64,000 nucleotides of DNA from Epiperipatus broadwayi (GCA_028023455.1 JAQFVV010000008.1:7378001-7442000); one strand, 5' to 3'; shown: positions 1 to 64,000, numbered from the stretch's first letter. The notes: generated by a model not told the origin, from the sequence alone. Made by a program: numbers and translations.

Positions 1-3000
1 CACACAAGCCCGGAGTTATATATCATTATTCAAGTTAGGTTAATGATTTAATTTGTAATTGTTTCTCCCTGATGATAGCGGAATGGGCATAAGAATGGAG
101 ATCTATGCGTGACTCGGATATGTTGTTGATTCGTTGTTAGATTCAAAAGATAGACAAATAGGGCAGAGTCCATAGTATTCTTGATTTTTATATTTCACGT
201 ATGATTGGTCTCGAGGTACTTTCATCTAGATTTCGAACCGGGTTAAACCACCATACACATTCAACTGGACAATATGAACCCTGGCAGCGTACTGCTCAAA
301 TCAGCCATTCAGAAAGGTCACTTCGGACAGATCTGGCTAGCTATCTTTCTAAACTTTGCCATTTGGTCTGTCAGATGAAAGGTTATATTTGAAAAAGGAA
401 ACAATTGTTCCATTAAAACCCTACCTAACATCAATGAAGATGAAAAGTGGACTCGTCAACCCTGGCTGGCTGATCAGACTTGGGGCCAGACCAGGTTTTA
501 GTTTGATTCACCTGCACCATGAAAGATCAAGCAATGCCATCTCAACATTCCTGCTGCTCCATCATCCAGTGCTGAATTATAACTCATATATAGTTATATA
601 TCTTTGTATTTATCTATTAATTTTTTCTTATTTGTAACCCTGACCGAACAGACTTGGAGCCAGACCTGATTTTAACTTGACCTTTCTGGGCCATACAAAT
701 ATAGTTACTCCCTCTTGTTGATCCTAATGCCTTGTCACCTGGCTTTAAAATGTAAAACTCTTATATATCTCAATTAATCATCATATTACTTATGTAATAC
801 ATTTAATCATTGTATATTCGTAATGTGAATAAATTTTGTTTTTGAAAGAAAGTAACAAATTACAATAATAAAATTCTACCAAATACAAAAATAAAAGGAA
901 TTAAAAGAAATAAAATAAATTAATCATAAAAACTAAAAATAAATCGGATATAATAAACTCACTAAATTAAAAGTGATTTAATTAAAAGACAATATTTATA
1001 TTTAATAAATTGTAAAGGATAAATTAACCATATAAAAAACCTAACCATTAAAAGTTCTAACATATGGAATCTTAAAAATTACAAAGACATTTAATTATGC
1101 AATAAATTATCATGACCAAATGTTAATACTTGATGCTAATAATGAATGTTCTTGCTTCTTACTTCTTAAAATATAACTTATTCTATCTTATACTTAAAAA
1201 TACATCTAAGAAAGATTCATTTAATTTCTGTTGAAATTATAAAATAATAAATATGATTGATATTCCAAATCCTTAAGATCTTTTTTCCCAATTTCTGAAG
1301 CTAGTTATTTTGAAGTAATTTCTAAATAAATGAAATTAGTCCATGTTTAATCTATTGTTTTAGATGATGCCATAAAATCACTCAAGACAAGATTCAGATG
1401 ATAATCTTATAGGCAATAAATTTGTATATTTCAAAATAATAGCTAGAATAACATACTTTCCTCATTTATTCCAAATAAACTTAAGTTAAAAATAGTTTCT
1501 CTTTTCCTAAAAAAAGTCAATATGCAGAAATGAATTTATATCATGTAAATCAAATAATGATTATTATTGTCAAATATTTTTGTTGAGTAAGCTAAGATAA
1601 AAGTATTCTATATTTTTATACTGCATTGCACAGATATTGTATAAATTGAGAAATTTTGCTAAGATTTATTAAAAAAAAACAACTAAATCAAATGGGTAAT
1701 ATTTCATAATAACCAGAAGTAAATGCCTAAATCTGAGCTAATTCAATAGGTGATTATCATATTTTCATAAACAAAATATGAATATTGTATTTAACTGATC
1801 TTTAATACCTAGAATAGTTTTAGGAAAACTAGAGATGATGCAAAATTTAATATAATATGCAGAGATTCCACAATATCGAATCTAATAAATGTTAGAAAAA
1901 ATGTGCATTAAATAAATATTATACTAAAATATTATTTCTAATCTTTAAAGTTTTTGTCATAATTAGTTTATAAGTAAGATGCTTGAATTTTTTTCATTAA
2001 AACTGAACATCATTTTTTGAAGATTTTAATAAAATTTATTTGAGGTAGTGCAGTTCTTTGTCATTATCTTCTTCTTCCATTTACATTAAGTTTCATGATA
2101 TTATACTATTTTAATTAATATGACAAAGCTTCATTTCTACTTGACGAAGACTGTAGACTCGAAATATGAGAAAAATATCAGCAAAAAATATTATTACAAA
2201 CAATAGTATAAATTTATCTTAAATTATATATTATTTCCTCTACTACAGGATTATCATAATTATTATCAGGAGAAACATATACTAATTTGGATGAGATTCA
2301 AGTTAAATTTCACATATTGTAGAATATAGTATAATAAAAATTTCCACGACATGAAATGCCCAAGAATATACATGTATATGACTACCAAGGGAGCAACTAT
2401 TAGTCCTATGACATTGATTTTGAATTAAATATATAATAGATTGATTAAAAAATGCTGCTAATGTTTGACAGTGTCCTTTCAAAAAAATATATTATAATGG
2501 TCGGAATGAGCTGAGAACAACAAAATCACCACTAGAGTAACAAACCACCACAATTCATTCCCACGCCATATAATACTTCATTTTGAGTTGGCGATCAGGG
2601 AGAAGGGGAAACTCTTGGAATTAGATTGTAACTATATTATTTCTCCGTGGAAAACAAGACACCCAATACAATGTATATATAAGATACAAACACTTTATTA
2701 GTGATACATTACAAACAAAAAATAAACAAAAGAAATGACTATCACTTAATTGGTTGCTAGACTCATTGGAGATAGTGGAAATCATATTAATTAGTGATTA
2801 TATATGTCAAAAGTTTCAATACACATATATATATAGAGAGATAAGGGATATTGGATATATCTATTTTCATCTTTGAGGCATATATCCCTCAAGCAGGTAC
2901 ATGATAATAAATGAAACAGGGCGAATTTAATTAACTCTAGAAAATATGGTTAAATAGATGACTGTGTAGCTCTCATGATCATGACCCATCAATGCTGAAA

Positions 3001-3329
3001 TATCAGGCTTCAATATAAATAAGGAAGAAAGACAGTATTGGGTTACTACAGTAATAAACAATCCAATAAAGGTAGACTGGAATATTCCCATCTGCGTGAG
3101 ACCATACCCAAGTCTCTATGAAATAAATGGATTATGGTAGAAAGGAATGAGAATCTTCCCCAAAAACAGAAATACATCTCACCAACAAGTCCTGAAAATC
3201 CAAATTAGCAATTTTAGTGTTTAACAGCTATTGAAATTTAGTACTTAGATTTTTCTAAAAAATGAATATCAATTTTCTTGTGAATATCATTGTAATAATA
3301 TTTATTTTTTAATATAACTACCATTTTAA

Positions 3330-4200
3330 TCTTAGAATATGTTGTCCAACAATCTAAACTTGTTGTAATGTGAACTTTTCTTGTATTTTGATTTCTAACT
3401 ATAATGTAATCTATTAATTGTCATTGTTTTGAACGCGAATGCATCCATGTTACTTTGTAACAATTTTTCTGTCTAAATAAAGGATTAGTGATAATAAATC
3501 CATGTGTTGTGCATAAATTCAATAATAGCAAACCATGTGAATTTACAATACCAATACTATTATTTCCAATAATGTTGTCCAAAGTCTAATTATTTGTGTC
3601 AAAACATACATTAAAGTTTTCAAGAGGAAAAAATTGTCTTTTAACAGTATTACTATCCAACAAGGAGTAAAAGCTTTCCTATTCTGAATTTTCTGAATCT
3701 AAGGTCAGAAAAGAGGTACTAATAAAATGAGCACTAATACCATTATGCAAGGTGAGTTTTAAAACCAATATCCTTTCATTGGCACAACTAAAAATATTAT
3801 AGAAGTTACTAAATTAAACTTTATAGCAAATCCAACAGCATGCATTCTACTTTTATTAACTGATCTGCCTATCCAAAAAACTTGTATCCATCCATTCTAT
3901 TCCTTCTTCTGGAAGACAAGTTTCATTAAGAGCAGCTATACTGATTTGAACTCTTGTAGTTCCTGAGCCTCAAGTGCAGTCTTGTATTGTGGTCTTGGAG
4001 TTTGTATCAAGTAAAGTCTGCACATTCCATGTATTTATATTTAAACAAAAAGATTTATAAGATTTACCCTTAGTACTACTATTATCTCTTGCTTTACCAT
4101 TACTTACTGATATTATTATTACTATTTTATTATTTACTGCAGAAATGAATAATCCACTAGGGATGACAACCTAGCCAGACTAGCCAGACTGGGCGAGCAG
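3330..4200 (-). mobile_element. Degenerate RTE-clade LINE, 5' part (APE endonuclease)
   Basis: Minus-strand translation with frameshifts: LNINTWNVQTLLD, AALNETCLPEEG, HAVGFAIK, NSHGLLLLNLC, KVTWMHSRSKQ*QLIDYIIVR. Confidence 0.85.
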
Positions 4201-4392
4201 TCATTTTTAGTCATTTTCTAAGTCCTTCCACTTCCATGTTGCACAGAAGAATCCTTAAATAGAACTGCTTAAACTTATATATTTATTCAAATAGTTTACA
4301 GTATTTGGCAATGTCTCTCATAGCTATAACATATAAATTATAGAAATAGATGAATTATAATCTTTTCTCAAACTCAACTATGCAAACAATTA

Positions 4393-4505
4393 GTCAAGCG
4401 CTGTTAGCCGAAAGGTCATCGCAGCAACCTTGCAAGCAAGTAGTTGGTTGCAGACGGGTGTGGGTTCGCATCCTGGCCAATGCTATGACATGGAAAAAAA
4501 AAAAA
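4393..4505 (+). mobile_element. tRNA-derived SINE with poly(A) tail and 17-bp TSD
   Basis: A-box-like TAGCCGAAAGG, B-box-like GGTTCGCATCC, A-tail; identical AACTATGCAAACAATTA at 4376-4392 and 4506-4522. Confidence 0.88.
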
Positions 4506-7019
4506 AACTATGCAAACAATTAAAAAATAAATTCAGTGTAACTAAAATTTTATAAATTTGTGTATGCTCTTTGTAAAAGCATCCTTAAAAACACAATTAA
4601 TACAGAAATAAAAATACTGATAATCAATCATTTTTTAAGTCAAATTTCAATTTCCTTTAAAACAAATTTCTTCAGCTAGATTATACCAGATATAGCATAT
4701 CAATAAGACTTTATTAAAATAAAAAAGCTCAGTAATGTCAAAAATTATAGACAATGACAAAAGAAAAAAGGAATTATGTAATAAGAAAGATTAAAGAATT
4801 ATGAGATATAATTTTGATGTGAAAAAAAAAAAAAATCATATACTTGGGAAGTGCTGAAAGAGATTGCAATATTTAAAAAAAAAGACCAAGTTTTCTAAAG
4901 ATAATTCCTAAATATGTCTTATATCTTTATTAAAAGATTATGACAACTAAAAATTTTGATTAAAATTTATTTAAAAAAAAATAGCACAATCATGTTGAAA
5001 GCATTATTAGTTTTTTTTTTTTAAATGCTGTCTGTAGAATTTCTGAAAAATGTTTTTGAGAAATAATATAAAAAAATATTATGAATAACTGCTTATGATT
5101 TTCAAGCATCTATGTGACGAGTATTTAGAAACTGAGTCAGAAATCCTTAGCTATTGAAGCTACTGTTGTGCTAAATCACACAGGCACTGAAAATAATGAG
5201 GATATTATTAGTATTATTGCTAATTGTAAATGTTAGAGATCTGGAATTATAAATTGAATGAAATAAAATTTTAAAAATGATAAGAATTATGATAAGAGTA
5301 AAAAATACCATTCTTTTGGATAGCAGAATAAAAAATCCCAAAATTTATAAAGAATTTTTAAAAAATTAGAATTCAATGATTAAAAGTATATTTAATCTCC
5401 TACCTGTTTTGAATATTTTTTTTTATTTACAACCTATCATCATATATATAAAAAACATTAAAGCAATTTGAAAAAAAAAAATCATATATCCTAATTTAAC
5501 TCCCGATAAAAAAAGATTAAATCATCAATGATGAATTGTGTGCTGATTATGAGTGAATACGTTTGACATTTTGCACTGTTATCTTTTAACTTTTTATGTA
5601 GCAAACTTTATTTTTTTTAAAACTTAAACAATTTGCATAGCTGTAACTCTTCACAATATTCTCTTTTTAATCCAATCTTTACAATGAAAGTAAGTGACAT
5701 TGTATTCTGCAGACTGCTTTTTGAGTTCTTTTTCCATAAAACCAAGCTCATATTTTTTTAGGAAATCTGTTCCTTCATATGCCATTTATAATAATAGATG
5801 CTATAGCATGCATACAACTAGCTAAAAAACCTATCTATTAATGCTATATTTTGGAATATTATTTAACATACTTAATCACTTACTACCAGATGCATTTTTG
5901 TATTCATTCTGATAGCAGTGCTATCACCTTTTATTTATCTTCCCTCTCTTGTGGCTAACTATAGTTTTCAGTTTTGTGTTTATTTAATGGCAAAAACTTA
6001 GAACTAAAATTTATATTATTAGTTTTAAAAAACCTGAAAATTCCAGTATTTACAGAGAACCTAATGCAAAGATGCCAATTCTTTACTTTCAGATTTTGAA
6101 CCTGCCTGTGAAAGTATATTCAAGCATTTTTCTTTTGTTTCTTAGGAAAATAAAATATTTTCCAGTTTTTTAAATATTTAGGATTATTTTTGCAATACAT
6201 TTGTAAAATATTCATGATTCCAGTTAGATTCTATTTTTAAAAATTTGATTTTAAGAAGACAAATCAAATAAAACTGTAACTACATTAATACCGAAATTAT
6301 AATTTACTGAAAGAAAAATTCTTTCATAAATGCCACAGCAATTGTTTTTAGTGTTATTTTAAAAATTATAAGTTCAATTTTAAATTAGAATTTCATTATT
6401 TTGTGATGTTTTAACAATAATTAATTCTTATGAATTTTAGAATAAGTTCAAATAAAAAATATTTCATTATTTTTTTTTTTTAAACTGACAATACAGCAAT
6501 CATTCAATAAAAAAAAAGTTATTACTTTTGTTATGTATTTCAGTTTAGTACTTACTTTCTACATTTGCAGAGTTGAAATATTGTCTTTTAGAATATTTTT
6601 CATTGTAAATTTATATTTGTAATAAATAAGGTAAAGATGATCAAAATATAATATAAAGATTTAATTGTAAAAATAATGTTGCAAATATAATTAAATAGCC
6701 ACTAGATGTCAGAAGAGAGTTAATAGGCACTAGTAGTAAAAAAGTTAAATGATATTTTCCTAATGCCTTTACATTTTAAAAAGTCCATATTCACTTCCAC
6801 ACCATAAATTGGATAAAATGACAGCCCTATGATGAAATACTTAGCTTTTAATTTGTTAAACACAGCAGTTTTATACTGAATTTACATTGCTTTTCAACTT
6901 TTAACTCTGTCTTTTATCAAAAACAAAACAATTTTAAAATTAATTCACATTCTTAAGATAACTATTTAAACTAATATGTACTGAAAATTTTTCTTTCATT
7001 ATATTTATTTTACATTAAT

Positions 7020-7200
7020 TACTAAACCAAAGTCTTTATAGGACCCACTTAAACATTAAAAACATTTTCTAAAGTATCTTTTGAATTGGAAAGAATAGCA
7101 AAATCATCAGCATACTATAAATCTAGAAACCGAAAAGATGTTTTTGGTTCAATTAAAAACTATACTAACAAAACTGTATTGCAGTTTGATAACTGTTTCA
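7020..7200 (-). mobile_element. Small LINE reverse-transcriptase relic
   Basis: Minus-strand RFLDL*YADDFAILSNSKDTLENVF (YADD motif). Confidence 0.6.
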
Positions 7201-8008
7201 TAAAACTGCATGTAAATTATTCCAAACATTACCATAAAATGAAAACCAAATATAAAACTAATACAAATTCTTATTTGTCAGTTAAAATTTCAAATGTATT
7301 AGATTTTTTCATTTGTAATAATAATGCTTTCTCTCTCACCATTATTTAAAAGCTGCATAATATAATGAAAATTTGTCAGATAAGTTGATTTCAAACACTA
7401 CCACAAATGTTCAAACAAAATACTCTGATCAAATCAATAATATATAAATCATACATTTACTTTAGATACTTTTCTTGCATATGCTTAGCAAGAAAAATAA
7501 TATCTAGTGTTTTTTGAATTTCTAAAACCTTTCAGCTATAACTAGAAATAACATAATCAACAAAATCGTTGCAAATATTTTTGCTGCAGTGAATAATAAT
7601 GACATTCCATGATAACTATTGAACATTATTTTTGGAAGAGTTTAAGTACTATGTCACGAAATGCAATAAAGATTTAATAATGAAGTTTTTAATTTGGATG
7701 AATTACAAAATAAGAATTTCTAATTGGCTTTTGTCTCCTTAATTTTCATAAATTGCACTAACAAGGGTATCCTATTATGATCTAAGGGCCTATCTATCTA
7801 ATAAATTACAATAGTTTTGAAATTATTATATTTAATTTTTTTCTTCATTTAATCAGGACCTGCAGTATTCATTTTTAAGATTACAAATATGTTTTAACTT
7901 CATTAACTGGATAACCTTGTCCAAATCTAAATGAGTTAGGCAGAATAAATATATTATTAAATTCTTGTATCATTATTCACAAAGGGATCAAAATACCCCT
8001 TTACTTAC

Positions 8009-8045
8009 ACGTAGTATCGTTATCAGGTAAAATAATGTTATCCAT
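8009..8045 (-). CDS. Candidate first coding exon of a divergently transcribed gene (MDNIILPDNDTT, phase 1)
   Basis: Minus-strand ATG at 8045, 12 open codons, then a consensus GTAAGT donor at 8008, inside a CpG-retaining zone; no downstream exon identified. Confidence 0.4.
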
Positions 8046-8468
8046 GGAATTATTTTTCAGGTTCTCAAGTTATTTTCAATACATAAGAAAAGATTTAAAG
8101 TGATTTCGTTTATATGTTCTTTGCAGTTTTAATCCACCAACGACTTTTTAATCTTTTTCATTGAATTTATTATTCTGACAAGTGGAAAATATCACAGGTT
8201 TCCTTTTAATCAGATGGCTAATAATAGAAAACTTTTTTCTTGTATGTTTCAGGAGGGCAAAAAATAATTAATCGTTATAGACATATATTAAAAGAAAAAA
8301 ACACTTCTTGATAATTAAAATAATAGCACAAAACAGTGTTACATCACTATCCTAACTGATATTTACACATTGATAGAAAAATTGATAAATCCATTAACTA
8401 TTTATATAATGACACTAAATCACACTTTGAAATACGAATTAGACGAGATTTACTGGAGAGTGCGTAAA
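8046..8468. promoter_or_regulatory. Probable SRP72 promoter/5' UTR, possibly bidirectional
   Basis: Directly upstream of the SRP72 ATG; CpGs are retained from about 8010 to 8950 while the flanks are CpG-depleted. Confidence 0.5.
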
Positions 8469-8574
8469 ATGGCTGATACAACATTCACTCAGCAAAATAT
8501 TCAGTTATTTAATGATCTTAATCGTTTTGGACAGAATGGTGACTACGAACGAGCATTAAAAATAGCAAATAAAA
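8469..8574 (+). CDS. SRP72: SRP72 coding exon 1 (MADTTFTQQNIQLFNDLNRFGQNGDYERALKIANK)
   Basis: ATG at 8469; donor A|GTAAGT; peptide matches the SRP72 N-terminal TPR start; phase 1 joins exon 2 in frame. Confidence 0.93.
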
Positions 8575-9557
8575 GTAAGTTGGTCATCACATATTTATTA
8601 TTGTTGTGCAGTTTTTAATAATTGGCATATGTGATTTTTTTTTAAACGTGTATTTCTTTAATAGGTTGTACTATATTGAAATAGTAAGGCAACAGCTATT
8701 AGACACTTGTTTGTTTATTGCTATTATTACTAAATCTTAAAATAATTTTATCGCATTTATAGAAATATTTTATAGTTGGTATTTCGTAACGAATATCACA
8801 ATTAAACAAAGTTATGACTAATATATTTACATTAATATCTAATAATTAGAATTTGTTTATCTAATTAATGTATACAATATTTGTACAATAAATATCAAGA
8901 AAGCAATATGTATGTATCTAATTTAGGCACACGATATTTATAAATTGATCTCTTTTTTTCGTAAATGTTATTACCATCAACAATTTTTGTACAATTGAAA
9001 AATTTTATAAAATAATTCTGGATCGTAGTTGATTTTTATATAGTTTTAATTATTATTTTTTTAATATAATACCTAACTTTCAGTTATACTAGAAAGTGAT
9101 ATAATTGTATTAGTATGAAGCATAGAATCCTGAAGGATAGAATAGGATGGGATAGGTAGCAAACAAATATTTATGTCTTGGTAGATTTTAAATATCAGGA
9201 AATAAATGTTCGGATAGTGTAAATTAAATGATAATGGAAATTATTCAGGGTTTATGTTATTGGTTTTTTTTTTTAAGTATTCAACGAAAGAAATATGAAT
9301 AACAGTAATATTATTGATTATATAGTTGTAAGTATATATGTTCTCTCCCAAATTTCAAGTAGGATAATTAGGCAGAAGTGTAGTATGCTGATCAAACAGT
9401 TTTCAGAAACTGCAGTGCATCTAATATTCTCTGCATTTTTAATAAACAAGGCAAAACTCTCTCCATACAGTAGTGCCACCTTGTGCCAATCAGAGTAATC
9501 AATGGATGCCAGAAGGCTTGTGCATAAAATCCCTATCTAATGCCTACTCATCCAATA

Positions 9558-9600
9558 TCCCCAGACTAGTTTCTGACTTGTGGCCATCATCACTGAGGAG
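9558..9600 (-). ncRNA. Type I hammerhead motif, family 1, left arm (C3>G in core)
   Basis: Minus strand reads CTCCTCA-GTGATGA-TGGC CACAA GTCA-GAAAC-TA-GTC-TGGGG. Confidence 0.65.
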
Positions 9601-10292
9601 CCTTGGATCTGAGAGCACTGCACCTAGATCTTAGGATCTAATGCAACCCTCCAGCAACCACCACTTAGATCTTAGGATCTAATACAACCCTCCAGCAACC
9701 ACCATTTATCTCCACTTAACTACAAAACTATGAGAATGAAATTGAAAACACAATAATATTTTCAATCTAAGCTCAATAGCTTATATAGTCATATGGGTCT
9801 GAACTCAATTCAGTACCTATACATTTTGGTGGCCTTGGCTCTTTAACAACCATAGCCACCACTATCCTATTAGGCAGGATTGGTGTTAAACCACCAAACA
9901 TCATATGATCACTATCTCATACTAGCACATAACTGTTATTAAACAAGGCAAAACTCTCTCCATACAGTAGTGTCACCCTGTGCCAATCAGAGTAATCAAT
10001 GGATGCCAGAAGGATGAGATAGTGATCATGTAATGTTTGGTGGTTTAACACCAATTCTGCCTAATATGATAATGGTGGCTATGGTTGTTAAAGAGCCAAG
10101 GCCACCAAAATGTATGAGTACTGAATTGAGTTCAGACCCATATGACTATATAAGCTGTTGAGCTTAGATTGAAAATATTATTGTGTTTTCAATTTCATTC
10201 TCATAGTTTTGTAGTTAAATGGAGATAAAAGGTGGTTGCTGAAGGGTTGCATTAGATCCTAAGATCTAGGTGCAGTGCTCTCAGATCCAAGG

Positions 10293-10324
10293 CTCCTCAC
10301 TGATGACCAGAAACTAGTCTGGGA
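10293..10324 (+). ncRNA. Type I hammerhead motif, family 1, right arm (stem II mostly deleted)
   Basis: CTCCTCA-CTGATGA-CCA-GAAAC-TA-GTC-TGGGA. Confidence 0.6.
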
Positions 10325-11999
10325 ATTTTGGATGAGTAGGCATTAGATAGGGATTTTATGCACAAGCCTTCTGGCATCCATTGATTATCTGATTGGCACA
10401 GGGTGACACTACTGTATGGAAAGAGTTTTGCCTTGTTTAATAATAATTATGTGCTAGTATGAGATAGTAATCATGTGATATTTGGTGCATTTTTAATACT
10501 ATTATACACGTGACTATCTTGAATTTTGCAATCTAGATAGCTTCATTATGTTATTATTTGTTGACATTCATTAAATATAAAACTGTTATCTTTAAATTAT
10601 TATATTCAATAACAATTTTTTACTACAAATATTTTCTAAATATATTTGATAAGAAAAGATCTGTAACCTTTATTATAATTTAATATTTTATTGGCTTGTC
10701 TTTAATTGACCTGGCTTTTAATGGTTATAGTATTGATTAGACTTTTGGATTTGGTATATATTATTGTCAAATGGCTTCAGAATAAAGCATGTGCAAGTAA
10801 GTTGGTTTTCATAATGTTGATAAAAGTTTCAATCTTGAGAAGAATTAAAGGAATTCAAATTCTACCAGCAAATATAGATTATTCCAAAGTGACATACTAG
10901 TGGTTTATTGAAACCTATAAACTTTGAAGTTCCAGAAGTCTCTGATATCTGTATTTATTATTACTAGAACTAATTTTTGTCAAAAGTGAAATCATTATTG
11001 AGCATGGAGAGTTCTGATAATCTTTGTTTAAGAACAATTTTTTTTTTTTATAATGTTTTACAATGCTATACAACTTTTCTCTCTGAATAAAGTTAATATG
11101 CCTGTTGAGAAATTATTTTAGTGACTCCTTTTGAGCAATCAGTTGCCCATTAATCAGCTGGTTTTGAGATTATTTATGGAAATAGTCTTTCTTTTAACCA
11201 GAATTTTTGAAAGTGCTGAAATGATTGTCAGTAATTTTTTTTTGTAACTACTCTCTCCTGATAGGGAATAGATGATTGTTTATGTCACAGAACTTAACAA
11301 TCAAAGTTATGTTAAGATGGCTAATTAGTAAAAGGATTAACTGGCTAAGCAAAAAAGATCAATGTTTTATTTATGGCTAGCTGTTTTTATTGTTTAAAAT
11401 ATTTTGGATTTTGTCTTTTATGAAAATGGGGGGAGGGGGGAATTGGTGGCATTGTAAATATTTTTTCTAATTAATACTTTAAAGAGTTTAACATATACTA
11501 TTTTTTAAAAAGGAGAAGTACTTTTCCAATAAATCTTAATTTTTATTTTAAGCTGATTATTCTGCTTTTGCAAACATACTATAATCATTGTATTTTTGTC
11601 AGTGAATAAGGATAATATTTGATTAACTGTGTGAAAAGGGTAGAGATTTTTAAAAATGTAATTGGCATGTTTGTATTAAATATTTGGTGTGCTAAGAAAA
11701 TATTATTGTTAATTATGATTTGATTGAAAAACTTGTAAAACTTATAAATTTAAAACTATTTTTACATATAAAAAACTGTAGTTAAGATTCAGTTAGAAAT
11801 CAGAAAGGATGTTTGGGGGTTGATGGGGTGGTGGTGGTGTATTATAGTGAAAGATTGTAAAAATAACTCAACAGTGAAGGTGATGACATCTGGAGTAGAA
11901 GTAATATCACCATGATTAGCAGCTATTCATAAATGAATGTGATTAATATAAATCTAAAAGAAATATAAACACAGAATAAAAAAAGTTAAAAGTTTGCTT

Positions 12000-14200
12000 T
12001 GAGTATATAAACCCATATATGATAACAATGTTCACATATTTTACATGATAATCCTGTAGCCTATTTGTTTGATATTTTGCAATGCTGTCTATTAAGATCT
12101 CTTATATAAAACTTTACTTTGATACTTGCCTAATTGTGACTCTTTATTGCATTCTATACTCAGCCATATTTTTCTAATAAAGGCAGTCAGCATTGTATCT
12201 CTATGATTTTCTGAAATAATAATGTAAATAAGACCATAAAACCCTGTTTTATATTTAGAAAATCTGCTACTTTTCATTCACTTCCCATGATTAATCCAAT
12301 ATAGATATGCTTTATAATAGTAGATTAATTAACACTGTATTCATTAAACTGAAAACATAAACCAATTGATCTTATGATCTTGCTATCATATTTTTAGATC
12401 TTAACAAAGTATTTTGAAATAAAAAAATTTCATTGCCTTTATGTTTATCTATTGAAGCTCAATATCTCATTTCCATACAATAAATTGAGCAAATCTAGAT
12501 AAACAAATAAAATGAATATATCATTAAATGCTATAATTTGAATTCTATTATCATTTTCAAAACGTGATTAAAATATTTCTTCCTCTTGCTTGAAATATCA
12601 AATGTCATATAAATCATTGCCACTCATTGATTAAATAGGATCTTTAGTTTTACTAAAATAGAGGATAAGTATTTTTATTTTTATATAGCACAATATTTAT
12701 TGTAATATCTTCAGGAACATATCCATGTATGGAGATTGATTTGGTCTTGGAGGTATTAAAATAGAGGATCTAAAGTAATCGTAATTATTAAATTACTAGA
12801 ATCATTGTGTTTTTCAGATTAATTGGTATTATTTAGTCAATATTTTTATTGATTTAAATTTTTTGTAAAAATTTCTTACACATTGTCATTTTTTCCCTTT
12901 GGTCTTGTTTTTGGCAATGATCTCAAAGCTAATTTGGTTTCATCTTCTTTAGCTAAGCATTTCTTTACTTTGTTGACCTCATCACAGTGTTAATTGATAT
13001 TTATTGGTGCAACTCTTGCATGATTCTTTTTTTTTTAATTTCTTTATAATATTTCCATTAACCTTTTTCAACAGATTATCCAAGCTTATAACTTTTTCCC
13101 CATCTCAGGAATCTTTTTATTTTCCATGTTTTGCAAATATTGTTATAATATTCTTTTCATCTTTTCAGGATGTTATTGGAATATTTTATTTAGTTTCCTC
13201 AAATGTTCTTTGTCATTGTTGATTTTGATTTTTTTTTGTTATCATTGTTACTGCATCTTTTGGCATCTATTTGTTTTTATTTTTTGGCTGATCTATCTTA
13301 GTCAAACTTTTCTCAGATCCATCTTTAGTTATTTATTTTACTTTTTTTATTTTCACTGTTTATCTGATTCATTCCTTAGCAATTACATTAAAACTACATT
13401 GTGATTTCTGATTATTTTTAAAATCAGTAGGTATTTTTTTTATATCTAGAATAATATTTAAGCTAAAGTTTCTTTTTCAACTTACCTCCAAGTTTAAACT
13501 TTAGTTATTTATGATTTGATTCACATTCTATTTTTGGATATCAAAATTGATGTTTTTTATCTATTTGGTTCTTGTGAATTTGTTTCATAAATATGTTGAT
13601 TATAAAAAAGTAATTGAGTTTGGAAAAATATATTATCATACTTCTTTCTTTCTGTTATCAAATTTATCATTTCTATCTATTCACAATTCAACTTTAATAT
13701 TCTAGTCACCAATTACTAGAAGTATATTTTGGCTATTATTGAGCCAGTTTCTGCTTGAACTTTATAATGAAATTGTTTAATTCTTTTTTCAATCGCTTGA
13801 GTTGAGAATATAAACTTTTATTATAATGATCATCATTCATAGGTTTGAGATATAAACTTTTATTATAATAATCATTCATAGGTTTGAGATGTAAACTTTT
13901 ATTATAATAATCAATCATTCATAGGTTTGAGATATAAACTTTTATTATAATAATTAATTATTCATAGAATTATATCCATTAATAGCTGTTGAAATGTTTT
14001 TCCTGATTATGAAAGCCAGACTATTTTTTTGATGTTGTTTGATTGTTTTCTTGATCTAAAATTTTTCATTCCAATTCATTTTACTTCAGTGATTCATAAG
14101 ATCTAATTGTCTTCAATTATCTTTTTTTAATTTCTGACAATTGGGATGCAAAACAACATCACTTTGCTGAGATAATATATCCATAAATGTCATTTTCAGT
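12000..14200 (-). mobile_element. Possible highly decayed Penelope-like RT region
   Basis: Minus-strand CFQFN...GLIMGS near 12280-12365 resembles PLE RT motif B (FxFN...GLxMGS); the rest is only coding-like composition. Confidence 0.33.
13803..13968. repeat. Tandem repeat, about 4 copies of a 39-43 bp unit
   Basis: Unit TATAAACTTTTATTATAATAATCATTCATAGGTTTGAGA repeated with small indels. Confidence 0.9.
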
Positions 14201-15204
14201 TTCCATATTTAACATTAATTAACAAGGTAATAATATATATATATTTAGTACTTATCCTGATATATAATGCAGGGATTATACATCTGAACTAAGATCAGAA
14301 TCCTTAATAATGATTTATCTCATTATCAATACTTTTATTTGTATTATTTGTAAATGGTATGATATGTTATAATAGAAATCAATACATAGGAAAAGAAATA
14401 GAAAATGATTTATCTCATATATGAAAATATTAATTTAAGATTTGGTACTACTGAGAAGTGTATGTAAATCTTTCATTATTTGTCTCATGTATTGCAAAAA
14501 GAAAAAAATATTTCATATATATATTTGAAATTATATATAGACACACAGTATTATGCTTGCTTGTTTTTCAACAAAAATTCTAAAAAAAATACATATTTTT
14601 TTTTTTTGAATGAAAAATGTAGCTTGAGTGATTATTAAAATGAAATATTTTAGTGTGTGTGTGTGTTATTTTTTTTTGATGATGAGAGCAAGCCTATGTT
14701 GATAGTATCAAGGTTATTGTCAAATATTTTTTTCCACTGCATTTTTTTAGTATTAAAAAAAAAAAGTGCAGTCATTGATATTTTGATTAGATTTGTCTTA
14801 TTGTTCTTAAGATGCCTTCATATTTTTAGGGCATTATCAGATTAGAGCCAGTGTCTTTACAGATATTAGTAGCTGTCTTTCTATCAAGATATTCATTAAA
14901 CTTTTAGGTAGTTTGAGATCAAAATTGATTATACTCATCTTAATTGGTTATGTGACCTAATAATACAATACTGATATTAACTGCCAAACTAAAAAGGAGG
15001 CCCCTTAATATCAATCGATAAATTACTATGAAGATTATTATATATAGTTATTTTTTATTCTTTCTCAGATGAATGTCGAAATACTATTCTTATTACATGT
15101 TTATTACAGGAAATCAAAATTTCTATTTACTAAGAAATTTTTTTTTTTTTTGTAAATCATCTTTTAAATATATATATATATATAATTGTAAATACTATTT
15201 ATAG

Positions 15205-15322
15205 TTTTATCAGGGCTTCCAGAAGATGAAAAAGTTTTTCAATATAAAGTCATCTGTTTAATGCAGTTAGGCAATTTTGATGAAGCACTTCGATGCATAA
15301 ACAAAAATAGAAAATTAGCAAA
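15205..15322 (+). CDS. SRP72: SRP72 exon 2 (ILSGLPEDEKVFQYKVICLMQLGNFDEALRCINKNRKLA)
   Basis: tttatag acceptor, gtaagt donor; KVxCLxQxGxFxEAL motif typical of SRP72; phases consistent. Confidence 0.93.
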
Positions 15323-15404
15323 GTAAGTTTTTTTCTTCTTATAAAATTTGTTTAAAAATAGTTAGTAGTTTGATGACTCTTTTTATTTTTTTTATTTTTT
15401 GCAG

Positions 15405-15525
15405 TAATCTTACTTTTGAAAAAGCATATTGTGAATACCGATTGAATAAGGTTGAAGATGCTTATAAAACACTTCAGTCTGTTAATAATTTAGATTATAG
15501 ACATAAAGAATTACTTGGACAAGTG
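15405..15525 (+). CDS. SRP72: SRP72 exon 3 (NLTFEKAYCEYRLNKVEDAYKTLQSVNNLDYRHKELLGQV)
   Basis: ttttgcag acceptor, gtaagc donor; diagnostic FEKAYCEYRLN and KELxGQV motifs. Confidence 0.96.
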
Positions 15526-18149
15526 GTAAGCATAATTGTTAATTTTTGGTACATTTTTTTTTTTAAGTGGCAAATATATATGTATATATGAATATTAAAT
15601 TAAATATTTTTATAGATTCAAGATGTAAACATTTAAATTATAATGAGAGTTTTCTTGTGGATTAAATTAGAATAAATTTTTTGCTATAGTACATAATCAG
15701 GTAGCCATCAATTAAATACAATGATCTAAGCTGAAGAATATGATGTAGAAATTAGCAATTGTTTTTTAATTTAAGCTATCTTTTGGCTTAAGATAAAACA
15801 CAATAAGTGCAATTGTTAATTTCTAAATCATTTAGTTCAGCTTGGACTATTGATTTTAATTGATAGTTACTTGTTTATATTATAGCTGAATGTTTATTTT
15901 AGTTTAATATATGAAAAGTTCCCATTATAATATCAGTATTGACACATATATGTATGTTTATTTAATATTATTAAATACAATGATAATAAATGATATAAAT
16001 TAGAAACATTTTAATACTCCCTGATACAAGTCTAAATTTTAATATTAGTAATCACATATAAAATTATCTACTAATCTCTCATGAAGTATATTAGAGATCT
16101 TAACATATGTTTTCATACAATATATTTTATTTTGGAAGTTATGACTATGTTAATACCCAATTGGAATTTTATGTTTAAACTGATTGTATAATATTAAAAG
16201 TTTTTAATACTATTATAATCTCATTCAGACTTTATATGCTAGAGTAATACATAATATTAATAAGTGCACTGAAAATAAATATAATAAAAGTAAATTACTT
16301 AGACCTCTAGTGTACATGACAAAATTAGGTTGTATCGGTTTCTTTAAATAATGATTAATGATATTCATAGATAGTTTGAAATGAGATTATGATTGTTTCT
16401 GCATTACATAATAAATGTTTAATATTATTGACCAGTTCAAATACAATTTAAAATTGCAGTTGTTTATTAACATATCCACACTTCTAAAATAAAATATATC
16501 TCATGAAATTAATTACATATAAAGTTATGATCATCATTTGGATATAGTGAAAGATATTCAGACTTTAGTCTAAATTGCAGCTGAAACATATGTATGTAGT
16601 GTGAGAGATTAGTCTGTTTATTTTATGTTTCAAAAGTCTTTATTGAATATAAGATTACAATCAGCACTGAGTACTACTCACGTAGTATAAAGTAAGAGGA
16701 AACTACAAAGTATAAACAGAAAAAAAAAAGAGGTACAGAGTTTACGTAATATATATTTGCCTTTATTTTGAAAGCAACTTAGCATTATTTTCTGATCTCT
16801 GCATAGGATTTATAGCTTTCTATATTCACATTACATAAATGTTTTTTTTGTTTTTTTGATTTTATTTATTCTGTCACTATTTTATAATAGTGAGTCATGT
16901 TATAAACTTGAGTGAAATTCCATTAGTGACCACATGTCTCAATAAATGTTTGTTGATGAGATTTTTTTTATCCTTTGTGCATATAATAACCATTTTGTTT
17001 TTAAATTTATTAGGATACCTTCTTGTATTTGAACCATACATAAATTTACATTTGATACACCATAACAATATTGGTGTAAATGTGCTAGCATGAATGAGTA
17101 CTTAAATATCTTTTTCAAATATATGAAGTGTGAGAAGTCATAATTTTTGTTTTTAAATATTTTGAAGATAATCCAACCAGATATTATTAAACATGAGACA
17201 TGTAGATTTAGTTTTATGGAAAATTCATAATATTTTGTTTCCAAGTTTCAATATTTGAATTTTTTAGTCACCTACTTATTGGTTATATTTAAAAGGAGCT
17301 TGTTATATTATTTGAGGAGGAAACACAGATTAATGAGTATACCTTCCAGAATTTAAGTTTATTTTTGATAAAGCAGTATACTAAATTGGAGATGCATAAT
17401 AAGGGAGAAATTAACTTATTATAGTTATTGCATGGGCATAGACTATTTCTAGATATGGAAAAATTTTTGGACATAATGATATAAGATTAAGTGTTTTAGA
17501 GGATGCAGGATCTCATTCAAGGATATTGAAGCCATCCTACCCCCTCCCACACAGACACAATTTTTCTACACAATGAATAAATTTGAGATAAAAAGGTTTT
17601 TGTTTATATTATAGACATAAAATATGTGATACATGTCATTATGAGGAGATTGAATAAGATTACTTTGGCACAGAGTGATAAATATGATTTGGAAAGGTAG
17701 TTGATTATATTCTCCATTTATTAAATAGTTTTCCTTGTATCTCAGATTGCAGCATCAGAATTACTTAAGTGAAATGGAAACCCCACAAAAAAGTTAGGTT
17801 TTTTTTTGAAATTTTATTGCTTATAATAGCATCCTGAGTATATAGATCATGAATTAGATTTTTCTAAATTGAACTAGAGTTTATATTTATTTGGAGTAAT
17901 TGTTAGAATTCTTACTATTTTTGATATCTGGTTCTTTGTTGTCAAAAAGATTGATATGTCATTCATGTATGCTGTACATGAAATATTTGCTTTTAGTGCA
18001 GATATAAATATTTTACGGTACTAGTATATTTGCGGCACATGACCACTTGATGCCACTACTATTCACATAACGGTTTCCAGGCCGCCGCAAATGGATGAGT
18101 ACCTATTTTACTTAACTCATTTTCATTTGCTTTAAGAAGAAGGATGAAT

Positions 18150-19560
18150 ATAGAATGTGAATAAATGGGCACTTTAGTGGTAATCCTTATGGATTTGAGT
18201 TAAATGGAATAAATGAAGGAAAATATTTTCCATTGTTATTTGAATTTTTGGCTTAGAAGAAGATTCATAATCAAATATTTGAATGACCTAAGTATTGATA
18301 AATCTGCTAATTTATTGATTAAAATATCAATTGGTATTACACCAAATGCTGATTTAATGTCCAGATGAACTACAACTGGACCATATTTTTTCTTATTTCT
18401 GACTGTGTCGATTACTGTTTTAAACAAAAAAGCAGCCTGTCCAGTTGATGAACCTTTCTTTACAAACTGAATTTTTGATAGCAATGTCAAAAGATAAGGT
18501 TCAATTCTATTTTAATCATTGATTCTAGAACTTTAATCTCAAGTAGACTCATTGATATGGCTTTGAGGTTTTTAAATGTGGATATATTTTCTTTAGTCTT
18601 AGCAAATGGGACCAAAGAGATGGTATAAAGTTCATGTATGTGATATATTTTTATTTTCTTTAGTCTTAGCAAATGGGACCAAAGAGATGGTATAAAGTTC
18701 ATGTATGTGATATATTTTCTTTTGTTAGGAAGTTAGCTAAATTTGTCAGACATTTCTGAAGTTAGCAAATGGAACCAAAGAGATAGAATAAAGTTCATAT
18801 ATGTGATATATTTTTATTTGTTAGGAAGTTAGCTAAATTTGTCAGACATTTTGCTGTCAATTGATCTAAATGTCTATATACAAAGCAAGATATTCTATAT
18901 ATTCCTGAATGACATGAATTTGGCATTGAAGCAAGTTCTTTCACAAACTCTCTAGGTACTTAAGTTATATTATCTTCTGATTTCCCCTTCTTTTCTGATT
19001 GCTATTGGAACATAGTTTAATGGAGCTTGACCCAGTGCCCTCTGAATGTATTGCCTAGATCACATGCGAGTTTGACAGATATATTTTCCTTTTTTTTTTT
19101 TTCACTAAGTATTCTCTGACTGAGTCACAAGCTAACCAATACGCTTTCCTCAGAACTTTTACATTTGTATAGCCCTCTGTTGAGGTAATATTAAGCATAA
19201 TTCTCTTGGGCAAATCATCTGAATGTGCTAAAATTTTTGAGGTGGATGGTTGGTTACTTGTTATTATATCTATTGTATATGATATTACGCTTACAAATGC
19301 AATCTATGTTTGTACAGGGTCCATTTCCAAGTCACGAATTTTGAATAATATGTATATGTCTGAGAAGATATACTGTAGTCTGCCCTGGGAGCAGTATCTG
19401 AATGATTTTAACTGTTATGATCATAGATCTATATGTGATATCATTTTTAAGAGAAACTATCAGTACAAAATTATCTGAAAAAGAAGAGTTTATAAGTGAA
19501 AAGTTGATCATTTGATGCAATACTAGTGAATAGAAAGCAAGGGCAATTATTGATGAATAT
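18150..19560 (-). mobile_element. Degenerate non-LTR retrotransposon (endonuclease end to RT) with internal tandem duplications
   Basis: ORF fragments LVPFAK...NLKAISMSLLEIKVLESMI and QFVKKGSSTGQA...VVVHLDIKSAFG...LINKL match LINE RT motifs; duplicated blocks at about 18590-18850. Confidence 0.8.
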
Positions 19561-19669
19561 CTGAGCCATTATTGAAAGAGATATAGTTCTGTGGAAAAAA
19601 CTCTTTACCAGACAGTATGACGTATTAAAATTATAGGATGTGATGAGGATGTATATTTAGAGTTTAATG

Positions 19670-19750
19670 TAGGGAGTGTGAAAGTCTTGAGTTCAAATCC
19701 CTTCTAATTACATTTAAATTCAGTATAGACAATATATTTGTATTTAAGTA
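19670..19750 (+). repeat. Short fragment of retrozyme-like family 2
   Basis: GAGTGTGAAAGTCTTGAGTTCAAATCC...AATTACATT...TATAGACAATATAT matches 34490-34560 and the reverse complement of 33420-33460. Confidence 0.65.
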
Positions 19751-22700
19751 ATCTATTAATTATTATTTTTCCTGGAAGAATGTACGCATAGTGCAACAAT
19801 TAACATGCATGCTCCAATATATATTTTGAATGAGCTAAATGGATAGGTTTTGTTTATCACAATTCCTGTCACAATTGAAAGTAAGAATACTGTTCTGGAG
19901 AATAATGAATATTCTTATTTATCAAAAAAATTGGATGGATTTCTTTGTGATTTGTTATGCATCTTAGTTTTCAGAAATCCAATTATGGGTTGTTGAATAA
20001 TATAAAGTATTTTTAAAGTTAATGATTGTTTTCTACAGAATTTAATCCTCTGACTTTAATTAACTCTATTTTTATTAACATAATTATATCTAATTAAGTG
20101 TATGAATATTAATAATACAAAAAATATATAAATGATATTTGTATTAAAGTTAATAGTCCAATTTATGGATATTAAACCCTCATTTGATAACTCTTGAAAT
20201 TTATCATTAGGAATTATTTTTGAACATGGAGTTTTATTATGATGACAGGCTCCTCATTTGAAGTATCTCTTGCATCATTATCTGGTTAACAATATTTAAA
20301 TTTATACTAGGTAGCTTTAAAATATATGTTTCATTTATATATATATATATATGCCAAATCATTCAATAAGTAAGTTTTTTAAGTCTGGCAAAATAAAACA
20401 ACAATTATAGCCGTGAAGAATTTTATAAGAAATGTATGCCATCTTTCTATAGTTGACAATATTTCAACAATTTTCTTTTATTGCTTGATAGTAAAATCAT
20501 TGATTTGCCTCATATCTTAGAAGTTTTATTTTTTAATTGTTTATTGTATTTCTTTCTTCCAACTCAGATATTACACAACTGATAATAATATTAGTTGAAA
20601 CACATACAACTACATGAGTAGCCTCCACAACTTTTTTTTGTGTGAAGTAGATAAAAAAAAAATTCTTCACTACAGTTTTGAAATCTTTTTTCCTATATTT
20701 TTTTCTTACTCTGACTTTTTATTTTTATTCATCCTAGCACTTAGAATTGGATAATCATTCTTATCTAGCATTATTATTATTATATTTGGCAAAGTGTAGA
20801 TGTGTCAAATCAGATAATAAAGGAGTTATTGAATATTTTTAAAAAAGATATTAATTAAAAAATGAAATAATTTGTTTATTAAATTAGTTAATATACTTTA
20901 TTCTTGAAAATGAAGCTCTTAATGCAACTTCATCATCAGAATCAAATGATTATTTACAATTGGATAATTATTAAATGAGCAGTGAAAGTAAAAATGAATT
21001 ATCTGTTCCAGCTATTTTTTTAAATCAATTCCAATGTGAAGTGGAGACTCAGCATTAAGATCAGTATATGATCATTAATAATATTTGCAAAATTGGCTAT
21101 GTTTTTTTTAATATGATCTAAGCATAATTACACTATAATTTTTGAAAACGCTAATAATAAATGACATAATTAGTTCAAACTTGATTTAAAAAAAAAAACT
21201 TTTTGAAAACAATTTTGTAAAAATAAATGCAAAAATTTTTTTATAGTAAATCTACAGTAACAATATGAAGCAAAGTTTAAATGCACTATCGACTGGGATA
21301 AACTAAAACTAGTTATGAGAATAGAAGAAAGAAAACATTTTGATTATTGATTATAATTATGCAGATTAAGTCGAAGGGTCTATAAAGATATTTGGAACAT
21401 TTTATTGAATTTTAGAGTAGGTTTTTTTACAGCAGCTTGCAAAAATTTATATATATATGATTTTTTTTACAGTTGACTGTCAAAAATCTGAAAAGGAAAG
21501 TGATAGTGAAGTTTTTGATTTTAATTATTTTCAGTTTTCAGAAATAATAGTTTATCAGATATAGTTCATAAGAAATATTGGTCAAATGATAAATGTTTTT
21601 GAAACTTATATAAGATTTTAATTTTGTAAAAAGTTGTATTTCCTACTCTGCTTTATTATAGTCACCAAAATTCAGCATGCACTAATTTATTTATTTGTAG
21701 AAAAAATTCTGAGATATATGTCAATAATTTAAAGAGAAGTAAAACTAAAACTAAAAATATATTCTAAGGATTTGCTGAATTATAATATATGAATTCTTAG
21801 TTCCATATTTCTTAGAGGAAGATCCATGAAATATTGAGTTGTATTGTTTTAAACATCATTTACTTAGCCTTAATATTATTATTTATCTTGGATTGTAAGA
21901 GAAGCATGGGATCAAGATCCAGAAATACTGAAGATTTTTTTTTTCAATATTTAAATCCAATCAAAACAATTTTGATAATTGATATAATGATAGAATCCAA
22001 GTCATGAAAGATTTGTATGAATAAAGTGTAAAATTAATGTGCATTCAGAATATTGCTTAATAAATTTAGTTGATTTATAAAAGAGCAAACTATTAATGTT
22101 ATGCCATAAAATTATAAGTTTCATGGAGAATCTTCTCAGCTTTGAGAAAGAGAGTAATAATTTTTTTTAATACTGATAAAGTAATGGTAATTTATTTGGT
22201 GTTGATTAATACATAATAAAAATATTCTGTACTATTTGATATTGAACTATGTGTAGAATTAATTCAATAGGTTTTAAAACAATCCATTCTATTCCATATT
22301 TCAAATAAGCAAAGACTTGATTTTTTAAAAAATTATAAACATATATAAATGCAAATCTATATAAATTTTGTTATTAAAATTTAAATTATTAAATTATCCT
22401 TTTTTATTGTTGTGTGAAATAAAAAAAAACCTTACTTTTACCTTTTTTCTTCAGAAGAAATTTTATAAAACTAAAAATTGTCATTTCTTCATAATTATTT
22501 ATTATATAATCTGGGTTTGAATCCAGACTAGATAAATTTGAAAATTTTTGGGGGATTTTAACCTGGTTTAGAATTTTTCTTTTACATAGCTGGCGTATAG
22601 CCAAACTAGCTAATCATTAGTAATGGTCATTAAATGGGAATGTAATTATTCTTAGCTAGAGGATGAAATGATGGAAAACCTAATAATTGGCAAATTTGAT

Positions 22701-22974
22701 GATAAATAATGCCTCTTCTTCATTAATTTTTAATGAAAAGCTATTGAAGAGATCTTTTTCTTGTAATAACCACCTAAAAGTTGTTTCACTTTTTATGTGC
22801 TTTGAAAGCATTGTCCATTTATTGTAGATAGATTTTATTTAGTTTTGTAAACACTTCTGAATCAATTGGAGTGGAGAGTTTTTTTACATTTTTTTTTTGT
22901 TTATAAAAAGACAAGAAAATATTAATTTTTTTAGTCAGTTATTTTAAAATAATAATAATAAAAGGACATATGGC

Positions 22975-23210
22975 TTTATTTCTCAGGAGTTTATAAGAAG
23001 TTTGGTGTCAGACTGGTGAGCACCAGAATCGATCTGGAATCTCCCGATTCCAAGTTAGATGCTCAACTTACTGTACCAACCCATGCAGGTTAAAAAAGCT
23101 AATAGATTTATTGCTCAGGAGTTCTTAAGAAGTTTGAGTGCCAGAATTGATCCTTGGATCTCCCGATTCCAAGTTCGACATTCTACAATTGTGCCAATTG
23201 TGAAGGGCTT
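22975..23210 (-). mobile_element. Tandem pair of decayed tRNA-derived SINE heads
   Basis: Two copies of AACTTGGAATCGGGAGAT.C..GATC.ATTCTGG with a tRNA-like layout, each followed by AAACTTCTTA..AACTCCTGAG.AATAAA. Confidence 0.55.
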
Positions 23211-23559
23211 TAAAATAATAATTTTATATAATACAATTTTTTTATATATGTTAAATATCTCATAAATTTATAATCTTAAGATTTTAAAATAATTTATACA
23301 AATGTATGTGTATGTATGCATGTATATAAATAGCCATACAATTATAGATGTATTATAAAAATCGTAGAAATGTATTTATAAATTATAATTAATATAATTA
23401 TTATTAGATTGAAATTACCATATGCAAAACTGGGCTAAAAAGTATTTTTAAGTTTGTTACTATATATTTTTTCTTTTGTTTGCATACACATACACACACA
23501 CAACGCTTTCTCTATATATGTTATAAATTTTTTGCTTTGTACTTTTTTTTTTTTTGCAG

Positions 23560-23625
23560 TTATATCGATTGGAGAATTTCAAGCACTGTTTTCAAGTATA
23601 TAAGGATTTGATCAAAAATTCTGAT
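23560..23625 (+). CDS. SRP72: SRP72 exon 4 (LYRLENFKHCFQVYKDLIKNSD)
   Basis: poly-T gcag acceptor, gtaatt donor; LYRLE..Y.DLI.NS motif; 66 nt in frame. Confidence 0.95.
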
Positions 23626-23711
23626 GTAATTATTTTAATATATTTATACTTTAATTTTGTTTTTTGTTATGTATTTCAAATTATTTTATCTAAAATATAT
23701 ATGTATTTTAG

Positions 23712-23789
23712 GATGATTATGAAGAAGAACGGCAAACTAATTTGAGTGCAGTATTAGTTGGTCTTGAAGCAGAAGAAAGTGGAAATACT
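23712..23789 (+). CDS. SRP72: SRP72 exon 5 (DDYEEERQTNLSAVLVGLEAEESGNT)
   Basis: ttttag acceptor, gtaaga donor; DDY.EER.TNLSAV motif. Confidence 0.95.
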
Positions 23790-26439
23790 GTAAGATTATC
23801 AAATGTGCATATATTGTAACCAAGAATGTATAATATTCAAATGAGTGACATTTAAATGCTCTCTATTAGCTTATTATTTCATTAAATATAAGATGATATA
23901 TAATAATTAATATTTTAGTTAATAAACTTATGGGTTGCTTAAATACTCTATCATAACATTGTAAGATTATTATATAATTTGAAGTTTTAATTTTTTAGTT
24001 TTAAAATATTTTGAAGTTCATTTCTGGTATATTAATCTTTACAGTGCTTTTTTAGTTCTATTATTTTTGTCCACAACCCAAAAAACATTATTATCAAACA
24101 TCTAAAGAACAGACTGAAAATATTATCTGTTTAGTTTGCAAAAATGGAGAGGATAAAGACATATTATTTATTTAACACTTTTTTTTTTCTATCTTCATTA
24201 TAAAAAGTGACAGGGTTTTAGAGCAATACATTCTTAGATCGATGGACATTACTTTTAATAAATACTTATTTACATATTTTAAATAATTTTATACAAACTT
24301 TAAAATCTTAATTGAAGTTTTAGAGATCTTTACTAAGTGTCTATTCATGTGCAAAATGTAAAATTGGTCTCAAGTCATAATTTTTAGATGAAGTCTTTAT
24401 ATAAAAGATCCAATATTGATTTGTTCGGCAATAATAATTATAAAGTAATTTTTATTATATATCACAGATTAATTAACAAATAAAAGTTCTTTTTTTAAAA
24501 AAAATTTACTTCAATTTGTAGGAAATAAAACAGATTTCATATGACAATTACTTTAATTCCTTGAAACTTAAATTGCCTAGATTCATAAATAATATTAATT
24601 TCAATTTAAACTAAAACCATGTATGATGTTTAAATTAATACTAATAAAACATTTCATAACCTATAATGTATTTTTAATTCTTATAGTTAGAATTACATCA
24701 TTCAACTGAATGTTTTGTAAGAAATATCAGGATTCAACAAAGTAAAATTTTTATCTCCTACCTTTTTTGTTATCCAATTCAAAATAATACCATTAAAATT
24801 TTATTTTCTGATCTTAGTAATTAATTAGAGAAAAAAAAAAATTTTTTTTTATTAAATAATGCATTAATGTTGCAAATATGAGCAAAGAGCACAATAGATG
24901 CTTATTTAATCCAGTTATACATGAATAACAGCATGTTTTTTTATCTTCTGTATGCCATGTTATAGTTTATTGATTTATACATTATTACAATATAGATTTA
25001 TAATTAATGCAGTATAAAAATCGAATTCATATTAAAAAATAAATTGCACCATAATCATTGGTTATTTGTTGAAATAGACTAGAAAGATAAATTTCTTTAA
25101 AAATCTATCGATTGATATTGATATTATCATTTTTCTAGTATGATGGAATTGATATTATCACAACCCAATTACTTTTTATTCATGTATAAGAGTTACATAA
25201 TTAAATTAAGCACTAAGTTACATTCACTTCACTAAGATTTTGTTTTACTTCCTTCAGCTTGAAATTGATCCAGAAAGCTTTAGCTCTTGAGTCTGCTAAT
25301 CTTATTATTAGACTAAACTATATTGGATAAGTTCTTATTTGAATCAAGAATTTCTTGCCTTTAAATTATAAAACATTTGAGCAGTGGTTAGAGAAATATT
25401 CCTCAAGTTATTCTTCATGGGAAAAAATTCAAATTTTTTGGAAAGCACAATAATATTAAATCAGATAATTGATAATGCATGGGAGGTATGTAATATTATC
25501 CTCCTGCTTTTAAACCAATATTTGATTGTTTAGTGAGTAATAATTGGAAAAAATATCTGCACTATGTGCTATACAGTTGGTTCTTCAAAATGTTTAAGTA
25601 TTCTATTCAAATAATAACTTTATTATTATTCTTTTCAATAAGATAATAAACTTCATTTATGATTATCAGATATAAAATTTTTCCTTGAATGAACAAAATA
25701 TAAACAATACTTGTCTGACTATATGATTTGATTTGTTTAACTATTGTCCAGTTTTTGCATTGTAATATTCATGTTAAAAAATTGTAGTCTTGAGATTGTA
25801 GTTTTCCCATAAATATTCTGCTTGTGAAATTCATGATGGATTGTTTGTTCTACATTAAAGTTTTCATTTATGTGTTAATGTCTGCTGCAATTTTTTCCAC
25901 TATGGTTTTGTGTTCTTTAGTTCATTTCATAATGTGTGTGATTTTTTTTCTAATAAGAATTGATTTTAGACTGCAGATGGCTTCAGTAAGTTTTTTTATT
26001 TCCTCTTTAGAGGAAATGACTGTATTGTTGATGTTGAAGCATTAAATGGTTCATCAGTTTTACTCCAACCAATTAGGCATTAAAAATTTAGTCCTTTTCA
26101 AACTTGCATATATTTGACATTTCATGTATACAACTTTTTGAAACTGATGTTATTTTTTTTATCAGATTGTAAAATATATAAAAAAATCTTATGTTAGAAT
26201 GCATTTCTATTTGTGGTGACCCAATATCAAAAATGTTTTCATTATTTTATCCACCTTTATGTGTCTGTGTGTATCTGTATAAAGATAAAAAAATTAAGAT
26301 TGTCAAGCAAAAACATTGAAACAATATTTATTTAGGTAATAAGTAAGTAAGTAACTAATTTTATTTAAATTTTTTTTATTTCAAATTCAGTTTTGTTTTT
26401 TAATATAACTGCCTTTATTTATTTATTTATTTTTATTAG

Positions 26440-26551
26440 AAAGATGATGATCTTTTGGATGATTCATATGAGTTGTGTTATAATGCTGCATGTGTTTTAC
26501 TAACTAAAGGCAAATTTCAAAAGGCTGAGAAAAAATTAAAAAGAGCTGAAG
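26440..26551 (+). CDS. SRP72: SRP72 exon 6 (KDDDLLDDSYELCYNAACVLLTKGKFQKAEKKLKRAE)
   Basis: ttattag acceptor, gtaggt donor; YELCYNxAC motif. Confidence 0.94.
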
Positions 26552-28039
26552 GTAGGTTTTTGTTTTCATGTGCATATGTACTATGTATCTATGTATGAAA
26601 ACATTTATTCCGTTTATTTACTAAATAATTCATTCTAGCTGAAAATATACATACATAATTTTTATATTGACTGATGAAGAAGATTGTAAATGTCTACAAT
26701 CTTTTAGGTTAATTATTTTTAAATATACTTTTTAAGTGATTATTTAATTTATTTTAATTAAAATTAAATTCTTACATTAAAAAAAAAGTATATTTATTAT
26801 AGGTGTTTTATTATTATTATCATCTGAAAGGGATTTTCATAAAGCAAATTTGAAATCACTTTGGAATATTGTAGTCAGTAACACAAAATGCTTTTCCATT
26901 CTAAACTGAAATTGTTTTATATGAAATAAGGGAAAAATATTAGAATAATTTGTAAAATTTTAAAAATTATAGATTATCTGATGTTATAATCACTGAATGT
27001 CTATTTATTTTCTTTTTGCTTGATGTAAATTGCAGAATTAGTTGTTGATCATAAGTCATTATTATCATTTTTTTTTGCATGAAAATACGATAATCGTAAA
27101 TTAGATATATTAATACAGATAAAAATTGTTAACAGTTAAATGATTTAATGTTTTTTTTTATATATAGTAAAAAATAACAATTATTATGATAAAAATAACA
27201 ACTTAAAACTGCCTCTAATGACAGTATTTTAAAAGTTACGATATAAATAAGATTAATGACTTTTTTTTAATAGTAATAATGATTTAAAAAATGTCATTTT
27301 TATTAAGGAAAATGAATAAGAAAAGAATGTGCAATATTTATTTTTATTTGATACAATGAGAAATTAAGTGTAAGCTCATTTGTCTGCCTTTCAAAACTGA
27401 ATTAAATTAATTTGATTTAGTAATTTGTTTTAAGATTAATTTATATAAGGTTCCAATGTTTTATTTCTTAATCAAATTTGTCTTATTGAATGCTTCAATT
27501 CATGCTTTTTAATTATCAGTAATCTTTCAAATCATGATGTAGATTTGTTTACAATCTAGGAATTCGTTTAAATGCTATGGAAAGATATTTTTCACAATGC
27601 TATACACTTAAAATTAAATTTCAACTTTTGAATATGTATTTAGTCTTTATCTACATTGGTTTTGCAAAAACGAATTTATTTTTTCTAAAAAAGTATTGAA
27701 ATGATTGTTTTTTTTCCTTTTTCCAGAAAAAAAAAAAAAAGAATTAAATTACATGTATAATATATATTGTAACTGTATGAAGTCACCGGAATGAACCTGG
27801 AGTGATGGAACTCATTATCAATCGCAAGTCAAAATATAAAATTTAAATATAAAATTAAAGGAAATGAATAAAATGAGCAATGAATATGAGGAGCAGCACA
27901 GACTTTAACTGTAAATACAAGTTCACCAGCATTACCCAAAAGCAACAACCATTTATCATCATAAGTGACCAACAATAAAAATAAATCAACAGTCAATCTT
28001 GTGACTGGATTTGAAATGGGTTGACTATAGCCCTTGCAA

Positions 28040-29050
28040 GCTTGGGGAAGATTATTTAGACATTAATTTGGATGCACAAACTTAAGTAGTAATCCATCAG
28101 AATATAACACTAAAAAATGCTGGATGCTAAAACATGCTGATCATCATCAATGCTCTAATTATTTAGTATCATTGATGTACTGGCCAACTATAAACTTAAT
28201 TTTTAATAAATATTAAAGTAAATAAAATGTAGTGGGCACGGACTTGAAAGGATATCCCTTTACGCCAATCCAAGATCATCATCAACTGGATGTCCGCAAA
28301 CACTAAATATAATCCTTTTATATAATAGTCCATTGTGCACAAATCTAGTTCAGAAACAAAAACTCTATAACTGTTATTGTGAACAAGAGATATAATACAA
28401 CATATAATAATTTATAATTCACTAGAATAACTTTAAACAATAAAATACAAATTTATTAATACCAGTTAAATTAAATTAAAGTCTGCTGAATATGACTATA
28501 TATTTAAATTAAGCCTTCTTATCTTGATTAATATCAAAAAGAAATTCACTATTACATTGTAATTTACATATATGTTTTAATAGGTTTACATAAAACATCT
28601 ATATATCAGTTCACAGACATGGGTATAATAATTTATGAACATATTTGAATTGTCATAAACCTATAGATGAAATTCATTTTTATAGTTATAATGACTGATT
28701 TAGCATATATGTGTCTACATGACACTCATCTACATAAGCACACAGATGTGCTGTAACAGGGAATTGTCATCTGATCATAAAAAAAAAGCTATCACAAATT
28801 TAATGATACATAAATAATGACTGATTTAACATATGTCTGTGTGCATGGAAATGTGAGCACACACTAGCATTTATAAAAAAATAAACCTAATAAACCATAT
28901 TATATTTTCTTAATACATAATTAATTCAATGTCAAAAAAAACAAATGCATACATATATAAGCACATAGATGTGTAGTATTGTAATTTACAAACATCAATT
29001 CATTTTTAATAATATATAAATGCACATGTAAGGATGTATATATATATAAA
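28040..29050 (+). repeat. Interspersed repeat family 3, about 1 kb, with satellite-like subrepeats at one end
   Basis: Collinear with the reverse complement of 39600-40585 (e.g. TTTGGATGCACAAACTTAAG, TGATCATCATCAATGCTCTA, TACTGGC..ACTATAAACTTAAT); strand arbitrary. Confidence 0.75.
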
Positions 29051-30964
29051 TAATAGAATGAATCAGAGTTATTAATTCATTCTTTATCTAATGATAAAAA
29101 AAAAGTTTTTATTTTTATTTTTTTTTAAAAAATATATTCTTCACAGTCCATAATTTTTTAAAAAAATAATATTACATCTTTCATAGGTTCCTCTTGATTA
29201 ATTATAAATGTCTTTTAAAAAAATACTCCAGCAAGTTTTTTTTTTCTAATCTAGAAAGACTTTTGTATTTTGCCATTATTAATAAAATATACTGGAAATG
29301 CATCTTACTTTTTGTTAACTAAAGTTATTTATTTAAAAAAAATTTGTAATTTAAAAAGTTACAACTCATTTTCACTAAAGAAATTTAGAATAACTCACCA
29401 GCTGTACTTTATATATATGATGCAGTACCCCCTATGCCCCTTTACATACAGATAAAACAGTAGCTGTATAAACCAATTCTTCAGCAAACTGATAGACCTT
29501 CTAACCAGTAGACTGGCTTTTTGTTATTATCAGAAAAGATATTGTCCAGTAACTGTTGGCCTGCAATGAGTTAAGCTCCCTTCAGTCTTTATGCTGTCTA
29601 ATACACGCACATATATTTGGACTATGGAGAACATACAAAAGTGGGGTCTTGTGTCCATGTAAATCCAAACTACTGTTGTTGCAGTAGTAGCAGCAACTGG
29701 ATTCACCATCTTGCCTTCCATTATTTCTTCATGGTAGTATTCATCTTGTTGACTTCATTTGTAAAAATGTAAAAAAAAAAAACCCTAGTCTTTTTTCCAA
29801 TCTTTTTATAGTCACAGTGAAAAAAAAAAATACAGTAATTAAAAGTAAATTTTCTTTATCTTGAGTGAAAAAAGTTAATGATTCTTTTCAATCTACTTAA
29901 TCCTTTGAAAAACAACTTTATGAAATTTGCTAATCAAAATAGATAGTGGAATTTTATAATTGCCAATATATCTATTGTAACATAAAAATATGCTTGTTGT
30001 AATTTCAAAATCAGAATTAATAAAATATTGGACTTTTATAAAAATTTTAATTTATAATAAATTCAGAATTATTTAATCCTTAACTATTATTTCAGTGTAA
30101 TGTACAAAATATCTACAAAAATTTTGTTTTTTATTTCTACTTTTTCTTTCAGTTGTATATATATATATATATATATGCATATCCACTACTATGTTGTTAT
30201 ATGCCATGAGACACAAACCATCTCAATATATATTGAATTTATTTTGTTATTTAAGATAAAAAGTTAATAAATGAATAGAACAAATTATTAAAGAAATGTA
30301 GTCAGGAATTACTGCAACATGCTAATAGCAAGGAATCTTCAGAATTCAAACTCAAAAACAAGTAATTAAAAATTTTCAAGAAAATATTACTGTGATTCAT
30401 CTCAATCATATACATGGACAACAACAGAACTGTACAAAAATTTAAAAAAAATCTATTTGTAAATGAAATTAAATTTTAAAAGATATGGAACTAGATTGAA
30501 ATGAAATCATGACAAGACAATGGTCTTTTACTCAATGTTTATCCCACTTTATATCAAAATCAAGCCAATCATTGTAACAACTGGAACAATAAAAATAGCC
30601 AAGTGAAATAATATTCACTATAATTAATGAACTTCTAAAGATATTATTTTTTCACATATGTCTGATGAACAATCAGAATTTATATCTAGAAGAGACAACA
30701 AAATTAGATATTAAAATTTTTTCAGGTAATTGAAAAAATTAAAAAATATTATGTCAAAATATATGTACTTTTTGAACTGAAGAAATGTTTCTAATAATAA
30801 AAAAATAGAGAAACTATAGGAGGTATACACTTAGTCATGGAAGACATCTTTATGTCTGGTATAACTAATCCAAACTCTTTATGAATGTAATTCTGTGAAA
30901 ATTAAAATAAAATTTTATCAACTGAATTTAAGAGGCAGGCCAGTATTAGAGATGAATATATGTA

Positions 30965-32164
30965 CATCTGGATCTCATTTTATGCGGATTTTTTTAATGC
31001 GATTTTGAAGTTATTTGATTCATGTTTCTTCTTAATATGTTTTTATGCAGGTTTTCTTTTATGTGATAAAGAAGTTCATATTTCATTATATTTATTAGAT
31101 ATCAAGAAATTTAAATTATTTTGACTTGAAATACTTTTTTTTTTTTTCAAAAGTATAATGTTATATTAGCAGCTAACGTGAATATGGCCTGAAACTATTT
31201 AAAATCTTAGCTTCTACATAAATAATCTATTTATACTTATGATTAAATAATAATAATAGATTTATACTTACAAGTATAAAAATATCGCAATAAATATTCA
31301 AAAATTTTAAACTTTTAAAACATATTTTGTTAGATATAACAGAAGCAAATATTCTTTTAGATTTTTAAAAATAATCAGAAATAACGAAGATTTTTTTGAT
31401 TTTGTAAACTGAAAATAACACCAAATAATTTTTCTAATGATAATGTATAATCTTTTTGTTTTGATTGCAAATATAGAAACAAAATGTGAACATTTAAAAT
31501 TTATTTCAGTAGTAAACAAAAATATCTATCAAATGAAGACAAATTTATTATTTTCTGATAAGTAATAATCATTTAATAATAGATTTTACTTTGATGTTTG
31601 AGACAAAGAAAAACCTCAGAAAATGCTGAAATTTGAGAGAGTTTGCTGCAATGAACAACCTCTTAAAATCCAGAGAGCTAAATAGTTGTATGTCTGGATA
31701 TCGCGAGCTTTATAAACAATTAGTAAAATCATCGTCTCAAAGTTTAATCACTGATTACATGGTCGACAGAAAACCATTAACACAGCACAAGACTGAAGGT
31801 GGCACTAGTTGAATTTCCTTTTGTGATGAATCTGATTTCTTACCAATTCACAAACAAAATGCATATTGTCAAATAGCGATAATGATTAAAATATGTATGA
31901 AAAAATGTAAAATGAAATAGTGTAGTTAAGTTTGTCTTGTATCAATTTTTTCAAATATTTGAAATTTTTTATTAGTCATTATTTCCTTATTTTTTTTATG
32001 TGAATTTTTAAGTAATTTTGCCTTGTTGCTTTGCTTTTATGCGATTTCTGAAAATTACAGAATATATCCCCCATTTTTTAAGATAAGTTAAGTCTATTTT
32101 TGCAATTTTTTTTAATGTGGATTTTCTGCGGAACCTATCTACTGCATAAAATGGGACCCAGGTG
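30965..32164 (+). mobile_element. Non-autonomous pogo/Tigger-like DNA transposon
   Basis: 23-bp TIRs (CATCTGGATCTCATTTTATGCGG vs CACCTGGGTCCCATTTTATGCAG, 4 mismatches); TA on both sides; internal relic YRELYKQLVKSSSQSLITDYM resembles pogo transposase C-termini. Confidence 0.8.
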
Positions 32165-33513
32165 TATATATATTTAATGAATAGCAATAGGTGAGAGGTA
32201 CAAATAATTTAAGCTACAGTGGTGACTTTTCATCTTGACTGCTGATGAGAACAAACTAACAAATATCTTGGAGAAGCTATCAAAGGAAAGTCAAATGTAT
32301 GCTTTTGAAATAATTACCTTAAAAACTAAAGCTATGATTATAAATTATGTCAATAACATTTATTAAATATGATCTGCTTTCATATGGGATCATACATGCT
32401 TGCCAATTAATTATATTTGGAATTTTTTGTATCCCATTCCATTTTAGTGACTTTGACTAAGATTATTTCTGCTAAAATTATATCTATAAGACTTATTTGA
32501 ATCTTGATATCCCTTTGAGAACCTTTTTACATACAATCATGGCATCTTCAACATTTATTTTTAGGTTATAGCTATTTGCTTCCTCTGACTTGCCTCCTGA
32601 ATGTATTTATAATGTGATATTTATGAATAATACTGTTCTTCATTTTTAATAATTGCCTTTTTGTTATAAAAATTATTATCACATTCTCCATACCTTTGTT
32701 TCATATTAATATTTGTAATTCTAAATTTTTTGTTGTATATTAAGCTTTTTGCCTAAAAACAAGTTGAGTAACTCAGCCAAGTGATAACACTTAATCATTA
32801 TTGGTTGTAGTTTGCTATTGCTCGAAACATTCTACACATAATATATTCACTTCACATATAAACAAATTGTTCTTAACATAAAATTATTATATATATTTTA
32901 ATAAAAAAGTCATTCAATACGCAAAAGAAATATTGGTATAAAACTTATTTTATCTGGTTTATCAAAATTGATTGTGGTAGCAAAAATTAATGTTATTTTT
33001 TTTTTATCAGACTATCTTATGTTTTTCAGTGCAATTTTTTTTTCAAAATACTGATAATTATGTTTCATATTCTCTTAATTCTTGTACTTATTTTCATTCT
33101 AACAAAATTTTTATCTTGCGAACAAACTTTTTCATTCTCATTATCACTTTTTTTTTTATATATATATATTAATGTTAAAATTTGTGAGTAAATAAATAAT
33201 CTTTTGTTATTATTAATCAGTACTCTGTTGACGTAAGAAGCTTGTCATCATACTTCCATTAATTTAATTATTTATAAAATAGATTTTTAAATTACATTTA
33301 ATTTTTATATGCTACATGTTATCCAATACACTATTTACTTTTTTTAATGTTACCTTTTTTTAAAACTTAATATTAAATTATTGTTACAGATTTGTGATTT
33401 GTTTCTTAATATATATTTAAAAGGATTTGAACTCAGTCTTTCACACTCTCCACAACTATCCAGTCCATCTTATAAAACTGATACACATGACCACATACTT
33501 GTGAAAAAGATCA

Positions 33514-33572
33514 ATGATCTTCAATATACGTATTTTATGCTGAACCAACACTCATCATTTGTTCCAGATCAC
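33514..33572 (-). ncRNA. Decayed type I hammerhead motif, family 2, left arm
   Basis: Minus strand reads GATCTGGAACAA-ATGATGA-GTGTTG GTT CAGCAT-AAAAT-ACGT-ATA-TTGAAGATC. Confidence 0.55.
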
Positions 33573-34367
33573 TATCTCCCACACATATATACAATCACTG
33601 CTCAGATTAGACTATATTAAGATAGAAAATCTTCAAACTTTAATAGACAAGCTTTAATCTTTCTCCACTCTCCAACTTTTCATCTATTCATATCATTGAA
33701 AATCTGAGGATGAAATGCTCAGAGCCTTTGTTAATGCCAATATTATTATCATACCCATGTTAATGCTAAGTCAGTCTGACCCCTCATACCCAGGATTTTA
33801 ATATGTCCATATGATTATACAGAAGAGGGATGGGCAGAATACAGTTTGAATATGTAATATTTAAGTACATGTATATTGTATACTTAAATACATGTATATT
33901 GTATATACTAAATTTAATGTAATTAGTGCTAGTTCAGCATGAAACATATATCGGAGATCATTGTTTTCACATGTATGTGGTCATGGGTATCAGTTGTATA
34001 AAGTGGATTGGATATTTCGAGGAGTTTGGTCTGAGTTCAAGTCCTTATAATTACATTAGGTTTAGTATAGGCAATATACATGTATTTAAATATTACATAT
34101 TCAGCCTGTATTCTGCCCATCCCTCTTCTGTATAATTAAATGGACATATTAAGGTCCTATGTGTGAGGGGATTAGATTAACTTAAGGTCAACATGGATAT
34201 ATTAGCATCAACAAGGGCTCTGAACCTTTCATTTTCGGATTTTCAAAGATATGGATGGTTGAAAAGTTGGAAAGTGGAGAAGATTGAAGCTTGTCCATTA
34301 AAGTTTGAAGATTTGCTATGTTAATATAAACTGAGCAGTGATTGTATATATATATGTGGGAGATGGT

Positions 34368-34421
34368 GATCTGGACCAACAGATGAGTGCTGATTCAGCA
34401 CAAAATCATATACTGGAGATC
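34368..34421 (+). ncRNA. Decayed type I hammerhead motif, family 2, right arm
   Basis: GATCTGGACCAA-CAGATGA-GTGCTG ATT CAGCAC-AAAAT-CAT-ATA-CTGGAGATC; perfect 6-bp stem II. Confidence 0.58.
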
Positions 34422-34581
34422 ATTGATCTTTTTCACATATATGTGTGGTCATATGTATCAGTTGTATAAGATGGATTGGATAGCTATGGTGAGTTTGAAG
34501 GTCTGAGTTCAAGTTCTTATAATTACATTGTTTAATATAGACAATATATATATGTATTTAAATATTATATATATATTATAG

Positions 34582-34657
34582 ATTTATGTAAGAAAACTTT
34601 TGAAGATGCAGATGATATGACAGAAGAAGATATTGAATCTGAATTAGCTATTATCAG
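34582..34657 (+). CDS. SRP72: SRP72 exon 7 (DLCKKTFEDADDMTEEDIESELAIIR)
   Basis: ttatag acceptor, gttatg donor; phase 1 in, phase 2 out; EEDxxxELAII motif. Confidence 0.93.
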
Positions 34658-34760
34658 GTTATGTATATAAATATACATTTTGTACTTGTATATATGTATA
34701 TTTGATTGTTTATTTAATTATTTATTTGCTAGCATAGAGATAGTATGTAATTTTGACAGC

Positions 34761-34847
34761 AAGGATTTTTCATCCTAACCAAGAAGACATCATTGAGATA
34801 TTGTTAAAACAATATATATAACCAATGTGTTAGGATGAAAAATCTTT
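34761..34847. repeat. Small inverted repeat / MITE-like relic
   Basis: AAGGATTTTTCATCCTAAC pairs with GTTAGGATGAAAAATCTTT (18/19). Confidence 0.65.
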
Positions 34848-37396
34848 ACTGCTTAAATTACATTTAATTTTTGTAAATATTAGCATTTTACTGAGATTTC
34901 GACTGGAACCACAAGTCATCTGCCAGGTTATAGAAATTATTCAGGGATGTTGTAAAGAGGCCGGAAATCAAGAAACGTTTCTTTTACTATTCAGAAGATG
35001 CCTGATGAGATACAGTTGAAATGTCGATTTAGTGTAATATTAAAAATGAACAAATTTATACACAGTTGAAGCCAAAATATTTATTCACATTACTTTAATA
35101 TATATATTGTAGTGGAAATATGTGTGAATTGCTGGCTAATTATTGTCTCAAGTTGAGTTTCAGTTTATATAAGGAAGATAATGTACTGTACTCTTACCTA
35201 TGCATTGGAAATCCAATTTATATGACAAATGTAATCAATAAAGCCATATGGTGTTATGATGATGCTTCAAATTGGGAATCAATATGTAATGAAAATATAT
35301 GTCATGTATCCAACAGTGATTAAATTAAATAATTATCACCACCAAGCTTCATTTTGATTTGCCAAATTTATGTAATATGAAACAGATAATTTATTTTTCC
35401 AATCTTGGTAGAGATAATGTCTGTTTCTGTTTTAGAACTATGATGATGAATTACAGTTTTATTTATTTAGGGACACCAATAAAATAATGCTACTGATGAA
35501 TTTAGTAAGCAATCACCCAAGCAAACACATATATACTCCAAATCATCATTGCTAAGTACAGCATAAAAACATGAAATTGTCATTATCATTGATATAATAA
35601 AAATTTTGGATTGTAGATAACAAAGAAGTATGTCAAAGAATAAAATTATTTAATAAATAATAACAAATGATATTGTTGCATAAATTAAATTAATATTTAT
35701 ACAATTATTTTATGATAGAAAATAATATTATATCAACAATAAATTAAAGATGGTATTGTTATTAGAATTTCTTTGCAAAAACAGATTTTTATTTATTAAT
35801 TGACTGCTATAAGAATTAGCCAAACTTTTTATATTAATCTAGATATTTAAACTTAGAAATATTAAATAAAACTTCTTTGGGAATAATAATCTGGTACAAA
35901 TATGTTTTATCAAAGTACAAAATAATTTTGATAAATATTATTTCAGAAAATAATAATCAAAGGATAAAACAAAATTAATATTGTAATTGATATAAGAAAT
36001 CTTTAAGACAGAATATAAAATAAATAGTTTGTATCGTATTCAGAATTTAAATAAAATAATTTTGTACATACTTTTGCTCAGTAATGAAATTTTCATGAAT
36101 GAATATGTATTTATAAAAATTCTCCTTCCTTGTTTGTTTTTTTGTTTTAGTGATAAGTTCATATTATTCAGAAGTCTTAACAGAAGTAGTGAACAAGAAT
36201 TCTTTCTATTAATTAAGTGTCCAAGAAAGTTTTGTGAGACTTTTAGTTTAAAATGGAGATGATAACTTTTGTTGAATTCTGTGCAGCTTTTAATTTAAAA
36301 TTAGTTGATAACTTTTGAAGAAGTTAAATGCAACTTTCTGTTTCACTATCAAGATGAAAATTTTGATGGATCAATCATCAAAGAGAAAGAATAATGAATC
36401 AATCCAAAGTGAGTTCTAATGAGACAAATGTCATATCAATATTTATATAACAGGTAGTGATAATAACTGTGAGGTTTTCAGCATAAACTTATGGTTTGGT
36501 GATTTTTATGATGTGCTGAAATTCTGAATATTTAATTTAAAAATTGACTGAAGAACTATTTATATAATTAGACTTGTTTATGAAAAAGCAGCAAGATTTT
36601 GATATCTGTTCATCTATTTGTTATAACATATTAGAGTGTATTTCATAAACAATTAATTTAGGAATTTTATAAACATCTAAATTAATTAAAGATAATCTTG
36701 ATAATTATGTCTAAAGTTTAACAGATCCTGTTTATAAATGGGTGTCCTGTTTACAAAACAAATTTACAAGAATAAACAAGAATCTTAATCTTATTATAAG
36801 TTCTACAATAATTAGTATATTTGTTTTAAAGTAAATATAAAACTGCATAAATTTTTAAGTTAAAAAAAAAGTAATATAGTTCAGCTTCATGTGTATATTA
36901 TTGTTACTATTTATCTATATATCATTCCATTATTATATGTAATCAAGTTATTTAATTTAAATATCATTACATGAGACCAAATCATCTCAGTACGTACATA
37001 CATATATATATATTAACAAAATTGATTCTTTGAAATACAAATGTTAAATGAAAGTTAAAGTCAAATATATAATTTTCCCTCCCCATTGGAATTTATTATA
37101 GTAATTTTTACTATATTTTTTTTTATATAAAATTTTAAAATAATATCTTATATATTATTGTTCTAATAATATTTAATATTAAATAGTAATAGATCTAAAT
37201 AGATATGTGTATTTGTTTTATAATTCTTAATAATGGATGAATATTAAATAGGTAATAAGTGTCATATTGTTTTTTTATTAAATTTCATTTTTTTTTTTTT
37301 TTAAATATAATTTTTGTTTAAAATGAAATATAAAAACATTTTGAACTAAGCAAACAAATCTTTATAAAAATGGCTTTTTAATTTTGTCTTTTGTAG

Positions 37397-37477
37397 GGTT
37401 CAACTTGGTTATGCTTTACAGATACAGGGAAAAGTGGAAGAAGCTATGAAATTGTATAGTCATATAATAAAATTACG
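37397..37477 (+). CDS. SRP72: SRP72 exon 8 (VQLGYALQIQGKVEEAMKLYSHIIKLR)
   Basis: ttttgtag acceptor, gtcagt donor; Q.xY.LQ.QG..EEA..LY motif. Confidence 0.94.
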
Positions 37478-39599
37478 GTCAGTAGAACTTCATTTTTAAA
37501 AAAACAAATATTTAATTTTTTTCTTATTCATTTTTTCCTTATGGTAGATAATATTCAAAACAAAAACAATTTGATGTAAAATATTATGATTAGAATGAAA
37601 ATGTATTAGGAATCAATCTGTAACATTAAAATCTAGAATTACAATGAAATTGGAATATATGCTATATCAATTTATTCTACTTCAATTATACACTATCCAA
37701 ATAAAAATAAAAACATTGAAATTTATATGAATTTTATGATGTGGTAACAATCATTTTTATGTCACAAAGCACTGTATGTGATTACATTTATTAATCTATA
37801 TTTGCTACATCCGGTATGTGATACCACTATAAATTTTTATATGTCTTAATTTCATAGAATTTTTAAAATTGAACTCATGTCCATCTGAGTACTTTCCTAG
37901 GTATGTCTATTTTAAAAAATCAAATTAGTTAGAATTTAGTTCACATAGTATATATTTTATGCCTGGGGGGAGGTTAGCAGAATCATATTGTCTATAGTCT
38001 AAACGTATGTAAATTTTCTTCACTGTTTGCAATTTTTTTTTTTTGTTGCAATTAGTGGCAAAATAATAAAAAGGAATTTATTTCATTATAATAACTGATT
38101 GTAGAAAGCAATCAACTAATTCCAGTTAGAAGTTATTCTAAACAAAAGTAACTGGTTGGGTTACATGGTACACAGCAACATAGTTATGTGTATGTGCACG
38201 TGTATATATATATAAAGTAAAGGAAAAGTAGAAATAAACACAGACAAAAATTTTAGTAGATATTTTCTACTTTCCTAGAATAAAATAATCATAGTAAAAG
38301 AATTAAATAATTCTGGATTTAAAATAATATTTTATTATAAATAAACATTTTAAAAACGTCTAAGTAAATATTGATATTTTTATTCTGATTTTGAATTTAA
38401 AAACAAGCATGATTTATTTTTGAAAAATCTTTTAATTAATGCTTGTGCACAGTTCTCTATTTAAGTAAAAACATGTAGATGACCCTTTAGTAGAAATCTA
38501 AAAGTAGCTTTTGATTAAAATTATTTTTAATCAAGATAAGGATTAGACAGAAAAAACTATTTTCAATTAAGATGTTTTTATCACCTCAGATGACTTATAA
38601 AAAAGACTGATAAAAATATCAGTTCAGTTTGGTTTTAATATTTTTGAGAAGTTGGCCAACTGCAAAGTTGGTTATAATATTTTGTTGCAGCTTGTTGAAG
38701 TTTGCAACAGTTGGTTTTAGTTCGCCAGAGTAGCATTTGTTTCTGTGAAATGACCACGGAATAATGCAAAGAGGGCAAGGACAGAAGCAGCAATCTACTG
38801 GTTTTACTATGCTGGAGTTGATTCACATGAAGTCCAGGTTAACTTCTAATGACTTTAGCATTCTTAGATGTATTCTGGAAGACAGCTTGTCTGAGGTATG
38901 CCAATCCTGGACAGAAGAGAACCAATCAAGGCCAACAAATTACCTGAATTATACCTCTGTCAATTATGACAATCCTGAACTATACTTTTCTGATGATGAT
39001 ACTTACCCATCAGCTTGCCAAAGAATTAGTAGATATATACTGTTGTGTATACATGCAAGGAACCACAGACAAAAACATTGTGTCATATATATATAACATG
39101 AGTTGTTTTAAATAATTCATTTTTAAAAATGACATTCTAAAATGTGATATGCATAATATAGAACGATTTTGTTTAAAGTCATTTGTTGAAAAAATAAAAT
39201 GATATTTTGATACTTATATATATAATTAAAAGCAACCTATGGTCATGAAACATATATAGAAGAATATTATTTTAAAATCTGTTTTTTTTTAAAAATAAAT
39301 TAAAAAGTAAAGGATTAATAGATGATTCTATAATCTAAATTTAAAGTCGTTGATAATTAATTAACAAGTACCTGTCAAACAAAAATTGACTTTATATTTT
39401 TAAAAGGAAAAAAAAAATGATAATACTTTTTTTTAAAGAAAATTAAAAGTAAAAAAAAGAACTTATAAACAGCTATTTTTTTTAAAAAAGGAAGAAAAGA
39501 AACTGTAATCATTAACGATAGAATTTGATAACTAATTTTAAATTATATCTATAGTTTATTAATACACATGTGTATGTGTGAATTTAATTTATTTTAATC

Positions 39600-40585
39600 A
39601 AGGAATTAACTATGAAAAATATAATATTGTAACAAATTAAAGTCAGTAAACATGAATGTGCGTATATACATGCCCACACATATATGTAAAATTTTAATCA
39701 TTTATTGTATTTTATATAATAATTCAAATATGTCTAAGAATTATATTGCACATGTCTGCATATAAAAATAAGTGTCAAATAGACACATAAAATTTAATCA
39801 TTTTTTGTTTTTGTCATTATTGAATGTTAATTGAAATATATATAAATATGTCTAGGAATTATATTGCACATGTCTGCATATAAAAATAAGTGTCAAATAG
39901 ACACATATAAAATTTAATCATTTTTTGTTTTTGTCATTATTGAATGTCAATTGAAATATATATTCATATAATAATAAAATGTGCAGCTCTGTGCATATAT
40001 ATGTGTGTTACATGTAAACCTCTATATAGTAACTTGAATTTTGTATATTAATCATGTAAACCACAATGTAATAATTTTTTTGTAGTATGTTAATCAAAAT
40101 TAGAAGGCATATGTGTATGCCATATTCTAGAGACCTTAACTTCATTTTTTTAATTGTAAACATGTATTTAATTATTAAAATTATTCCAGTGACTTAATTC
40201 TAAAGAGTTTAGAATATTGTTTGTTTGCATCATCTCTTGATCATTGTAACTGTTATAAATCTCATATTTATTGAGCTAGATTCGTGCATAATGGTCTGAT
40301 ATATAAATGTGGATATATTTAGTGCTTAAGGGGCATCCAATATGATTGATATACCCTGGGATGGAGCTAAGATTATATTCTTTAAGGCCTGTGCACTACA
40401 TTTTATTTAGTTTAGTCTATTAGAAATTAAGTTTATAGTCTGCCAGTACACTAATGTACTAAATGGCTAGAGCATTGATGATGATCAGTATGTTTAATAT
40501 CCCAGTATTATTGTTTCTGATTATTATGTTTTCTGATGGATTAGCACTTAGTTTGTGCATCCAAATTATGTTTAAATAATTGCTT
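39600..40585 (-). repeat. Second, inverted copy of repeat family 3, with a 118-bp tandem duplication at 39726-39963
   Basis: Reverse-complement homology to 28040-29050; AAATATGTCTA.GAATTATATTGCACATGTCTGC starts at 39726 and 39844. Confidence 0.75.
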
Positions 40586-40865
40586 AGATTGAAAATATTA
40601 TTATGTTTTCAATTTCATTCTCATAGTTCTGTAGTTAAGTAGAGATAAAAGGAGGCTGCTGGAGGCTTGTATTAGATCCTAAGATTTACATGCAGTGCTC
40701 TCAGATCCAACGCTCCTCACTGATGAAGGTCACAAGCCAGAAACTAGTCTGGAGATATTGGATGAGTATCACTAGATGGGGATTTTATGCACAAGCCTTC
40801 TGGGATCCATTGATTACTCTGGTTGATGGCACTACTATATAAGGGTTTTGCCTGTTTTATATTGT
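40583..40865 (+). mobile_element. Partial copy of retrozyme-like family 1
   Basis: Collinear with 10160-10440 (GCTTAGATTGAAAATATTATT...GTGCTCTCAGATCCAA...GATTTTATGCACAAGCCTTCTGG). Confidence 0.85.
40713..40754 (+). ncRNA. Type I hammerhead motif with intact catalytic core
   Basis: CTCCTCA-CTGATGA-AGGT CACAA GCCA-GAAAC-TA-GTC-TGGAG: CUGAUGA, GAAA and GUC triplet all present. Confidence 0.7.
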
Positions 40866-42626
40866 AACTACAAAATATGTAATACATAATTGCATACAAA
40901 CATCTATATGATAAGATTGAAAATGAATATCTTACTTTTAAATCTTTTTTTTTTTTGGGGGGGAGGGGTTTCAGATTAATGAAATGTTTTATTTTATGAG
41001 CTTTCACTCAGAGATTTCCATTTATGAAGCAGCTATATCTTTTATCACATTTCACTACAACTATCCAAGCATAATCATGTGAACATGTATATAGGACCTT
41101 CTATATTACTAGAATGTATGAGCAACCTGGTTAACTGATTTTTTTTTAAACGATATGAAAAATAAGGAAAACATTGTTTTCCTCAGTTAGTAGAATTCAG
41201 CAAATGCAGAATTCAAATTTATTATACTAAACCGTTTTTTTTACTGTGAAATTATTTTTTTGTATGTAGTATGAGTTTCCATGAATCTAAAAAAGAAAGA
41301 ATTCCTGAAATTCTCCATTATCTGAGTGAATCTAATGAAATTCATGAATAATGAGTACAAGAACAAAAAAATTTCTTCAGTATAAGATAATAAGCTAAAT
41401 GAAATTTTATATAAGTGTGACAATAGAATAAATCGTTTTAAAAGAAATATATAGCAATGGTAAACTATAGTCTGTGCTAATGAAGTTATTGCTTGATGTA
41501 GTAACATATTGCCTAGATATCTTACTCTGTCTTTGGGCAGAATATGTGCATGCATTAATATAATATACAATATAAATTCTGCATATCTATGAAATATTGT
41601 ATATGCTTGAAACTTATTTGCAAATAACAGATATGTAATATTTCCATTTAGATTCAATTTTCTTTTTCATTCACTAGCAGAATTCTATTAATAATGTCAA
41701 TCTCAAGCATTTCATTGTATCTGAAGCTGCAATATACTTATTCCAGTGTTTGAATTTTTTCTGGACACTTGTGATAGGACTATATCAGAATCCTTGGAAT
41801 ATTTTTTTAGCTATTGTTCTTTTTTTGTTGGTGATAATCCTTAGACTATTTTTTAGCTATCATTCTTTTTTGGTGAGAATCATTGTATTTGCATCCAGCA
41901 GGCATTTTTATTTCTTTTATATTATTAAAACTAATAATCTGAAACTCACAAACATCTAAAGATTTTATACTTAAGCTAATTTGCTTGTGTAATTATATAT
42001 ATCTGATACTAGGCCAATAATTATATCATTTAGTTATTTAGTGATCTCCATTTTAATTTTTTTTGATGATTGTAGACTTTGATCCTTTGGGAAAGATACA
42101 AAGCATGATATAATTTTTTCTCCTTATTTTCAAAATGTTTATTAGTGTTTATATTTACTTAAATGTATAATAAATGGCTTTGGAATACAGTAAATAGAAT
42201 GAATTATTGGTCCTAATGCAGATATTGAAAATAAGCAGAGAAAGTCATGTGATTCATTATTTAATATATATTTTGTTTGTAGATCGTATAAATCAGTAAA
42301 CCAAATTCTCACATGTTGTCTTATCTATAAGTATATCAGCAACCATCTAAAAGAATTGTGCTTTATCATTGCTAAAAATGATTTAATTTGGGATTTTTTG
42401 GACTATCAACAGTAATTTACAAATGTTTATGGCTATATTATCTCTGTATATTCTTTGCCCGCTTTGTTCATGATCCAATATATATAATTTAAGATAATTT
42501 TTTTAATGAAAAATAAAAATTGTTTTAATCAGATTCAAAATGACCGATTTAAAATAGTATTTAATTTAACACCTTTTGTTGTAATTTTTATCTATCAAAC
42601 AACTTAGTGTATTTGTTTCTTTTCAG

Positions 42627-42684
42627 ACCAGCAGATATTGGGCTTTTAGCTGTAGCATCTAATAATGTTGTAACGTTAAATAAG
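42627..42684 (+). CDS. SRP72: SRP72 exon 9 (PADIGLLAVASNNVVTLNK)
   Basis: ttttcag acceptor, gttagc donor; P.D.xLLAVxxNN...NK motif. Confidence 0.94.
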
Positions 42685-42840
42685 GTTAGCATTGTCTATT
42701 TTTTATATTGATAGTATATACATTTTTTAAAATATTAAATAAATATAATATATTTTAGAAAATAATGTTTTTGATTATTTAATAGCAATAATTATTATTT
42801 ATAATACTTACTATTGTTATTGTTATCTTTGTTATTGCAG

Positions 42841-42972
42841 GATCAAAATGTATTTGATTCTAAAAAGAAGATGAAGATTGCTACAGCTGAAGGTTTAGAT
42901 CACAAACTCACCAAATATCAACAAAAATGTATTGCCTTTAATCAGTGCCTGCTTTTACTTCTCACAAATCAA
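42841..42972 (+). CDS. SRP72: SRP72 exon 10 (DQNVFDSKKKMKIATAEGLDHKLTKYQQKCIAFNQCLLLLLTNQ)
   Basis: ttgcag acceptor, gtaatt donor; diagnostic DQNVFDSKKK. Confidence 0.96.
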
Positions 42973-43128
42973 GTAATTTTTTTGCCATGATTGTTGATTT
43001 TTTTTGGGATAATATTATTTCTGAAATATATATACAATATGTATTATATGTATTGCATGCAAGCTTTTCTGAACAATGTTTGCTTTTTTTTTTTCTGATA
43101 GTATTATTACTGAATATATATATTATAA

Positions 43129-45145
43129 CGATCGAAATGAAAGTGAAGATCGAATCTAACCGCAAAATACGATATCTGCTCTACAGGGCGCCATCTAGGC
43201 ATTTAAACCTAGAAAAATTTATAGAGTAGTCAGATACGCGCTGTTAAGATTCCACTTTATTTAAATATTCAGATCGTTAGCCCAAGTCACTAGCTCAGTG
43301 GAGACGCAGAGATAAAAATCTATATCTTAATTTATATCTTAAATATAAATAAATAAAAGCCACCGCCAGAAATTAACACATAAAAATATTTATTTACGCA
43401 CATATAAAATCATTCTAATTTGAGGAATAAGTTTAACATTTTAGATTTTTATATTAACTTTTAATTTTACATTTAACTAAGTTTCAATGAGTTTAATATT
43501 TTATTTAGATAGTCGAGGATGAATAGACTACATGGATCTGCATTTGAAAAGAAAATATTCTTCCCTGATTTAACCTTAGGCAACAAATTTCGCAATCAAA
43601 CCGGCGCCAATCCATCTGATGCATTTATGTATTCAATGTAGCATGAAAATACGACAACACAAAATAATATACTGTCAGGAATGTACATCTGATCAGTAAG
43701 TAGAATTAGAGAAGACATTGTCTCTCCACCAACAGGAATGTGACATCTGTTGGCGAGTAGAACAATAAACATAAAACTCCATAGGAATGGACTGCGGTCC
43801 TTTGCCGTCTTACAAACCCATCCATAGGCAAACAGAAGGTGTGTGGCGTGCCCGTAGCGGATCTCATACTACATCTACAATTTCACAAATATATCCAATC
43901 CATTGAACCAGTTCAACTACGAAATGAATAACCTAAGATTACCCTCCCTTAATATAATTTTACAAAACTATATAGCCATTCATGCCCGACTTAAATTTAA
44001 CATTTAAATACGTTCGCACAGATTATTTTTATAAATTTGTTTTTAAAATGTTGAGTATAGATCGGCTGCACAGATTCCACAGTCAAAAACATCCAAATTA
44101 AACACAATCGATCAAAATACAAAATCATCAATAACGTCAATTGCAAAAGGAATACACAAGGCCCCATGGCATTCATCGTAAGATGCCCGCATTAACATCG
44201 TTGACCTATATATTCTAATCAAATGTGAAAACTTCAACATAATCAACCGCTAACGAATCTATGCAACGTCTATACCCAACCTAAATTTCATCATTTAAAA
44301 TTTAAACAATAAATAATTTATACAATAAGAAAAAAAAAAAAATGGAAATGATTTTTAGCAATCGGAAAACATATAAAATTAAACATTATTAATTTGATTT
44401 TAACCTTTAAAAAGTCAGATAGAAGTTCATAAGCTTGAACGAAAGTTCTTAATTATTTTTAAATATAGAGTGCATGTCAATATAGCTTACGGTAGAAGAG
44501 TCCAGGTTTCTGCTTTTAATTCTCGCGACGCCTCCATTGGAAGATAATGTTCTGGAGATGGCAATAGCTGGTTCAAGGTATCACAGTCTTTTCATTTTTT
44601 TTTTTTTTTTTATAGAGAGTGTGGTATGTGTGTCCTACCACATCTCTCAAACACAAAACGCTGGAACTGTCAGAAAAAACTGTCTTTCCCTTTTTATATT
44701 ATCCACACGGATTCAATCAACAAAACGTCACTAATCCATCACTTTCGTGGCCGAGCCAAGGCTTAGTGCTTCCATTGGTCAAGCTAATTTCTCTTTATTT
44801 TCTTATCTATCTTTCATCAGATCATTTTAATTATACAAGAGCCCAAGGCTAGCTTGCTTTTCAAACGATTTATAAACAATCATTTCCATTTACAGATTAC
44901 AAGAATTAATTAATACCTGTTTTTATTTTTAAATCTTGTACTTTTTTTATAAAAAAGTACTTTCAAATACTTATTTATTTGTTTTTTTTTTTTAAAAAAA
45001 AATATTTTTAAAGTTTGGCATCTGTGCGAATGTATATACGTTTAACAAACATTTTAATTTTAGCGTTTAGTTTTTTACTTTTATTTGCGAGATTTTAAGT
45101 TTTTATTTTAAATTAATGTAACGACATATTTATATATCGTTACAG
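43129..45145. promoter_or_regulatory. CpG-retaining island in SRP72 intron 10 (candidate regulatory region or nested promoter)
   Basis: Dense CpGs against depleted flanks, CCAAT/ATTGG boxes, CTCF-like GGCGCCATCTAGG at 43187-43199; no TIR/TSD recognised. Confidence 0.45.
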
Positions 45146-46299
45146 TATATTGCACAAAAGTTTTTTTTTTCACACACATTGCATGAAGATGAGAGATTGT
45201 GTCTTCAAAAAATATATATAAGTAACTTAATGCCTACCAAATTCATAATTTGAGGTTCAACTTTAAGTATGACAAAACTTTGGATTTTGTTTAACCTTAA
45301 GATTTTTTCTCCAAGTAACTATCTAACTATCTAATTATTGGTTGGAAAATGGATATTTAATTATTCTTAAGTAGATGATAAAACAAAGATGGAAAATTTT
45401 ATAATCACTCTTATCCCATCCAACTAATAGTAAACCTAAGGAATAATGTCTTCTTTTCTATTGTTTATCTTTGAAATGCTTTGGCTGTTTCAATCTACAA
45501 GAATTTAATTAAAATGTGTGATTTTAATTGTTTGTTTCCTCTTCAAAAATGACTTAATTAAACTAAATATATGGATTAATCATGCTTATTTTGTTATATT
45601 TAAGTAAAAACTATATAACAATAATGTATAAATAAAAATAAAGGTGCTTAGTGTGTGTATAAAAAATTAGTCAATATTGAAATGCATTAAAGATTCATTC
45701 TAGAAAAAATTAATATATGCAATAAATAAAATTATGCAAATACAAAAATAAACTAGATATGACAATAATGAAATTATTTATGCAAATTAGGTCATGTAAA
45801 ATAAAACTGAGTATCTAAAACTGTGGGGGAGAGAGAGAGAATACAGTGCCAATATTTGTGCAAGCCGCAAAATGCTTGTAAATTAGCATCATATGAAATA
45901 TACTGAAGAGAACAATATAGTGAAAGGCTGATGGAGAAGAGTTAATAGAGTAAAGTGAAGTACTGTAATAAGAAAATGCAGCATTATAGTTCAACACTAT
46001 AAAGAAATATCATGCATGGATTGAGACTGAAAAATGTTCAATTTCAGGAGAATGCAAGATTCTTAATTTGTATCTATGAGTTAATTTATGGAATACAGCC
46101 AGCAAGCCATTAAGAATTTACTAAGAAGTACTAAGAATTTACTAATATTATATTTAGAGAAATAAATCCTTTATTAAATTTAAAATTTTGAGAGTGTATT
46201 ATTTGTCAAAAGATAATTTAATGAGTACACAGCTGAGTTTGATGAATCTGGCCCCTTTACACATCAGTTGGCATAGTCTGTAGGACCTGTATAAAATTT

Positions 46300-47350
46300 T
46301 AGTTGGCAACATGGGCATACAACCCAACATAGCAATGCAGAACAATATGATAAGACCATTCAACATAAACAACTCAGCACAATGGCAAATATATGTTAGT
46401 CATATTGAAAGATACATATTAATAAATAACATTGTGGATATTGGGAACAGATATGATTCAAATAGTTAATTGTCTGAATGATTTGAAAATGCCTGAAGAT
46501 ATTTTTTATGAAGAGTTGTTACAAAAATTAAATCTATATTTCAAACCAACAACTTTGAAATAGAATTCTGGTACTAAATGAAAACATATAACAGTGTGAT
46601 ATTGTACTACGATAATTAACAAATGAATGTGAGTTTAATGATGAGCTGCAAAATGTGCTATTAGATTAACTGTTATGGGGCATGGGAAACTTAGATAAAT
46701 ATTACTAAGTGAATCTACATTAACTTATACTGCTGCCATTAAAAGAGGAATGGCATACAAAACTGTTCTAGAACATAGAATAGAATTTTAAAATACTGTT
46801 AGATGTAACTAAATCAACCACATCATTTAACAAGGTGAAGGTGCAGATGACTGAAAATATTAAACAGGATGTCTGCACTTGCTACGGCTGTGGGAAATGT
46901 GTAAATTTTGAAAAGAGATGTGTAAATAACTGTGGAATGACAGGTTATTTGTCAAAAGTTTTTAAGAACAAACAGAATATGACTAAGCTAGATTTATCTA
47001 CCAATAGTAAATCAAGGGAGGAGTATTGAAGAGTTAGCGAATGTCAAAAAAAATAATGGAAAGTGAATATATATGCAATATATTAGATGTCAAAATTTGC
47101 AACATTTTCAAAATGGAAATTGATTGATTGCTTTAAAGAATTAAATAGCTATTAATAGGAAATAAAATAATATTTAAATCAACTTCATTGCTATAAATGT
47201 AAATAGGAATACGATTGATATAAAAGCAATAGTGTTAGTACTGGTAAAAGTAAACAGATTGGTAAAAAAATTACTGTTATTGAGATGTAATTGGTTCAAG
47301 TGTGGGAATTACGATTAATATTATTAAAAGAGTACAATTAGAAGTGGAAA
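46300..47350 (+). mobile_element. Decayed Gypsy-type gag-protease relic
   Basis: YEELLQKLNLYFKP, LTNECEFNDELQNVLLD*LLWGMG, zinc-knuckle-like CYGCGK...CGMTGYLSKVF, then FKMEID. Confidence 0.7.
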
Positions 47351-47694
47351 TAAGAAATAAATATCTTCAGCTCTTTAAAAAGATGAAACCTAGAGGTAGA
47401 ATCAATAGATAATGCATAACAATTTACTAATATTATATCCAGAGTAATAAATTATTTGTTAAATTTAAAATTTTGCATATTATTTTCCAAAAGATAATTT
47501 AATGAGGTGTCTTCTGCACATTATATTTAAATTAGTTATTTTTCTTTTATCTATATAAAAGATTTATATTATTAATACTTATATATATTAATAAAATAGT
47601 ATAACATTGCATCAAACAATAAATAACACTAGTATCTGAATATTTAATGTAAATTACTATCATCATTTTAGTACTAGCATATATATATATATAT

Positions 47695-49511
47695 TGTACC
47701 GGACGAAAGATTTCGGTTTTGCATATACTGACCACAAGGGTGCCACTAGTCCAAAAATCGAACTAGACATTTATTTTAAGGGTGGACAGGATATACGAAC
47801 CTGAATGTGCCGGACTAGCTCAATCAAGCAAATGAGATCTTATGTTTTGTTCAGAAAGTTGGAAAGGTAGCAACAGAAAACAAAATCAGCTAAGTAAAAT
47901 GAATAAATATTTTATTAGTAGTATGATTAAATAAACATAAATCTAGATAACAAACTTTAAAATCAACTTAAAACATACTACTCATACGTTTGTCAAAAAA
48001 AACTAAAATATTTTAATATGGTTTAGAGAGCGATTTCCTGTGCATGATATATCGGAAAGAGTGCAAAATACAGACAGTAGCAGAAGTACTAGTAAGTATT
48101 CAGTGATCTCACATAAGAAAAAGGGGGGAGAGTTAGCTTCTTGCTTATAACCCACAGTTATGAAAAGACTGAGCTTATGCCGAAACAGGAGACATGCGAA
48201 AGTAGCTTCCAAAACATTATCATAAGAAGAAAAAAAAAGGGTGTTGAAAGTTATTACTTTCAATCAATTGACCTCCATCACAGTGAGACAGGCTAGGAGC
48301 TCATGATCTACCTATTGAAAGGGTTAAAATGATCGTACGTGCCCCTAATAAATGAATGGGAAGCTTGAAGGAATAAAAGTAATGGCTATTATATTTTTTA
48401 ATATTCTATTACAAATAATTATAGTTTCACGACATAAGTAGGACTAATAACAAAATGGGTCACGAGCTAGAGGCTAATTAAAGTAGTCTGTAATATCCAG
48501 ACTGCTCTCTATAACAAAAAGGAATGTGAGATTACAAATAAAACTATACTATCTTACTTACTAAGATTTAAACGGAACATATAGCACTGGTTTGAAATTA
48601 GCACTCGTTTAAGAGAAAATTATCAACACATAGAAACCGAATTACATAAAATAAAATAAAAATTTGAAGCATATGTATATTTAAAAGAAAACAAATTTAA
48701 GACAATAAAATTATTCAAACTGTAGAATGTAAGGTACCTTAATAAATAAGTTAAATATTAGTGCACTAGGCTTGTTGAGTGTAGTCCGTTGGTTTGAATT
48801 CCCTCATGGTAGGCTTGGGCGAGTCGGTTAGTGGTTTTCTTTGTAGTTGGTTCGATGGCATTATAGGCGGTTAATGCAGACACAGGGAGCACGAACCTGT
48901 CCTGGCGAAAAGCTTAGTAAATCATGATGTGAGAAAACATCTTTGTGGTAAGTTTAATGTTCATTCTAAATAGAATAATTGCAGGATCAGCTTTCTTTCA
49001 GAATATGCAGGAATCGTTCTTTTCTCAGAGTTTTTGCAGGAATAGTTTGGGCAAGTATTTCTCAGAGTTGGTGCAACTATATCTCAGAATTGGTTTAAGT
49101 TTCTCAGAGTTGGTGTAAGTATCTCATCGAGTTGGTGTCTATCTCTCAGAGGTAGTGTATCTACAATAACCTGATTAAGCCTTTTATAGCTGAATCTCAT
49201 ATCTGAACCAATTATAAAACTTTTTTTCTTAATTAAAATTTATAAAATTCTTCATCTATCTAACAATAGCTATCTAATTAAAGAAAATAGATTGCCTTTT
49301 ACGGATCTAGGATTAACAAATAAAAAATTCTTTTCTTTCTTTTTAATTAATTCTTCTTATCAATCTAAATCCTAAATCTAAAAAGCAATTCATTTATACC
49401 ATTTACTTTTACATAAATAAATAAAAAAATAATCTTAGTCTCTTTTTTATATATCAAAAGTAAAAACTAAATATAACTGTGGTATTAAAATATAATTTCT
49501 ACGTACATACA
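47695..49511 (-). mobile_element. Probable relatively young solo LTR (about 1.8 kb)
   Basis: TGTA...TACA termini, TATAT on both sides, retained CpGs, minus-strand TATAAAAG at 49181-49188, array of CTCAGAGTTGGTG repeats at about 49020-49160; boundaries lie in TA microsatellite so the TSD is weak evidence. Confidence 0.45.
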
Positions 49512-50228
49512 TATATATTTGTACAAACATTAAAAAAAAACTTTTAATTAAGTATTTCAAACAACCAAACTTATAAAAATTTATTTTATAGCCCTGTACA
49601 CTTTAACTTTGTAATAATGTTTTAAGCATCCATTACAATATAATACATAAAATTTTGTTCTTTATTAATAAAATGTATTATTAATAAAGAACAAAATTTT
49701 ATTTGTTATATATGACTCTTAATTTAAAATACATCCTTTTTTAAAATTTATAGCTTGTATATGAAATATGATTTCATCATATAAGTTAACAGTTAATGCA
49801 AGGGGAAAAAATTAACATATAATTTTTTGCTTTTCATTACAGGATTTCTTATTTTTAAATGTTATATCTTTATAACTGATTATTATTAATTTGATATATT
49901 TTAATTCTCTTAATCTATTAAATATTTTAATTTGTTTATAAAAGTGAAGATTTTTATAATAAAAAATTACTTGTATTGTTATGTTAAGTTTGTGATTAGT
50001 TTTAATGGTCTAAAAAAATTGGTTATTTTAATCTTTAAAAATATTTTATTTTAGATGCAGATTAATGTTTTTAATATTTATATTTTGTTATGTGCTTTTA
50101 CTAAAGTTTACTCTCATATTTTTTAAAATTTTAAATATACTGATAAGTAAATATTAATTTAAGTTTATTGTGTAATTTTTATTTAGTTCTTTCTATTCTT
50201 TATAAATCTGATTTTAATTTATTTATAG

Positions 50229-50357
50229 CATGATCAATGCAAAAAAATGATAAAATTATTGCAAGCCAAGTACCCTAATATGTTGGAGCCAGTTCTCATT
50301 TCAGCAGCTGAATATTGCCGCAATAATAATTTGAATTCTGCTGTACAGATTTTACAG
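50229..50357 (+). CDS. SRP72: SRP72 exon 11 (HDQCKKMIKLLQAKYPNMLEPVLISAAEYCRNNNLNSAVQILQ)
   Basis: tttatag acceptor, gtataa donor; 129 nt open and in phase; resembles QC.K....L...YP....PVLI.AA. Confidence 0.9.
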
Positions 50358-50432
50358 GTATAATATGCTTAATTTAAACTAATTTGTGTAAATTGAAATA
50401 ATTTTGTTTGATATTTTAATATTATTATAAAA

Positions 50433-50545
50433 ATGAACTAACAATAAATATGCCCTTGGATCTATATTACAATAATATACATAGATAATAGTATGTTATA
50501 TACTATTGCAATATAATCCCAGGGGCATACTTGCTATTAGTTCAT
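50433..50545. repeat. MITE-like fold-back
   Basis: ATGAACTAACAATAAATATGCCCTTGGA...TATTACAATA pairs imperfectly with TATTGCAATATAATCCCAGGGGCATACTTGCTATTAGTTCAT. Confidence 0.65.
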
Positions 50546-51479
50546 CTTTGTAATATAAAGATGCAAACTTACTGTTAGATAATTAGTTATTATTATTCAG
50601 TAGGTTTGAGGATGTTTTAAATATGGTCAAGATATTTTAGTAAATAAAAATGCTCAAAAACAAACAATTTATATAATAAGCCTTCTTAAACAAACTGCAC
50701 AACATTGGCCAATAGTATATACATTTAGTTATTATAACTTTAGTTTTTAATTATATATATATATAATATTGTCAGACTTTCTCATTGAACACTAACCTAT
50801 TATATAGAACATTTATTCAAAGCATTATTTTTATAGGGAAAAAAAATGAAAGCAATTGACAATATTTTCTACAAACAGACTGCATGTCAATAATATTAAG
50901 GTAAATAGCAGCTTTTAATGCCCAATTAGGTCTTTATTTAATGTCATATTTTAACAACTTTATTGTATTAAAGTACTTACATTTCAATTGGGTGCTCAAC
51001 TACCATGGCAATTTGATTCCATTTACAGTGGAAAAAATGAAGTTTTCATGAAGCACATATGAATTCATCTAGCATCAAAGAATTCAGCAATAATTTACCT
51101 ATCATTAGATAGAATGTCCAATTTTATAGTGCCAAACTAAATTGTTTCCATTCATCTTTTAGTAGCTTATAATGATATAAAAGTATCAGCTAATAGATAA
51201 ATAATCTTTTTAAATCAAAATTTTTGTCAGACAAGCACAGAAAATTTATTTGAATAATTTTAGAATGACTTTTTTTTCAAAATAGAAAAGTCATCTTTTA
51301 AAATATATTTTAATCTTAATTTGAAATTTAATCTAGATGGCATGCTATTTTGAACTGCAGAATCTATCAGCTCCTTTTGTCATATTCATTTATTTTAGAA
51401 TCATAAGAGTAGCTTTTATTAATGCTGCATATATAAGCAAATAATTTTAATAAAATAACTTTTATCTCTAACGATTCTT

Positions 51480-51597
51480 AATTAAATCAACAATATAATA
51501 TAATATAAAGTATCTTCATATAACAGCAATAATATATAATTATAATAATGTTATTGCTGTTATATAAATATATTTTATATTATATCTTGATTTAATT
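51480..51597. repeat. AT-rich fold-back hairpin
   Basis: AATTAAATCAA...ATATAACAGCAATAA vs TTATTGCTGTTATAT...TTGATTTAATT. Confidence 0.65.
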
Positions 51598-51816
51598 AAA
51601 TATATGTAAAAGCAGCATAATGGATTAAATTTTTTTCCATTTTTGATGATATCTAACAATAAATTTATTATTTAATTTTTTAAAGAATTACTTTATTTAA
51701 GAATGTAAATTAATAAGTAATATAGGTACAAAATGCTAGTTGATCAATATTTATAATGTGACATTAGCAAAAAATTAATAGTGTAAAATATTGAAAGTTA
51801 ATATCAGAAGTATCAT

Positions 51817-54800
51817 TGTTTTATGTCTTAGCTCACTAAACCCCAGAGTAAGAATAACATATTTAGTACGGAATATTATTTTTTTGAGGACACAAAGAAC
51901 ACAGCGACTCAGACTTCAATTTGTATAATTTAATATACAAGTCTATATATATATACACATATATATATATATTCAATTTATATAATTTAATATACAAGTC
52001 TATATATATAGTCTAGATACATGAACCAAAATGCCATACTAATTTATATAATTCGATCCACAGTTAATTAGGAATATAAGTCCTTTCACTTATTAAGTCT
52101 ATTCACTAATATTAATACTAAAAGCAGTATATTTACCTTTCCCATCTTTTAAGCCGTGTGGCCCTTACAGTGTTTAAAATAATAATAAGATCAGGATGAT
52201 CTGTTTTGACCCTAATCAGCTTATTGACCTTCAGAAGCTGAGATCCTGGAAATAAGATCGTTCCCCACTGCTTCACTCTGGTGACACAGTTGCTTTGAAG
52301 ACAATGAAAAGCAAGCATGTGTTGCTTTTCTCCACAGTTTATATTCTTTCAGTCCTTTTGTTTTCTGGAGTAATTAAGCTCATTGGGGAAAATCTGGGTG
52401 GTGAATGTCTTATCAGTTTAATCTTCCTCTGTAAATTTAATTAGTATTTTGATTCATAGTAATTAAATTTTCTCCATTATCTGATTATTTATTTTTTCCT
52501 TCTGATAATAATTACTGCATGCAATACATTTTAATTAAATATTTTATATTATAGCAGTTCGATTAATCTTGTTCTGGCTATTTATTATTTATTTATTTAA
52601 TTATTTTCTCTCTAAATTATTTTCATAACTTATTAAAATACATAATTTATTAATATTTCAATAATTATTAATTATTTCAATGCTTTACACATAATCTCAT
52701 AATTTTTTAGATCTTTGTCTTTTATGTTGGAGCCTGGGTAATTTATGTTCTTTTGTTGGTTCCATGAGTACCTCGTTTTGGATTTCGGTTACTATTTCAG
52801 CTTCACTACATTCTAGCTCAGTCTGTTGCTTCCCTTGAATTTTGTTATCAGGTGTTGCATCAAATATTTTTTGTTTTCCGCAAGTTTTAGTCATTTCTTC
52901 TTTTATCAGTTAGTAGTGCTGCTGAAAACTGGATGTTTTCTATGACTCGTTGGCAGATGTAGTTTGTATGTCTCCGATAATCTGTTCCATTATTTATTTG
53001 AATGTTTAACTATTTGTTTGGCTAATTTGCCAGTGATTATATCTTCAATCCATTTTTTTTGATCAGATCACATACCCAAACTCTATCACCTGTTTTATGT
53101 ATGTTATTTTTACTATCGTATTGAAAATGTTCATCCATTTTTGGGAGTAACATTGCTAGTTTTATATGCAATTTCATGCCCATTAGCAACTCAGCCGAAA
53201 TTTACCCATAACTGTCGACAGCATGGAATGTTGATGTAGCATAGCATCATATACAGCTTCTTGCATGTTATTATTATTAGTCTTTTTCAGAGCTTTTTTA
53301 ATGTTAAACGGCTTTCTCAGTCAGGCAGTTCAATGTAGGATCGTATGGGGGTGCAAAGTATGTTTGATTCTTTTATTTTTGAAGAAATCTTCCATTTCTT
53401 GAGCAGTGAATCCAATGCCATTATCAGAAACAATTATTTCTGGTAATCCATGGCATGAAAAAACTGCATTTAGACTTTATATGGTTTCACTAGCACTTTT
53501 TCACAATGCAATACTCCACCTATTTAGAGTATGCATCATACAAGTGTAAAAAGTATTTTCTCATTGATTGGATTTGCAAGGTCCATGTGAAGTCTCTGCG
53601 ATGATTTAGTTGCTTTAGGCCACTGTGTATACTCTTTAGGTTATAATAGTCATTTCCGACCAACAAACTGTGCATTTCTTAATGTGATTCTCAATGTCTA
53701 AAGTTATCTTTGGCCACCAGACATAACTACATGTTAAAGCTTTTGCGTGCACAACTGGATGACTTTCGTGCAATAGTCTAAACTTTTTCTCTACCCTCTG
53801 TTGGTATTAGAACTATATCATCAATTAGCACACAAGCCATTCTGAATGATAACTTGTCACAATTTGTCCAAAAAAGCAGGCAAAAAGCATTGTGGTGTCT
53901 TGGGTGGCCAGCCATTTCCAATCCAGTCTATCAGCAGTTTGTACCCTTTATTGGCCTTTGTCCATTTTGCTACTATGTTTCTGTTTAAAATATCTGACTG
54001 TAGGACATCTTTGTCTGGATTTCTGGACAAAACATCAATATGTGGAATCTCCTTTCCTTTTTTATATGACAACTGATAATCATATGATAACATATTCCTC
54101 CACCATAACATACACAGACTCAAATGGTCACGCACAAGCTTATTGTTCGCTAATATTTCCAATATTGGCTTGTGATCAGTTACTATATGAAAAGATCTGG
54201 ATATATGTGGGTGAAATTTTTTTAAGCCGAACATAATAGCCAAGATCTCTTTATCAATCTGGCTACAGTTTCTCTCAGCTTTAGAAAGGGTCTTTGATAC
54301 ATTGGCTATAGGTCGTTCACCATTGTAACATGGATGATATAAAACTGTCCTCACAACCTATTTTGAAGCACCTGTTGTTAAGCGCATGTTGAGATATAAT
54401 TTATCAAAATGAACCAATAATTTGTCTGAGACAGCAGAGCTTTAGTTCATATAAAAGCTTTCTCATGTATTTTTAACCACTACCACTTTTGATTCTTCTT
54501 TAATAAATAAATTCATATGGAGTATTTTTTACTTTAGCCTTATTTGGTAGAAAACGTTCAGAATAGTTTCTCATACCCAGCAATGTCTGGAGTTCTTTAA
54601 CGTTTCTTGGTTTAGTTGCACTTTCCATGGCTTTTACTTTCTCATGCAATGGTTGCTTACCGTTATCTGAGATTATATGCCCCAGGAATATTAATTCCTT
54701 TGTATTCCACATCCTTTTTTGAGTATTTAATTTGACTTTGAATCTTTGTAATTTTTTTGCATAACTTAAACAGTCTTTGATGAAGCATCTCTTCTCAGCA

Positions 54801-56595
54801 TAAGTATGTTATCAAAGTAAGGTATTAAGCCATCGAATTTCTGTAATAAAGCATTAATTTTTGCTTGAAATATTTTCGGCACTATTGAAATGTTGAATGG
54901 TATCTGATTGTATTCAAATAATCCCACAGGACTTGTTAATGTCAGTATTTACGCTGACTTGTCCATCACTGATATTTGGTGAAAAGCGGAATTTAGGTCC
55001 AGTTTGCATAATGTGATGAGTTTTGCAGATTACTCAATACCTTGCTCTTATTAGGTACGATATGCCCCTTTATTAAAATACACTTACTGTTACCCTATAA
55101 TTCCCACATCATTGGGTTTTGTTATTATAACCATAGGCTAATGTTTCTACTGGTGTCAATATGCCCTTATTGCCAATCCTTGAATTTTCTCCCAACTTTT
55201 ATTTCTTATGTGAATGTGATTTTTCATGGTTTACACACAATTGGGCATACATTTTCAACTAACTTGATCTCTACTAAGCCTGTTGGTATTATACCCAATT
55301 TCTCGTTGAATAGATTATTTTTTTCTTGTTCGAGGAAAATTTTTTTAACTGTTAATTTGGATTCCTATCACGTAGAACCATTCTAGGGCTAATTTTCCCT
55401 TTTACTATATGCAGTGATAATTTAATTGGTGCTTTTACTTGCCCCAATAAGTTCAGCACATTTCTACTCACATCTTTTGCCTTAACATTTGGTTTTTCTA
55501 TTTTAATGCTAACGTCAGAGCTGATAATGTGCTCAAATCTACCTCAGACATTATAGATATCCCTGAGTCACTATCTATGTCCATTGAAATTTCTTTTCCA
55601 CAGATTTGCTGTTTCATCATGAATTAGTGTGATTCCTCAATTTCCATGTTTTTTACAACTTGTGTATTAAGGGGTTTATCTTTCCAATTTTTCTGCACTT
55701 GAGTTTTCTCTTGGTTCTCTCCTTTCCATTTTCTGCTTCCACTTACAATCTTTCTCTCTATGATATATTTTCCACAGAAGAACTACGTAACTTTATTTCC
55801 CTTTCGTATTCAGATTTTCGTGGATTAATATATGATTTATCCATTTTAAAAACTTTCATATTAATATTATCTTCAGGTTTAGATTTTAGAGCATGAGCTT
55901 GTCTAAAAGTAGCTTGTAAGCAATTACTTTCTTTATAGCAATTTCATATGTATGATCAGTCTTTTAACAACTGTTGTTTGAGTCTGTCATCAGACATGCC
56001 CCAGAGTAATTGATCCATAAGTATTTCCTCAACAAACTTCCCATATCTGCAATTTTTTGCTAGCTCCTTCAGGACTGAGTTATACTTTTTTATTGTTTCA
56101 CCCTTAAACTATATTGTTTTCTTAAATGTAAATGAGTTATGGCTAAAATATTAGTTTATTTTTTTATTAATTCCTCATACAGTATTTTATATTTTACGGT
56201 AGGGTCATAAAACTTATTAATTATCTCAATAACTTTTTTACCAGAAAAACATGACTGCTGGGATTTTTTGCTTATTGTCCTCTATTCCATTTAGAGTGAA
56301 AATTTTTTTGACTTATATTAAGTACAATGGTCATTTTGTGGCATTACCCACATCAAACTTGCCAATACAAGTTTGACCAAATGATGACATTTTTAATATT
56401 CAAAACTAATTTGAAATATCTCTCTAAATTAGGTTCAAACTAAATGACTGCACCAAGTTTTGCTATGTCTTAGCTCGCTAATCCCCGGTGTAAGAATAAC
56501 AAATTTAGTACGGAATGTTTTCTTGAGTGACTCAGACTTCAATTCATATAATTTAATATACGTGTTAATATATACAAATATAATATATTATAACA
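51817..56595 (-). mobile_element. Decayed Gypsy LTR retrotransposon (gag-PR-RT-RH-IN) with two short LTRs and a PBS
   Basis: LTR-like repeats at 51817-about 51960 and 56461-about 56595 (ATGTCTTAGCTC.CTAA.CCC..GTAAGAATAAC); PBS-like TGGTGCA at 56449-56455; minus fragments FLGHIISDNG...VKELQTLLGMRNY, ILAIMFGLKKFH...IVTDHKP, HGLPEIIVSDNG; many frameshifts. Confidence 0.88.
52005..52640. repeat. Interspersed repeat family 4, copy 1 (between the Gypsy LTR and internal region)
   Basis: Direct homology to 58245-58890 (CACAGTTAATTAGGAATATAAGTCCTTTCAC, GCTTCACTCTGGTGACACAGTTGC, GGAGTAATTAAGCTCATTGGGGAAAATC). Confidence 0.85.
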
Positions 56596-58244
56596 AAAAC
56601 ATGCTAATTACAATAACATGTCTTACATTTAAATTAAATTATCATTTCTAAATTAATAATAATTATTTTATATATTTAGCTGATTTCATTCTTTCAACCA
56701 GAGGAGTTAATATCGTTAATATTTTTACATATCAGATACCAATGGTCATACCAAGATAGTGTAAAATATACTATCCATGGCCACCTTTCCAGACTGTTGC
56801 ACTCAATCTCACTGCAAAAATCAAACCCCTCCTCTGTGGATATTTTTTATTTGTATTGGGATGATTTCTGTACGCTATCTAGCCAAGACTGCTAGAATAA
56901 CCTCAAAGAAGCATTTTTAAATGCTTCTGGTGCTTGATTTTTATCTGCCTAGCACAAAGAGCAGGAAACTGGCTTAAATCAGACTATATATATTCATAAT
57001 GCAGTTATAATTAACTCTAAATTTACTTAATACTATTATAAAATGTTATATGATGAGCTATGGAGAGCTAAGCCAACTTAACAAATTAAAAATAACATGT
57101 TTATTTACACACATACAAAACAAAAGTAAAATATTAACATAATAGTCAAATGAAAGTGAACTAAATTAATTATGGCTTTCTTTGCTAAGGATTAGTACAT
57201 TTCTAAATTAAGGATAAACAATCAAATTGCTTTTAGTTATGAAATTTCAAAAGAATAAGTTTGTTTAGACATTGAAACTGGTATTTTATATTTACCTAGG
57301 TTTTTCTTATAGCTTCATTTCTGGAGTGATCACCCCTCTCCTCATCGAAGGTAATGAAGTTCACTAACAGGCATTCCTAGGTCCTTTTGGCAGCTTGTTT
57401 GTTCCTCTAATTCGGGTTGGCACATATGGTAGGCAAAGGCTTTTACTATATATCAGGCATTAGATGTCGAAGAAATCAGGCAGTGAAACCTGAATGAACA
57501 TCCCTCTGGCTCAGCCAGCATTTGGCAATGTTTAGATATCCAAGAATATTGCTATACATTTCTGATTGAATAATTAATGACCCACTGATTTAACTGACAA
57601 CAAAACTCCAGTAAATTTTTATAGACTTCTCACAGCAAAACTTGTCAGAAGAATCAAACAGTAGAAAATTTGTAGCTTTTATACTTTTGCCATCCATTGT
57701 CTGGCTACGTACATTATTAATTAGTTTTTCAAATTCTTTTAATTAGTTATTCTTCTCATCTAACTTTTTAATTACAGTTTGATCAAACTTATTATCTAAT
57801 CAGTTGGATATACTAAATTTTAATAAAACTAAATTTCTTTTGATCAGATAATTTACACAAATTAGAGAATCTTTAATTAGATTGCTAATTACCTGTTTTC
57901 AATTATTATTTATGCAACAAAATTCTTTTACTAAGTAACTTTATAGTTATTTTTACATAGTTAAATTTATAATTTATTTTTTGTTTTTATAATTCATCGG
58001 AATTCTTTTTTCTCTTAATTAACAGAGAGCAGATAAGTGTTTTTTTAAATATTAAATTAAAAAAATTTCCACATCTTAATAGGCTTTACCCTGCTTTTGA
58101 TTTTATTTAAAGAAAATATATTTCTATTTTTATCTATTAAATTAACTGGCTCCTTTTTTTTATTTAAAAAAAAAATATTTTTTTTCCTTTCTGAATGTTT
58201 ACTTTTAAATCATTCTACATAACACATATATACATATGTGTCAC

Positions 58245-58890
58245 AATATATAGTCCAGATACATGGATCAAAACGCTATTCTAATTTATATAACTTGATC
58301 ACAGTTAATTAGGAATATAAGTCCTTTCACTTATTAAGTCTATTCACTAATATTAATACTAAAGCAGTACATTTACCTTTACCATCATTACTGTCCTTTA
58401 AGCCTGATTGCCCTTAGGGCATTTAAAATAACAATAAGATTGGGGTTATCTGTTTTGACCCTATTCAGCTTATTGATATTCAGGAGCTGAGATCCTGGGA
58501 ATAAAATGTTCTCTGCTGGATTCTTCTGCTGCTTCACTCTGGTGACACAGTTGCCTCGAAGACGATGAAGAGTAAGCACATGTTGCTCTTTTCCACAATT
58601 TATATACTGTCAGTCCTTTTGTTTTCTGGAGTAATTAAGCTCATTGGGGAAAATCCAGATGATGGATATATTATCAGTTTAATCTTACCTCAAAATTTCA
58701 TTAGTATTTGAACTCACACTAATTAAATTTTCTTTGTTATCTGATTATTTATTTTTTTCTTCTGATAATATTTACTGCACATAATACGTTTTAATTAAAT
58801 ATTTTATATTACAGCAATTTGATTAATCTTGTTTCAGCTATTTATTATTTATTTATTTCCTCTCTATAAATGAATTTCATAACTTATTAA
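58245..58890. repeat. Interspersed repeat family 4, copy 2
   Basis: Direct homology to 52005-52640. Confidence 0.85.
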
Positions 58891-59045
58891 TGTGCATATA
58901 TTTCAAAGCTTTCATTCATACTGCATATATCTTCTTCTTTACCTTTTTTTTTGCATTTCTTCTTATATTAATGTATATTACTTTTTATAAATCTCCACAT
59001 ACACACCCTAATGTAAATTTTTTTTATATAATGTCTTTAATTTTC

Positions 59046-59085
59046 TAACAGTTTTGACTGTCTTGCAGTCTTCATCAGAACTACA
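59046..59085 (-). ncRNA. Hammerhead-like motif in PLE left arm
   Basis: Minus strand CTGATGA-AGACTG CAAGA CAGTC-AAAAC (ancestral GTCGAAAC with CpG decay inferred); stems I and III poorly preserved. Confidence 0.5.
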
Positions 59086-59114
59086 TTTAAACATGCAAAA
59101 CTCTCCATACAGTA

Positions 59115-59382
59115 GCTGTATTTTTATATTGGACTATTTCCATCATCTAATTTGTGTGTTGAATGTCTTTAGAAAAGTTTAATTTTATTTAAATATTCCA
59201 AATGCATTCAACTGTTAGTAATATCACAGCAAACAGGTTAGTATATGCACCAACTGTTAGTAATATCACAGCCAACAAATGTTAGTAATATCACAGAAAA
59301 CAGGTTCGTATATGCCCTAACTGTTAGTAATATCACAGCAAACAGGTTAGTATATGGAAATAGTCCAATATAAAAATACAGC
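59115..59382. mobile_element. Tc1/mariner-type MITE with internal tandem repeats
   Basis: Perfect 29-bp TIR GCTGTATTTTTATATTGGACTATTTCCAT; TA at 59113-59114 and 59383-59384; repeated TGTTAGTAATATCACAG units at about 59210-59350. Confidence 0.88.
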
Positions 59383-60853
59383 TAGAACACCATCATCACA
59401 AATCTTCAGAAAAACACTCTCCATATAGTAGTGTTAAACATATAATGACATAACCATTATTCTATATATATATAAATAAATATTTTACATTATTATTCAT
59501 AATCATATTTTATTTTTAATTCTATAACTGCTTTTTTTCTATTTATTATTTTTTATTTCTTTACTATTTCTACTTTCTTTTTTCTTTTTTTTTTTTATCT
59601 TTTCTTCCCATCTATCATTCTATATTACTCTCTAAGATATTTTTGTCACCTTTTTATTTTACTTGTAATACCTATAAATCTAATTCCTTTCTTCCTTTTT
59701 ATTATTTATCTATACTTATTCTTTTATTAATAATTTTTATTTCTATTCCTAACTTTATTCTTTATTCCCTTTTATAATTAATTAATTTATTTTACTCACC
59801 TTTTGCATAACCTTCTTCTTGATTTTTAAATTTATAACCGACTTTTTTTTCAAAATCCTTAGCCTCTTTTTCATATACTCCTTTAATATAAGTCCCTCTA
59901 CTATCAATTTTTATTTTACAAAACTTCATATATATACATTTTCTCTATTATTATTAATATTCCTATAACAATAATATCTCCCCCCGCCATCTCTTTAAAT
60001 TTTGTTTTATCTTTTTAATTCATATAGCTTTTATTTTTCTATCTCTTCTTTTATTAGTATATTCAATCATTCTTACGCTATCTCTCAAATATTTCTATTT
60101 CTTCTTTGATTAGTATATTCAATCATTCTTATGTTATCTCTCTCAAATAAATATATATTTGAGGGAGATAGCATAAGAATGATTGAATATACTAATCAAA
60201 GAAGAGATGGAAAAATAAAAGAAGCTATATCAATTAAGAAGATAAAACCAAATGTAAATAGAGGTGGGGGTAAAGACATTATTGTTATAGGAATATTATT
60301 AATAATAGAGAAAATGTATATATAAAGTTTTGTAAAATAAAAAGTTTAAAAATAGGATAAAAAGTTAAAGAAATTGATAGTAGAGGGACTTGTATTAAAG
60401 GAGTATATGAAAAAGAGGCTAAGGATTTTGAAAAAAGAGTCAGTTATAAATTTAAAAAGAAAGAGGAAGGTTATGCAAAAGGTGAGTAAAATAAATAAAT
60501 AAATTATAAAAGAGAATAAAGATAGGAATAAAAATTATTACTAAAAGAATAAGTATAGATAAATTATAAAAAGAAAGGAACAGAAGATTTATAGGTATTA
60601 AAAATAAAATAAAAAGGTGATAAAAATATATTAGAGAATAATGTAGGATGGTAGGAAGAAAAGGTAAAAAATAAAAAGTAAAAAGAAAGTAGAAATAGTT
60701 AAAGAAATAATGACAAAATAATAATTAAAAAAAAGGGGAAGTAAAAGTATAAGGTTAAAAATAAAATATGATTATGAATAATAATGTAAAGTATATATTT
60801 TTATATGTACATAGAATAATGATTATATGATTATATGTTTAAATATTGTAGCT

Positions 60854-60890
60854 CTTATGAAGACTGCAGGACAGTCAAAACTGTTAGAAA
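60854..60890 (+). ncRNA. Hammerhead-like motif in PLE right arm (decayed)
   Basis: CTTATGA-AGACTG CAGGA CAGTC-AAAAC. Confidence 0.45.
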
Positions 60891-61009
60891 ATTAAAGGCA
60901 TTAGATAAAAAATTTTTGCCTTAGAGTGTACATGTGGAAATTTATAAAAAGTAATATACAGTATATGAATGATGCAAATATAAACAAAATTTTAGTAAAA
61001 TAACCTTTA

Positions 61010-61180
61010 TATCTAACAATAAACTTATTATTTAATTTTTAAAAAAAATTACTTTATTTATAAATGTAAATTAATAAGTAATATAAGTACAATGCTAATT
61101 GATCAATATTTATTATGTGACATTAGCAAAAAAATAATAGTGTGAAATGTTGAAATAATCTCAGAAATCTCATTGTTTAA
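61010..61180. repeat. Repeat family 5, copy (other copy about 51650-51820)
   Basis: AATGTAAATTAATAAGTAATATA.GTAC...TTGATCAATATTTA..ATGTGACATTAGCAAAAAA occurs at both loci. Confidence 0.8.
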
Positions 61181-61704
61181 AGTATGGAGATATAATTATT
61201 TCTAAAATAAATTGTAGAAAATTGCTGCTATGATTTTTTTATAAACATTATCATTATTTATCTGATTTCTTCTAATTCAAATTTTGATACATATATATTT
61301 TAAATATAGTTGTGTTATTATTTTTTTAATGTTTTCTTTGATTTTACATATTACTTGCAAAGTCATTTTATGCAAATACTTTCATCGATCACAAAAAAAT
61401 TCATAAATTTTTTTTTCTATAGAAGATTATTTATAATTGTTCAAATGTTATTATAAGATTATTACTTTTTTTAGTAAATAAATGTTGCATTCTTTAATTC
61501 ATTGCTTAAAGTGATTTTTTTCACTCTCTCTTTGATATGCACAAATGAAGTATTTGTTTTACCTGCTATATTTTTTTTTTTTTACAAAAATTAAAAATTT
61601 TAATTCTCCATATTTATAATGAACTCCTCCAGTTTATTACAAAACAAAACACAAGATAGTAAAACTGATATTTTAAAAAATTCTGTGAATAATATAGCTA
61701 CAGA

Positions 61705-62915
61705 CATCATCATCATCATCATCAACAACCATTATCAATCCACTGCAGGATGAAGGTCTCTCCAAGTTCAATCCATCTTTTCCTATCTTTAGCTTCTCTT
61801 CTCCACATCACCCCTGCACACTTTTTTATTTCATCCATCCATCTCACATGTGGTCTCTTTCTGGGTCTTTTACAATCTCTTGGAATCCAGTTCAAAATTT
61901 CAATTGTCCATCTATTATCATCTCTTCTAGCAATATCCAGCCCAACTCCACTTCAGTCTTTTAATTTTTTCAATGAGGTCAGTAACACCTGTTTGTTCTC
62001 TTACCCATACTTTGCATTTTCGATCTCTTCTTGTTATTCCCAACATGCATTTCTCCATACTTCTTTGAGTGGTCTGAAGTCTCTATATTGCTCTTATATT
62101 AAGTGTCCAAGTCTCAGATCCATAAGTAAGAACTGGCAAAACACATTTATTAAAAACCTTCCTTTTCAAACACATAGGCATATTTCCTTTTAGTATCAAG
62201 TTTTCTACCAAAAGCACTCCAACCAAGTTTAATTCTATGGTTAATTTCATCCATTATGTTTCCATCTGTATTAATAATCTGACCAAGATATATGTAACTG
62301 TTAACTTCTTCTAACTCATAATAATCAATCTTCATTTTCATATTTTGAGAAAATCTATTAAACATTACTTTAGTCTTTTTAACATTTATCTTTAGTCCTA
62401 CTTTCATCTGATAACTCCTGCTACATTTCCTGTAGCTCTAAAGCATTATTTGCAAAAACAACTACATCATCTGCAAAATCTAAATGACTTAAATAATCTC
62501 CATTTACTTTCACTCTTTTAGCTTCCCATTTTAATTCATAAAATACTTCTTGCAGCACTGCTGTAAAAAGTTTTGGAGATATGGAGTCTCCTTGTCTTAC
62601 ACCCTTTTCAATGTTGATTTTCCTACTACCATTATGTAATCTAATTGTTGCTGTTGCATGTTTATAAATATCCTTTAAAATATGACAATATCCTGGATTT
62701 ACACCTTGATGATCCAATGCTTTAATCACTGAAGAAATGTTTATAGAATCAAATGCCTTTTCATAATTACAAATCCTAAGCATAATGGCAACTCATATTT
62801 ATTTGTCCTTTCTATAACTTCTCTCAATACCTGGATATGATCTACTGTACTAAAACCACTTTTAAATCCAACTTGTTCTCTTGGTTGGTGGAAACCCAGT
62901 GTTTTCTGTAGACAT
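61705..62915 (-). mobile_element. 5'-truncated RTE-clade LINE with (ATG)n tail
   Basis: ORFs YEKAFDS...IEKGVRQGDSISPKLF...YLSHLDFADDVV and KVGLKINVKKTKVM...YIYLGQ; 3' end CTGCAGTGGATTGATAATGG then (ATG)n; frameshifted. Confidence 0.92.
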
Positions 62916-63689
62916 ACTGTGACAAAAATAGTTATTTTAAAAGTTACCTTAGTTTAGTTGCTACCCCCCCCCCCCCATGATGGTTGAAGTAATTTTATAA
63001 TAGTTGTATATAAAAAAGAAAAAAATCATTTCAAATGGCAAAGAAAATACTAGCAATTAGAATACATTATTACTGAGCCTAAAGGTAAATCAGTTGCTAA
63101 TAATATGTAGCTTAAATTAGATAAAAGCATTAAAATATTGAAGCAATTAATATTTACAAAAGCTATTAGATATTTTTGATATTTTAATATAGTGATTAGT
63201 GGCAGAGTAATTTTTTTTAGGTAAGCAATTCACAAAAGGATAAACCTGTTATTCAATGAATAGTGGATGATAAAATAAATTTTATTTATAGATATGAAAT
63301 TCTGAACAATACATTTTAATAATATTTGAATGAATACAGACTGAGTACCTCTGATCTACTTTGAAATTTTCAATGTGAATTGTGTTGGCATTCTCAAGGA
63401 AAAAGAATGAATTTCAAATGCTGTTTTTAGATGAGAAAGGTGCAAAAGCAGCTAGATCAAATTTGGATAGTATGAACAAAGTAATATTAAATATGATAAT
63501 TTAGAAAAATTAACATAGACATTAAATTCATTTTTCGAATTTTTTCCTTCCCTGAAGGACTATCAAAGTGTGATGTACAACAGATCATTCGCTACTTTCA
63601 TTTTAAACCACTAAATGTCACACAATCACATTCTTTATGCTTACACAAGCTGTTTACACAGAGGCAAAACTTAGTAGCACCACTCAGTG

Positions 63690-63810
63690 CATATTAGATG
63701 AGTAGGCACTAGATAGAAATTTTATACACAAACCTTCTTGTATCTATTGATTACTCTGGCTTGCATCGAGTAGCGCTACTGTATGGAGAGTTTTACCTCT
63801 TTGTATTTTC
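63690..63810 (+). repeat. Old fragment of retrozyme-like family 1 (no recognisable ribozyme core)
   Basis: GATGAGTAGGCACTAGATAG..ATTTTATACACAAACCTTCT...ATTGATTACTCTG...CTACTGTATGGAGAGTTTT matches 10330-10430. Confidence 0.75.
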
Positions 63811-64000
63811 CTTTTCCTTTCACATATGAAACTTTGATATTTTGACCAACTTATATTAAATGTCTAATTATCCTAAACAAAGCAAAGTAAATTGAATCTA
63901 TCAAGGTGGCTATAAAGTCTCTCAATAATCTTTAAAATGGAATGGGCTTTGGAATTATTTTGTGTCTGCTGTTTTAGGTTTATAGGTAAATATATATTAA

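Follow-up and report, generated by a model that had tools for sequence, protein, structure and literature searches.

Positions 33397-34575 of the 64-kb window (the whole stretch of DNA analysed, 64,000 nt) hold a short repeat, copied in both orientations, with three damaged hammerhead-like motifs. This raises the question of which kind of element the repeat belongs to and by which machinery it was placed in this unusual arrangement. Based on the evidence given below, we consider it highly likely that the locus represents one old insertion of a high-copy, non-coding and non-autonomous non-LTR retrozyme, for which a Penelope-type machinery would have been used.

Anatomy of the repeat

The window corresponds to eukaryotic DNA with 26% G+C. 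Direct reading, repeat finding and MAFFT alignment of three pieces agreed in showing that 33397-34575 is made of two inverted arms of one repeat. As put forward in the preliminary description, a minus-sense copy meets, 5' end to 5' end at 33925/33926, a plus-sense copy that extends over about 1.4 monomers with a period of 462 (Table 1). When read as its reverse complement, the minus arm starts with TAATTACATT at the central junction, while the first position of the plus arm, 33926, falls inside the helix II hairpin (GTGCTAGTTCAGCATGAAAC). The monomer, measured from cleavage site to cleavage site, comprises 33951-34412 (462 nt); direct repeats were spaced 462 nt apart at the ribozyme, and 468-472 nt apart beyond it.

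The two arms shared 82% identity over 484 columns in BLAST and 84-88% when gaps were disregarded, with transitions and transversions in a 44:21 proportion. The repeat contained no open reading frame (ORF) of more than 79 aa, and no ORF was common to both arms.

Table 1. Coordinates of the repeat, its ribozyme remnants and neighbouring features, in positions of the window.
Feature	Position	Strand	Description
Left target-site duplication	33384..33396	+	TTACAGATTTGTG; 11/13 match to 34576-34588
AT-rich filler, ~20 nt	33397..33416	.	Between left duplication and minus-arm end; family homology stops near ...CAAATCCTTTTAA
Minus-sense arm	33417..33925 (33411-33925 when read as reverse complement)	-	~1 monomer; 5'-truncated end at 33925, 3' end at outer flank
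Copy A hammerhead	33506..33580 (motif 33558-33525)	-	AUGAUGA-GUGUUG-GUU-CAGCAU-AAAA-UACGUAUA; C3 and G12 lost
Copy A parts	33558-33525	-	AUGAUGA 33558-33552; helix II and loop 33551-33537; AAAA 33536-33533; palindromic helix III UACGUAUA 33532-33525; direct reading
Plus-sense arm	33926..34575	+	Partial tandem, ~1.4 monomers
Copy B, hammerhead 3' half	33926..33950	+	GUGCUA-GUU-CAGCAU-GAAA-CAUAUA; GAAA intact at 33941-33944; predicted cleavage after 33950
B-box-like motif	34032..34044	+	TGAGTTCAAGTCC; further copies at 33423-33435 (-) and, degraded, at 34504-34516
Copy C hammerhead	34357..34432 (motif 34380-34412)	+	CAGAUGA-GUGCUG-AUU-CAGCAC-AAAA-UCAUAUA; U4 and G12 lost
Copy C parts	34380-34412	+	CAGAUGA 34380-34386; helix II GUGCUG-AUU-CAGCAC 34387-34401; AAAA 34402-34405; helix III remnant 34406-34412; predicted cleavage after 34412
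Right target-site duplication	34576..34588	+	TTATAGATTTATG; at outer repeat border
Host exon, SRP72	34582..34658	+	Adjoins insertion directly; translation LCKKTFEDADDMTEEDIESELAII
Solo 5'-truncated fragment of the same family	19660..19752	+	Ends near the plus arm's 3' position (GTATTTAA...)
Family 1 insertion	9432-10498		Inverted arms; perfect 13-bp duplication TGCATTTTTAATA; right arm ~45 nt longer than left

The three local ribozymes are decayed

The three partial ribozyme copies carry the lesions that had been described, namely ATGATGA...CATAAAA in copy A (33558-33533, minus strand), ...CATGAAAC in copy B (33935-33945) and CAGATGA...CACAAAA in copy C (34380-34405). In copy A, the predicted cleavage lies between 33525 and 33524, and helix I is long. 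Truncation of the arm has removed CUGAUGA and the 5' strand of helix I from copy B. None of the three copies is able to be active.

No match to a strict type-I descriptor was obtained in the window; the elements required were CUGANGA, a helix II with at least 4 base pairs and no mismatch, GAAA, U-H and a helix I of 4 bp. A descriptor allowing up to two core mismatches recovered in the window only an unrelated AT-rich site (1228-1275), with 0.9 matches being produced by shuffles. In copies A and C, the failure was due in each case to two lesions of the core and one mismatch in helix I. The search for compensatory changes among the three copies returned G-C to G-U changes and, in a single case, a double change that gave an A-A mismatch, and nothing else.

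The intact GAAA was found in copy B and in the loose-end consensus of run X5 (see below). Copies A and C read AAAA at this place, as does the X1 loose-end consensus. The G of GAAA is part of a CpG, and the window has a CpG observed/expected ratio of 0.29 with an excess of TG/CA. This fits the earlier proposal that the lesions match CpG decay of CAC-GAAA, and the same holds for the ACGU of helix III. The locus illustrates how decay of CpG inactivates such ribozymes at two predictable sites, namely the junction of helix II with G12 and the palindrome of helix III.

CUGAUGA is restored in the family majority

To have a view of the family beyond this locus, contigs from four public runs, one of DNA (X1) and three RNA-labelled (X5, X12 and X14), were placed on 33300-34700 at a likeness of at least 80%. 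From X1, 93,902 contigs were placed, and the summed word depth was ~10^6 over the repeat vs ~8-400 in the flanks. This contig number and depth indicated a family on the order of 10^4-10^5 copies. The read table also listed joints labelled "opposite strands" and "goes back 443", which are explicable by contigs of ordinary copies being split between arms or tandem units; these joints were set aside.

CUGANGA, which is absent from copies A and C (AUGAUGA and CAGAUGA), was present in the family majority. At 34381, a T instead of the local A accounted for 87% (X1), 94% (X14), 97% (X5) and 96% (X12) of the depth, restoring CUGAUGA. At 33548, the letter that gives a GUGCUG helix II represented 42% of the depth in X1 and 65-96% in the three RNA-labelled runs. 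The loose-end consensus strings contained CCAACTGA and CAGCA|TGAAAT; they read GGGAGATGATGATCTGGACCAACTGA on the upstream side and CAGCA|TGAAATGTGTATATTGGAGATCATTTATCT (X5) or ...AAAAT|ATGTATATTGGAGATCATTTAT (X1) on the downstream side. The family-wide letters at 34381 and 33548, together with the loose-end strings, back the core that had been reconstructed from the three lesioned copies, CUGAUGA-GUGCUG NUU CAGCAC-GAAA. The X1 loose-end consensus has an A at G12 (CAAAAT...), meaning that many or most genomic copies are dead at that CpG, and the whole core may be intact in a small share of them.

We have then assembled an 83-nt composite motif from family-majority strings, which come from two organisms. 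This two-organism composite passed the strict type-I descriptor, and the same descriptor gave 0 matches in 100 dinucleotide-preserving shuffles of the whole 64-kb window, both strands included. Ribozyme-pattern scans for other copies in two metagenome collections and one viral-contig collection found nothing.

The family motif resembles dimer-type minimal hammerheads

Helix II comprises 6 bp (GUGCUG/CAGCAC) closed by G10.1-C11.1. Helix I arises from the sequences on either side of the motif and extends over ~16 bp in blocks of 4, 7 and 5 bp (4+7+5), its 5' strand having a GGA bulge. The order of the family past GAA is A-UAYGUA-U, then A and then UUGGAG; the U16.1-H17 cleavage site is read as AUACGUAU followed by A. 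The preliminary description had pointed to a short, palindrome-like helix III, and copy A indeed retains the perfect 8-nt palindrome AUACGUAU, including UACGUA. As a monomer, this helix III would have at most 2 bp and a tetraloop, while 8 bp could form between two ribozymes.

Judged by its sequence, the family hammerhead is a predicted minimal type-I motif of the dimer type, as found in the pseudo-LTRs of Penelope-like elements (PLEs), in most animal hammerhead repeats and in amphibian retrozymes. Dimer-type minimal type-I hammerheads have been described for PLEs and most animal hammerhead repeats (PMC4209133), and likewise for amphibian retrozymes (PMC7229834).

Folding predicted helix I and helix II in copy A (z -2.3), copy C (z -2.9) and the composite (z -1.4). 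The whole monomer folded no better than its shuffles (z -0.66 in sense and +0.56 in antisense), and the predicted fold of the decayed local monomer gives no support for a rod-like structure of the retrozyme type. The Rfam hammerhead models gave no hit at gathering score in the whole window, and none at E up to 10 in 33000-35000. As a control, the intact family-1 motif at 40713-40754 was likewise missed at E up to 10, which shows that the blank Rfam result reflects a limit of the models, from which this minimal variant escapes, and is not evidence against the motif.

The borders carry the traits of a Penelope-style insertion

The local score of the 13-bp duplication was reached in 40 of 1000 shuffles. 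Taken alone, this is modestly significant evidence, its weight coming from the position of the duplication at both borders. Its 11/13 identity is on a level with that of the arms (84-88%) and fits a single event.

At 33925/33926 the arms meet with their 5'-truncated ends, their 3' ends facing outward. The last letters of the plus arm are ...GTATTTAAATATTATATATATA, ~160 nt past the predicted cleavage site. In the minus arm, the repeat ceases near ...CAAATCCTTTTAA, ~110 nt past its own site, and ~20 nt of filler follow; at the 3' end, the plus arm is ~45 nt longer than the minus arm. The solo fragment at 19660-19752 ends at the long (plus-arm) 3' site.

PLE insertions are known to contain partial tandems, an adjacent inverted and 5'-truncated copy, and a tail of 30-40 bp that is often present at one end only (Craig et al. 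2021, PMC8557442). Furthermore, a purified PLE protein nicks and extends both strands of AT-rich DNA. It begins reverse transcription at two internal positions past the hammerhead, and the tail corresponds to the intervening sequence (Frangieh et al. 2024, PMC11167929). The locus shares with these insertions the partial tandem, the inverted 5'-truncated copy, the extension at one end, the AT-rich target, and the position of the 3' ends, which are found past the hammerhead and not at it. It differs in the length of the extension (~45 nt vs 30-40) and, when compared to the anole PLE, in the distance of the 3' ends from the cleavage site (~110 and ~160 nt vs ~85-92 nt). Unlike PLEs, the element has no ORF for a reverse transcriptase/endonuclease and must therefore borrow the enzyme; neither an autonomous PLE nor a PLE ORF was found within the 64-kb window.

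We have read 33397-34575 as the PLE-mediated insertion of a multimeric (or circular) retrozyme RNA. The data show the anatomy of the locus, the size of the family and its hammerhead motif, and we infer the enzyme, the form of the template, the self-cleavage of the RNA and the existence of RNA circles. Each ~462-nt unit would carry a minimal type-I hammerhead, and the 8-nt palindromic helix III would allow two ribozymes on a multimeric RNA to pair into the active form. A multimeric (or circular) element RNA would serve as template for a Penelope-like reverse transcriptase/GIY-YIG endonuclease. The enzyme would nick both strands of AT-rich DNA 13 bp apart, and cDNA would be primed on both strands, with internal starts ~110 and ~160 nt downstream of the ribozyme cleavage site. 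Two 5'-truncated cDNAs would then be joined head-to-head. Such a course of events would explain why one arm is inverted and why the tandem is partial, as well as the 13-bp duplication and the ~45-nt extension at one end. Later drift of ~7% per arm, mostly by transitions and including CpG decay, would have left the three local ribozymes dead.

A second family with the same insertion signature

The preliminary description had presented the repeat as a second hammerhead family with the fold-back architecture of another family in the window (family 1) and nearly the same monomer size. The comparison bore this out, with unit lengths of 462 nt for 33397-34575 (family 2) and ~455 nt for family 1. The comparison of duplications and junctions proposed earlier revealed that both insertions have a 13-bp duplication, inverted arms and one longer 3' arm. 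The 13-bp duplication and the ~45-nt longer 3' arm present in both families support the suggested common mobilisation pathway.

The statement that the two families are unrelated in sequence held with one reservation. BLAST and local alignment against shuffles detected no significant similarity, but TGAGTTCARNYCC is common to both. All five exact matches of TGAGTTCARNYCC in the window (5/5) fall in copies of family 1 or family 2, while 0.04 would be expected, and this block resembles a Pol III B box. Since the pattern was chosen after seeing both families, with a chance of a few percent, we regard its sharing as marginally significant.

Published retrozyme families range from 51 to 972 bp, and 57 of them coexist in Xenopus (bioRxiv 10.64898/2026.07.22.740005). 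With such a range and so many families per genome, two similar sizes do not show the size constraint that had been suggested. We have nevertheless considered that sequence-unrelated hammerhead families with a ~400-470-nt unit, a 13-bp duplication and the TGAGTTCARNYCC block might be selected as templates, by size and block, by a resident Penelope-like enzyme or a prior circular-RNA step. We hold this to be unlikely. If true, template selection by size and the TGAGTTCARNYCC block would be a recognition rule not yet described for PLEs.

RNA signal of the family

The RNA-labelled runs, one of them from the organism of X1 and two from others, yielded 1,700-4,000 family contigs each, with a summed depth over the repeat of 10^3-10^4 (contigs only). 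In the same runs, the depth was 34-78 on the SRP72 exon and 0 on the intron flanks. When DNA and RNA of the same organism were compared, the variant shares were 42% vs 96% at 33548, 39% vs 99% at 33645 and 22% vs 81% at 33678. Since these shares differ, the RNA would originate from a subset of copies; carry-over of DNA, or read-through affecting all copies alike, would be expected to reproduce the genomic proportions. These differences suggest that a subfamily is really transcribed, as read from depth-weighted contig data that are coarse.

Alternative explanations

The B-box-like block called for a comparison with elements transcribed by Pol III. The Sm-alpha repeats of schistosomes, reportedly described by Ferbeyre et al. 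in 1998, and also mentioned in PMC4209133, are said to be a few hundred nt long and to combine a hammerhead with a Pol III-box-like sequence. The repeat studied here resembles them in having both features in one unit, and could be conceived as a tRNA-derived, SINE-like Pol III element with an incidental hammerhead, copied by LINE machinery and not by that of a PLE. At 85-95 nt past the cleavage site there is a B-box-like motif (GTTCAAATCC/GTTCAAGTCC), preceded in the family-majority string by a D-arm-like hairpin (AGCU-GUAGGG-AGCU). However, the likeness to tRNA is confined to this B-box-like 10-13-mer and the small hairpin. ARAGORN detected no tRNA and Rfam none at E up to 10 (33000-35000), a T-stem could not be drawn, and the A-box match was poor and too close to the B box (~14 nt). 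Several T4-T5 runs on the sense strand within the monomer would stop Pol III, and the 3' tail is neither A-rich nor a simple repeat. Unlike in Sm-alpha, the anatomy of the insertion is PLE-like, the inverted arm and the one-sided tail being traits of PLEs and not of LINEs or SINEs (PMC8557442). We consider a SINE-like origin very unlikely.

The repeat could also be something other than a separate non-autonomous family, namely a shortened pseudo-LTR/tail piece from an autonomous PLE. In PLE insertions, 5' truncation is extensive and the hammerhead is part of the pseudo-LTR (PMC4209133, PMC8557442), and the frog retrozyme families are sister to PLE pseudo-LTRs (bioRxiv 10.64898/2026.07.22.740005). 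Against this, the plus arm passes from unit to unit head-to-tail with a 462-nt period and no ORF remnant in between, which points to a template that was a multimer of short units and not a pLTR-ORF-pLTR molecule. The 10^4-10^5 copies, with depth spread over the whole unit, argue in the same direction and make such an origin quite improbable. The least probable explanation, which we regard as close to negligible, is that of an ordinary dispersed or foldback repeat with hammerhead-like letters arisen by chance. The core is broken in every local copy, Rfam is blank and the fold of the monomer is not special, all of which would agree with chance. Yet the family majority restores CUGAUGA, and the full descriptor is expected fewer than 0.01 times per 128 kb. 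In addition, G10.1-C11.1, A15.1-U16.1, H17 and the palindromic helix III occur in the right order and register, and several other hammerhead families are present in the same genome.

Relation to known retrozymes

The class to which the locus belongs is already known: it is an animal non-LTR retrozyme with a dimer-type minimal hammerhead and a Penelope-style insertion, and 33397-34575 adds another family. Like the animal non-LTR retrozymes described previously (Cervera & de la Pena 2020, PMC7229834; Li et al. 2026, 10.64898/2026.07.22.740005), the family has a short, AT-rich and non-coding unit with one type-I hammerhead each, forms head-to-tail multimers and reaches a high copy number. It also shares with them target duplications of more than 4 bp, the coexistence of several unrelated families per genome and the presence of RNA in transcriptome libraries. 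The unit of 462 nt exceeds the 170-400 nt first reported but falls within the 51-972 bp of the 2026 survey. In addition, the copy studied here is a short inverted-plus-tandem insertion and not a long array, and is known from sequence and contigs.

As in the minimal hammerheads of PLEs (Cervera & de la Pena 2014, PMC4209133), the motif is of type I, with a long helix II (6 bp) and a palindromic helix III so short that it would be stable only when formed between two ribozymes. It departs from them in the 8-nt palindrome AUACGUAU, vs a 1-2-bp stem with a 2-4-nt loop, and in its unusually long helix I (~16 bp with a 3-nt bulge).

The locus leaves the existing knowledge of the retrozyme class unchanged. 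As a clear textbook example, it ties an animal hammerhead repeat family to Penelope-style integration through the arms of two-strand cDNA, the 13-bp duplication and the one-sided tail. The same signature recurs 24 kb away in an unrelated family, in agreement with a recent proposal in which animal retrozymes make use of PLE enzymes.

The insertion site in SRP72

The exon next to the repeat was assigned through its 24-aa translation, which matched only four PDB sequences, all of them SRP72 and all end to end. In mammalian SRP72 the aligned segment covers residues 205-228, or 208-231 in one chain of the four; such a short query gave weak E-values (3.9-8).

The exon acceptor of an essential gene was the precise target of the insertion. 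Of the 13 duplicated bases, 6 belong to the end of the intron and 7 to the start of the exon, which indicates that the insertion struck the acceptor itself, and the insertion survived because the duplication rebuilt it. The right duplication holds the working acceptor AG (34580-34581), and the tract upstream of it is now element sequence. The left duplication corresponds to a spare SRP72 acceptor, at 33389/33390, with 7 exon bases, which is presumably unused.

The family 2 insertion struck the SRP72 splice acceptor

The target duplication of the insertion covers the acceptor of the adjoining SRP72 exon (34582-34658), comprising the final 6 bases of the intron and the initial 7 bases of the exon. 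Therefore, the family 2 element, a hammerhead retrozyme-like insertion, struck the splice site itself. The acceptor is restored by the right duplication copy, with element sequence now supplying its polypyrimidine/branch region.

A segment of about 20 nt (33397-33416, ATTTGTTTCTTAATATATAT) separates the left duplication from the minus arm and is part of neither. The reverse complement of this segment starts with TAAGAAAC, which resembles the exon bases TAAGAAAAC found just right of the right duplication copy. The segment could be a small inverted copy of the target or a chance occurrence in AT-rich DNA.

The next intron contains a 124-nt hairpin (34743-34866), which looks like a small MITE-like foldback; its arms measure 35 nt and show 86% complementarity. 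The hairpin's Rfam matches were weak and to plant miRNA precursors, the best (E = 0.0024) falling far short of the gathering score. The two copies of a 23-nt direct repeat, TTAAATTACATTTAATTTTT.TA, occupy 33287-33309 and 34853-34875.

Features in the window
Feature	Position	Strand	Remarks
Family 2 target duplication, left copy	33384-33396		13 bp
Family 2 target duplication, right copy	34576-34588		13 bp
Family 1 inverted dimer	9432-10498		perfect 13-bp duplication (TGCATTTTTAATA)
TGAGTTCARNYCC matches	9795-9807, 10127-10139, 19688-19700, 33423-33435, 34032-34044
ORF fragment, RNase H-like piece of LTR element	53857-54354	-
ORF fragment, LINE-type reverse-transcriptase piece	62421-62783	-	Atlas neighbours carry PF00078
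Tandem duplication, 118 nt, 2 copies	39726-39963		96% matches
Tandem duplication, 67/96 nt, 2 copies	18585-18851		93-100% matches

Variant shares in DNA and RNA-labelled runs

We have compared the variant shares of family 2 over 33300-34700 in two public runs from the same coded organism, X1 (DNA) and X14 (RNA-labelled). For example, the variant at 33548 had a share of 42% in the DNA and 96% in the RNA-labelled contigs, with 39% and 99%, respectively, at 33645. Such a strong difference suggests that the family 2 transcripts derive from a subfamily.

Features common to families 1 and 2

Families 1 and 2, otherwise unrelated, have in common a B-box-like motif, TGAGTTCARNYCC. All five matches in the window fell inside one or the other family, against 0.04 expected for a pattern that was, however, picked post hoc. 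The family 1 insertion is also like that of family 2 in its one-sided tail, the 3' end of its right arm reaching ~45 nt beyond that of the left arm.
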